Made by a program: the position numbers and the translations under genes. Source: Dimorphilus gyrociliatus (taxonomy: Eukaryota; Animalia; Annelida). From it: a DNA stretch of 64,000 nucleotides. Below are positions 1-64,000 of this stretch, in pieces. Location of the stretch: the NCBI GenBank assembly GCA_904063045.1, contig CAJFCJ010000012.1:2221709-2285708 (forward strand). The letters run 5' to 3'. Numbering within the stretch: the stretch's first letter is position 1; the number at the start of each line of letters is the position of its first letter. A model generated the notes under the pieces. It worked only from the letters and a program-made list of their open reading frames with translations, was not told the DNA's origin and searched no databases.

Positions 1-1533
1 TGATTCTAAATGATGATACATATTTTATATCTGAATTTTCCTTTAATTTATTCAAGATTTCTTTTTTTCGCAAGCTTTCGTTAGAGATTAATAATAACTG
101 ATTTGCAGGGTGAATATTCTTATAAGGGCGAGAAGGGATTGAACTAAAGCTATGGTAGAGCTAATAATAAACTTAGTGCGATATAAAAACGTGATTAAGA
201 CAAACAAATGTCCTTTTTCTATTTCTAAAAAACATATATCTCTTCTGTCCAGTAAAGTAGTAAATATATAATAATAGAGACAATGATCTCTCATAATAGT
301 TGAAGTCTTCTGGTAATACAATAACCAATTTAAATGACTCAGATACTAATAAAAAGTAAGTAGTTAGTATGTGTGCATAATATCTGTAATTATTTCGTAT
401 ATTATTTTACTATATAATATAGGCAAAGAATAATTCATTTAAGCCGGATCAGTTCAAGTAAGCATCCTTGTGCTTTAAAGGTTAACAGTATTAAATAACA
501 AAGCTTTTTAACTGGAATAAACGTAATACGGGACTGTTTATATAGCGCTCTTATATTTCGGTATACGATATTAAAAAAATGATAAAAATAAGTTATCTTC
601 CTATAATACAGTTTCTGCAAAGTGCAATGAATCGCTTATATAAAAGTTTAATCAGATATTATAGTTTTTAAATAGTATACAAAAAGAACAAACTCACGAC
701 TTCTTGTTCTAACTTCCTTATTTTAAGAAAGAAGTTTTACGATTTTAGTAAATTACAGAAATTTGCTTTAATTCCTTTTGAAATCTTTTAGCAAAGGCTT
801 TTTAAGTTAATAATGTCGCGGTAATCCCTGTAGGTTATTTCCTACTGTTTCTTTAGCTTATACATTTACGAAAGAATTCAGAAATCGAAAAGTAAGAGAG
901 ACAGAGAGAGAACACCGGGATTAGAGACTTACTATTAGAGAAAGAGGAAACTACACAGATAGACATACATTGAGAGAAGAAGAGATTTAGTAGGAAAACA
1001 AACAAAGGAAAAGAGAACTAAAAGTTTATTTTCTCTGTTCCTTTTTGTGTCTCTGTCATTCTTAGTTTTCTAGTTTTCTTATTTGTACACTCTCTCTTTC
1101 TCTCCCTCTCCTTTCTTCACCCTACTTTACATAAACCTTTAATTAAAAAAAAGCGTTTTATTACGAATGAATAGAGAGAATTCTTGCCAAGGTCTTGACT
1201 ACTATGAGTGCTTTATTTCATGGAAAATGACAAAGAATAGCGTAACATACTGCTATGTTAAATAACGTTTATTTACACAATCGATAATTTAATTTAAGAA
1301 TGTGTGCCAGAAGGCGTACGGTAACTACTTCATATTTGTTTAAGATATTTTGTAATCAAGTGTATTACATTAACCTCCAAAATATTTTTATTCATTTGTT
1401 CAAGTACAGAGGGCGCTTTGTTATTATTAGCCACCACAAAGTAAACTACAATGGAAGTGTTTTATTTTTCTTATAGATAATAGTACAAATATTACTGATA
1501 ATAATGTTCGTTCGTGGATCATACATATATATA

Positions 1534-1568
1534 TATATACTGTACATATACAATATGTACAGTATATA
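1534..1568. repeat. 16-bp perfect inverted repeat with a 3-nt loop
   Basis: TATATACTGTACATAT-ACA-ATATGTACAGTATATA. Confidence 0.9.
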
Positions 1569-2117
1569 CATAAATTATCGAAATTAACTCTCTCTTCTTC
1601 ATTATTGGACATTCGATCCTTATTATATATCCTTATATGACTTTTATCTTTTAATTGCATGAATTTGTTTAAAATTGCAATATGATCTATTTATTTATTA
1701 CACTAATAACATCTAGCATTAGAAAAAGTGAACAGGATAGTGACCTTAATGCTTTAAATATATAGTTTTGACCAAAATTAATATTAGGAAATTGGATACT
1801 ATTTTTATGAATAAAGTAAATGTATAGGTGTACTCGAGTTGTATTTCAATTATCTTAAATCGCCAGTAAAGTGATCATCTAATTAGGTTATTAGAGCAGA
1901 CATTATTTTAATCATTTATCACTTATGGAATAGTAAGAAGGGTCGATTATAGATATAATTATGTAAATGAATTAATAGAATGAAATTACTGCGAATTCTG
2001 TTTCAAGAGTTTCATTTCAAGGTCAATAAATTTGCTACGGAAAATGTATATAAATGTAAAAAACCCATCTGTGCACAGTACCATTGTCATTTGGCAGCAA
2101 AAACTACAACTTTGAAA

Positions 2118-2407
2118 ATGAACAGCAAATCAACTAAAACTCTAATTCTACTTTTTTCACTTTGTTTGGTAAAGTTCTTTCTTTTAGTTTCTGTTGAAAT
2201 ACTTTTTATATTCTTCTTTATTTTTAACAGTTTGGAATGATATCAACAGTTGAAGGAAGCATTCAGGGTGTAACTTGTCATTCGCAACAGGATTGTGCAG
2301 CTGATCCAAAAATGGCATGTGTATCCTGCGGTAATTATAATTTTGGTATCTGTTGGAAACTTTCCCAAGCAAATTTCAAAGATGGCTGCGGATTGTATAA
2401 TAAGTAA
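2118..2407 (+). CDS. Small secreted six-cysteine peptide, 75 aa, 2 exons (2118-2168, 2231-2407)
   Basis: ATG at 2118; GTAAAG donor at 2169; pyrimidine-rich ttttaacAG acceptor ending 2230; phase 0/0; TAA 2405-2407. Protein MNSKSTKTLILLFSLCL|FGMISTVEG-SIQGVTCHSQQDCAADPKMACVSCGNYNFGICWKLSQANFKDGCGLYNK. Signal-peptide-like N-terminus, TATATAAA at 2047-2054 and AATAAA at 2420-2425. Not recovered by the ORF track. Confidence 0.85.
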
Positions 2408-3303
2408 ATATTAGCAGATAATAAAGAATTGGTATATTTCTTCCGTATTTCAATCTTCTATCAATAATCTTGGTCTGACATAGATCAATTAGAAAAAATA
2501 TTATCCCTTTTAAAAAGTAATACACATATATGCAAACTGTTGTTGTAATAATTTGAATAAAAAACTCCTATTAGACTTTACATTTGCTACCCTTTTCTTT
2601 ACAAATCTATTTCAATTAATAATCTCCGGCTAAAGTAGAATTTTCAACAAAAATCTTTTTATAGTTATTTTTAAGTAACTTAATTATTTTTTTCTTTATT
2701 TTTTTGTTAGTTTTGTTGATATAAATAGAAAATAATTCTTTATTTTTAAAACTATTAAGCTTTTTGCCATAAAGTTTTTATCCCTCTCTTTTTTTTTTCA
2801 AATAGATTACACCGTTAACTTATGTTACAAACATATCTATTTATAATAAAGATAGCATCGGATTCTTTCAATTTTATTTCGCATCACAATTACTTTGCAT
2901 TTATGATATTATCTTTAAAAAAATGTAATGATTATAGGCTAATAGTTAACTTGTTGTACGCTATCTCTATTATTAGTACAGTATATACTTTTATTATAGT
3001 ACAAAATAAGAGATAAACTTTGGAGAGGAATGTTAAAAATTCTTCCCTCAAAATTTGTATTAATAAAATAACGATTAACATGAAAAAAGTTGAATATTAG
3101 ATAAGAAGTGAAAGAGAATAAAAGGAATTAGTTGGGAAAATATTCTTCTTTCATATTCAAAAATTGAATAAAAGGAAATAAGAGCACCAGTTTCCAAAAC
3201 AGAAAGAGAAAAAAAAACAATTAACAAAATTTTATGAATAGGTTAGCTCGTTAATTGCTAAAATATTCGATTCTTTGGCAAGTTTTTACTCGGCTATTAA
3301 ACA

Positions 3304-3340
<37 letters not shown>

Positions 3341-3470
3341 ATATACAGTAAATACATAACTAAAAGAACAAATTAATAAATCTCTTCTTTCCACAATTAT
3401 TTCTTCTAGGAAGGAAAGAAACTTAAGAGAATTAGTCAATCAGAAACAATCAATTAATTCAGTATATTGT

Positions 3471-4963
3471 CTAATCCAAACCCAATTTTCTGTAGCTGCT
3501 ATTCGTTGATGACAATACCTTTAAAGATTCGTCAACATGAAATGAGTTTGTATCAGTCATTTTCATAATTGTTTCACGATGATTTAATATATCTTGCTTG
3601 AATTTTTCTGTTTCGATAAATAGACATTTAACAATTTGTTGATTGAATGATTAAAATTAACTCTAACCAGTCAAATCCTTGAAAGTTCCATTTGCCTTTG
3701 AGGAATCTTCGTCGGGTAGTAATTCTGCAGGAAGTATCTCTCGCGGTACTTCTCGATCGTATAGACTCTCTAGAGTATTGTGGCGAACTATCCTTTTGAA
3801 AAATTTTCCGGGATCGAGAGGTTTCAGGATTGATACAAAAGAATCAACTATTAGGTTATAGTTGATAAGATGCACTGCCTTAAATCTCACAGGTACGCAT
3901 CCCTAAAGAAATGGAATAGGCTTAAAAAACAGACTAGGGGGTGTGGTCATGAGGGCGGGGGGGGGGGGAAGTAGGGTGGGGGTTAAGAAGAAAAAAATAG
4001 CAAAATTTTACAGAGAAAGAAAGAAAGAAAAAGAGAGAGATTATAGATTAAATGACTATTTATGTATGTTCTTTCGTCATAGAGGGGCAGAAAGGAATTT
4101 CCAGCTTTTCTTAGCATTGCCAAAGCATAGAAATAATATGTATTTCAAGATTATAAATTTTGCAAGTCTCGTAAGTTAATGTAACCAACAATACTATGGA
4201 ATTTCGTCTTCTTTTAATACTATAGAAAATATTTATATAACACTTTTCTTTTACCTACAAAGGCCAAACAAATTGCGAGAATTGACCTTGACATTTTACA
4301 AGCAAAAATGTAACTGTCCTAGATTTCTAATCATTTAAACTACTTCTTTTTATTCCTGTTACTTACCATTATATTTTTACTAATCATTTTTTTTTTATCC
4401 ATGTCTATAAACATAAATCTTTTCCACGTATAATCTTCTAAATCCATGATAAAGACGGTACCTCTAATTTGTGTTCGCTCCGAACTCATCCAAGTCCATA
4501 TTCCCGCAATCATTAAGGCTCGTAAAAGATGTGCTGAGGTATAATTTGTTCCTGAAGTATCTAATAGTCCCATCTTTATGTAAAAAACTTGACTCTTATT
4601 CTTATCCAATCCTAATGGAACCATGAAGCCAGTATTAAACAAATATTGAACTTGCTCCTCATTAGGGTCTAAATTGGCAAAATAGTCAGGATAATTTTGA
4701 AATAAAGATGAGTAGGTCTCAATTTTTTTTCTAGCCTTAATTTGAGAAAATTTGGCTTGCCTTAAGAAAGGTAGAAGGAAATCTGTTCGTAATGGACATT
4801 TTATATATTCTGTGTCCTGTATCCAATCACTTAAACATTGAAGAGCTGTCAAACGATCAGATGGTAATTCATTCAATTCGGCTTTAGCTATTTCTTCATC
4901 GTCTGCATCCAATGAACAATTATAATCATTGCGAACGAATCGTCTAGGTTTATTTTTCGCCAT
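3471..4963 (-). CDS. CRAL-TRIO (alpha-tocopherol transfer protein / clavesin-like) lipid-binding protein, about 322 aa, 3 exons (4963-4367, 3902-3668, 3607-3471)
   Basis: Family motifs: DFLLPFLRQAKF (CRAL-N), TQIRGTVFIMDL, GCVPVRFKAVHLIN, RIVRHNTLESL..EVPREILP and a C-terminal YRKLGLD. GT-AG junctions are phase-compatible. Confidence 0.9.
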
Positions 4964-5718
4964 TCCTGCGAAAGTTCGTTTGAACGGTGGAAACAGGCCT
5001 TTATTTATTAATAGCTTTTCAATAGATAGAAAAAAAATGCTATTTTATATATTAAAATAAGTTAATATTATGTAGCATACCTCAAATAACAAAATTTGCA
5101 ATAAAAAGGATTAAATATCTATTTCAATATATTCAAATAACTTTCAATTTGATTGAAAATATCAAATAGTCTATTATTTGGCCTCTATTTATTGTCTTGA
5201 ACTTATTGATTGTACACAACACATCGCTGTGCTGACATCTATAGGAGAACAGTAACATTGTTTCTTTGACTATTGACATTTTAATATGAGTAAATGGATT
5301 CATATAGATTTTTATTCGTACAAAAGTAGGACATGGTTCCTTTATCGCAAGCTTTTAATTTTATTAGATTTTTTTTAAAAAAAAAAATTAGAAAAAGACT
5401 ATTAAAGGCGTCTAAACAATAATTTAGTACAACGTAAAGAAATCAACATAAAAGCGAATGGATTAGATATAAGTAGAAAAAAATAGGCTATGTAAATAAT
5501 AAATTAAAGAAATGTACTGTATTAGGTTAAAGAGTTATTATCTGTTAATCGATGTTGTACTTGTATCACTCGTTAAGGGGTTAAAAATTATCACATATTC
5601 TTCACTGTTGATTCAAATATCAAAGGTAGATTATTTCTTTCGATTGATAAAGGAAGAGATAAGAGACAAACTCTTAAAAATCGTGTTCATTTGGACTGAA
5701 ATATAAGATAAAGACGTC

Positions 5719-7152
5719 ATGAATTCTCCTCTACAATACGTGTTCTTCGTTCTCTTCGCCCTAAATAGTGAATCTTTCGCAAAAATGGTTGAACCCTCGC
5801 AAAGTTATTGTTACTCTTCGGATATTAAACCAAACAGAAATTACGCTACGAAAACAACTTACTTCCAATCAATCAACTCCTCAAATAGTATTTTAGAAGA
5901 GTCGACCAATGATTCTAATTGTACTGTAAAATTTATCTATTATCTGAGCCGTCATGGTACTAGGCATAATGGAGATAAAGGTATACGAGAATGGCAACAA
6001 CATTTACCCAAACTCCGAGAACATATTTTAAAATTTCCCAATAAAACCCAACTTTGCCAGAAGGATATTGAAATTATCGCAAATTGGAGTTTGAGAATGA
6101 AGCCGGAAGATGATAAAGATTTGGTTGAAACCGGCAAAAGAGAACAAAAGTTTATCGCTCAGGAAATGAGAAAAAGATTCCCGGATTTCTTCGCTCAGAA
6201 TGATTTATTAGAAGATTACGAATTTCGTCATTCGAAAGAGAAGAGAACCCGTGATTCGGCTCTAGCCTTTCTCGAAGGCTTGTTTGGTACGTCAAATAAC
6301 GTTCAACTCACCAGATCACCCGAAAAAGATACTCTCTTACATTTCTACAAGCATTGCGATAAATATATTGAAGAAGTTCAAAATAAGCCCCGTATTGAAT
6401 ATGATAAATTCCTAAAGGGACCCGAGATGCAGGCAGTCATAAAAAGAGTGAACGAAAGACTGGCTTTAACAAATCCAATTGAATATAAAACACTTGAAAG
6501 TATCTATGATAATTGTGTGTTCGAGTATGGAATTTATAATGATGCTCCGTGGTGCTCAGTTTTCCAACGGGAAGATATAAACATCATAGAATATGCTGAA
6601 GATATAAAATATTACTGGGAGGATTCTTATCCTCATAAGGTCACTGTGGAACAAACTTGCAAGCTAGTCTCGGATATTTGGAAACATTTACGAAATGCAA
6701 AAGAAAAGAAAGATAAAAGGAAGATTGTTGGAAGATGGGCCCATTCGGCTACTATGAATACACTCTATACAAGATTGGGATTATATAAGGATGAGAAGCA
6801 ACTACTACATAACAACTACGAGCAGCAAAAGGATAGAAGATGGAGAACAACTTTACACACTCCGATGAGCTCAAGCATCGCTTTCGTTTTATTACAATGC
6901 AAAGATGATTTCACGGTTCGAGCTTTTCATATGGAAAAATTGATTAAACTGGACGGAATTTGCGCAGAAAAGAATTGTAAATGGAGTGAAATTGAAGGAA
7001 AATTTAAACCTATAGCGGACAATTGCAATTTTGAAGAGATATGTAAAGTATCTAAAGGGGATTCTTCCGCAATAGCGACAAAGCCTTTTATTCAATTAAT
7101 TACCCTAATGACTTTAATATCAATTTCATTACGAATGTTTTTTTATGTCTAA
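5719..7152 (+). CDS. MINPP1: Multiple inositol polyphosphate phosphatase-like histidine acid phosphatase, paralogue A, 477 aa, intronless
   Basis: Signal peptide; RHGTRH nucleophile motif; KRTRDSA; family-typical LETGKREQ, CVFEYG..PWCSVF, LEYAEDIKYYW and LGLYKD; hydrophobic C-terminal tail. Confidence 0.9.
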   Translation: MNSPLQYVFFVLFALNSESFAKMVEPSQSYCYSSDIKPNRNYATKTTYFQSINSSNSILEESTNDSNCTVKFIYYLSRHGTRHNGDKGIREWQQHLPKLREHILKFPNKTQLCQKDIEIIANWSLRMKPEDDKDLVETGKREQKFIAQEMRKRFPDFFAQNDLLEDYEFRHSKEKRTRDSALAFLEGLFGTSNNVQLTRSPEKDTLLHFYKHCDKYIEEVQNKPRIEYDKFLKGPEMQAVIKRVNERLALTNPIEYKTLESIYDNCVFEYGIYNDAPWCSVFQREDINIIEYAEDIKYYWEDSYPHKVTVEQTCKLVSDIWKHLRNAKEKKDKRKIVGRWAHSATMNTLYTRLGLYKDEKQLLHNNYEQQKDRRWRTTLHTPMSSSIAFVLLQCKDDFTVRAFHMEKLIKLDGICAEKNCKWSEIEGKFKPIADNCNFEEICKVSKGDSSAIATKPFIQLITLMTLISISLRMFFYV

Positions 7153-8060
7153 AAATGATATTAAAACTCCACCTGGTGAGTCCAGAGTTAAGAAAAGCAG
7201 ATGTCATTTTATTCTTAGAATAGTTAATTCTTTTATCGCATTTAGATAATTAAATAGAAAAGAAAGAGTTAAAAGAGCTAACAACTCAAGCATATTATAT
7301 ATACTAATAAGATTAAATCTTTTGAATTATTCTATAATAAAGAAATATAGGTCGGATTGTGCATCAGAGAAATCGATCGTCTTATTGATTGGTCCAAGTA
7401 GAAGCTGTTTTTTTTTGGGAGGAGGCGCAAGGAAGGAGACTAAGTGAGGAGAGAGAGGACGGAAAGCAAAGAGAGACATGAAGATAGAGGGGACAGTGTA
7501 AGAGAGAAAGAGAGAGAGAGAGCGAATAGGATAGAGATAGAGAAAAAAAATAAGAGAGAGGGAGTACGAGTGCAGAGGAGGAAGTGGGGAATAGTAAGAG
7601 CGGGGCAAAAAAAATTGGTAAAAACTAGAACCGTCTGGAAATTAAAACGGATATTAAGGAAAAAGGTCGGTCGATAACGTATAACCTTATGTTGGGGGTT
7701 AGATTGTCAGAAATGTTTCAACGGCTAAAGTATAGGTTGTGGTGAATATTGGATGAATTAATAAATGGAAAGATTATTGTTCGCCCATTATCGGTCTCAA
7801 CTGACACGTTGTTGACTCTATTGATTTTCTTTGCTGAGCTTTCTGTTTGTAGTCGACGCTCTTTTATACGAGATGATTATATCGTATTGTTGTATTTCGT
7901 CAAATTTTGGTGAGAAACCTTCATTGTACATTTTCTTTACTAGCTTTCTTCCGTTTTTTCAATAGGAAATGAATAGTAAAAAAAGTAAAAGAGAAAAAGT
8001 GAAAATCTAGCAATTTCTCACCCATTTTCTCTTTTCCTTACTTGCTCTCTTGTCTCTATT

Positions 8061-8086
<26 letters not shown>
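8061..8086. repeat. (TC)13 microsatellite
   Basis: Read directly. Confidence 0.9.
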
Positions 8087-8091
<5 letters not shown>

Positions 8092-8681
8092 TACCCTCTT
8101 TCTTTCGTGCAAAATCCCAATTTTATTACTTTTTCCTTTTCCCCTCAGTAAATTACTATTATACAAATAAGAAATAAAAAACTGTAATATATTAAAATAA
8201 ACCAATTACTCAAACTAAATAAAAACAACTTGATATAGGAAAAAAATCTTAAATACTCTTTAATATAGATATATATATATCTATGATGATGATAAAGATT
8301 CAATATACACTTATAAATAGACATATAGAAGTTCGGTATTTAAAAGAAAATTGAAAGACAAAAAAAATTGACCAAAAAAAAAAACAGAAGTTATTCCATC
8401 TGCTACTCTTGTGAATAGAGTTAATTATATTCGACCTTAGAGACAGTGGCTGAATTTCATTCTTGATAAAATATTGCCATAAATTAGTCTTTTCTTTATC
8501 CTACTTATATAATTGATAAGATTGAGTTTATTTTTATGATAATCTGCTATAATCTATTATTATCTTTAAGTGGAATAATATATATAGCGTATTTTGTATA
8601 ATTATATACAAATATATATATATTTGCAGTATATTTTATACTGTACATAGAGTAGAGTACATAGAAATATGTACTATATGA

Positions 8682-8712
<31 letters not shown>

Positions 8713-10991
8713 CTTATAAATAATAAAAGAAAGTTATTGCGCGAAAAGTAGGGTGAATTGTTGGAAAGATAAGTAAAGCATAGAAGAAAAGATAGTTAGG
8801 CGAGGTAATATTCGGTTAATTAAACTTTTTGAGTATTTTCTGTCGTATGTATGCGTAAAATAAAGCATACAGTATTATAGTAGCTATTATTTTCTATTGT
8901 AAATTCGCCTATAACACGTAGAACGTTTATTAATAGAGAGTGTACTAGTTGCTCGCCTAGTAATAATTAGATCTGCTTATAAAAGCGAAACGGGTAATGG
9001 AAGCCGTTATGGTATGGTTTTTCACTGGATCATTTCTTTTTCCAATATTGCATACTCTCTACCGGAAATTTCTAATAACTTTGACCTTTTGTTATAATTC
9101 CTTCTGTCAATACATTCTCTTCTCTTGGTGGAGAGGCCTAAAAAGCCGGAAAAAGGCAAGAAATGATAATAAAAAAAGCCTTCGAACTGTGTGTATCAGG
9201 GAACGTTTTTACACTCGGTCTATCTTTACACCAGATTAACAAGCTAGTTGACTTCAAAAAGCTTGTAAATGTAACTATTTGATATTGATTTTTATGACTT
9301 GGGACCATCAAAGTGATAAGTTTCTTCTTGAAATCTGACTATTAACTCTGATGCAAATTATATGATCAATCCTTGTTTTGTTTAATGGAAAAAGTTTACT
9401 TTTCTTTCTTTATAAAAAAAAACTACAAAAGCTCATAGAAATATTTTGTTAATGACCAACTTTTGTGCTACTTTTAACTACAACTAAAGCAGCTTCATTT
9501 TCAATTTATCATCCCCTAAAGAAAGGATCCCCCTGCCCCACAAGCATGAGAAAAACGTTATTTTCCACTCTGCCTATTTACATGGGATTAACAGGAAGAT
9601 CGGAGCATCAAAGCGTTCTACAAATGCGTTTCTATCGATCGACCATTTTTTTTCTATTAGAGAAGGTGTTCCTTGTTTCAAATTCATTCGCCTACTTTTC
9701 GTCTCAATTTCAATCTACAGTCCAATTCAGAAGTCTGTTTGAGACTAGATTCGATTGAGAGTAGCTGGAAGCTTTTGACTTTTTCCTTCTATCTTTGCAA
9801 CATTGTGTACTTTGACATTGCTGTCGGATAAAGCATCTCCAAACTCTGTAACGTCTCGTCCTCATTATAGTAATTGGAAAGAAGAACAGTCAGTATCTCG
9901 CTCCCCCCATTGCTATGACTTTAGGGAAATTCAAGACATGACTTCGACTTTATTTTATCAAGTTTTAACCTTGTCGAATATTGATTTTTTTTATTTGAAA
10001 GCTTAAATTCTCTTCCTCTTCCTCTTCCCATTCTTTTTCCTCTATCTTCTAACGCTTTAATTTTTTCTATGGTTATATTATTTCGATCCTTCATTCTCCT
10101 CATCACTCTCATTAACTCGCCTCCCCCTTTCTCTCCTTTTCATTCCGCTTTTTTTTCTTCCTATCCATCTTTCCCTGTCTACTTGTCCGTCTAACTGTCG
10201 TTTCCTATTCTACTATTGAGTATTTCTTTTATGAAATTCGAAGAATTAGACACAAGTTAAGCATTAGGCAACTCCTTAGTGACGTAAAAATCGGATCAAA
10301 GACTTTCTCGAAGTAATTCGGCAACATGAGATTGCTTATAATTTTATCCCAAATCGTTTCAACAGCTGTAATTACCGGTCTAATCGAAACTTGCTTATTT
10401 ACTCTACTCAGTAAAGCCACTATTTATCTTTAAACACTCTTTTTTTTCCTTCTCATCGATAACAAAAAAGAAAAAATACATCTTTTGTTTCAGTGTAGGA
10501 TTACGTAACATGAAAATATACGAATATGTTATAGTAAATAGGTAATATATATATATAATATAAACTTAGAACATTTCAATAAAACTTGACAAATACTGTC
10601 TATATCAATTTTCTTGCTTTTTTTGGGACATTTTGACTGACAAACATTAGAATATAAAGTTTAAAAAAAGTATTAAAATTTATTCATAATTAATGGAATT
10701 ATGTATTTAAAAATATCCAAATTTTCTTTTTTCCCTTCTTTCTATCTTCCGGTCATTTTTTTTTCTTTTCTCCTTTTTGTCATTTTCCCTTTTTTTCTGT
10801 TTTTTTATCATAATTTCTCTTTTATTCTTTTGTTTTTCACTTTTCTCTTTTATTTAAATAAAACGAGAAAATATTGATTTAATAAAAATTAGACGACTTT
10901 AAAGAGCGTTATTTTTCTTTCGTTTCTTTTTTCTTCAAATTCGATCTTCCCTTTAAGCATTTCTTTTTTGTAGCTTTCCTTAGATTTGAAC

Positions 10992-12768
10992 CTATATTTT
11001 ATCATTTACATTAAATGGTGATGTAGAATTTGAGGCATCGTTTAAACTTGGTATTAACTTGTTAATTTCTAATTGAATTAAATTTGTCCTCATTAAACTT
11101 TTTGGACTAGAACATGAAAGACTGTGTGGAGAAGGAAATTTTATCTTCTCAATCTTTAGCCACTCAACCAATGGCCGAATATTCACATCACAATACCAAT
11201 TATTATGAGTTACGTCAATAAGACCGAGATTAGGCAGTGTGTCCAAGAGTTCAGCCGGTAAATTACGCAATCCGTTATAGCTCAAGTTCATTTCTTGAAT
11301 GTTTGTCCATTTGGAGAGTACTGAAATATTTTTTAATAAGATTTCAGCTAATGTTGAAGAATTCGATAAACTTAAGATGAGCAATTTACTAGCATTCAAA
11401 TCCAATATAAATTCATTAACTGCAATCAAGAATTATGTAAAGAGTACTGATTACTTTGCAGTTCAAATATTTATTTTAGCTTTAGTTTACCCCAGTTGAT
11501 TTTTTTTTAGTTTGTAACCCCAATACTGCAAAGTTTATCATTACTCTGACTAATGTTTTGGATGGAATTCATGTGCAAAATTCTCAAGTTTGGTAATGAT
11601 CCAATGGATTGTAAAGAAGATATTGGATTCAACGACAGATCGAGAATTTGTAAGTTTTTCAGATATTGGAACGTGCCTGTCCGTAAGGCCGAAATTTGAT
11701 TATCCGATAAATCCAGAAGACGTAAATTACGTGCAGCATCAAAGGATTGTGACTGGATTTCGCTAATCCGATTCTTTTTTGCGTACAGACTCTCCAATTC
11801 GATCTGCAATAGCTCCTTGGATATTTTCTGTAATCTATTTCTGTTAATGTTAAGTAGTTTTGGAGAGTTTCTTGAGAAGATTGTTAATGATGTTAGATTG
11901 TTGTCATTTAAACGAACATTTAGAAAAGATATTTCAGATTCGCTTGATAAGTTTAATTGTTGAATGGAAGAGGAAGAGAGGTCTAAAACCTTTAAACTCA
12001 CTGAGGGTGCAAAGTTCAAGTTTAAAATTGAATTTAACAGATTCTTTCGCAAGTTCAACCTTCTTAGATCCCTTAAACATAAAAAGGCGTCGGGAGCAAT
12101 ATAGTTTATTTCGTTTTCTTCGAGGTTGATCACTGATAAAAGGAAATTGGACGCTTTTAAATAAGTTACTTCAACCTTGCTAGTTGTATATATTTGAAAA
12201 ACTTTTCTAAGCTACTCTTTTAGGAAAATAAATCGTAAAGCGTCTAATTTCCTTTCAAATTTGGATTCCCAACAAATTCCTCGCTACTTAACGATGTTAA
12301 GCGATTTCCAGCGGCAGAAAAATACAATAAATTTTCCAAATCCCGTAAAACTGCTTTCAAATCCGTTAATCGATTATCCGCCATATTTAAAGCTCTTAGA
12401 CGCCCCAAACCGGAAAAAGTATCATTATCCATAATCTTTGCCAACCTATTATCGGCTATCGATAAAGACGTCAGATTAGGACAAGCTTTGAAAATACGGT
12501 TATCGAGAGTGAAGATTTTGTTGGAATCGGCTACGATGTGTTTTAAATTGCTGAGTCGTCGCATACGACGCCAGTTTAAACGTCTAAGATAATTTTTAGC
12601 CAGGTTAATATATGTAAGATATTTAGGTAAGTTGGATGGCATTGCTTTGATCTGAGTTTGATCGCAGAAGGCCCTCCGGCGGATGCAAACGCATGGTTTT
12701 GGACAAGTGCTCAACGAATAATCAACCTTCGCTAGCAGAATGGAGAGGAGAAGGAATAAGAAACGCAT
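10992..12768 (-). CDS. Extracellular leucine-rich repeat protein (signal peptide, LRRNT, many LRRs, LRRCT), about 516 aa in a 3-exon model (12768-12252, 12132-11527, 11419-10992); first donor is non-canonical
   Basis: MRFLFLLLSILL signal; CPKPCVC LRRNT; repeated LxxLxLxxNxI; NNWYCD...CSSP LRRCT. Junction 1 needs a GA donor and junction 2 has two alternative readings, so the gene may be intact or a young pseudogene. Confidence 0.75.
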
Positions 12769-12920
12769 TATTCGATTGTTTCCTTTCTGGCTTCGTTGGT
12801 TTCCTGACAGAGTGGAGTATACATTTATTATTTATTTCTTTAGTATTTTTTCTCATTTTTCTCTCACTCTTTCTCCTACTCTTATATAGATATAAAATCA
12901 GATTCATATAAACGCTATAC

Positions 12921-12964
<44 letters not shown>
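12921..12964. repeat. (CT)n microsatellite upstream of the LRR gene
   Basis: Read directly; one TT interruption. Confidence 0.9.
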
Positions 12965-15900
12965 TGTAGTCATTCATTCGCACAGTTTCTCTTTTTCTAT
13001 CTACTGCGTTTTATTATTTTTCCATTTTCGCGCAGAAGCTTTGTCTACACGCATCCAGAGTCATACATCATCGAACAAACACAAAACATCAGTTCAATTT
13101 TACTTTTACCTCTATATATAAAGAACAACTGACCTTACAAGTCTATTTTAAGCTTTGCCCATTTAATAAACGTATACTTTATATTATTGTTGACAACCTT
13201 GAAAGAGAAAAAAAATTATTCTGTTTATAATCTATATTTATAATTATAAAGATATCTTAAGCCAATTTACATCATTCTACAACCATTTGGTAAAGATCTA
13301 TCTAGGGATTTTTGCGCATATAAAACAAAGTTTATTCGTAAATGGTTGTGAAAGGAGAAATATAAGGAAATTTAAGGAAATATAAGTGAAAAGAAAAAAA
13401 GGGAAGGAAAAAGAATGATTCAAATTAACTTGAATGAAAGAATATTTAAATAAACGAATGCAATAAATTCAATTTTAAGAGGAAAAAAGAGACCTTTTTC
13501 CTTTTTTTTTACAGATTTTTTAAATTCATAAGGGATCGAGGATTCATGTAAATTTTATGTCGTTTGGGAAACGTTAGGAATTTATTCCCTTTTTGCTTGT
13601 TTATTAGAAGAGCATATATATATATATATATATAAATTTTATATATATATATACTGTATATATACCGCATATGTCTCTACAATATACTATTTCTTATATA
13701 GTACAAAGACGCTATTAGCAGAGAAAAATTTCTCTTAGATGGATAAAAAAAATAAGACAATTGCATAAATAGAAGATTAATATAATAATCCTTTGATGCA
13801 ATTAATATGGTGTAAATACTGCTTATACTGCATATATAAACTATCTACTGTATATTTGACTATAGATTTTATACTACTATTTATATATTCTTTATTATAC
13901 ATTGAATATAAATAAGATGCTAAGAGTCTGAATATACAACTATCTTTAGAATAGTAGAATGTTACAATAGAACCTTTATACGTCTTTTATCTATTTCTCT
14001 TGTTTTAGACCCTTGTTACAGGAAAATAGAACCTTGCATAAATTTATTATTAAATGTATAGAAGGCAATTTGTTATTGTCAAGAAAATCCCACGTGACAA
14101 TACACATCTGACAAGAGGGCAATGAAAACCTTTTTCGTACGTTTTCCTCTCCTATCGTAAAATTCTCGCCTTTTTCATCTTGGCACGATTCTGACTAAAT
14201 GCTACACTCTAATTTATAGTCTACTTTTCCCAGCTTTTTACAATCCGACGCCCCATATGCTGATCGAACAAGCTGAAATTAAAATGCTATTCGGGAAAGG
14301 ACTCGTAACTAGCTTTTTGATTTTGCTCTCGCTCTCCCTCTCTCTCTCTCTCTCTCTTTTTCTCTCTCTCTTTTCTCTTCAGACAGTTTTTGCTATAAAC
14401 TCTTATTATTCTTATAGAAAGCCCATTTCATTTATCCTACATTTATCAGCCTAATTTATATATTATTCATAAACAAGTAATTTACTTAAATATTCCTTCT
14501 ATTAGACACCTGAATGTTATACCTTCGCCGATGTATGGTATTTAAAGCGACTCCATTAGGATAATAAAAATGAAAAATTAACGCGTTAATCCCTATAATC
14601 GATAGCAATCCTTCTTAATGCTTAGCTTATAAACCAATGTATCATTTTCATTGCCTTGTTTAAGAAAGGACTCATAGAAAGTTTGTTTTTTAATAAATAA
14701 ATATTAAAAGAGGGTTACCCACTCCTGTTGGCTCTACATTGTGTTATATAAACTATAGGAAACAATTTGCTATAAACATACTGTTTGTACTGTTTGCTAT
14801 AGAGTAAAATATCTATAATAGTAATAGTGTTGCTTACTATGTTCTATATAGGTTTGCTTACAATAGCTAAACATCTTGTGGTGAAAAATTAGCTTTTGGC
14901 ATTCTATAATTAAGTATTTATGATTTATTGATCCCAGAAGCATCAATCCTTTTACTTTTAAAAGAAATGTAGTTAAAAGGGTTGCAGAAAAAATAAAAGA
15001 AAAATAAAAATAACTTTAGATCAGTCAACTATTTTATAATTAAAGGCGTCTCTTCTCTTAATCATTTCAATAATAAAACACCCTTGGCTAATTAAAATTC
15101 CTTCCATTAACTATAGAATATTCATAAAAAATCATACTAATTGAGTTTACAAAGTTTACAGTTTCGTTGATAATATAGAATATTTCAAAAACAAAATAAG
15201 CTTAATGATTAATAAATATTAATATTTACTTACTTAAATAGTAAAATATTTATTCGAGCTTTCACAGCCTTTCTTCTTTCTCTTTAAATGAATATCTTAA
15301 ATTGATTTTTCGCTCCTTTCTCTATTGTTTTTTTGTTCTTAGTTTCTTCTTTTCTTATTCTAGTTTTTCTTCTCTTACCTTGTCTCTCTTTTTACAGCTC
15401 CCGCACATTTATTGCTGTCGTCTTTTGGTCTAGTCCGGGCTAGAAAGGAATGAGGGAAAATATAAATTATCAATAGAGGGCGCTTTTGTTCCATGATTGT
15501 TACTGTTCATTGGAGCGATGAGTTTGTTTGTCGCTTTTTATGATATTGAATATTTCAATAAATTAACTTGTTAGTATCTCTAATTATGATGCTCAGCCAT
15601 CTGTAAAATTGTTCTATGACTGATTTCTCTGTGTACTTGAACGCAATCTGGAAGCATCGCTCGACCGATTGAAATTGCTGCAATCGTTTGTGTTTATTGA
15701 GCGGAAGGAGCAACGATTGCTATTATAAAAAATATAAGCGATAGATGGCGCTGAACAGAGAAGTTTTACCCTCCTTGTCACCTCGTATGGCCCTGTCAAT
15801 TTTTCCAAGAATTAGCATTAGTGAAAAATTGAAAATAAGGATAAGTAGGAAGAGAGACTTTAACCAGCAATCTATCAAAAATTTGAATAAAGCGAATAAC

Positions 15901-16863
15901 TATTTAATTCCGTAGAAATTGATATATAAATAGATTCGGGATATAGATGAGCACTTGTACGTTCCTTAATTACTTTCGAGAAATTATCGACGATGCGAAA
16001 GTAGAAGGAAATCGATACTTGAATCACGTTGTTAAATACTACTTAACGCTTTCCTTTTCGTAATGAGAAGAAGATTTTCGATGAAAAAAAAAATTCCTTC
16101 ATCTAATCTAGAACATTTCGTGCAATGAGAAATTTGGAAGAAGAAACGAAAACGGAAGGATAGAGATAGAGTAAAAATGTAACATAGCATTAAATTAAAT
16201 CTCTTCTTCAATCGTCTTTTATAGCAGAATAGTTACAAAAAAAAATCCTTTTCAACATTCTATCCGAATTTACTTTCATTTTCCAACCGCAAAAAAAAAA
16301 CAATTACTAAAAGTTTTTTTTATCTCGAAGAAGAGTCGAATAGAGGATGCAAATGCTTAAAAGATAATCTTAACTCTGTGAGTGAAAATAAGAAGAGATT
16401 TTGGAATATATAGATAGAGAGAATGAAAGAGAGTGAGGGGAGGGGGGAGGACTGTTAGGAAACGAAGAAGAGAGGAGGATACATCGTGGAAAAGAAGGAA
16501 TATCCACTATAAGCTTAATTTATATAAAGTAATTACTTTTAGTTGAATAATAATAGCAACAAAAAATTCACTTTTTTGTTAAACTTGAATTTGAATATAT
16601 ATGAAATTGTATATAAAATATTTAGTATATTATATATACAGTATGCTTTTAAACTCATTTGCACCCAGGTGTCGTGTAACATGTGCAACAACAGTCATTC
16701 TTTTGAAAGGAAAAAATATACTATATGATCATTCAAATGTAGATTATTGACTACATAACATTTATAACTCCTCTTATGTAGACGTTTAAGTTTAGTGATT
16801 AATAAGTAAGCGTATCCTTGTACTGGAATATAGATTCGTGTATAATACTATGATACTTACATT

Positions 16864-18960
16864 ATGGGATTAAATCCGTCGAGATATCTTGCCGAAAAGC
16901 AGCAAACTTACTCGGAGAGAAAGCAGTTGCTCAAAAAATACCTGATCCGTCTTATTCCCTACGAACTACACGCTCAATATTCGATTAGTGGTACGGCAAT
17001 CACGATACAATGTTGCAGTAGAGACGCTACTAGTTGGTGGATGAATACATTAAGGAAATCTTATCCATTAAGGTAAGAACCAGCTTTGGATTCCTAGTAG
17101 ATCTGATAAATATAATCTTTTGAGTTGCTTGAATAATATCAATAAAGGGTTTATGCTTAGGAAAAGTAATTATATCAAATTGTGCATTGTATAGAATTTT
17201 TGTCGGTTAGACACACCTTTTGCCGGCTTAACTACGTTTTACTTTATCCCGAAGACGATGTTATTTTGAAGGTTGATAGGAGAGATGGAAGCTTAATAAT
17301 TGCAGGCAAAGATCACTGGGAATGGTTTCTATGTAATTTTGAAACGGTGCTAGAAAAAGGACTAAATGACTGCCCTTGCAAATTGGCCTTTTCTGCCGGT
17401 AAAAAAGAAAATAGAATTATTTATTTATCTTTCATAGTGAAATAGTAAAATATTGCTCCCTTATCTTCTTTATTCTAATTTTATTATTTCTTTCTATCTT
17501 ATGGAAAGGGAAAGGAGAAGGAAATATCAATAGAACTATTTAATCAATTAATACAAAAGCCGTTCAATCAATAACTCCAACTTTAGAAATAAAAAGGCAA
17601 ATGAACTCGGCGTAGGCTATTAGCGTACTTTTCTCAACGAGTAAAAGAGTTGGAGATTAATTTTTATCCTCCCTGATTGAATGAAAGTAGAGATTAAACA
17701 GTCTAAATTGATAAAAGAAAAAGGAACTATATAAGAAGTGGAAAAGTACGCGTTGTATATATAGATGGATACCCTTAAGATATGAATATATATATACAGT
17801 ATATATATATAATATATATATATGAAGAGAGCTAAATATAGCAGTGATTTCATATTTATATATAGATAAAGATAATGGTGTATGCGCTCAAATGTTAAAT
17901 TTTCACAAAACAAAAGAGTATTTTTTTTCACAGATTTTCGATTATTATTGAAATTAGATTATAAAATTATATTACTTTTTTCAGTTTTTTGTACATATTT
18001 CAACGCCAGAGGGAGTAAAAGTTTTACTTACCAACATCGCCTGCACTTGTTTCTATCAGATTAAAGTGAAGCGTATAGAGTCGATTTTAGTAATTGAAGT
18101 AAAACTCTCTTTCTCCTTTTCTTCCTCTCTTCTCTCTTTCTCTCTTTCTCTCTCTCATTCTCTTTCTATCTATCTAGTACATATCATATCATTTGAAATT
18201 AATTTACCATAGGGATACTTTTTTATCTTAGGAGATATGATAATAAGTTCTAAATCTACATGAATATTGCTGTAGGTGTAAACTAAATTTTCTTGGATTG
18301 ATTAAAGATTACATTTGCTTCGAATTCAGACACACAATAAATCTCAGTTTTCTTTTAGCTATTAACCACGAATTACTTTTGGGCGATGGAACGAAAGCAA
18401 GCGACATGCAAGCTTTTCTACCAGTTTCCGGTTGTATAAGACATGGTCCTGGTTTTATCTATAGACTCTGGAAAGGAATGATGGATGAGTGGCTGTATAG
18501 AGGGGGTACTGTTTTTATAGTATCGCCATTAATTGATGCTAGACGAGTGGCTGACATATTACTTCTTCTGGTGAAGCATGCATCAAAGACAAACAACTGT
18601 AAAGTAAAAATGCTTTGTCTTGAACAATGCGATGGAAGATGGAATTTTAATAAAATATTTGCAACTGCCAAAAATAAAGTGTTAGGGGTCAAGGGCCCTA
18701 ATGGAAGAAGACTAGTTAGAGGATACAGATTAAATTACGGAATTAACGACAGGCTAGAGGTAAAACACGCCAACTTTCATTGTAAATTAATTGCCCATAT
18801 GAGATCGGATGGAATAGTAGATATATTGCTGACAAGCGCAAATTTCCATAGATGGCACTTGGACGTTGATAATGGAGATTTTGTACAAAAGATAACATTG
18901 ACAATGGATCAATTTAATAAGAATTACTTACAACATATAGGATTTCTGGCTACTCTTTAA
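16864..18960 (+). CDS. PLD-superfamily (single HKD-type) nuclease/phosphodiesterase-like protein with an uncharacterised N-terminal domain, 332 aa, 3 exons (16864-17072, 17211-17398, 18359-18960)
   Basis: Donors GTAAGA (17073) and GTAAAA (17399); acceptors ending 17210 and 18358; phases 2 and 1 match. The C-terminal domain has VFIVSPLID, FHCKLIA, ILLTSANF and a downstream NGD, the H-x-K / S-x-N / N-x-acid pattern of Nuc/Zucchini/Tdp1-type enzymes. Confidence 0.75.
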
Positions 18961-19284
18961 TTTTTTCTTTTTGTTTTTTTTTACTTAATCTCTTCTAAAT
19001 CACACTTCTTACTCTAATATCTACTTATAAGCTCCTTTTTCTCTCCCTCTTCTCCCCTCTCACCGCTCCCTAAACCCTCCCATCCCCCCTCCTCTTTCCT
19101 TTGCGTAATTCTTACATGTATTAAACGTAAAAGACTATTTCAAAAATGTAAATATATAGATTATAAATGTTTTATTTAAAAATATCTTTCTTCTTAAAGA
19201 ATAAGAAAAGAGTTTAATGGGAAAAAGAATAATTTTCTTTTAAAATCATTAAATTAAAATGTTTCTTTTTTAATATGTTTTCTC

Positions 19285-20856
19285 TCAAATCAACAAATAT
19301 TTCATTAAAAATGGTAATATGATTATTATTTTAGAATAAAATATTAAATTTTCCGAACTATTTTTATCGACTTTGCAGATTTTCTCAAAATTGCAGTTAT
19401 CCGATATCGGTTTAAATACTTTTTCAATTTCATTCCAGTCGCAGTCAATTTCTTTACAAATTCCTTCTAATTTTATAGTTTTTTCATTATGATACACTCT
19501 TACTTTATAGTTGGTATCACAGCGAAGTAGGACAAAAGCTATGTTACAGCTCATTGGTGATATTAAAGTCATCTTCCATTTTCTTTTTAAATGTTCCTTA
19601 TAATTGCTATGTAAAAGTTGTTTTTCATCCTTGAACAAACCTAATCTTGTATAGAGCATATTTATCGCAGGAAGGTGGGTCCACCTACCGACAATCTTCT
19701 GCTTCGAACCACTTTTAGCTAAACTTAATTTTTTCCATATATCTCTAGTTAATTCACATGTTTGTTCATAAGATATTTTATGAGGATAGGAATCTCTCCA
19801 AAATGATTGAAGATCATTGGCGTATTCAAGAACATCCAAATCATTTGGTTCTAATAGGCTACACCAAGGAGCATCACCGTATATGCCATATTCAAAGGAA
19901 CAGCTTTCGTGTAGTAATTTTAAGGTATTGAAAGAAATTTGACTATTTTTGCCAAGCTTTCTAGTTACTTTCCTTAGGACTTCCGCAATTTCTGGTCTTT
20001 TAATAAATTTATCATATTCCACTAGTGATTTATTAGATACTGTAGCTTCATACTTGTCACAATGCCTGTAGAATCTAAGTAGAGTATCATTTTGGGGTGG
20101 TTCTTTAAGAGTGATATTTTTTGCAGTGTTTTCATCGAATAGGCCAGTTAGAAATGCTTTAGCAGAATCTCTATTCCTTCTTTCGGAAGTTGGACGAAAT
20201 TCGCTCTCGTCGAGAACTGAAGGATTTTCAAAGAACTTCTTAAATCTATTTTTAATCTGTCGTCCTGAAAGAGATATATAGATTAATAAATTATTAAATA
20301 GAGAGAGAGAAAGAGAAAGAGCGAGAGAATATAGTTAATAATAGGTATCATGACCAATGAGTTACAGAAAAGTGGATAAGAAGCCACTATCTGTTTATTT
20401 ATTTTCTGATGAGATAATACTTTCTGGTTATAATGTAAATAAATCGAAACCTATATAGATTTGTTCTTGTCGACCGGTTTCCACTAATTTGAATGCATCT
20501 TCCGGATTCATTCTTGGAAACCATTTATTTATCAAATCAATATCCTCTCGACATAATCCTGTAATTGAAGGATTTTCAAGAATATTTCGTTGGAATGACG
20601 GAAAATGTCTGTGCCAAAGTCTTATAGAGTTTCGATTGTTTTGTCTCGTTCCATGCCTAGACAGGAAGTAGAAATATTCAACTGAGCAATTATTCTGAAC
20701 ATTCTCTTCCGCCTTTTTCTTTGAATTTAGTGACTCTGCGTAGGACGTTTTATCGGCATAATTTCTTTTTGGAGAGTTATCCGTTCCGTAGCAATAATTT
20801 CCGTAGATGGGTGTCGATATGATCAAATTTGTAAGGATTACACACAACAACCTCAT
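19285..20856 (-). CDS. MINPP1: MINPP1-like histidine acid phosphatase, paralogue B, about 461 aa, 2 exons (20856-20451, 20264-19285)
   Basis: The true ATG is MRLLCVIL at 20856 (the track's 20871 start is TTG). RHGTRQ motif; collinear with paralogue A throughout; 186-nt phase-1 GT-AG intron; hydrophobic C-terminal tail. Confidence 0.9.
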
Positions 20857-21133
20857 TCTGCAGTATTTCAATATAAATATTCCTTAAGCGATGCTGTATA
20901 AAACTTTTGATATGATTAAAAATCATGTTAATCGAATTGCGGGATAAGATACAAATGATAAGAGATAATATTTGAAGTCGTAGATCATTATATTATCGAA
21001 GAAAATCGTGTTAATATTTAAAGTTCATTGTGTAATGGACAAACTACATGATCATTGTGGCTTTATTATTTATTTCCTTTTATCTTAGATATCAATAGGC
21101 AAATGTAAATTATGTTTTTTGTTATTTGTTTTT

Positions 21134-24100
21134 TTATTGTCGGAGGAAGAAGGCTGCTCCACATTGTAACCATACAGCTTGATCACCTCCACATGGAACA
21201 CCCACTTGACCAACTAGTTTTTCCCTTTCGGCACTTGTATAGATGGGCAAGACAATACTCTCCTCTAGGCTATAAGGTTCTGACGCATCGTTCGGCAACC
21301 ATGCGATAAGGAATTCTGGGACTGGCGATAGACTAGGGGAATTACGTTGATTTTCCACTAAACGTTTACCGTCAAAAACGCATCCCTCAACTCTTAGACC
21401 TCCTAATTTCATATGTATAGACGCTCCTTGAATTTGTCCTTTCCACGATGCTACTAATTTTAGATTATCCATTGAAGTGCCTGTCTTCCTTGCCGTCATT
21501 TGTTTAAAAGCATTTAGGAAGACGTCTGGACGGAATAGTTCACATAAATCAAGTGTAGTCGAAAAGATTTGGTCTTTTTTCACTTTCTCTATCCATTCTT
21601 TCGTTACGCTATTTGCTCTGAATACAATCGCCCTTAAATAAGCCATAATATCTTCTGGTCCTTCCCATTTGGTCTGCCATTTCATGGGGGTTTCATTATT
21701 TAATAGATCAGCAGCTAAGTTTGCAATATCTGATGTCAAAAGCATTGTTCCTCTAATAACTTTACTTAGGGACGACAGAGCGTTATGAATACTATGAATA
21801 AGCGATAAAGCATTCTGATATTCGAGTGTAACAAATGCGGTAATGGGGGATTCATTCTCCTTACTTGCCGTCGTATCAGCCTTCATCTTTATGAGATCCG
21901 AACCTGAGCAAAAGAGATTTTAAATTGATTTTAGACTGATATTTAGACGGAATACACTTAAAACCTTGATTTAATTTTTTCCACAAGTTTAGAACAGGAC
22001 CTAGTTGATTGGCCCATAATTCTCTATCAAATTTAGCGCTACCTCCAGCCGATCTTTGTAATGTTCGTAATTGACCGATGACAGAAGTTCCAATACTTTG
22101 TTGAGTTGCTCTTTCGATGTTCTCAGGTAGACCAAAGTAAGCTGGTCTATCAAGCTCTTGTAACTTAGATATTTCCGTCATATAATCTTCAGAGTTTGTT
22201 GACGACTGCATTTTCATTGGTCCTATTTAAAAGCAGATATTAATAATGAAAATGATGAATAAATGAATAAATAAATAAGTAAACAAGTTAAAATAATTTA
22301 TGCTTAACCGAGTTTTCTATTTGCTTTAGCTTGAGGAGATATCTGATTTGTATTAAAATACTGTAAAAGGAAGCTTTTGAGTACTCTTTGATCGAAAATG
22401 TTGTCTACTCTTCCTCCATAAATAGCGTTTTCCATCAAACCGTGCACAAAATTCCAAGGAATCTGGTTACCTTTACCAGTTCTCTTAAATAATCTATCAA
22501 TCACCTCGGCTCCGGCTCTTAAATCCGAAAAACTAAACTCGTAGAATTTTGTCCAGCCTTGTGGTAAGAAATTTCTTCTTTCGCTCATTACTGAATGGAA
22601 CCAAGCAAGAACAAACATTGCTTGCGATCGTTCCGAATTTCCTCCAGCAGATATGAAACTAGGTCCCCATGCTTCGTATGTTCTTAATAGATTCTTCTTG
22701 ACACCAGGTGGGGCTTCGTATGTGATTTTTAGTGTAGATTGTAGCAAAATGGGTGGAAATTTTGGGTGAGATTCGGCGGTAAACCACAACCGGAAGTTTG
22801 GATGTAATTTCAAACTTTTTATCGACTATAGTTGAAAAAAGAAGACGAGAATTGACAATGAAAGTGGACATTTTAAATAATTCACCTTTTCTAATGTACC
22901 CAACCACGATGTGACCAAATGCAAATTCTTTAAACACAGCCATGAACCATTTTCTGAACATTCCTTTAACAGTTTCATTGCAATTTCTGCTTGACCTTGA
23001 CCCATAGCCACTTGAAAATACTTATCAGATCCTACTATCTCTTTGGCTAATTCCTCTAGGTCTTGGGAGGGGTCGGCTCCTGTAGATATTATTATAAGAA
23101 TAGGTTCATCAGGACTGGTTTCATCTTCGTACAATTTCTTTAGATTCACGTTCGGGGGCGAGAGTTCATCCATACCTATAAGTTCATAAGATAACGGAGT
23201 TTTTGATATCTTTTTTTGATTTAAAAGTACTTACTAAGCGCTTTACAAGCAAATGTTGTCATCGCCGACTGCAGTCTGTCAGGTCTAATTGCAGAGATTG
23301 TTAAGAGGTGCTGAAAAATGCCACAGTTTTTATCAATATGAGATGGAATGTCATCTTCGCATTCTGCGCTTCTTGCGAATTTTGACCATCCAGATAAATC
23401 TTTAAGACTTAATTTCTCGAATAAATCAGGGAATGCGTGCTTCAGCAAAAGAACAGCTTGCGATCTGTCCTTTTCAACCCAATCTGGCAATTCTATATCT
23501 TTCTCGCCTTTAGTATCAACAACAAGAATACCGATGAAATATTCCCATTCATTCTCTTCAAATATTGTCGGAAACATTCCATGAACCATATGAATGGCAA
23601 ACATTAATCTATCTGCCTTAAACAAAGATCGACTAACATAATTATAAACTAGCTTTAGGAGAGATGATTTCAATGTACTAATTCTAGATTCTGTCCCTAA
23701 ACCATCCTGTTGTTATAAATTATTTAAACAAATTCAATAAATAATTAGCAATGTACGGAAATTATACGTACGTCTTTAGTATCTAATGCTCTGTTGAATA
23801 AACTGAGAAAGGAGTTTAAAGAAAATCTATACATATTGTCAATTTTAAATAAATCACTTATAACAAAGAACATTTCACTAGCATATTCTGCTAGTGGAAG
23901 GTAAGCTCCTCTTTCCTTATCCAAAAAGATTTGTAATTCCTTTGATTCAGCAAGAGATTTTGATATAGTTGTACTACTCTCTTTCGTTTTATTTAATGAA
24001 TCTAAAAGTTCCTTATTCTCAAGTATATTTCCTTTAGCGTTGGCTAATTGTTCTAAAAGAGACGCTTCTAGTTTCTCTAATTCAATTTTTAATTTTTCTT

Positions 24101-27100
24101 CAGCTTTCAATAATTCAGTCTTTTTTACTTCTAATTCCGGTTTCTCATGTTGTATTGTTGCTGCTAAAAGTTGTCCAGTCAAGCCAGCTTTAGTAGTTGT
24201 AAAATTAACTATTGTTACTATTGACGAAGCGTCTGGAGCTAATTCAGGCGATGGATTACGAGTTGTCAAGAAAATTTTAAACTCTTCGTTGTAATCTATA
24301 ACTTTATCGCCTATTTGAACAACAAATCTCGGTCCTTGTTGAATTAGGTCACCTCTCAAAATAGGATATAGTAATGGTTCGATACCGTCAGCTTCCGTTA
24401 TTAGTAGGGTCTTACCAAATCTAACAGATAATTCTAAAGTTGTTCCAAAACTACTATCTTGCTGATTAATTACTTCTAAACGATTGTTTTTCATATGTGT
24501 TTTCAACCATTCCGTTGCTCTTGATGACGGATCTATCATGAATGGTCTCAAAGCTTTTCCAGGTTTTTGCGGGTTAATTTTAAGCATAACCATGGCATTT
24601 TCTAAACTTAAATTATCGGACGGGAGACCTTCACCTTTCCAAAATAATTGTTCACTCTCAGTGCTCAAAAATTTTTGAATATTCAAATCTTCAATATTCA
24701 TAAATTTCATCCAAGACTGAACCTTTTCCGTTCTACAATCTTCCGAAGCATTCGAAAGATAGGTTACGAAACCCGCTCCTATGATAGCTCTCAATGGTAG
24801 TTCATCTAACTCCCTCTTTAATTCTCCTACCTGACCGCTCCATCTATCGTATTCACCTTGTAACTTTCCTACAAGTGATTCTGCAGCAGCAATAGTTTCT
24901 TCAGCCTTTTCTAGCTCAATTTTTAATCTTGTAGCCTCGCTAGTCATTCTTTCGAATGTTGCCTTTAAATTTGCAACTTTTTCATCAACAGCTGCTAAGT
25001 TCTGTTTTAATTTTGTTGCTTTATCTTCAATTTTTGCCAGATTACTTTGCAGTTTGTTTTGTTCATTTTCTAAAGGCTCTATATTTTCTATAACATTGGC
25101 ATACTTAATTTGTGCCCTTACCCAGTTAGCCAAAGGTGCAGCAGCTTGCGAAGCCTTCTTCGCACTCTGAAATAAGGAATAAACTTAATTTGCATAACAT
25201 TTGTGTAACAATCAGTTACTTACAACAGGATCAAAAGATCTCTCTTTCTTCTTCAATAAATCTTCTACCGTTTTTCGTGCCTTTTTCGGAATTTTACGTG
25301 CATCAAACTGTACAATATCTTGCGTCACTCCTCTTTTACCCAGAAAAGCCTTCATACTATTCCAAGAAGTGTCCTGAATACCCATTAGTCTCAGTGCTCC
25401 TTCCAAAATATCTCTAATAACTTCCGGTGGAGATTTCAACGCTCTTATTTCGTTGAGGGATTCTGGTCTTATACAACCAACAGCCTCCTTAGCTTCTGCT
25501 AGCAAAGGCTCAACCTAGTAGGAGAGAAATCTATTTTTTACGATACATCATGTTTTGAATGTTACTTACGCCTGATAATTCTGCATCAATGTCTTCTTTT
25601 CTTTTTGTAATATTAATGGTTTCTTTATCTATTACAATTTGCAATTTTTCCATCTCAACTTTCTGATCTCCAGCGTCAGCCATTGTTTTTGTGATTTCTT
25701 TCAGTGCCTTATCAGCCTCCTCTTGTTTTTGAGTAAGGATAACACTTTGTTCTCCTGCCTCTCTTTTTAAGTTATCTACCAGCTCTTTCGCTTCATTCAA
25801 TTTAGAAATACCAGCTTGTAAATGACCTCTTCTAACTTCAATGGTACTTTTCTTTGCATCATATAAATTCGAATACATATTTACGAAGGCCAAAAATTTT
25901 CGAGGTGTAGCGTCCAAACTTTGACAGGATTTATGAATAAATAGGAAACCGTTTAGTAGTTGATCCCCTCCTGATAACTTTCGTTGATTAGCTATTTGCT
26001 TTTGTTCAGTTGTAGGTATTGAACCTCCTTCATGAGATGGTTCTGTTAGAATGAGATGGGGAATGCTAATCATACTAGAAGAAGACCATTCGTCCATCCA
26101 TATTACAGTACATTCTTTTAAAATAGCAGGATTACTTTGTAGCTTAAGGGAAAATGTAGCATTCGAGCAATCCATAATTAATACAACATGAAGGTTACTT
26201 CGAACTCTTTTAGCAAATAGTGATGGTAGTGTTCCCCTATAACCTTCTTCTATAGCTTGTTCTTTTAAACATCCCACAGCAGCATCTAATTCTTCAACAG
26301 TATATAATCCTGGTATTTCGCCTGCAGCTAAAACGGAATTGATCATTTCTAAGAAAGATCCGTGAACCAATTGATGATCTTCTAGTAACAAAACAACTTG
26401 ATCTCCATCAATACCGGCTTGTTGCATGACAGTCTTTAAATCGAGCTTAAACTGCTTCATTCCATATGATCTAGAAACCTTTGGGCTAAATAATGTCATA
26501 CCCTGCATATGAGATACAAGAACTAAGGCAGTTCGACGGCCAATACCGCTTCGTCCTAAAATTATTAATATTATACTATATATGGTACTAATTGTAATCC
26601 ATACAACGAACCTGCTAAGAGTAAGGAACCTCCTGGAACTGTTAAAACTCTGTTGACCCTAGACATAGCTTCATAAACTTCTTTAAATATTACCAACTCT
26701 AAGTCTCTCTGATCTCTGGAGTAAGCTACTAAGGCTTTATCAAGAATTTGATTAAAATCATCCAAACCAAAAGTCCCTAGTGTCATGCCATTTTCCGGAA
26801 CCGGTTTTCCCGGTCCTTCACCTTCTATATCAGCCGCAAAAGTTGTGAAATATTTTCCTTCTAAATTATTTAATATGGAGGCATCCCAATTTACTTTTAG
26901 GCATTCTTCGAATAGATCATCAAATTGTTTCTTTGCTTCCTCTCCAACAATTCTATCTCGGAATAATCTGTGAGCTTCGTATGCCCACACTTCAAGAAGA
27001 TAGTCACCACTTTGATCCTTTACGGCTTGAAGATTGTACCTAGTTAATTTCGATAAAATTAAATTATTTAATTAATATAAGGCAGAATTTTACCTATGAA

Positions 27101-30100
27101 GACCTTGAAGCCACGCAGTTAAGTGTCTTGGTGTAAAAGAGTAATGACTGTAGTCGTCAACGGAAAATGTTGACTTTAATTTTTCGTACAATTCTATCAT
27201 AGCTGATGCTAAATTATGCAATTTAGCATCATCGCTCCATATTGGATGCTTAGGTAGTTTGGATGAAAGAATTGTTTTTAGGGATTTCGCGTAAATAGCT
27301 TCCAGTTGATCTTTGTCAGGATAGTCAATAGAACAAACTCTAACAATTGAAGAGTATCTTGTTGATATTTTATGACGTCCCATTCCTGATGCATTCATAC
27401 TTGCGGCTATAAGAATTCCTTCGATCCCCACGAATTCTAAATTCTCATCGTAAAATCCTTTATAAAGGAGAAGCTGAAAGCCAATTTTGTTAATTAAAAA
27501 GACAACCTTATCAAGAATCTACTAACACTTTGTAGGAATGATATTAACATGCAAGTTCCGTACTTATCGGGTTTCGGAAGATTTAAATCCTTAAGGTAGA
27601 GAACTAGATTTTCGCTATCCTTGGGTTTCATCATTTTACCTGTATTAGTAACGATTGTTGTACAAAGTGCCGTTAACTTTTGAATAACATGTTCCGGTCC
27701 TGTCTGAGCGCTACAAAAGAGTGTTGCAACTTGAGTTGATCTCATACGATCGAAACAATATTGTAAGAGTAAAGTCTTTCCGCAGCCTTCAGGACCAACG
27801 AGAATAAAAGGCTGCGACTCCTTAGTTTGTACCCAAGGCTGTACGCAATCCAACGTTCGTTTTACATCAGAAGTCTTTACTATAACAGAATTCTCTTCAT
27901 CTGTTTGATCCATTGAGTATAAGGATAGTCTAGAAAGATCAGTATCATAATAAGTATCTAAAATTCTTGAAGGATCAGGAGGAGTTTCACCAATCCAATC
28001 AAAGATTTCTTTTGCAAAAGTTTCTCTAATGGTAACTGGGAGATTTGACCCAAATCCTTTAATGAGACATACTGCAAATTGTGGGCTATTTTCGGCATAA
28101 TGTAAATGAGAAAGACCACTTAGCACAATACCAACGAGAGTCATTTCAACGATGAGATCAAATCTTGCATTTTTTAATATCCAATCTAAAGATTTAAAGA
28201 ATAATTGATCAATCCATTTTTGAAAATCTGCCCTTTTCTCCTGAGGTTGTTTTTTTAACCAAAAGCTAACAACAGCTCTAACATCAGTATCTTCGTCACT
28301 TATGAAAATCATACCCATTCTGTATAAATGGATAATATATTTGTTAAAGAAAGTATCAATATTATAGAATATTAATTAATATGAGAAACCTTGAAACAGT
28401 CGCTGGTGACGCGAAACTTAAATCATGGCATTCGAAAAGGAAGTTTGCATTTGGACCAAATTGAATTCTTTCCCCGCTTGGCATTGTTAGCAAGCGATTA
28501 TCGTCAAGTACTGAATTAAGGGATTCAATCCACTCAGGATCGATATCTCCGTCACAAACAACCCATGATCGAATCTCATTCGGCTCCTTGATTACTTGCC
28601 TAGACGCCCAGGTTAGTACCCCATCTGACCACTCTCTCGTGTCCATATCGATGTTTCCCAGCAACATCTGACGTGGCATAGCTTTTGGATTCATGACGTA
28701 TTTTTTAACAACTGTCCCTGTTTTACCCATGGCACTCTGTAAAAGTTTCCAAAGGGTAGATTTCCCGGAGCCACTTGGTCCGACAACGACCACACCCATT
28801 CTTTGAGATAACTGATCAAACAATTCTAAACATTTTTTTATTTGAGTGTCGTTAACATCCAATCCCATTTCATTGCAACATTCTTTTAGAGCAGCTTCCA
28901 ATTGCTCGTATTCAATACCCTTAAAGTTTACACCGGGGAAAACGTCCGTCAACAGCCCTTCAAACCTTTTAGCATCAGAAAACGTTAATTTTGACAAAGT
29001 GTTAATACGTAAGGCTTGAACGCAAAGCGTCGCTTCCTAAAATTTAAAGACAAACTATACTAATTAAAAATTTTATTTGCCTTTCTAGAATCTTACTTGT
29101 TCATTTGTGAACTTTTGACCCGAATTATTCTTTTTCAAGTTTTGTAACAGCGATCCACAACCTCTTAGAATTGTTTTTAAAGATCTAAGACCCCAATCGT
29201 AATGTTGTTGAGGAGTTAATAATTCTTTTGATAAATTAAATACAGCAACAACCTTCCTTCCCAGACTCTTTGCGAATTTATAACCCTCGGAAAATAGTGT
29301 TACTTCGGCAATGAGATCATTATCGGGTTTAGACATAGCAACGGGTCTAAACAATTGCTTTAAATTATCGGGTAATTTTGAACGACCTCCGTAACCTTTT
29401 CCAGCCGGATTCAAAGTGATAAAAATACCGGCATTATGATCAATGTCTACTAATTTATTCATAACGGTTGCTTCAGGAGCTCTGATTTTAATTGCATCTT
29501 GTATAACTTGAATTTGCATAGATACGGCTGAAAGAACCGCCTCATCCAATCTATTAAACTCGTCAAAACATCCCCAAGCGCCGCACTTTACTAAACCTAT
29601 AAAGATTCTTCCCATTGACTGAACATCAATACCTTCATCGCAATTAAATACCAGAACTTGGCGACCAAATAAACCACCAAGGGCTTTCACGGATTCTGTC
29701 TTTCCTGTATAAATTATCTCGTAAGTTATATTTAATGATGAATTTTAAATAGACTATCTTAAAGAATTATTGAATTTAAATCTAATTACCTGTTCCAGCT
29801 GGCCCATACGGATTTCCGCCCATTCCCATTGACATTGCTTGAGTTAAAGTCAAGTAGCATTTATCCGTTAAGGGAGTGTGTACCAATTTCCCTGCATTTC
29901 CCTGATACTCGTAAGTATAATCGAATTCGGCATCCACCATCCTCATAATGCAGCAATCATCCTTCATATAATAGCGCAATTGCTTTTGCCATTGCCATTC
30001 TTGAATGGAGGTGATTTCATTGCTCATTTGTTGTTCTATGACATCTATATTATGAATGCAGTCGAGAATCAGGGATTTTAATTTAAGATCAAGAACATGA

Positions 30101-33100
30101 CCTTGGGAACCAGCTTCAGATATATCAACATTAGTATATGATTCCAATTGTCTAGACATATCTTCGTGGAATTTTTTAAGACCTTTTCCATTAATCATTT
30201 TCTCGCAAGCACCGGTAAACCGAACAAACTCTGCTACGCTCAAAATTTGAGATGGATAAGCTAATGGATCAGCACCACCAGAGTTTGATTTCATGTCATC
30301 GAGGCATTTGACTAACAGGTCTTTAAGTGTATTTTTCATTTGAACGGCTAGATCGCTTAACCAAACTTCTACAGCGTCAACAATTTTTACAGATTCATTT
30401 AAAGGAACAATTTCTCCTTCGAGCGATTTCATTGCGATAATTTTTGAACAAGTTTCATCGAATTGAACGCTATGAATTCCAGAGAATAATTTTTTTAAGT
30501 GAGCTTGAATAACTTGAGGATTAGTAGATTGGCCAAGAATTTCTAACATATCATCATCGCCAATAAAGTAAAATCTAGGAAAGAGACCTCGTTTCTCCTC
30601 TAAAAGTTCGTTTAAAGACTTTTGACATCTATGTAACTGTTCAAGACTTTGAATCAAAGCTTGACCCAATCCTTTTATATCAACGAGAGATAAAACTTTC
30701 GTATTATTCTGTATTTCTTTCATCCAACCTCGAAAATCTGTGTCGACAGATTTAAATCTACCTTGTTCTTTAGGAAGAGCTCCTCTACTAAAAATTGGTT
30801 CAAGATAGACCCACTTTCTTTGAATTTGATTTAAATTATGCAAGCATTCATCAAGACAAGCCAATCTAACTTCCCATATTGAAGCTTTATCCTCAAACAC
30901 CTTATAATAAGGAGAATCTTTAAGAGACTGCAATAAACTCTGATTATCTCCTACAAGCGATAACAGATCTTTCCAGTCTTTTATTAAACTTATTTTCCGT
31001 TTTAGTGTATCCTCGTAATCAGACAGTGCAAAATGGGCGCTGGCTCCCCATATATCCAATTCTTTTAAAGCATCTCTAATGGATATTTCTCCTTGCGCTC
31101 TTAAATTCAATTCCTTAATAAGTTAAAATTACGTTTATTCTATTAATTTCTATTAATGCTATAGTTATTTAATTACCTTTAGTTTGTCTGCTTTTTCGAT
31201 AATTACCGCTGTTGCAGAAATTATATCACCGAATGTTAATTTTTCAATTGTCATTGCTTTTGGCATTGAGACTATTGAAAAGAACTCGGCCCAATGTTCC
31301 GGGGTAAGTGGTTCTCCTCTAACCCATTTTAATTGGGGTATTAGTTGTTTATAACTATCAATCATTTTACGCAGTTTTATTATCATAGGAGAAGGTTCGT
31401 CGGTTTTTAACTTGTCATTCCATCCCGTTAAAAGTTCGTCAAATTGAAAATATCTCGATCTAAACGATACCCAATCCTCGTTAGCGTATGTTTGAACGGA
31501 TTGAGAGAATTCATCATACAAATTCCACATTTCTTCATATTTGGCAATTTCCGTTTCGAGTTCAGAAATTATTGAAAATTCTGGGGTTTCTATTTCGAAA
31601 TGATGGCAGTCTCTATCGATAATTGTTTTTACTTCAAGCAATTCTTTAAATTCTTGCCTCTTCTCTTTAACAGTTTCAACGGCGGCTTTACATTTGTCGT
31701 CTCCTTCGTCAACAACATCATCGGTAGGACGAAATTGTTTCCATCTAGCTGCGAACTTTTCCAATTGAACCTCGAAATCGGTAATCCTCGATTTCATATT
31801 TGACTTAAGAACGTCTAATTGATCTTTTATCATTAATTGATGAGATTCAATCATCAATTCAAACTTATCCCATTTTCCTTTTTGTAAGCCTAACGAATCG
31901 ACTCCTCCACCAGCAACTTGTCTAAGTAGTTTATTCCTGCTTTCGGCATCCTTGAAAAGAATTACATTTTATGTATTAGAGCATTATTTAGAAAAAATAA
32001 TGTAATGGAAAGAAAGAAACCTGCATTAAGACCGACAAATCCTTCTTATCAGCACAGAGCTCTAACCTTGCCGCGTTTGCTTCCCCTATTTCCTGAACTG
32101 TTTGAGGTCTTGTACCAAGCAGTTCCATACCGTCTGTAAGGAATTTTTCAATTTTTTCGGCGTGACGAGAAACTGAACGCCTCAAAGTAGCCACAATTTC
32201 ATCATAAAGCCTTTGCATGTGTTCTTCGATTGTCATTTTGACGGGAGATGTATTTATGAGAATGCAGCCAACTTTTACTTCAGATGGAAGCTTCTCCGAG
32301 GCTCTTCCCTTAGCTTTTAATGCTTTGAGATTATTTTCGAAATGACTTAGATCAGTCAAGTGGTTTTCTAGAAAATCTTCAAGGTCCACTGTGCCAAAAA
32401 CAACCCATTCTTCAAATTTCTTAATAACTTCCCTTAACCTGGAGAAAAGAGCAGCCGATTTCCTATAGGTTTCAATAAATTTTGATCCAGCCCTATCAAT
32501 TACAGCACTAAATAAACCCGAAGCCTCATCACCGAATCCCTAGATAAAGAAAAATGTTACAAAACTAGCGGATGCGTTTAATAAAAATTAGAGAAAACCT
32601 TAAAATAGTTTGGTATACCAAGGAACTTTTTCAATTCTTTATAATATCTTGCTTGCACTTCTTCGAAGCATGGTCGAAATTGTAATTTTTGACTTCTGTA
32701 ATTATAGTAAGACTATATATACTGTATACATTTATATATTTAATTATTGTATATTTAATTGTGTACATCTTCCATATCTATTCATAATCTCTTTTACTTC
32801 TTAAACTTACTTAAAAACTAGATCAACGTGAATTTCTTGTAAATTGTCATTTACAGTTTCTAATCCAACTAGGTACTGATGTTCTAAAGATTTGTATAAT
32901 TGTCTGTCTAAATGTGCTTTCCAAACTCTCATATTTGCAGCCGGATAACCTTGAGTTAGGAGAGAAGCAAATATCTGCCTTATATCCATAAGATATTCCT
33001 TCCATTTAGCTTGTTGTTTGAGCAAATCGATGCTCATAAGTGCACTAATCTAATTATTATGGGAAAATCATTAATTATTGCAATTATTTGGCATGCGTTA

Positions 33101-35469
33101 ATCGATTTTTAGATGGAAATAGTAAACCTTATCAAGAATTGAAAAGTGATATTTTCTTAATTTACGATTCTCAACAATTAATTTAAAAGAAGCGTTTTGT
33201 AATTTTTTAATATACTCTTCCAATTCAGAGGGTTGATCCCAAGTTACTTCAATTTCATCACCATCTTTATTTTTTAATTTAGGATTCTTAATTAACCTTT
33301 CAAATGCAACTGCTGAATCTAGCATTAACGCTTGTTGGCACTTTAACATTTGATCATCAATTGTATTGTAAAAGTGAGCAATTTGTTTTAAAATTATTGC
33401 TTGTTTATAGTATTTATCACCAGTGGTTGCCATTGTTTGTATTTTTGACGGTATTACGTAACCGAAATTACCTAGAGTTTTAACTTCTCTTAGTAATGTA
33501 ACAAGCCTGGAAATATAAACAAAAATGTTCGTTAATCGTTTGTTTTTTGCTCTTCGTTTCTAAAAATAGATTTTATACCTATCGCCAAAGTTAACCTTTA
33601 ACTTTCCATCCCTTAAACCTAATTTCATTGCTCTTCCCTTCGTTTCCAAGCTAATATCGGAATCTTTTTCATCGATTAAATCGCCTATTCTTCTACACCA
33701 ATCATCAAACACTTTTTTACGCCAACTTTGACATTCCATTTGACATTTCGAGGCAAATTTTTGTATTTTATCAAATCCGTTCAAATCGGATAAAAGCCAT
33801 TCAGAATTTTCCGAAATTTGTTGAAATTTCGTTTCAAAATTTGTACACCAAACTATCTGAGCAACTATTAAGGGTTGATTATTTCCTCGGTAAAGATTTT
33901 CACTCCCCTCTCCGACAACCTTTTGAAATTCTTCAACATTTTCCTTTACATAAACTTCTAGCTTACCGAGTAAAGCTTCCCTATTTTAAGTTTGTAATAA
34001 ATGTTATACTTCCTGTTTTAAACATCTATGTTGCCTTTAAAAATGCCTATATACCTCTCAGTCAGCATAATTTTCTTGACGTAATTCTGTTCGACCAAAG
34101 GTTTATATTTTTGAAATGTCTTCATTAGCTAATTGAATAAAGAATATTGTTCCTTGAATGCTATTTATAGAATTTTACGATATTTCTTTACCATTTGTAA
34201 ATTTCCGTCAAAGCTTTCTAATTGTCGTCTTAATTTACCGACAACTTTTACGGCTCCGGGTTCAAGGAGTCTATTAAATTGATCTACAGCCGCATTCCAT
34301 AGTGGCTCAGTATAGGAATTATATTTGACAGGATTTAGACCAGAAAAAGGAACGAATATACTATTAATGCCTAATTCTTTACATTCCTCGTCAGAAAGTA
34401 GATTTTTAAGCTGTTCGTGAGCCGATCTTATTGTTATGATTTGACGTAGTCTCAGCTTCAGTTTAACGAGACCTAGAGATTTATTTAAAACAATATTAAT
34501 TCATTTTCATATGTCTATAATTAATAATTAAGGATAATCAATCGAACCTTGAGGAATATATTTTTCACCTTTCCAAGGTCTTTCGGAGAATCTGTTCCAG
34601 AATTGTTCAAAGAGTGTTGAACACACTCTTATCCAGGCATCGCAACTGTGCACTGATAAATTTATTTGCAATCTTATATTGCTTTCTTTGTCATGCCAGA
34701 CGTCTAGAGATGTTAAACTACGATTTATAGATTTTGTTACAGAGTCTGTGATTACTTCTAAAAATCTTCTCATTCTCTTTTCAGGATAAGGCGGAGAAAT
34801 TTGCTTCCATAAATCATCCAAAACGTCCTGACATTCGTCTAAAGTATCTGAAATTTCTTCTAGATCTAACGAGTCTAAATCCGCCAGATCCTTTGCAACT
34901 GGATGGAGTACCTCTTGTATTTGTTCCGCTTGCTCATTTCGTTTCTTTGCTGCATCGTTCCAATACTGAATTTCATCAGCGGGCGAACAAATAACATCCG
35001 AACTGGCTATCGAGGGGTCTGTCCTCCTCAAATTAGCTCCTAGGCCGTCTTGTAGATCAGTAACAAGCTGTTCAAGGGTGGGCTCCAATTTCGACTTTGA
35101 ATCGGTTAGAAGAAGGGGAGCGAAAACTGACTTTAGTGAATGATAAAAGCTAGAAATAGGTGAAGAAAGCATAGAAGATATAAGTAAAACTTGATGCATA
35201 TTTTGAGGTGTAATAGACTCTGGTTTAGTCTTGAAGAAGAGTAATATCTTTTTATCTCTCTCCTCATCAAGACGTTCTGAGAAGGTAATTTTATCATTAT
35301 TTATAATTTTTGAGAATAGAATTGCAGAGGAAGAATCATCAAGAAAGTTCATGAGATTTTTTTCATCTTTAGTTCCATTAAATATATTTTCAGAGAACGA
35401 AACACCGAAAAAATTGCAACAAGAGACGAGAATGTACTTTTTTCTTTTGTCTTCGTTCGAAGGTGCCAT
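21134..35469 (-). CDS. DYNC2H1: Cytoplasmic dynein 2 heavy chain (retrograde IFT motor), about 4,300 aa, about 23 exons
   Basis: N-terminus resembles dynein-2 ([16 protein letters not shown]). P-loops GPAGTGKT (split by an intron), [16 protein letters not shown] and GRSGIGRR. Stalk, AAA5/6 and C-terminal CGAAFFL present. I traced 22 short introns, all GT-AG and phase-compatible. Confidence 0.97.
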
Positions 35470-35700
35470 ACTCCGGGAATAGGAATTAAATGATAAAGAA
35501 AGCCGTCACAATCCTTAACTAATTAGCAATATTACTTGTAATTGATCTTTTCTTTAAAAAAATCAGTTATAGGCATAAGATTTTCAAATCAATAAGTAAG
35601 CCTACGGAGCAAATAGATTAGAAAGAACTTGATAGCCTATTAGTTGAAAATGGTATGGATTATTTAGGTTTATTTATTTTATTTTGAGTGCTATTTACGG

Positions 35701-35703
<3 letters not shown>

Positions 35704-35747
<44 letters not shown>
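35704..35747. repeat. (TA)22 microsatellite between the E74 stop and the DYNC2H1 start
   Basis: Read directly. Confidence 0.95.
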
Positions 35748-35751
<4 letters not shown>

Positions 35752-35974
35752 TACATATATGTTTAAATGTATATAAATTTGTATTTTTTGTTGATTTTAT
35801 GATATTTTTAAATATAAAATATTCTCAGACTAACAGGAATAAAAGAAGAAAAAATAAAAAGCTATTGCATAGCATGTGTTCTTTTAAAATATAGAAAAAA
35901 TTAACCACAGACCAGCTGCGTTAACAATAAATATTTGTACATATAAAACATGAACATTTTACAGTTTATTCACA

Positions 35975-38533
35975 TTAAGAAGTTGAGCACTCTATCTCGA
36001 CAATATTCTTTGGAACACTTGCAAATTGATATACCAAACGTTGGCCGTCGACTTTATGGAGGATTCCTCTCGCGTAATAATATCTTAGTGCCCTTCCCAT
36101 TGTTTCATAGTTCATGTCCGGTTTATTCTTATGTAAACCCCATAATTTGGAAACAGCTTTAGAGTCTACTAGTTTGAAAATACCTCGAGAACGGTCAGTC
36201 CATTTAATAAATCTCGGACAGTAATCTGGTGACTGCAATAGCTGCAGTAGGAATTCCCATAAGTAAGTTGTTGATTCCCGTCGTCCCCGTTTCGGTGGCG
36301 TAATAAACGTTGGTTTATTTTGTACCGGAGGAGATCGTTCTTGGACGAAAGTATAATTAAAATGATTCGGCACGTGGACTAGAGGCGGTGGGAGGGAACG
36401 AGGGTAGTGATTATCTATAAGTAACAAAAAAAACAAACAATAATGTATAAAAATCATATATTTGATTAACGCGGTCAATTATGATAATAAGCATAATCCA
36501 AGCATATCAAAAACAAGGGAAATATAACACAGAAAATAAAGCAAACATAAATAGTTAAAGCCTTATTTAACGTTCAGTTTAATTAGCGTATAAATTTTGG
36601 GAAAATGATAAAAACTAAAGTCTTGTCTCTAAGTGGTTAAATAAAATTTTTCAAAGCTTTTGAGTAACCGGGAAATCTCTTGAGGAGTTTTTATAATTTA
36701 CAAGATTCCTTACTCAAAACACACTCACATCTATATTCTGTTAAGGAAATTGTTTAGTTTATTGTACAATATGTACGTTTTTGTTTAGCTTTGATTCTAT
36801 TCTTTTATATACACCTGTAGAGTTGAACGTAAACAATAATTTTATTATTGTCTAATTTATAGGTCGGTGAACTTGGAGTTAGGGTTGAGAGACCGGCCAA
36901 ATAACCTTTTGAAAATTATCTATTTTTTCCCGCCAATCAATTAGGCCTTTGCAATAATCTTTTCCTTTATCTATGGCATAACATATCTCTTTGATTTCAT
37001 GACTCTCAAAAGAAATTATATTTCCATTCTCCTAATATCTATATAGAATTTGCTTATTAGACTTATTCTGCCTCTGTAAGAGATCAACAATTCTTACAAT
37101 TTCCCCGTTAAGAAGGATACAAGGGAGTTGACTCATAAATAATCAATTAACCTAGTACTAGCTTATAATCCCTTCATTTATATATTTCTTGTCTTCCTCT
37201 ATCTCGAATTCGTTGATCAGTTTGTAAATTCAACGAACAAGCCTAACAAGACTAAACAGTTTATCCGATAGTTATATTTGCATAGGGCTGATTTTTTTTT
37301 CACAAAAGATATTTCTCGGATAAGATAAGAATTAAGAAAAACAATTCAAGACAAATAAATAGATAGTATAAAAATAACAGGAAACTTTTCAATGCTATTG
37401 TTTCTGCTCCTCTTTTGTCTGCCAACCTTTCCCTTCCTATCTTTTAACTTTTACTTTAATATTTTACTTTCAGTATCTTAACCTCGTTCAAAATCGAGTT
37501 CACTCACTTGTTTTGAATGTTTCTCTTTTTTTCAGTTTGTTATTGTTTGTTATTTATGATCGTATAATCATTTTTAACCTTTTACACCCAAACAAACCTG
37601 GATAGTTTATGATTCATAGTCATATGAAAACTAGCGGAAAACAATGTGCCACATATGCATTCTATTTTGAGAACATATCCAGGAGTATCAATTTTTGTAC
37701 ATTTGCAAACAGCTGTTTGTCCAGGTTGGCGTAAAATCGAAGTAAAATGAGAAACGTGCGAATACAGAATAGAAAAATCGGTTCTTAAGAAAGGAATGAG
37801 GAAGTGATGAGACAAACATGGCCCGATTAAAATTTAAATAGACTTATGAGCTTTATGGTTTTTTTTAATTAGGACGATAAGAGTAATTAAATTAGAAAAG
37901 AAAGAATAAGATAGATACGTAATATACTGTATGTAAAAAAAAGTTCAATAATTTAGTAAATATTAAATAAGGTATTTCTATACTTGTCAAAAAACTTCTT
38001 TTCTGTTATTTATGATAATAAATAAGTAACAATTTTCCCCTTTTTAATTAAATAATAGAGGTTTCCTTCTCAAGGATATTTGCAATGTTAATTTAATTAA
38101 TGAATATTTTATTTGTATAAAGAAAGTATAAACCTATTTCACCAGGTCATCATATTTCCTTTCTTTCCCTAAGTAGTTTACCTTCGTCATAAAACGTTTA
38201 GTAAGTTAAATTTAAATTTAGTATCTATTAAGTACACATTTTTGTTTTACTTTCTTTTCATTTACTCATTCAAAATTCGAATAAATCAGATAATCTTTTT
38301 GTATAATTGGTAAATAAAACCATTTGGCACTTTTCCGATTATTTTGCAAAATTATGACTCAACCTTATTGCAAAAGAAAAAAAATCAATGACGTAGAGGT
38401 TTTTTTTTGCTCAAATAGCAATACTTTTCAACTCTTAGCGGGGTTTTTTTTTTGTTTTTTTTTTTTTAAAAAAAATGTTTATCAATAAAAAATTGTTGCT
38501 TTTTTATAATGCACTATATACAGACATATACAG

Positions 38534-38565
<32 letters not shown>

Positions 38566-39754
38566 CTGTAAAGACACGCTTTTTTTTTTAAAAAAAACAT
38601 ATACACAACAGCAACAACAACAACAACAACATCAATAATAACAAAGATAAATATGTCTAAAACGACTTACCCACATACGATTGACGTACTGCAAATCTTG
38701 ACTGATAGTTTTGATGGTGGAGACTAAGGTCAGCCAGTGAAAGAGGAAGGCCTGTGATAAAGACAAATATATTTCTTAGGAAATAGGTCAATGTTTTTAA
38801 GGAAACCCAGCCGGAAACAGGAAGTACTTAACGATTCCTACTTACCTTTTATTGGTCTGTCATCCAGGCATTCCGGATCAGATACTGATACTCCGCTATC
38901 AGCCGGACTTGGTGGGTGTGAAGCTAATTTGCATAAAAATTACCCTTTAAGAATATATTGTATACAGAGATATAAGACATTTTATTACAAGCTATAGCTA
39001 AGGAGAATCCTATCTTTAAAAATTGCATGAAAATAAAAAATAATGCATATTTTACATGTATCGAATGAAGTTGATGACGTAGTAATCTATTATGTGATAT
39101 TTCCATACAGGCTTTTTAATAAGCAAACGATATGAACATTTTCAATTAGATTCATTCTGATTTTAGACTAGAGAATTATCTTGTTTTTTTATACTTGTAA
39201 TTTTCTTCTTTTCTTTCACATGTTCCTTAGAAACATTCACAAGATGGATTCAGACTCGTTTAGTTCTAATAAAGTATATTACTTAAAAAAAGAACCTATT
39301 TAAAGATAAAGAAGAAAAACAGAGAAAATAGCACAAGTATAATTCAATAAGAATAATTATTTAATACTAATTTAAGTACTCATCAATTGATGACTGGAGG
39401 AAAGTGTACTTTATAAAAACTAAACAGGAAGTTTAAAATACATCCTTACTTATATAATTAGAAACAATATGTATATATATATATATATATATATAAATAC
39501 ACTGGTCTATATTTAAAAATAAGTTATAAGATATCGACTAAAAGTAAAGTGTAAAGTATAAATTCTCAATAAATTTCACCCAAATGTTTATAAATTCATA
39601 GTATTTCTATTATTCTATTTTTATTTATTTATTTATTAAAATAATATCTCTCTATTTATGACGAAAAACCTTAATCCTATAAACTACGCGTTTTAATTTT
39701 TTTAACTGTATCAGATACACGGCACATACATACTGGATTCATTTTGTTATATGA

Positions 39755-39785
<31 letters not shown>

Positions 39786-40353
39786 CACTATATTATATTT
39801 ATCTCTCTGTATATATACGTATGTTGTATATATAAATATATGCAATAAAAGATATATGATTACCTGACCCACACGCTTTGCTTATTGAATTTGCATTCGA
39901 GCCGATGACGCTAGGTCGATGTTCGTACTGTTCATGCACTGGAAAAAAATAAATAAATATCTCCATGTAAACCTGAATATACAATATAAATACTATTCAA
40001 ACCAAAGTTTAAATGAACACTATATATCTCTGTATACAATTATTTATGTATATATACTGTATATATATACTAGTATAGAGACAAAACAGTACTTTTATAC
40101 AGGTTACTTTGCTGGAAATTCTAAACATAAACAAGTAATGCTCACCATAAAATCTCTTTAGCAGGCTCTTTTTATAATTCACAGCCGATGGACTATATGG
40201 CGTTAAAGGAGTTTTGGGCGTTTCTGGAGGCGTCATTTCCGCTTTGGGTGAACGTCTGGCTAGCGATAAGTTTAGAGGCTCGTCGAGAGGAGAATTTGGA
40301 AAGGCCACTGGTTTGCATCCCCTTCTCACAGAGAGATAGTTCATTGACGTCAT
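35975..40353 (-). CDS. Eip74EF: E74/ELF-family ETS transcription factor, about 268 aa, 4 exons (40353-40146, 38923-38846, 38751-38671, 36414-35975)
   Basis: ETS domain [25 protein letters not shown]...[24 protein letters not shown]...DGQRLVYQF closely follows insect E74. Exon 2 has the E74-type [10 protein letters not shown] motif. All junctions are phase 1 GT-AG. Confidence 0.9.
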
Positions 40354-40446
40354 TTTAAAGACAGCAAAAAGTTAATAAATGCCTGGAAGCTCTCTAGTGC
40401 GAACGTTCAGAGTTTCTGGTCGCCTGGTACGTCTCGAGAAATTTAA

Positions 40447-40461
40447 TCACTAGAGGGCAGT
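40447..40461 (+). promoter_or_regulatory. CTCF-like motif TCACTAGAGGGCAGT upstream of the E74/ELF start
   Basis: Matches the CTCF core consensus; 94 bp from the ATG at 40353. Confidence 0.55.
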
Positions 40462-41248
40462 TTAAAATAAAGAGGCCTATTTCTCGTTTTTTTTAATATA
40501 CAGGGAGGTTGATGTACAAACAGACAAACGTATATTTTTTAATAGGCCAATGAACCATACTCATACATATGTTTAATCGAAATTCACAAAAGGATAGTTT
40601 TATGAATAATCAGGACTAATAAAAGAATGATTTTTTAAAAATATATAAATAATCTGTTTATTATTTATTATATTATTTATAATTCTCAGTTTTCTATTTA
40701 TTTTCATTCCTTTTTTGTTTTTTACAAAAGAAAACTCTTTTCAACGACTGTTCAATTCTTAAAAATTCAACAACAACTGATTTAATTATCTCTTTTGTTT
40801 AAAACCCGTTTATTAATATAATTATTATCATTTTCATGATTATTTCAAGGCTCTCGAACCTCCACCCCCTCCCCTTGTCTTTCTTAGTCATCTTCATATT
40901 CTATACTAATATTTTCCTTTTTTTAGACATACAGTATGTTTATTACATTGACAAACTATCGAAATGCAGCTCCTATTATAAATTAACATTCGAAACGTTT
41001 TTATGCAAACGTAATCGTTATTATAGAGTAATATGCCATAATAATCACGTTTAGACGCTACTCGACTTAAAAGAATGCTAATAAGGTTAACAAACTGTAG
41101 CTTTAAAGGAGGAAAAACTTTATACCCCACTCCGCTGAAGTTTTCAATTCAATAATTTGAAAAATTAATAACTTTAGCTTTTATTATTTAAACTGTCTTA
41201 ACTTAATTTTTTTTTCAATTATACGCCTATAAAAAGGAAGATATTTTA

Positions 41249-41310
41249 TCACTAGATGGCTGCTGAATCAACAATTTTTTTCAAAGTTCCGGTTCCCGAT
41301 AGATGTCACT
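41249..41310 (+). promoter_or_regulatory. Two CTCF-like motifs (TCACTAGATGGCTGC 41249-41263; CCGATAGATGTCACT 41296-41310) in a GC-enriched island between the divergent E74 and ZNF541 genes
   Basis: Sequence match to the CTCF core; local GC island. Confidence 0.45.
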
Positions 41311-41515
41311 CTAGAGTTATTGCAGTCAATATGGCGTAGGCGATCGTTTTGCTGTTGGCGAGTCAACTGTGTACTTTCGAATCGGTGATAGGTGACGTCT
41401 AGTAATTACGTTTAGATTTTTATATGGCCCATATCTCATCACAGCGACACCATGAAAAAGGTAATGTCATATTTTAGAAGATGATCTACAGAGGGAAAAT
41501 TCTGTATATATTCAG

Positions 41516-41548
<33 letters not shown>

Positions 41549-42920
41549 TATATATATAGTGTATATATTTAGTGATAATATATATATATATATACAGTAT
41601 ATATATTAATTTATATATATAAGTATGTACTATATACTTTATATATATGTACATATCCTACACCAGAATATGTATAAATTTACATATATATATATATATA
41701 TATATATATGTATTTATTAAATATTCCTTATATAATATAGGCCGTCTATATCTCTGTTTACTATATGTAAGTATATTCTATCCATAACACTTCTACATAT
41801 TCATATAAACTGTATTTATACATACATACCTAGTGTACGATAAAAATAAGGATATATATATATATAGTATAAATGAGAATAAAGACCCCTATTATTCTAT
41901 GTTTATATATATATATATTTATATACTGTAAATGAAACATTCTATTATAAAGTTCACGTATATTCATATATACAGTATATATATACTGTATGTAGATACT
42001 AAGATAAGTTATAGGCTATTTTTAGCACAAAAATAAGAAAAAATTTGTTTTGAAGTGTAAAAGCAAACGAGTACATGCTGTAGGATGTGTAGTGGGAGTA
42101 GTTCATCAATAACTATTACATTTCTGTGTAATTTGTTAAAATATACTACAAATATATATATAATAAAAAGAAAAGAAACACTTTGTACATGATCTGCATA
42201 TAAAAGCTGATATTAATTATATAATTTAATAGAACGGCTACCATTGAAAGTGTATGGTACATGTATTACTCTACAAATACAGTATATACGCATGCTTATT
42301 CTATATAAAATTTATATGTATTTTTATACTATACATGAGAAATTTTAATTCACTTGTATATTCCGTAAATGCAGACAGATATGATATTATTGCATAATAA
42401 ACAACTTATAACATTTACAGTCACATGCAATACTTTATATACAGTATATGCAGTTAAGTAAAATATATACCATATTATTCATTTAATGTTTCTACTAAGT
42501 ACAGTTTATCTGAATATCGTTTGGATTGTGTTTAGACACTTAAATGAATTATTTCTATAGGAAAACGGCGATATTTGAAAAGAGACAAAGTGTATAAAAT
42601 ACATAGTATGAGATATCCTTTGCACACCTGCTATTAGATTCTTTAAAAGCCTTAAACAAGATTATAAACGCTTGACAATTACGTACTAAAGAAGAAGAGT
42701 AAAACATTCTTAAATTATAACTAAGTAGATGCATAAAATAACTCTGTTAGAAACATAAATCAAAGAGGAACAAAAGGATTATTTAAAGTCAAAATAAAAA
42801 GACATGATATCTATTTACAGTAACTCATCTTTAAAATAATTTCACATGCTAATTGATTCTATAAAGAAATAATAATTCATAAATATTCAGATCATCCTCC
42901 ACAAGCCGGACGCCTATCGA

Positions 42921-45900
42921 ATGATGACAGAATCTCAAAATTCAACTGCAGAATCTCCTAGCAGTTCAATACCTCAGCCAGCTGTACCAGACTATAGCCG
43001 TTTAATGACTCCAGAATTCTTCGACGAAGATCTAGAAAGAATATTAGAAAAACCTGGTACAGTTCCAATAGGTAAGGATAAATGGAAATCTAGGGAATAC
43101 GATCTCTGTAAACTATATTAATAACATCAAAGCGATCGGGATGACATGTCAATCTCCTATGCTTTATTCGTCCTTGGTTTTAATTTACTTTCCTAACGAA
43201 TATTTCATAATTAATATACGGTTCGTTTATACGTGTATACCTATGTATTTATTTAACAAAAAAGAGTGTAATAGTTCAACAACAAAGCATTATTAATTAT
43301 TTAGAACGGTGAATTTATTGTGTTAGAAAAAGGCCGAAGAAGGAGAGGGTGAGAAGAATTAAGGGAGATGGGAACTGAGCATCGGTAACAGGGGACAGAA
43401 TAAACAGAAGGAGAGAGACAGACGAAGAAGATACGAGGGGCCATGGACTAGGGAAATATGCAAATGAAATAAAAAAATATCATAAACAAAGAGAGCAACA
43501 GAAAAAAGTCATACAGCACGTATATATTAATATACAGTATATCAACGTAGTGCACATTAAATAGGTTAGATGAATTAGAATAGTAGCATTTTGCTACTGC
43601 CTGCTCTTAATCCACACTTTGTAGTTTGAATATAGTTTACATTAACACATTAAATATTATCGAATACTTATACGAATTATCGACAATTTGGACGCTAAGC
43701 GATGCTTAAACTACACTTTCTAAGAGAATAAATATAGGCATAGATGATTCCATTCCTCTTTTCTAATAGTATTATTTTTTGTATTCATTTGTTGTTTAAC
43801 CGACCAAAAACCTTATGTTTCTTTTAAATTAAGCGCGTTACACACAAAGAGCAAATGATTTTTTCTAGGCCATCGAACGAGCGTTTCTTGCCCTGGACGC
43901 GAGGCGTCACTAGCTTCTAGCTCATCTGTCAAATCAGACGTACCCCGGAAAACTAGGCTTTTTTTTTATAGGCTATCTAATTGACATAAATGGGTCGTAA
44001 TAATTCTCTTGGCTAATTTTGATAAGAATTTTTATGAGAAAATGAATAAATAATTGAATAGTTTACAGTATACAGTCACTTTAATGTATTTCTTTATTTC
44101 CTCTTTCCCCATAGGCGTTAAAAAACAAAAAGGTAAACCTCCTTCGGCAAGAGCATCCGTTATTTGTGCTGTCTGCTCAAAGAAGTTCAACAATTCTTCG
44201 GCTCTCGCCAAACACAAACTCACACACTCGAATGAAAGAAAATATGTTTGCAAAATTTGCTCCAAGGCGTTCAAAAGGCAGGACCATTTGAACGGTCATA
44301 TGCTAACTCATAGATCAAAGAAACCGTTTGCCTGTAAATTTAAAAGTTGTGAGAAAAGCTACTGCGACGCTAGATCACTTAGGAGACACGTCGAAAATGC
44401 TCATGCTCAAGATGTCGAAAAAATTGTAGAAGCTAGACGGATAATGAACGCCGCCTATAGTCCAATTACTCCCACTGGGCCGAATTCAAACGTATTTTGG
44501 GAAGGTAATTTTTTTGATGATCCCATGACTGTTGAGTGTAAAGAATGTAATAGAAAATTTAAAAATATGGCCGCCCTCAATGGTCATATGCGTTTACACG
44601 GAGGTTATCAAAAGAAAAGCGACGATTTACCAGACACCAAACAAAATTACGAAGCAGAAGATATACTTAACGATATAACGAACACCAGTGCTGAAGAAGA
44701 CGATGATGTATTTTCTCTAAAACAGATGGCGCCTCTAGTTGTTTCAACAGATAAAAAACGGCGAACAATGTCAGCGGATGCTGACAAGTTCACTGCACCA
44801 CAAAGACCTTACGTGACCAAGGAGAGTATAGTACAATTGCTTAAACAGGCTGGTATGGAAGAAATTTTGAATAAAGTGGGATTGGAAGTCGATACTGCAG
44901 GTGCAGACGAATGTCTCGAATTGCCGGATGTTGACGTCTTGGAAAATCGAAATTCGAAACATCATCGACAGTTAAATGATGCGTGCACCGAACCGAAATT
45001 ATTCTATAAAAAAGAAAGTTTAGAACCGCCTAAAGTAGGATTAGAAAAGTACCAGACTGATTCTTGTCTAGAACTTCTTGATCTACCGATAAGCGAGGGT
45101 CAAGGATTCAAAGTTGAACCTGCTAAATTACTCCTCGATACATTCGAATCAGAGGTAAAAGAAGAAGTTAGTAGAGTTGGAAAAACTAAATCTTGTTCTA
45201 GTATTGAAATGTTGGAAGATAATCCAGAACTTCGTAGACCGTTTAATAAAATTGAATTTCTACAAGGTGACAAAAACAATCATATAGAAACGAACGTGCA
45301 TAATCAAAGTTTCAGTAAACTTAGCAATAAACAACCTCACATTAACATAACGCCTTGTCGAAGTAAACAGGAGAAAAGATTTCGTAATGCAGAACTACCA
45401 AAAGTAAAGAAAAAATATATACCTGAACCATTAGTGATACCTCCAAATTTAAATACCTCTTTTGGCTTTGTCTCTCATCTACGCTCGCCAAAATTTGACG
45501 AGACTAGTTGTACAATTCCTCCCTACACACCACCTCCAATCCTCTCACCCGCCAGAAGAGGTTCCGGTTTATTTTGGACAGTTAAAAATCAAAATTGCTT
45601 GCTACCTTTAGAAACTGATATACTACCGCATATCAACATTGGAACAAACTATCAAGCTCAAATTCCTCAATTGCAGATAATGAAAACAACGGAAATTTAC
45701 CCAGAAACATCTGTTTGGTCAGTTGAGTCAGCTAATCGCTTATGCGACTTAGAGTTGTCCAACTATGAAAAGATTGCTTGTAGTGCTGCAGTTCCTGGTA
45801 CAGGAACAAACAAGGAATATGCCTTGCACGTACTTCACGCAGCCAAAGGAGATGTTAAACTCGCGATGATGCTTCTCTTAACGGGAGACGTAAAATCGGA

Positions 45901-46180
45901 AGAATCCGTCCGTAAACGTATCAATTATGATCTTCCGCTGGACGAGACAGAGCCGTGGAGTAGGCCCGAAATTGAATCTTTTAGTCAAGCTATGGTTAGT
46001 CACGATAAGAATTTTAGAAAAGTCTCCGAATGTGTTGGAACCAAAAATATTCGTCAGTGTGTTCAATTCTATTACTTATGGAAGAAAGTATGCGCAAATG
46101 AATATAAGAAGATGAAAATGGTTAGGAAGAGAAGACATCAGAATGAAAACTTTTTATTAAGATCAACAATGGATGATTAA
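42921..46180 (+). CDS. ZNF541: ZNF541/TRERF1-like C2H2 zinc finger + ELM2-SANT corepressor, about 738 aa, 2 exons (42921-43071, 44115-46180)
   Basis: Three N-terminal fingers (CKICSKAFKRQDHLNGHMLTH; SYCDARSLRRH), a fourth finger (FKNMAALNGHMRLH), PEPLVIP and PYTPPPILSP motifs, ELM2 (PHINIGTNYQAQIP) and SANT (CVQFYYLWKK). GTAAGG donor and ccatAG acceptor in phase 1. Confidence 0.88.
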
Positions 46181-46930
46181 AGGATTTAGAAGAGAATTTA
46201 ATCATTTATTATTTAAATTATACAACAAATTTTAATTCTTTGTTTATTATATTTGTCTTTATGACTTTTTTGTTTTTCTTTTATTTATATTTTTTGCCTT
46301 TTAATGTGCCATATAAAAAACACGAACGGAAATTAAACTTTTTGTGATCCAGTTACCCAATCATTTCTTAATTTTCAATTAGTAACAGTTAAACGCCAAA
46401 CACTCTTCTATAATACAATTCCCCGGTACTTTCCTCTCTTGTAATTACATAAAACAAGTTGCCAAAGAGAAAAAACTGCTCATCTTTTATTCAATAAAAT
46501 AGACTACTTCCAGTATCTCTTCGCGTAAATGTTTTAACTTGGTTTAATGTTAAAACAGTAAACTGTTTTTTAAAAGTGAAGTGAAGAGAAGAGATAGAAT
46601 AGGATGATGAGTTTTAATTTCTAATGTTTTTTTTTAATTAATGCTACTCTTCCGTTTGATAGCTGAAAATGAGATAGAAAAGACAATAACATTTTAATTA
46701 ACTTTCCATTTATTTTGATCTTATGAAAAAAGTATATATATATTAATAAAGGAAAACCTCATTAGGACAATTATAGCTCTGTTAGTTCGGCTTTTCCTTA
46801 TTCTTTCCTTTGGTGTTTATTTTGCAAAAAGAAACTTATGGTGGAGAAGTAGATTACTCCATAAAAAAAAACGAACAAAAAAACCACGTCGTCAACTTTT
46901 CCTTTTCGATTTTATACCAATTTTTTTCTT

Positions 46931-50938
<4,008 letters not shown>

Positions 50939-50972
50939 TTTTAGATTGTAGTGATCAGCTAAGAGACTGTTT

Positions 50973-50986
50973 GTCGTCCTGGCGAC
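50973..50986. promoter_or_regulatory. RFX X-box GTCGTCCTGGCGAC upstream of the EFCAB6-like gene
   Basis: Fits RYYRYY-N2-RRNRAC exactly; 35 bp from the ATG of a probable ciliary gene. Confidence 0.6.
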
Positions 50987-53900
50987 GCTTGGCGACCATA
51001 CGCGAGCTTTTGTACGGCTTATGAAACGAAGAGGATTAGCATAACAAAGTAGCTATTGAATTTTCTTCTCGTAACAATGGTATTAGTAGTGTAGCTTCTT
51101 TCTCAATAATATACAAGAGTTTAGAAGGCGTTTGAACGTTTGAACAGACCTCTAATGTAAATTTATTCTGTATAATAATGTTATCTAAAGTGATACAATA
51201 TCTCCCGCAAGCCTCCGTCATCAGACGAGATCTAACAAAGGCACTTTTTTAGTCGTCTACTGATAATCGGATAATAAAAAAAATACTTAGGCCTCATTAT
51301 ATTTTTTACTAATTCACTCATTCACGCATTCATTCATTCAAATTCAATAACATTTTTTTTATTTGAATTAGAATCAAAATTCCCAAATTGACTGTAGGGA
51401 TATTCTATTCAATTTGCCTGTTTATATGTAGCTTTTTTAATTAAGTTTTATCTGCATATTTCCTTTTAAAATCTTTTCCGTAAGGCAAAGAGTGGCAGAT
51501 GGCAAATGAAATTAGAGGCAGAGAGAGATCAAGAGATCAAGAGAAAATGAATATTCGACTGATTTAAGACTAAAAAAACAAGGGAGAGAAAGAAACTGGT
51601 AATAGAAAGAAATATTATATAGTACTGATTAAGACGAATATAACATTTGTAATGTGAAATAGAGAGAATAAATGAAGTCAGAAACAAGGTCATTTAATGT
51701 GTTTTCTACTCTTTGTTTTTCTTTCAAGTTTCCTTTTTATAATAGACAAGAAAGAAAAAAGATCTTCTCTTTAACGCTCTCTAGATATATACAAACTTTA
51801 TGATTTAAAGCAGATAACAGTGGAAAAATAAAAGAATTGTGACAAACCAATAAGCGTTTACCGAAAGGGAATAAATATTTGCAGTATTCAATAGCTTTTA
51901 GCTTTTATCAATTTATTGACCGCTACTCGCCTACAAACATAGACGTATAGACACACAAACGACTACGCACAGACAGATATATGCACAATTATCTATAGTA
52001 AACCAATGTAATTACATAAACATAAATACAAACACTGAAACATGTGCAGCATGTATACAATTTCTAGTATAATGTTGCTATAACTAATACCGTAAAAGCA
52101 TTAAGGATCGTACTGAAATATTATATTTTAGCATATATCTTGTATGCTCTTAAACTGAAAATTACAAACTTCTCTACCTTATCTATAAAACGAAAGGAAA
52201 TACAAATAGTTGATAAGAAACGATTTAAATATAAAGAATTATCATATAGCGTGATAGTTACTTTATGTAAATACATTTTACCATATGAAACAATGTCATT
52301 TTACTTGACTGTAGCAACTGTGAAATTTTTTCTTCGCATTCCTAGAAATTTAACAATGTTAAAATATATTGATTTAAAAAATACATTAAATATAAGTGCT
52401 TACATCGAGCCTTCTTCATTTCTATGACATTATGTATCGCATACTTTATTTACTTTTTCATTTGCTCACTTTTTATTATCTCCACCGTAGAAGGAAGCAT
52501 TAAAAATGCTAATGAAAAGCGACATTTCTAAACTATTCCATACTAAAAATAGTAAGATTGAAAGAGCTAGATATCCTTTAGTTTATATAATATGATATAC
52601 CCTTCATTCTTTGTTTGTAAAACTTCTATTATTGGTCACGATTTCTGTTAATAAGCTCTATAGTTCTTCTTTCTCCCTAATTTTTCCATTTCATCTTCTT
52701 TTTGTACCAATTTTCTATGAAGCTTTTATCAATATTAACATTTACTTTTGACAGTAACTGTAACAAAGCGTATTTAATAATTGTTGTTATTTCCTTTTTA
52801 ATAAATCTAAACAAAGATATAAAGATCAAACTTGTTTTTCTTGTTTATACATACTTATTTAATTACCTTTTTATTTAGATTAAATATCTTAATTTAATGT
52901 TTCTCTCTTTTATTATAAATAAAAGAAGAAGAGAGAAGATAGATATTATTGGGTCAAAAAAATAGTATTTATCTATATTTATTCTTACTGTAACTGCAGA
53001 AAGCACATGATTATTAGGTACGTGATTATTTAGATACTATATACTAATATATAGCATACTCCCTATTATTATTTAAATAGCATTTACGTTATTTATACAG
53101 TATAGCTTATATAGCATTTTTCTTCTTAAATTAAACTTAATTTTAATAAAAGAAATGACGAAAAAGAGACGTTAGTACTATTATTGAAGTCTTTACATTT
53201 AATTTAATAATATAAATACAGCCAATTTATTATAAAAAAAGAAAAACGAAGGTAGTATTTCAAAGACCAATCTTTTTTAAGTAAATGTTAAATGAATGGC
53301 AATAGAGTTTCCAAATTAATAAAACTTGCTTGTTAAATAGTAACATTTATATATTAAGCTCTTCTATTGTTTCTTATCTTTAACATAATAAAAAATAAAC
53401 CGATTTTCTTATTGTCCTATAAAAATTTCTATGTGTTGTTTTTTTATTGTACTATTGAAATTAAACAATAAATAAATAAATACCATATAACTTTTTGTTA
53501 ATATTTAGTGCAAGTCTAACTGCAGCATCATAGAAATGCATTATGCATTAGTTAACTCTCACTGTGAAAACTGTTGTAGAATTTTGACTAAAATAAATTA
53601 CCCCATGTAGAGTATCTAATATATTATTCGTTTAATCTATACAAAACAATCATATTTTAAAATTGCGAAATATTTGCTATTCCCTTAATGGCTATCACCG
53701 TACTTTATTTCTTTCATCCATAAAGAGCTAATGTATAAAAAAAGATCCCTTGTTTCATTTCAATTATTAATATATGAAATTACAAATTTTTTATCAATTA
53801 GAATATTTATGTATTGTCAAAATTTTAGAGAATGATTGGCAACTGTTCTTCTGTTAGAATGATAAATAAACGTTCTTCAAAATAATTTTCATCCATTAGA

Positions 53901-54266
53901 GGACACTTGAATAATTTGTCCTCTAATGAATTCTATTATATAAAAGTCATAATAAAATTGAAAAAAATAGAAAGAAACGCTGATTCTTGTAAAATATAGA
54001 ACAGATCTTTTGCGGATGAAAATAAATATGCATAAAGATGTTTTGCAGTATTTTATTAAGAATCCGTTGAAGTTGAGAAATTTTATAAAGTCTTAAAAAA
54101 AAGAAGATTTAAATAAGGAATAATAAAAGCAATTTCTTCCTCAAATACGTTAAGTCTTTATCGATATATTCTTAGGCATTAAAACTTATATAATGTATAA
54201 AGTATTAAATATGGCTTCTCTCAATAGTTTTGCTCTTCATCTGTTTCATTTCAATTACTACCTTCC

Positions 54267-56967
54267 TTATAAATTTGTCGTTGCAATATGTTTCCTTTTA
54301 ACACCATCCCTTAATAGACTTGTTTCGAATGTTGATTGTTCTTTCGTTACTTTTATCTTTAATATATGACATCTAAATAAAAATATTAAAATTCTACGAA
54401 ATTGACCGTTTAACGCCAAATAAACGCAAAAGTTTACTGCAAAATTACAAACTTGTAGGGTATTAGCCATCGATCTCATAGTTAGATACATGTTTCTATG
54501 TTGTAGATTAGATGGTAATATTTCAAGAATTATATCTATCCATTCGCTCGGCGACATCAGAAATATGTAGAGTATTATTATGCAAATTAGGGTTGGCGTA
54601 ATCTTTTTTGTGGCATTTGATCGATTTGATACAGCTTCTTGAAGTTGTTGAGATTTCTTCAGAGCTCTGATTAAGTGAAAGTTAAAGAAAGATAACAACA
54701 CTAATGGTAGTAAATAGCGAAAGATGAATGATATCCAATTATATGCCTGTCTTGTTTCAGCACTAGCATCTAATGGGCCCATATCCAGGAAAACATATGA
54801 TGTATTTTCTAATTTTATAGCTGATTGTTTCCAAAATCCTTCAATCAAGGTAAATTATTGAATAGATCCTTTTAGTATTTGCCTAAACAGTAACTAAGCG
54901 ATTTTATATTTTGTAGTTCTATTTCTCACTTAGAGGCATATCTTATAAAAATTAAACTCTTTCAAATGACATTCTACAACTTAAATTTAGATTTAGTGAG
55001 TTGGATATAGTAGAAAACCTATAGGTTAAACGTTATTCCAAAGTGATCTTCATAAGCTTCTTTTTTGTCTCTTTATCGTGCTTATAATCTTTAGATATAA
55101 TACACTATTTAACTATACAGCACATATGTGCTATATATTTATGATTGTATATTTGTATCTAATACTCTTTAGACTCTTCTCCCTCTTTTCATCTGAATGT
55201 ATCATGATTATTAATAAAGGATTATACCTTTGAAAACAAAGTACTAGTGAATTGGCTACCTAAACAGATTAGAAAATTTTTAGAGGTGAAGCATACTAAG
55301 CAGGTTGGAAAGTGAAAGACCTTTATATTCATTCACAAAAACGAAGAAAGCTCTGTACAAAGTAGGAGAAATAGAAAAAGAGGAAATGTAAATAAATTAA
55401 AAGATTTTAAACAAATTCTCTACAGACTCTAGTACAGACCAGGAAATACTACTTAGAGTTCCTGTCATAGTCAATTTTTTCCCTAACAAATATATTTTCA
55501 GATACTCTTTCTATATTTTTTTTTATCAGTGTCATATTCATCTCCTTTTTTATAAGTAAGCTAACAGTCTAACTCCGTAAGGATAAGATATCTAAAATAT
55601 TCATTAACCTTGCAATCTTGTTAAACTTGATATTTAAAATAATAGATCATTCTACTACATTTAGTAGTAAAAATAATAATAAGAGAAAAGATACCTTAAA
55701 TTTGAACTAATTATCAAAATGGAATACTTTTCAAATCAACTGGATTAATAAGCAACAAAAGATTTAACATCTACCAGTCAATACGCTCACGAAAATATCG
55801 ACTTTCTCAATAACGAGATGCATATGTATCTTTATTTCTATGGTCAAAAAAAAAGCTTCTGGATAAAATACTGATTGAATCAAGTGATAACAATTTCCCT
55901 CAGAGATATAATGTCTTCTACAAATAAAGTCTTCAAGGGTAAAATATTAGTGAATACACTTCAAGTCTCTATGATCTAATAATATTATCTTATAGATATT
56001 TAATCATTTTTTCCCCTGTTCCTTCAGATCCTCATCAAAATTTATAACATTTAAATATCTTTATAGATTAATAGTAAAAATCTATACTTTAATGGATTAA
56101 AATAGAGAAAAAAGCAATATCAATTAATCGCTGGCTTCTACATTATATTATCTTACAACTTCCTCAGTTAAGAGAGAGAGAGCAAGAGAGCGAGAGAGAG
56201 AGCAAGAGAGCGAGAGAGAGAGAGAGGGGGGAGAGAGAGAGAGCCTAATACAAGCATATATACAGCAAAAAGAACATAGAAGTAAAGTAATGAATATCCG
56301 AAAATAGAGTATTGTAAAATTCTGTGAATAAGGAGTTTAAAATAATCGTTATTATGTTGTTGTCACATTATAATCTAAAACAATGAAGGTTCAACAGAGC
56401 TAGATTATCGTCACTTCTGCTATTGCTTTAAAATAGACTAATACTTAAATTAAAATTCATTTGAGGTTTTACAAGACCAATTCAATAACTACCTGGAAGT
56501 CCTACAGCAATCGAGAAGAAAACAGCTGTTGCATTACAAGCATGTAGTCTATTCGATGTAACCATTTCTTTTGCTTTGAAAGGGAAGCATACGATAACAA
56601 ACCTCACCGCGGCCATAACGACTGTAATCCATGTTGAGCACATTATAAATATATTTCCAAAGGCAGAACCGTAAAGTTGATAAAATTCAGTAAAAGAACC
56701 ACTTAGGAAGTACAAATCATGCTCACTAATATAGCTTCTTGGTAGAGTTGATATACATACTAGTAAATCCGAAAAAGCTAATAAGACAAATCCCCAGTAT
56801 GCTGTCATTTCTCTTTTCCTTAAACCAGAGTACAAACAACCTATGGCCATTATCAAAATGGTCGAAAAATTACCAATTATACCAAATATAGATATGATTG
56901 GGTTTACTCTCGAATTTAAAATTTCACTCAAAACAATACCAATCGTCGGTTTTGTAGAATTATTCAT
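54267..56967 (-). CDS. Class A peptide GPCR, FMRFamide / sex-peptide receptor-like, about 348 aa, 2 exons (56967-56493, 54838-54267)
   Basis: Seven hydrophobic segments; GIIGN (TM1), LAFSDLL (TM2), VRFVIVCFP (TM3), AVNFCVYLALNGQFR (TM7). Phase-1 intron of about 1.65 kb. Confidence 0.85.
56171..56243. repeat. Compound GA-rich repeat with a 20-bp unit (GAGAGAGAGAGCAAGAGAGC) x2 in the GPCR intron
   Basis: Read directly. Confidence 0.85.
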
Positions 56968-57050
56968 TTTTCTGAGTTTTAACCAAATCTATCCTTATGC
57001 ATTGATTCAACGATATTGCTGAAAGAATATACAACTCTAAGCTACGACTA

Positions 57051-57064
57051 CCACCCGAGGGCGC
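57051..57064 (+). promoter_or_regulatory. CTCF-like motif CCACCCGAGGGCGC upstream of the GPCR start
   Basis: Match to the CTCF core, about 85 bp from the ATG at 56967. Confidence 0.45.
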
Positions 57065-57487
57065 CTCACTGAAAGCGTTTAAAAAGTCATCTATTCCATT
57101 AGATAAAGGTACACAATATGACCTTCTCTTTCACTTTTTTCATTTATTATTAAGAAGAAATATATTTATTGTTGTAATTTTTGCCGTTTCGATTGCAAGT
57201 TATTATTAGAAGGAACAGTGATATATATGTAAAGTTTATTTTTATACTTTTATTTCCAATTAAAGCAGAGAGTGAGGAGAGGGAGAGAGAGAGAAGCAGA
57301 CAGAGTACTAGATTGAGAGAGATGGAGTATAAAGATTATCCATACAAATTTCACCTTTCTATCTTACTCTTTTATCGTCATACAACTATAATATACATAT
57401 ATTTTCCTCTAGAGTATTCTTTTCATAATACTATTTAATACTCATTTAATAAATTGTATATAATATATATAATATAAATGCTTTACA

Positions 57488-58215
57488 TTTATAACGAAGA
57501 GAAAAGGATATACATTTTATTTACAAAAAATATACATTTCGAAAAATTCTCTACTGTTACATGCGTTTCTTTTATAACGTTCCCATTCATCCATACATCA
57601 CATAGGTTTTCTAAAAATTTCTTTTATGTATAGGTATATCAAGCAAGATACTTATGAATTTAACAGGATATATATATATATATTCACTATATATGGTTAA
57701 ATGAAGCATTCTTTATCTGATTGTCACCTATTTTAATACGCTAATAGGGTAATTTTAACTCCTTTATTGTCCAAACTACATAAAATATCATGTAGAATTA
57801 ATAATTAGATTAATTTGAACTGAACATGCTAAAATTATGAATATTTACTTCTTAGAAAGAAGCTAGATAAGCATATTATTTTTAGTCTTTTACATTTCAT
57901 TAATTAATTCAAAAATAATGCCTTTTTTTTAATTCCAACATATCACTGTTGGCTTGTTCTTTTTAAGTTTAACTCTATTCTTTTAGTCATCTCTTCCTCT
58001 TCCCTTCCCCTTTTATCCATTATATTAAATAAATATAAAAGGTATTTTCGTATGACAACTTTTACCATTTACATTTTTCTCCTGTCTCTAGGTAAACTTA
58101 ATAAATAGATGATATAGAGGAAAATTAGAAAGCATAACAATTACGATAGGATGATTTGCTCTGTATCTCATTTGGACAAATTTCGAAATGTATATCCTTT
58201 TCTCTTCGTTATAAA
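57488..58215. repeat. Perfect 30-bp inverted repeat pair (57488-57517 and 58186-58215) enclosing about 670 bp
   Basis: TTTATAACGAAGAGAAAAGGATATACATTT at 57488; its exact reverse complement at 58186. Confidence 0.9.
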
Positions 58216-59541
58216 AATTCTCCATTTCAATAAAAGAAAAAGCAATGAAAGCTTCAGACTTAGAATCCTCAACTGGATGTGATAAAAAAAAGAAAAAAGC
58301 GACTGAAACAATGAGAACATTTGTTAAAATGCTTTCACCCATTTTGATAAAAAAGAACTCACTTTTATATTTACTTGTCTTATTGAAAGAAGAATCTTTT
58401 AAACTCTAACAGTTTTTTCTTTATATACCAGTTTATATTTATATATGTACAATATATATATTGTGTATAAATTTAAAAAAATGTATATGTAAATTTTATT
58501 GCTTTCCGAAATGAAAAGCACTTAAAGTTATTTTATCTATAGTGTAGGAAGAGAAGAGGTCAGAAATTAGAAAAGACTGTTTAATTAAGACAAACTATTT
58601 CTTCAGGAAAATATTAGATAAATGCTATAAAAACTAACGCGGAATAGCCTGACAAGACTATTATGGCTATTATTATACACAGTATTCTGGACATATATTC
58701 TCTTAGTGCAATGCATTATCTATTTTTAGAATTATATGTTGATACAATTATTTTTATATTGCAGTTTATAGAAAAAGAAACATAAAATAGACAATAGAGG
58801 CTGATGAAATTATAAGTTGAGAGAGAGAGAGAGAGAGAGCAACAGAGTAGGAATCATGCTATACATCTATGCTGTAGATTTACAAACACATAGATGCCAA
58901 GAGAAAATAAAGATGAAAGATATATAAAGATTACACGAAATTTTTAATTCTGAGTATCCAATTTTTTCTAAAGCAATTTCCTCATATACGACGAAACATC
59001 TACATACACCAAGTATATTACGAATGATGAAGACGTCCTCGTGGGTATACGAAAATTTATGAAGATTAATAAAAACTACTTTAAAATTTATATCATCTAT
59101 ATTCATTACTGTCATTGTAAATTATTGATTAATATTTAATTTGTCAATCTTTCATTTCATCACTTCTGATTTTTTGTTATTCATATGTCCTTGACTTAAA
59201 CACTCTGCATTAATCCTTTTTTAATTATTTTCATTGTAGGTTAATGAATAGGTTTAGTTAGCTGTAAATATGAAGAGAAGGTATACAGTCAATAGAAAAC
59301 CAAAGTTATACTTGTATAAATATTATGACATTTACAATAAATATAGATGACGATTGTAAAAAAATAATAATAAGACAAGAATAAGAAAAAACAGACGGAT
59401 TAAGTTTAATCTTAAATCATAATGTGTTTTCTAGGCTTATTTGTCTGTTTAAATAGGTTGATCAAGCTACCCAACAAATCTGCAGTTTTAAAAGTCTGTT
59501 TAATACGGTAAAAAAGACAAATAACACGCAGCAAAAATCTT

Positions 59542-61114
<1,573 letters not shown>

Positions 61115-61266
61115 CTACAATTTTTTCTCAATGATAGAAATAATTAAATAACTTTCAAAAGTTAAAACGTAATTTTTAATATTTTCACTCTGCAGTAAAT
61201 CAAATTTCGATTCGAATACTAATAACTGAAAGTTCTGCGTATTGCTTTGTAATAGTTTACTGTCAC

Positions 61267-61280
61267 GTTGCTATGGGAAA
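61267..61280. promoter_or_regulatory. RFX X-box-like GTTGCTATGGGAAA upstream of CDKL
   Basis: One mismatch to the X-box consensus; 225 bp from the ATG. CDKL kinases are established regulators of cilia. Confidence 0.5.
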
Positions 61281-61363
61281 AGGTAAACTGGTCTTATAGA
61301 ACTTTAACATATGGTGTTTCAATCAATAAAGTATAAAAAAGAAAATGATAGTTTCTACTATAG

Positions 61364-61378
61364 GCACTAGATGGCGCT
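61364..61378 (+). promoter_or_regulatory. CTCF-like motif GCACTAGATGGCGCT upstream of CDKL
   Basis: Near-exact match to the CTCF core consensus, in AT-rich DNA about 320 bp from the CDKL ATG. Confidence 0.6.
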
Positions 61379-61826
61379 AAGCGCGATATGTTGTAAATTT
61401 TTTGTTTTGCTAGTTTAATGAAATTAGCTAATTATAGGGCATCTATTCATGTAAATACGTAAGGAGCCTGTAAAAAGGCTTAACGAATAAAAAGTTGTAT
61501 TTGTTAACATTCTTAACATTGTTTTCTACATTGTAAACAAAAATAAATTTTTCCTTGTCCTTTTGTTTATACTGGTATGTTTGTTCAAAGCAGGCTAGTT
61601 GTAGACGTTGTATACGTAAGATGAGAGATTTGTTCAAGTCGAAGCTATGAAGATGAGGGAAAGAACTGAGAGAAAGAAAGAAGTAGGCATAAAATATGAT
61701 AATCCTTCCAAAGAATGTCAACGATGAAGGGATGAATGATGAAAAAGTTCAAAAAAAGATACATGTTCAAAAGAAATGTAAACAAGAGAAGGGAGAGGAG
61801 GAAGAAGAAGAATAAGTTTTTGAATA

Positions 61827-63260
61827 TCAACTGCAGGTGTTGTTGTTTTGAGGTGGTTCACGTAGAAACGGTGGAAGGGAGTTGGGTATTTTGCGTTGAA
61901 GTTGCTCGAGGAATTTTTGAGCGTCAACCTGCCCATCTTGGGTCGTAAAGCTACCTGTAATAAAAATAAAAAATGCTCTTAATTGTACGCATATTTCGCT
62001 ATGTTATTTATTTCTTTGAGGCATAAACTCTTTAGATGTGATTTTAACAATAGGGAAAAAATGGCGTCAACATTTTCCTTGTGTAAATGGCACCTGCTCC
62101 GTCAAGCCATATAGGCCGATTAAGGAATGATCGGAATTTGTAGGCCCAAGAAGCCACTCGAGAAATCCGATTGGCGTAGCAGCAGGTGCGCAAAAGTGAT
62201 TTTTATTGCTATGCATATAGTTTTAACAAAAAGTAATTTGCATATGAGTTAAAGTTACGTGTCTTTTCTTTTTCCCGTGGGAAGGAGGAGGGATGATAAA
62301 TAGTTAAAAGAGTTATCGTACGCTATTTGCTAGGCGGGGACACTTGAACCGATAAAATATTTAAATGATATGATAATAGCAAAATGTGGGAAAACGCTCA
62401 TCTCAGCGGGTGACGGATGCAATCAATCAAGGTCTAGGGCTGTTATCTGCTGGACACCTGGTTCAACTATTATTTTTTATTATATACATTTCAGCTACTT
62501 CCGACGTCTGAAGACCACCTTCATTAGATTTCTATCTTGGCAGCTAACAACACTCTTAACACATCAATTAAAAACGGTCAATAACTGTTGGTTACGTAAT
62601 TCTTTTTCCCGCTTAATTACATACTTGCATAACCCTCGCGAGGGTTACTTTTCTTTTACTACAAACCAAATAGGTCACCGTATACTTTTTGATGCTATCG
62701 GCCGTTTCCGGTCGAATTAGCAAAGCTCACTATGCTGTCATTGACAAAATATTTTCACGGATCAAGAAATTCCTCAACCTTTTTAACTTTACGGGAAAGT
62801 TACAGGTAAATAAAGTACGAGTGCAAAAGTAAACAAAGTCTTTTAACACACTTACCAACTGGTAATCCTAGACGCCCGGCTAGTTTAAAATGAAGTTCAT
62901 CTATGTACTTAACAGCTTCTTCTATTAGTTCTATCTGTAAGACGGATGTTCGTATAATAGGACTAGAAACCTTTTCGATGTGTTATTACATATATACAGT
63001 ATATTTAATAATCTAGATGATAAAAGATAATAATAGCAATAAAATGATATGTACCTTGTCAACTTTTCGTTCATGTTTAACTGATGGAACTATAGATTTT
63101 AATCTTTTATATTCCCTATTTGATTTGATTTTATACATGTATTTTCTTTTAATCTTCTTACATATTTTTTCGGTGTACATCTGCAAAAAGTTCATTAATA
63201 AAAAAATCTCATTTCTATTAAACACAGGCAATATACCTTTACTGAACGGGCTGCAGTCAT
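61827..63260 (-). CDS. Atypical helix-loop-helix protein (Id/Emc-like HLH), about 118 aa, 4 exons (63260-63237, 63180-63055, 62934-62856, 61954-61827)
   Basis: Spliced product contains SNREYKRLKSIVPSVKHERKVDK|IELIEEAVKYIDELHFKL, a clear HLH. Donors GTATAT, GTACAT, GTAAGT; acceptors all pyrimidine-rich cAG; phases 0, 0, 1. The last exon is the least certain part. Confidence 0.8.
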
Positions 63261-63837
63261 TTTTCCTTTATTTTTTTCCTTTCCTGGTTAATATTTCCAA
63301 AGAAAAAAGGAGTACGAATAATATCGGCGAAATATAGACTTTCTTCACTTTTGAACTTTCTGTAATGATCCCTCTTCGGATAAAATTTCGCGAATGACCA
63401 AAAGAATTTGAACTCTACTTTCAAATGTGTAAAAAAAATCGTATTAAAGAACTAAGGAATTCCTCAACGTTCATTGGTTAAATTCTACCCTCATCGTATA
63501 ATCAAGCTGTGAGAAAATAACGCCACCTGTTGTCCACATTCTTCCACTCTAATATTTTTATACGCTTCGTTTAACACTAGTAGCTCCGTTGAAAAAATTA
63601 GATAATTCTTAAAGAAACCGCACATTATAGAATGTACGTAACATGATTACCAAACTAACGCCCTCTGCATGACTTCATGTAACTATATCAACAATGAGTC
63701 AACATTTGATATTCATAAATATTACACCAACAAAAGAAATATATACATTTCGGGAAAGTTTAGACATATACGGTATATTTGGTGTATATAAAGGGACTAG
63801 TAAATGATTACAACATCAGTCGTTATTTGCTCTAAAC

Positions 63838-64000
63838 ATGGCAGAACCTTCTAATACTTCTCATCTATCCGAAAGGTTAGATATAATTATATGTTGTCAA
63901 ACAATTCAAACAATTGTAGAATCTCTTTGAAAATTTGTAGGATTGAAAAAGCTAAACAGGAACTTGAGGAATTTGGTGTAACTGTGATTCCAAATGTTCT
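63838..64000 (+). CDS. 5' end of a probable phytanoyl-CoA dioxygenase-like (2OG-Fe(II) oxygenase) gene, truncated by the window end (exons 63838-63875, 63941->)
   Basis: MAEPSNTSHLSER|IEKAKQELEEFGVTVIPNVL; 65-nt phase-2 GT-AG intron. L-x-x-x-G-x-x-V-I-P-x-V-L is the usual first strand of PhyH-like proteins. Only 33 codons are visible. Confidence 0.55.

What the first reader, a model, noticed from the sequence alone, without database searches (positions are those of the whole stretch)
16864..18960. Uncharacterised single-HKD PLD-family nuclease-like gene with a novel N-terminal domain
Seen: three phase-compatible exons give 332 aa. The C-terminal domain has IVSPLID, H-C-K, T-S-A-N and N-G-D but lacks the D of HxKxxxxD and the G of GSxN. 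There is no signal peptide and no N-terminal membrane anchor. Established: single-motif HKD proteins (bacterial Nuc, BfiI/NgoFVII-type restriction nucleases, Zucchini/PLD6) dimerise to form one active site, and Tdp1 has similarly degenerate HxK...TSN motifs. This protein matches neither Zucchini (no anchor, different motif context) nor two-motif Tdp1, PLD1-5 or DNase II. Inference: an undescribed animal HKD nuclease/phosphodiesterase. The N-terminal region (SWWMNTLRKSYP...LKVDRRDGSLIIAGKDHWEWF) loosely recalls TBP-like nucleic-acid-binding folds. Candidate roles are nucleic-acid defence, small-RNA processing or DNA-adduct repair, possibly of horizontal origin with later intron gain.
Basis: partly seen in the sequence, partly recalled or inferred. 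Interest (0 to 1): 0.75.

Follow-up and report, generated by a model that had tools for sequence, protein, structure and literature searches.

The report
Expressed PLD-fold nuclease-like gene, uncharacterised family
This is a real, spliced and strongly conserved animal gene for a two-part protein (a probable TBP-like nucleic-acid-binding head and a phospholipase-D-fold tail that keeps a Tdp1/BfiI-style His-Lys-Asn site), and it belongs to an unstudied family seen so far only in marine invertebrates, so it is a good candidate for a new nuclease or phosphodiesterase.

Summary
Spliced contigs from three runs join the exons exactly at 17072/17211 and 17398/18359 (GT..AG). dN/dS against a related species is 0.044. 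No exon hits Pfam, NCBIfam, PHROGs, PADLOC or PDB sequences.

An exhaustive phmmer search found 63 representative relatives. Every named one is an "uncharacterized protein" of a brachiopod, nemertean, annelid, mollusc, hemichordate or amphioxus.

The N-terminal domain is conserved across the family. Four weak but concordant lines link it to the TBP-like domains of RnlA and RNase HIII. An amphioxus gene model carries an RNase H1 hybrid-binding domain in its place.

Caveat: only 32 of 62 members keep H, K and N. In this gene's own clade, 9 of 11 have lost at least one, as has a second paralogue in this genome. Catalysis is therefore plausible here but unproven. Recent horizontal origin is not supported.

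The joined protein was never built; exons were handled apart.

The parts
16864..17072 (+). Exon 1. It begins at the ATG (16864) and encodes the first 69 codons plus 2 nt. This is the first half of the N-terminal domain, up to the conserved WW..TL...YP helix. The protein starts MGLNPS.
   Evidence: An in-frame TAA lies at 16843. Spliced contigs end this exon at 17072. dN/dS is 0.035 against L001. It aligns with the N-domains of Lingula, Tubulanus and other relatives.
17073..17210 (+). Intron 1 (138 nt, GTAAGA...TTAG).
   Evidence: The joint 17072/17211 is seen in X1, X3 and X5. Identity to L001 is 64%.
17211..17398 (+). Exon 2. It encodes the second half of the N-terminal domain: a beta-hairpin (V.LKV..DGSLIIAGK) followed by a helix (HWEWF..F..L).
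   Evidence: dN/dS is 0.126. In relatives this is the stretch that matches RnlA residues 103-185 (PF15935) and DUF3378.
17399..18358 (+). Intron 2 (960 nt, GTAAAA...TTTTAG). It holds conserved islands and CT-rich low-complexity sequence.
   Evidence: The joint 17398/18359 is seen in X1, X3 and X5. Overall identity to L001 is 51%, with an island of about 90% identity near 18042-18128. There is no Rfam match of note.
18359..18960 (+). Exon 3. It encodes the whole PLD-fold domain (199 codons from 18361) and the stop TAA (18958-18960).
18517..18546 (+). The IVSPLIDARR stretch. P56, D59 and R62 (exon-3 numbering) are among the most conserved residues of the family, and D59 is invariant.
18775..18786 (+). 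F-H-C-K, the HxK half of the putative active site (H140, K142).
   Evidence: Family consensus is FHxKFIA. The motif lies at the predicted dimer interface. In relatives it falls inside the stretches that match PLDc_2, RE_NgoFVII and Tyr-DNA_phospho below threshold.
18832..18858 (+). T-S-A-N-F-H-R-W-H. T158, S159, A160 and F162 are nearly invariant. N161 is the putative catalytic Asn. H166 is conserved (35 of 47 sequences).
   Evidence: Residues 157-160 and 166 touch H140 and K142 of the other copy in the dimer model.

Best explanation
The locus is an expressed three-exon gene for a 332-residue soluble protein with two domains.

Shown: the gene is spliced as predicted and is under strong purifying selection. 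Its C-terminal 199 residues adopt the phospholipase-D (PLD/HKD) superfamily fold. It belongs to an uncharacterised family found in spiralians, hemichordates and amphioxus.

Inferred, C-terminal domain: two copies pair as in Nuc, Zucchini and BfiI, so that two H140-x-K142...T-S-A-N161 motifs (Tdp1/BfiI-like, without the Asp of HxKxxxxD) build one site. One His attacks a phosphodiester to form a covalent phospho-histidine intermediate. The other His protonates the leaving group. No metal is needed.

Inferred, N-terminal domain: it is a TBP-like module of the RNase HIII-N / RnlA-NRD type that brings the enzyme to nucleic acid, most likely RNA:DNA hybrids or other duplex or structured substrates.

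Inferred, family: it also contains many members that lost the catalytic residues, including a paralogue in this genome. These presumably bind but do not cut.
For: Gene model:
- Joints 17072/17211 and 17398/18359 (GT..AG) appear in spliced contigs of X1, X3 and X5.
- Exon/intron conservation contrasts against L001.
- dN/dS is 0.044, with dS 0.74.

Family:
- 63 representatives at E<1e-3, 29 at E<1e-10.
- Named members come from Lingula, Tubulanus, Owenia, Sinanodonta, Argopecten, Haliotis, Mercenaria, Ptychodera, Saccoglossus and Branchiostoma.

Fold:
- AF2 with the family alignment gives pLDDT 94.4 and pTM 0.90.
- Foldseek finds 93 PDB chains at E<=1e-3, and the 50 listed are almost all PLD-superfamily entries.
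- Atlas structural neighbours are bacterial PLDc_2 and NgoFVII nuclease domains, often fused to helicases.
- Relatives hit PLDc_2 just below the cut-off (22.9 bits against 27), and also RE_NgoFVII and Tyr-DNA_phospho weakly, over the HxK..TSAN stretch.

Dimer:
- ipSAE is 0.41 against a best control of 0.00. That mark was reached by 21 of 30 solved homodimers and 0 of 23 solved monomers.
- Partner pLDDT is at least 83, and the runs agree in 100% of contacts.
- The interface comprises residues 138-143, 157-160, 166 and 171-174.

Catalytic residues:
- H, K and N are all kept in 32 of 62 members.
- Their losses are coupled: N is present in 33 of 40 members with H, but in only 3 of 22 without H. 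This is the pattern of an enzyme family with inactive offshoots.
- This protein keeps all three, plus H166.

N-terminal domain:
- It is conserved across the family.
- The nearest named ESM-feature cluster is RnlA_toxin (0.85, 183 shared features). Atlas structural matches to DUF3378/RNase HIII clusters reach TM 0.47-0.54.
- hhalign against E. coli RnlA gives E 0.003, and against a 5-sequence RnlA alignment E 0.0017. Both align at RnlA 103-185, which is PF15935.
- Among all of Pfam, the weak hits of N-domains include PF15935 (E 0.073) and PF11858 (E 0.12).
- The RNase HIII TBP-like domain binds DNA-RNA hybrids (PMC3710099, PMC3597702).

Independent hint: the amphioxus model P0077 has an RNase H1 hybrid-binding domain (PF01693, E 2e-18) in front of an intact family domain.
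Against: - No activity has been measured for any member.
- In the tree, this gene's clade (11 rows, support 100/100) has 9 members that lost H, K or N. Only this protein and its 96%-identical relative keep all three. Catalysis is therefore dispensable in close kin.
- The strongest family-wide conservation lies outside the triad: W37, W44, P56, D59, R62, T-S-A-x-F.
- The best single structural match is the pseudo-enzyme FAM83A, although it is tied within about 1 Z with true nucleases.
- The dimer pass may come from the model's memory of solved PLD dimers.
- Every line of evidence for the N-domain fold is individually sub-threshold (hhalign probability 10-15%). No structure of the N-domain was predicted here.
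- The amphioxus fusion is an unverified gene model. The RefSeq model of the same locus (P0047) lacks it.
Confidence: 0.5

Rival explanations
1. The protein is a non-catalytic PLD-fold protein (pseudo-enzyme). The domain would serve as a dimeric binding or scaffold module for a protein, a nucleic acid or a phosphorylated ligand, as in FAM83 DUF1669, MITD1 or TrmB. The retained His, Lys and Asn would then be a leftover, or would be used only for binding.
For: - 9 of 11 members of this gene's clade and 30 of 62 family members lack at least one of H, K or N.
- The second paralogue in this genome (contig C6) has none of the three: it reads F-A-S-S-F and V-T-S-V-S-F.
- The most conserved residues are not the catalytic ones.
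Against: - This protein keeps H140, K142, N161 and H166, with dN/dS 0.03 in exon 3.
- The losses of H and N are strongly coupled across the family. This implies that the intact triad is selected as a unit where it is kept.
- About 1.2 substitutions per site separate this protein from its clade's ancestor, so chance retention of all three is unlikely.
Confidence: 0.3
2. The protein is an active PLD-superfamily enzyme whose substrate is not a nucleic-acid backbone. Candidates are a phospholipid head group, polyphosphate or a nucleotide derivative. It might act at a membrane reached through N-myristoylation.
For: - The superfamily includes phospholipases, cardiolipin and phosphatidylserine synthases and polyphosphate kinase domains, all of which are among the structural matches.
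- The N-terminus MGLNPS fits the myristoylation consensus (Gly2, Ser6), and the relative keeps it as MGINPS.
Against: - Single-domain PLD members of this size are nucleases (Nuc, NucT, Zucchini, BfiI, NgoAVII, SauUSI) and stand among the closest matches.
- The N-domain points to TBP-like nucleic-acid binders.
- The amphioxus paralogue carries an RNase H1 hybrid-binding domain.
- The MG start is not conserved in orthologues of other phyla.
Confidence: 0.12
3. The gene is a recent horizontal acquisition from a bacterium or phage that later gained introns.
For: - The nearest ESM-feature clusters are unnamed phage clusters, at scores of 0.94-0.95.
- Outside the family, the structural neighbours are bacterial restriction-type PLD nucleases.
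Against: - The family is present, with the same two-domain layout, in brachiopods, nemerteans, annelids and molluscs. The C-domain is also found in hemichordates and amphioxus.
- No named bacterial or viral protein is among the 63 hits.
- The two introns are conserved in a relative.
- A second, distant paralogue sits elsewhere in the genome.
- Any transfer would have to predate the bilaterian radiation.
Confidence: 0.03

Closest known systems
Single-HKD PLD-superfamily nucleases (Nuc of pKM101, NucT, Zucchini/PLD6)
   Different: No signal peptide (Nuc, NucT) and no mitochondrial anchor (Zucchini). No Asp at His+7. T-S-A-N in place of G-S-x-N. The His-to-Asn spacing is 21 residues rather than 17. 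There is no Pfam PLDc/PLDc_2 hit. It has an extra N-terminal domain.
Restriction-type PLD nucleases BfiI, NgoAVII/NgoFVII and SauUSI
   Different: Those are bacterial, with B3-like or helicase partners on the C-terminal side. Here the partner domain is N-terminal and TBP-like. Relatives hit RE_NgoFVII only at E 0.03-0.05.
Tyrosyl-DNA phosphodiesterase 1 (Tdp1)
   Different: Tdp1 has two HKN repeats in one chain and works as a monomer. This protein has one repeat and should need a dimer. There is no Pfam PF06087 membership.
FAM83 DUF1669 domain (pseudo-PLD scaffold for CK1)
   Different: There is no sequence relation (no PF07894 hit). This protein keeps H, K and N. The domain order and partner domain differ.
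TBP-like N-terminal domains of RNase HIII (DUF3378, PF11858) and RnlA/LsoA (PF15935, PF19417)
   Same: The N-terminal domain shares the hairpin-plus-helix signature (G-x-L-x-I-x-G ... W/Y-F ... L) and the size, and it sits in front of a nuclease-type domain. In RNase HIII this domain binds DNA-RNA hybrids (PMC3710099).
   Different: All similarity scores are below family thresholds. The partner here is a PLD fold, not RNase H or HEPN.

Membership tests
PLD (HKD) superfamily | PLD alpha/beta sandwich fold | tested here: met
PLD (HKD) superfamily | Canonical motif HxK(x)4D(x)6G(G/S)xN | tested here: not met
   H140, K142 and N161 are present. However, Met stands at His+7 instead of Asp, Thr stands instead of Gly, and the His-to-Asn spacing is 21 residues. 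Only the reduced H-K-N form is met, as in Tdp1 and BfiI.
PLD (HKD) superfamily | Pfam PLDc / PLDc_2 at the gathering score | tested here: not met
   No hit for the window protein at E<=10. 5 of 47 relatives hit PLDc_2; the best is 22.9 bits against a cut-off of 27.
Single-HKD nucleases (Nuc/Zucchini type) | A homodimer that builds one active site from two motifs | tested here: inconclusive
   The dimer model passes: 0.41 against a best control of 0.00. That mark was reached by 21 of 30 solved homodimers and 0 of 23 monomers. Motif residues lie at the interface. This is a prediction only and may reflect memory of solved PLD dimers.
Single-HKD nucleases (Nuc/Zucchini type) | Metal-independent phosphodiester hydrolysis through a phospho-histidine intermediate | not testable with these tools
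   Needs an enzyme assay with a His mutant.
Zucchini / PLD6 | N-terminal mitochondrial membrane anchor | tested here: not met
   No hydrophobic N-terminus. The highest KD(19) in exon 1 is 0.60.
Tdp1 | Two HKN repeats in one chain; Pfam PF06087 | tested here: not met
   One repeat only. No PF06087 hit for the window protein.
FAM83 (DUF1669) | Pfam DUF1669 membership, with the domain at the N-terminus | tested here: not met
   No Pfam hit in the window protein or in 47 relatives. The domain is C-terminal here.
TBP-like domain of RNase HIII / RnlA (PF11858, PF15935) | Family-level sequence match | tested here: inconclusive
   No hit for the window's exons. Relatives score E 0.073 (PF15935) and E 0.12 (PF11858), both below the cut-offs. 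hhalign gives E 0.0017-0.003 at probability 10-15%.
TBP-like domain of RNase HIII / RnlA (PF11858, PF15935) | TBP-like (helix-grip) fold | tested here: inconclusive
   The Atlas's own model of the Lingula relative matches DUF3378/RNase HIII clusters at TM 0.47-0.54.

The most novel reading that the evidence does not exclude
The family is an ancient bilaterian nuclease system, lost from vertebrates and ecdysozoans. A dimeric PLD-fold phosphodiesterase is aimed at RNA:DNA hybrids or duplex nucleic acids by interchangeable hybrid-binding heads: TBP-like in spiralians, RNase H1 HBD in amphioxus. It would work in antiviral or anti-transposon defence or in R-loop processing, with catalytically dead paralogues acting as regulators or sensors.
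Probability: 0.2. Interest if true: 0.8.

Novelty: new variant of a known kind. Interest (0 to 1): 0.55.

Why it matters
Animals are known to use only a handful of PLD-fold nucleic-acid enzymes: Zucchini in piRNA biogenesis, PLD3/4 in endolysosomal nucleic-acid clearance, Tdp1 in adduct repair and DNase II.

This would be a further, structurally distinct branch, with a domain pairing (TBP-like head plus single PLD domain) that I did not find described in the searched literature. The family is absent from the standard model animals among the named hits, which would explain why it has gone unstudied.

The family shows repeated loss of the catalytic triad, one intact and one dead copy in this compact genome, and several paralogues in Lingula. 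That pattern makes it a natural system for studying how enzymes turn into pseudo-enzymes. It is also compatible with a conflict or immunity role.

The hypothesis is directly testable with one recombinant protein and a His mutant.

Tried and rejected
- Pfam, NCBIfam, PHROGs and PADLOC scans of each exon gave nothing usable. The hits were Tautomerase_2 at E 0.21 and phrog_27470 at E 0.41, both treated as noise.
- PDB sequence searches found no PLD hit, either with exon 3 or with the family profiles. A2 gave only chance hits at E>0.3, and A5 gave none.
- Single-sequence AF2 of exon 3 failed (pLDDT 36.9). It was superseded by the alignment-based model.
- The word-index protein search found only the 96%-identical relative with the single sequence, and 8 proteins with the profile. 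It added no taxa.
- hhalign of the family against a single E. coli ClsA sequence was uninformative (E 0.17).
- DUF3378 against the own genome gave only a chance-level hit with stops on another contig.
- Rfam on 15000-19500 gave only a mir-297 hit at E 0.62 in an AT repeat, which I rejected.
- Literature searches for a description of this family found none.
- I rejected Zucchini, Tdp1, Nuc and FAM83 orthology (see the membership test), and I rejected recent HGT.
- I did not do the joined 332-residue protein step.
Full report
**The observation**

The window is AT-rich (31.5% GC). It carries ordinary animal genes: a cytoplasmic dynein-2 heavy chain, an ETS factor, LRR proteins, GPCR-like ORFs and two MINPP-like histidine phosphatases. 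It lies in a 77.9-Mb assembly.

At the stated coordinates, three open pieces translate cleanly. These are 16864-17072, 17211-17398 and 18359-18960. Their lengths sum to 999 nt, which gives 332 codons plus TAA. The ATG at 16864 is preceded by an in-frame TAA at 16843. The intron ends are GTAAGA...TTAG and GTAAAA...TTTTAG.

Exon 3 holds the quoted motifs: IVSPLID, FHCK, TSANF and NGD. It has no Asp at His+7 and has Thr where GSxN has Gly. There is no hydrophobic N-terminus or TM-like segment.

**Is it a real gene?**

Yes, on three grounds.

- Splicing. Contigs of four public runs were laid on 16600-19200. One 1281-nt contig (X1) and one 1204-nt contig (X3), both from a relative, cross both junctions. 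Short contigs of X5, with no differences from the window, do the same. The junctions are exactly 17072/17211 and 17398/18359, with GT..AG ends.
- Depth pattern. In X5, summed contig depth is 107-214 over exons and 7-40 over introns. This is the pattern of an RNA sample, although contig depth is a poor measure.
- Conservation. A 2.6-kb genomic contig of a relative (L001) has gap-free exons at 85-89% identity and gapped introns at 51-64%. Counted exon by exon, dS is 0.74 and dN is 0.033, so dN/dS is 0.044. By exon the ratios are 0.035, 0.126 and 0.030.

All searches, alignments and folds used the exons separately, by reference.

**Relatives**

No exon hits Pfam, NCBIfam, PHROGs, PADLOC or PDB sequences. 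The word-index search found only the 96%-identical relative.

The exhaustive phmmer search of 1.84 billion representatives found 63 proteins at E<1e-3 and 29 at E<1e-10. Every hit that carries a name is an "uncharacterized" or "hypothetical" protein of a marine or aquatic invertebrate:

- Lingula anatina, at several loci
- Tubulanus polymorphus
- Owenia fusiformis
- Sinanodonta woodiana
- Argopecten irradians
- Haliotis species
- Mercenaria mercenaria
- Ptychodera flava
- Saccoglossus kowalevskii
- Branchiostoma lanceolatum

The gene is therefore a member of an unstudied family spread across Spiralia and the invertebrate deuterostomes. I found no paper that describes it.

A profile search of the window's own genome found a second, distant copy on contig C6. 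It has both domains in one open frame.

**C-terminal domain**

With the 47-sequence alignment A2, AlphaFold2 gives pLDDT 94.4 and pTM 0.90. The single-sequence attempt had failed.

Foldseek finds 93 PDB chains at E<=1e-3. The 50 listed rows are almost all PLD-superfamily entries, the exceptions being three rows whose titles I did not check.

The ESM Atlas shape search returns the family's own mollusc cluster first (TM 0.76). After that come bacterial PLDc_2 and NgoFVII nuclease domains, many of them fused to helicases.

At the sequence level, five relatives hit PLDc_2 just under the cut-off. Others hit RE_NgoFVII and Tyr-DNA_phospho weakly. All of these hits lie over the FHxK...TSANF stretch.

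So the fold claim is confirmed. The motif is the reduced H-K-N form known from Tdp1 and BfiI (my own knowledge of those enzymes), not the canonical HKD.

**Dimer**

A two-copy model scored ipSAE 0.41, 0.39 and 0.44, against 0.00 for three controls. This passes a mark reached by 21 of 30 solved homodimers and 0 of 23 solved monomers. Partner pLDDT was at least 83, and the runs agreed in 100% of contacts.

The interface is made of residues 21-28, 138-143 (F-H-C-K), 157-160 (L-T-S-A), H166, 171-180 and 184-193. H140 and K142 of one copy touch S159, A160, H166 and 171-174 of the other. This is the geometry expected for a single-HKD enzyme.

The tool warns that such a pass can come from memory of solved relatives. 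I treat it as support, not proof.

**Are the catalytic residues under selection?**

Across 62 members that cover the motif, H, K and N are all present in 32. The losses are coupled. N is present in 33 of 40 members that have His, but in only 3 of 22 that lack it. These counts are not corrected for relatedness.

An ML tree (48 rows) splits the family into two clades, each with 100/100 support.

- This gene's clade has 11 rows, of which 9 are degenerate. They include the Lingula (N-R-G) and Tubulanus (N-N-A) two-domain proteins and the closest 40-43% relatives (H-K-S, Q-K-N).
- The other clade has 23 intact and 14 degenerate rows.

The tree needs at least 5-8 changes of state. The paralogue in this genome reads F-A-S-S-F and V-T-S-V-S-F, so it has none of the three residues.

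The family's most constant residues are W37, W44, P56, D59 (invariant), R62, T158, S159, A160 and F162.

My reading is that the ancestor was an enzyme and that many lineages made inactive derivatives. The window's protein has kept the full triad plus H166 along a long branch, under dN/dS 0.03. That favours activity but does not show it.

**N-terminal domain**

The Lingula, Tubulanus and two unnamed relatives align with exon 1 (..I.I.S.D...WW..T....YP.D) and exon 2 (V.LKL...DG.L.I.GK.H..WF...F...L). The longer proteins of Owenia, Lingula, Tubulanus, Sinanodonta, Argopecten and Haliotis have the same domain in a more elaborate form.

Four weak but concordant results link it to the TBP-like domains of RnlA/LsoA and RNase HIII:

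- The nearest named ESM-feature cluster is RnlA_toxin, at 0.85 with 183 shared features.
- The Atlas's own model of the Lingula protein matches DUF3378/RNase HIII clusters at TM 0.47-0.54.
- hhalign of the N-domain alignment against E. coli RnlA gives E 0.003. Against a five-member RnlA/LsoA alignment it gives E 0.0017. Both align the hairpin-helix of exon 2 to RnlA 103-185. Pfam calls that region PF15935.
- Scanned against all 24,736 Pfam models, the few weak hits of twelve N-domains include exactly PF15935 (E 0.073, Sinanodonta) and PF11858/DUF3378 (E 0.12, Tubulanus), at the same hairpin.

[quoted passage not shown] It is reported to bind DNA-RNA hybrids, and the same type of domain precedes the RNase LS HEPN domain (PMC3710099).

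The fold assignment therefore stays a well-supported lead.

**An independent hint on substrate**

One amphioxus gene model (P0077, 327 aa) carries an RNase H1 N-terminal hybrid-binding domain (PF01693, E 2e-18). A low-complexity linker follows, and then an intact family domain with FHCK, TSANF and HHF.

Two unrelated hybrid- or duplex-binding heads on the same tail would point to nucleic acid as the target. However, the RefSeq model of the same locus lacks the head, and I could not check it with reads.

**Synthesis**

Shown:
- an expressed, spliced and constrained gene;
- a PLD-fold C-terminal domain;
- membership of an uncharacterised invertebrate family with a conserved N-terminal partner domain.

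Inferred:
- a Nuc-like dimer with a composite H-K-N site working through a phospho-histidine intermediate;
- a TBP-like targeting domain;
- a nucleic-acid substrate, perhaps RNA:DNA hybrids.

The main rival is a non-catalytic binding role, as in FAM83. This is favoured by the degenerate triads of close kin and of the in-genome paralogue. A lipid or polyphosphate substrate is less likely, and recent horizontal transfer is unlikely.

I rate the enzyme reading at 0.5, the pseudo-enzyme reading at 0.3, another substrate at 0.12 and recent HGT at 0.03.

**Comparison with the known, and novelty**

The protein works most like the single-domain PLD nucleases (Nuc, Zucchini, BfiI/NgoAVII, the SauUSI nuclease domain), with a Tdp1-like motif. 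It fails the membership tests of each of these families:

- no canonical HKD motif and no Pfam hit;
- no anchor or signal peptide;
- one repeat rather than two;
- a different partner domain.

It is best filed as a new family and domain architecture within a known superfamily. Database entries exist for relatives, but only as uncharacterised proteins.

The notes returned by the search of earlier findings concern other genes and did not affect this reading.

Noticed in passing
window 15381-15439 and 16861-16890, with the intron 15440-16860 on the minus strand: Contigs of X5 and X1 join 15439 directly to 16861. On the + strand the skipped part is CT..AC, which makes it a minus-strand intron with a good donor (GTAAGT) and acceptor (CTTTCTAG). 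So a minus-strand transcript has an exon overlapping at least the first 30 nt of this gene's coding region, antisense to it. It may be a 5' exon of the LRR gene at 10992-12768 or an unannotated antisense RNA. The unstranded assembly merged it with the + strand mRNA in X1.
   Followed up: partly
G000:C6:1607041-1608147 (minus); loci L011 and L012: A second, distant family member lies in the same genome. Both domains sit in one open frame of about 378 aa. The catalytic His, Lys and Asn are all replaced (F-A-S-S-F, V-T-S-V-S-F). One TAG is reported inside the C-domain match. It may be a pseudo-enzyme or a decaying copy. Its expression is unknown.
   Followed up: partly
window 18042-18128 (also about 17525-17560 and 17590-17650), inside intron 2: These are islands of about 90% identity to the relative's contig L001, inside an intron that is otherwise 51% identical. 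There is no Rfam match and no open frame. They could be a regulatory element, a small RNA or an alternative exon.
   Followed up: partly
window 16864-16881: The protein starts MGLNPS (MGINPS in the relative), which fits the N-myristoylation consensus (Gly2, Ser6). The motif is not conserved in orthologues of other phyla.
   Followed up: no
protein P0077 (Branchiostoma lanceolatum CAH1250222.1): This gene model fuses an RNase H1 hybrid-binding domain (PF01693, E 2e-18) to an intact family PLD-like domain. The RefSeq model of the same locus (P0047) has a different, short N-terminus. The fusion has not been verified.
   Followed up: partly
window 17262-17465: A 204-nt contig from a coral metatranscriptome (run X4) matches with one mismatch and runs unspliced from exon 2 into intron 2. 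So this animal, or a very close relative, is present in that coral sample.
   Followed up: no
window 5719-7152 (+) and 19285-20871 (-): Two paralogous MINPP-like histidine acid phosphatase genes flank the region in opposite orientation. The second lies tail to tail with the gene studied here.
   Followed up: no
window 18100-18170 and 19040-19100: CT-rich and C-rich low-complexity tracts lie in intron 2 and just downstream of the stop codon. The reads tool skipped them as repeats.
   Followed up: no
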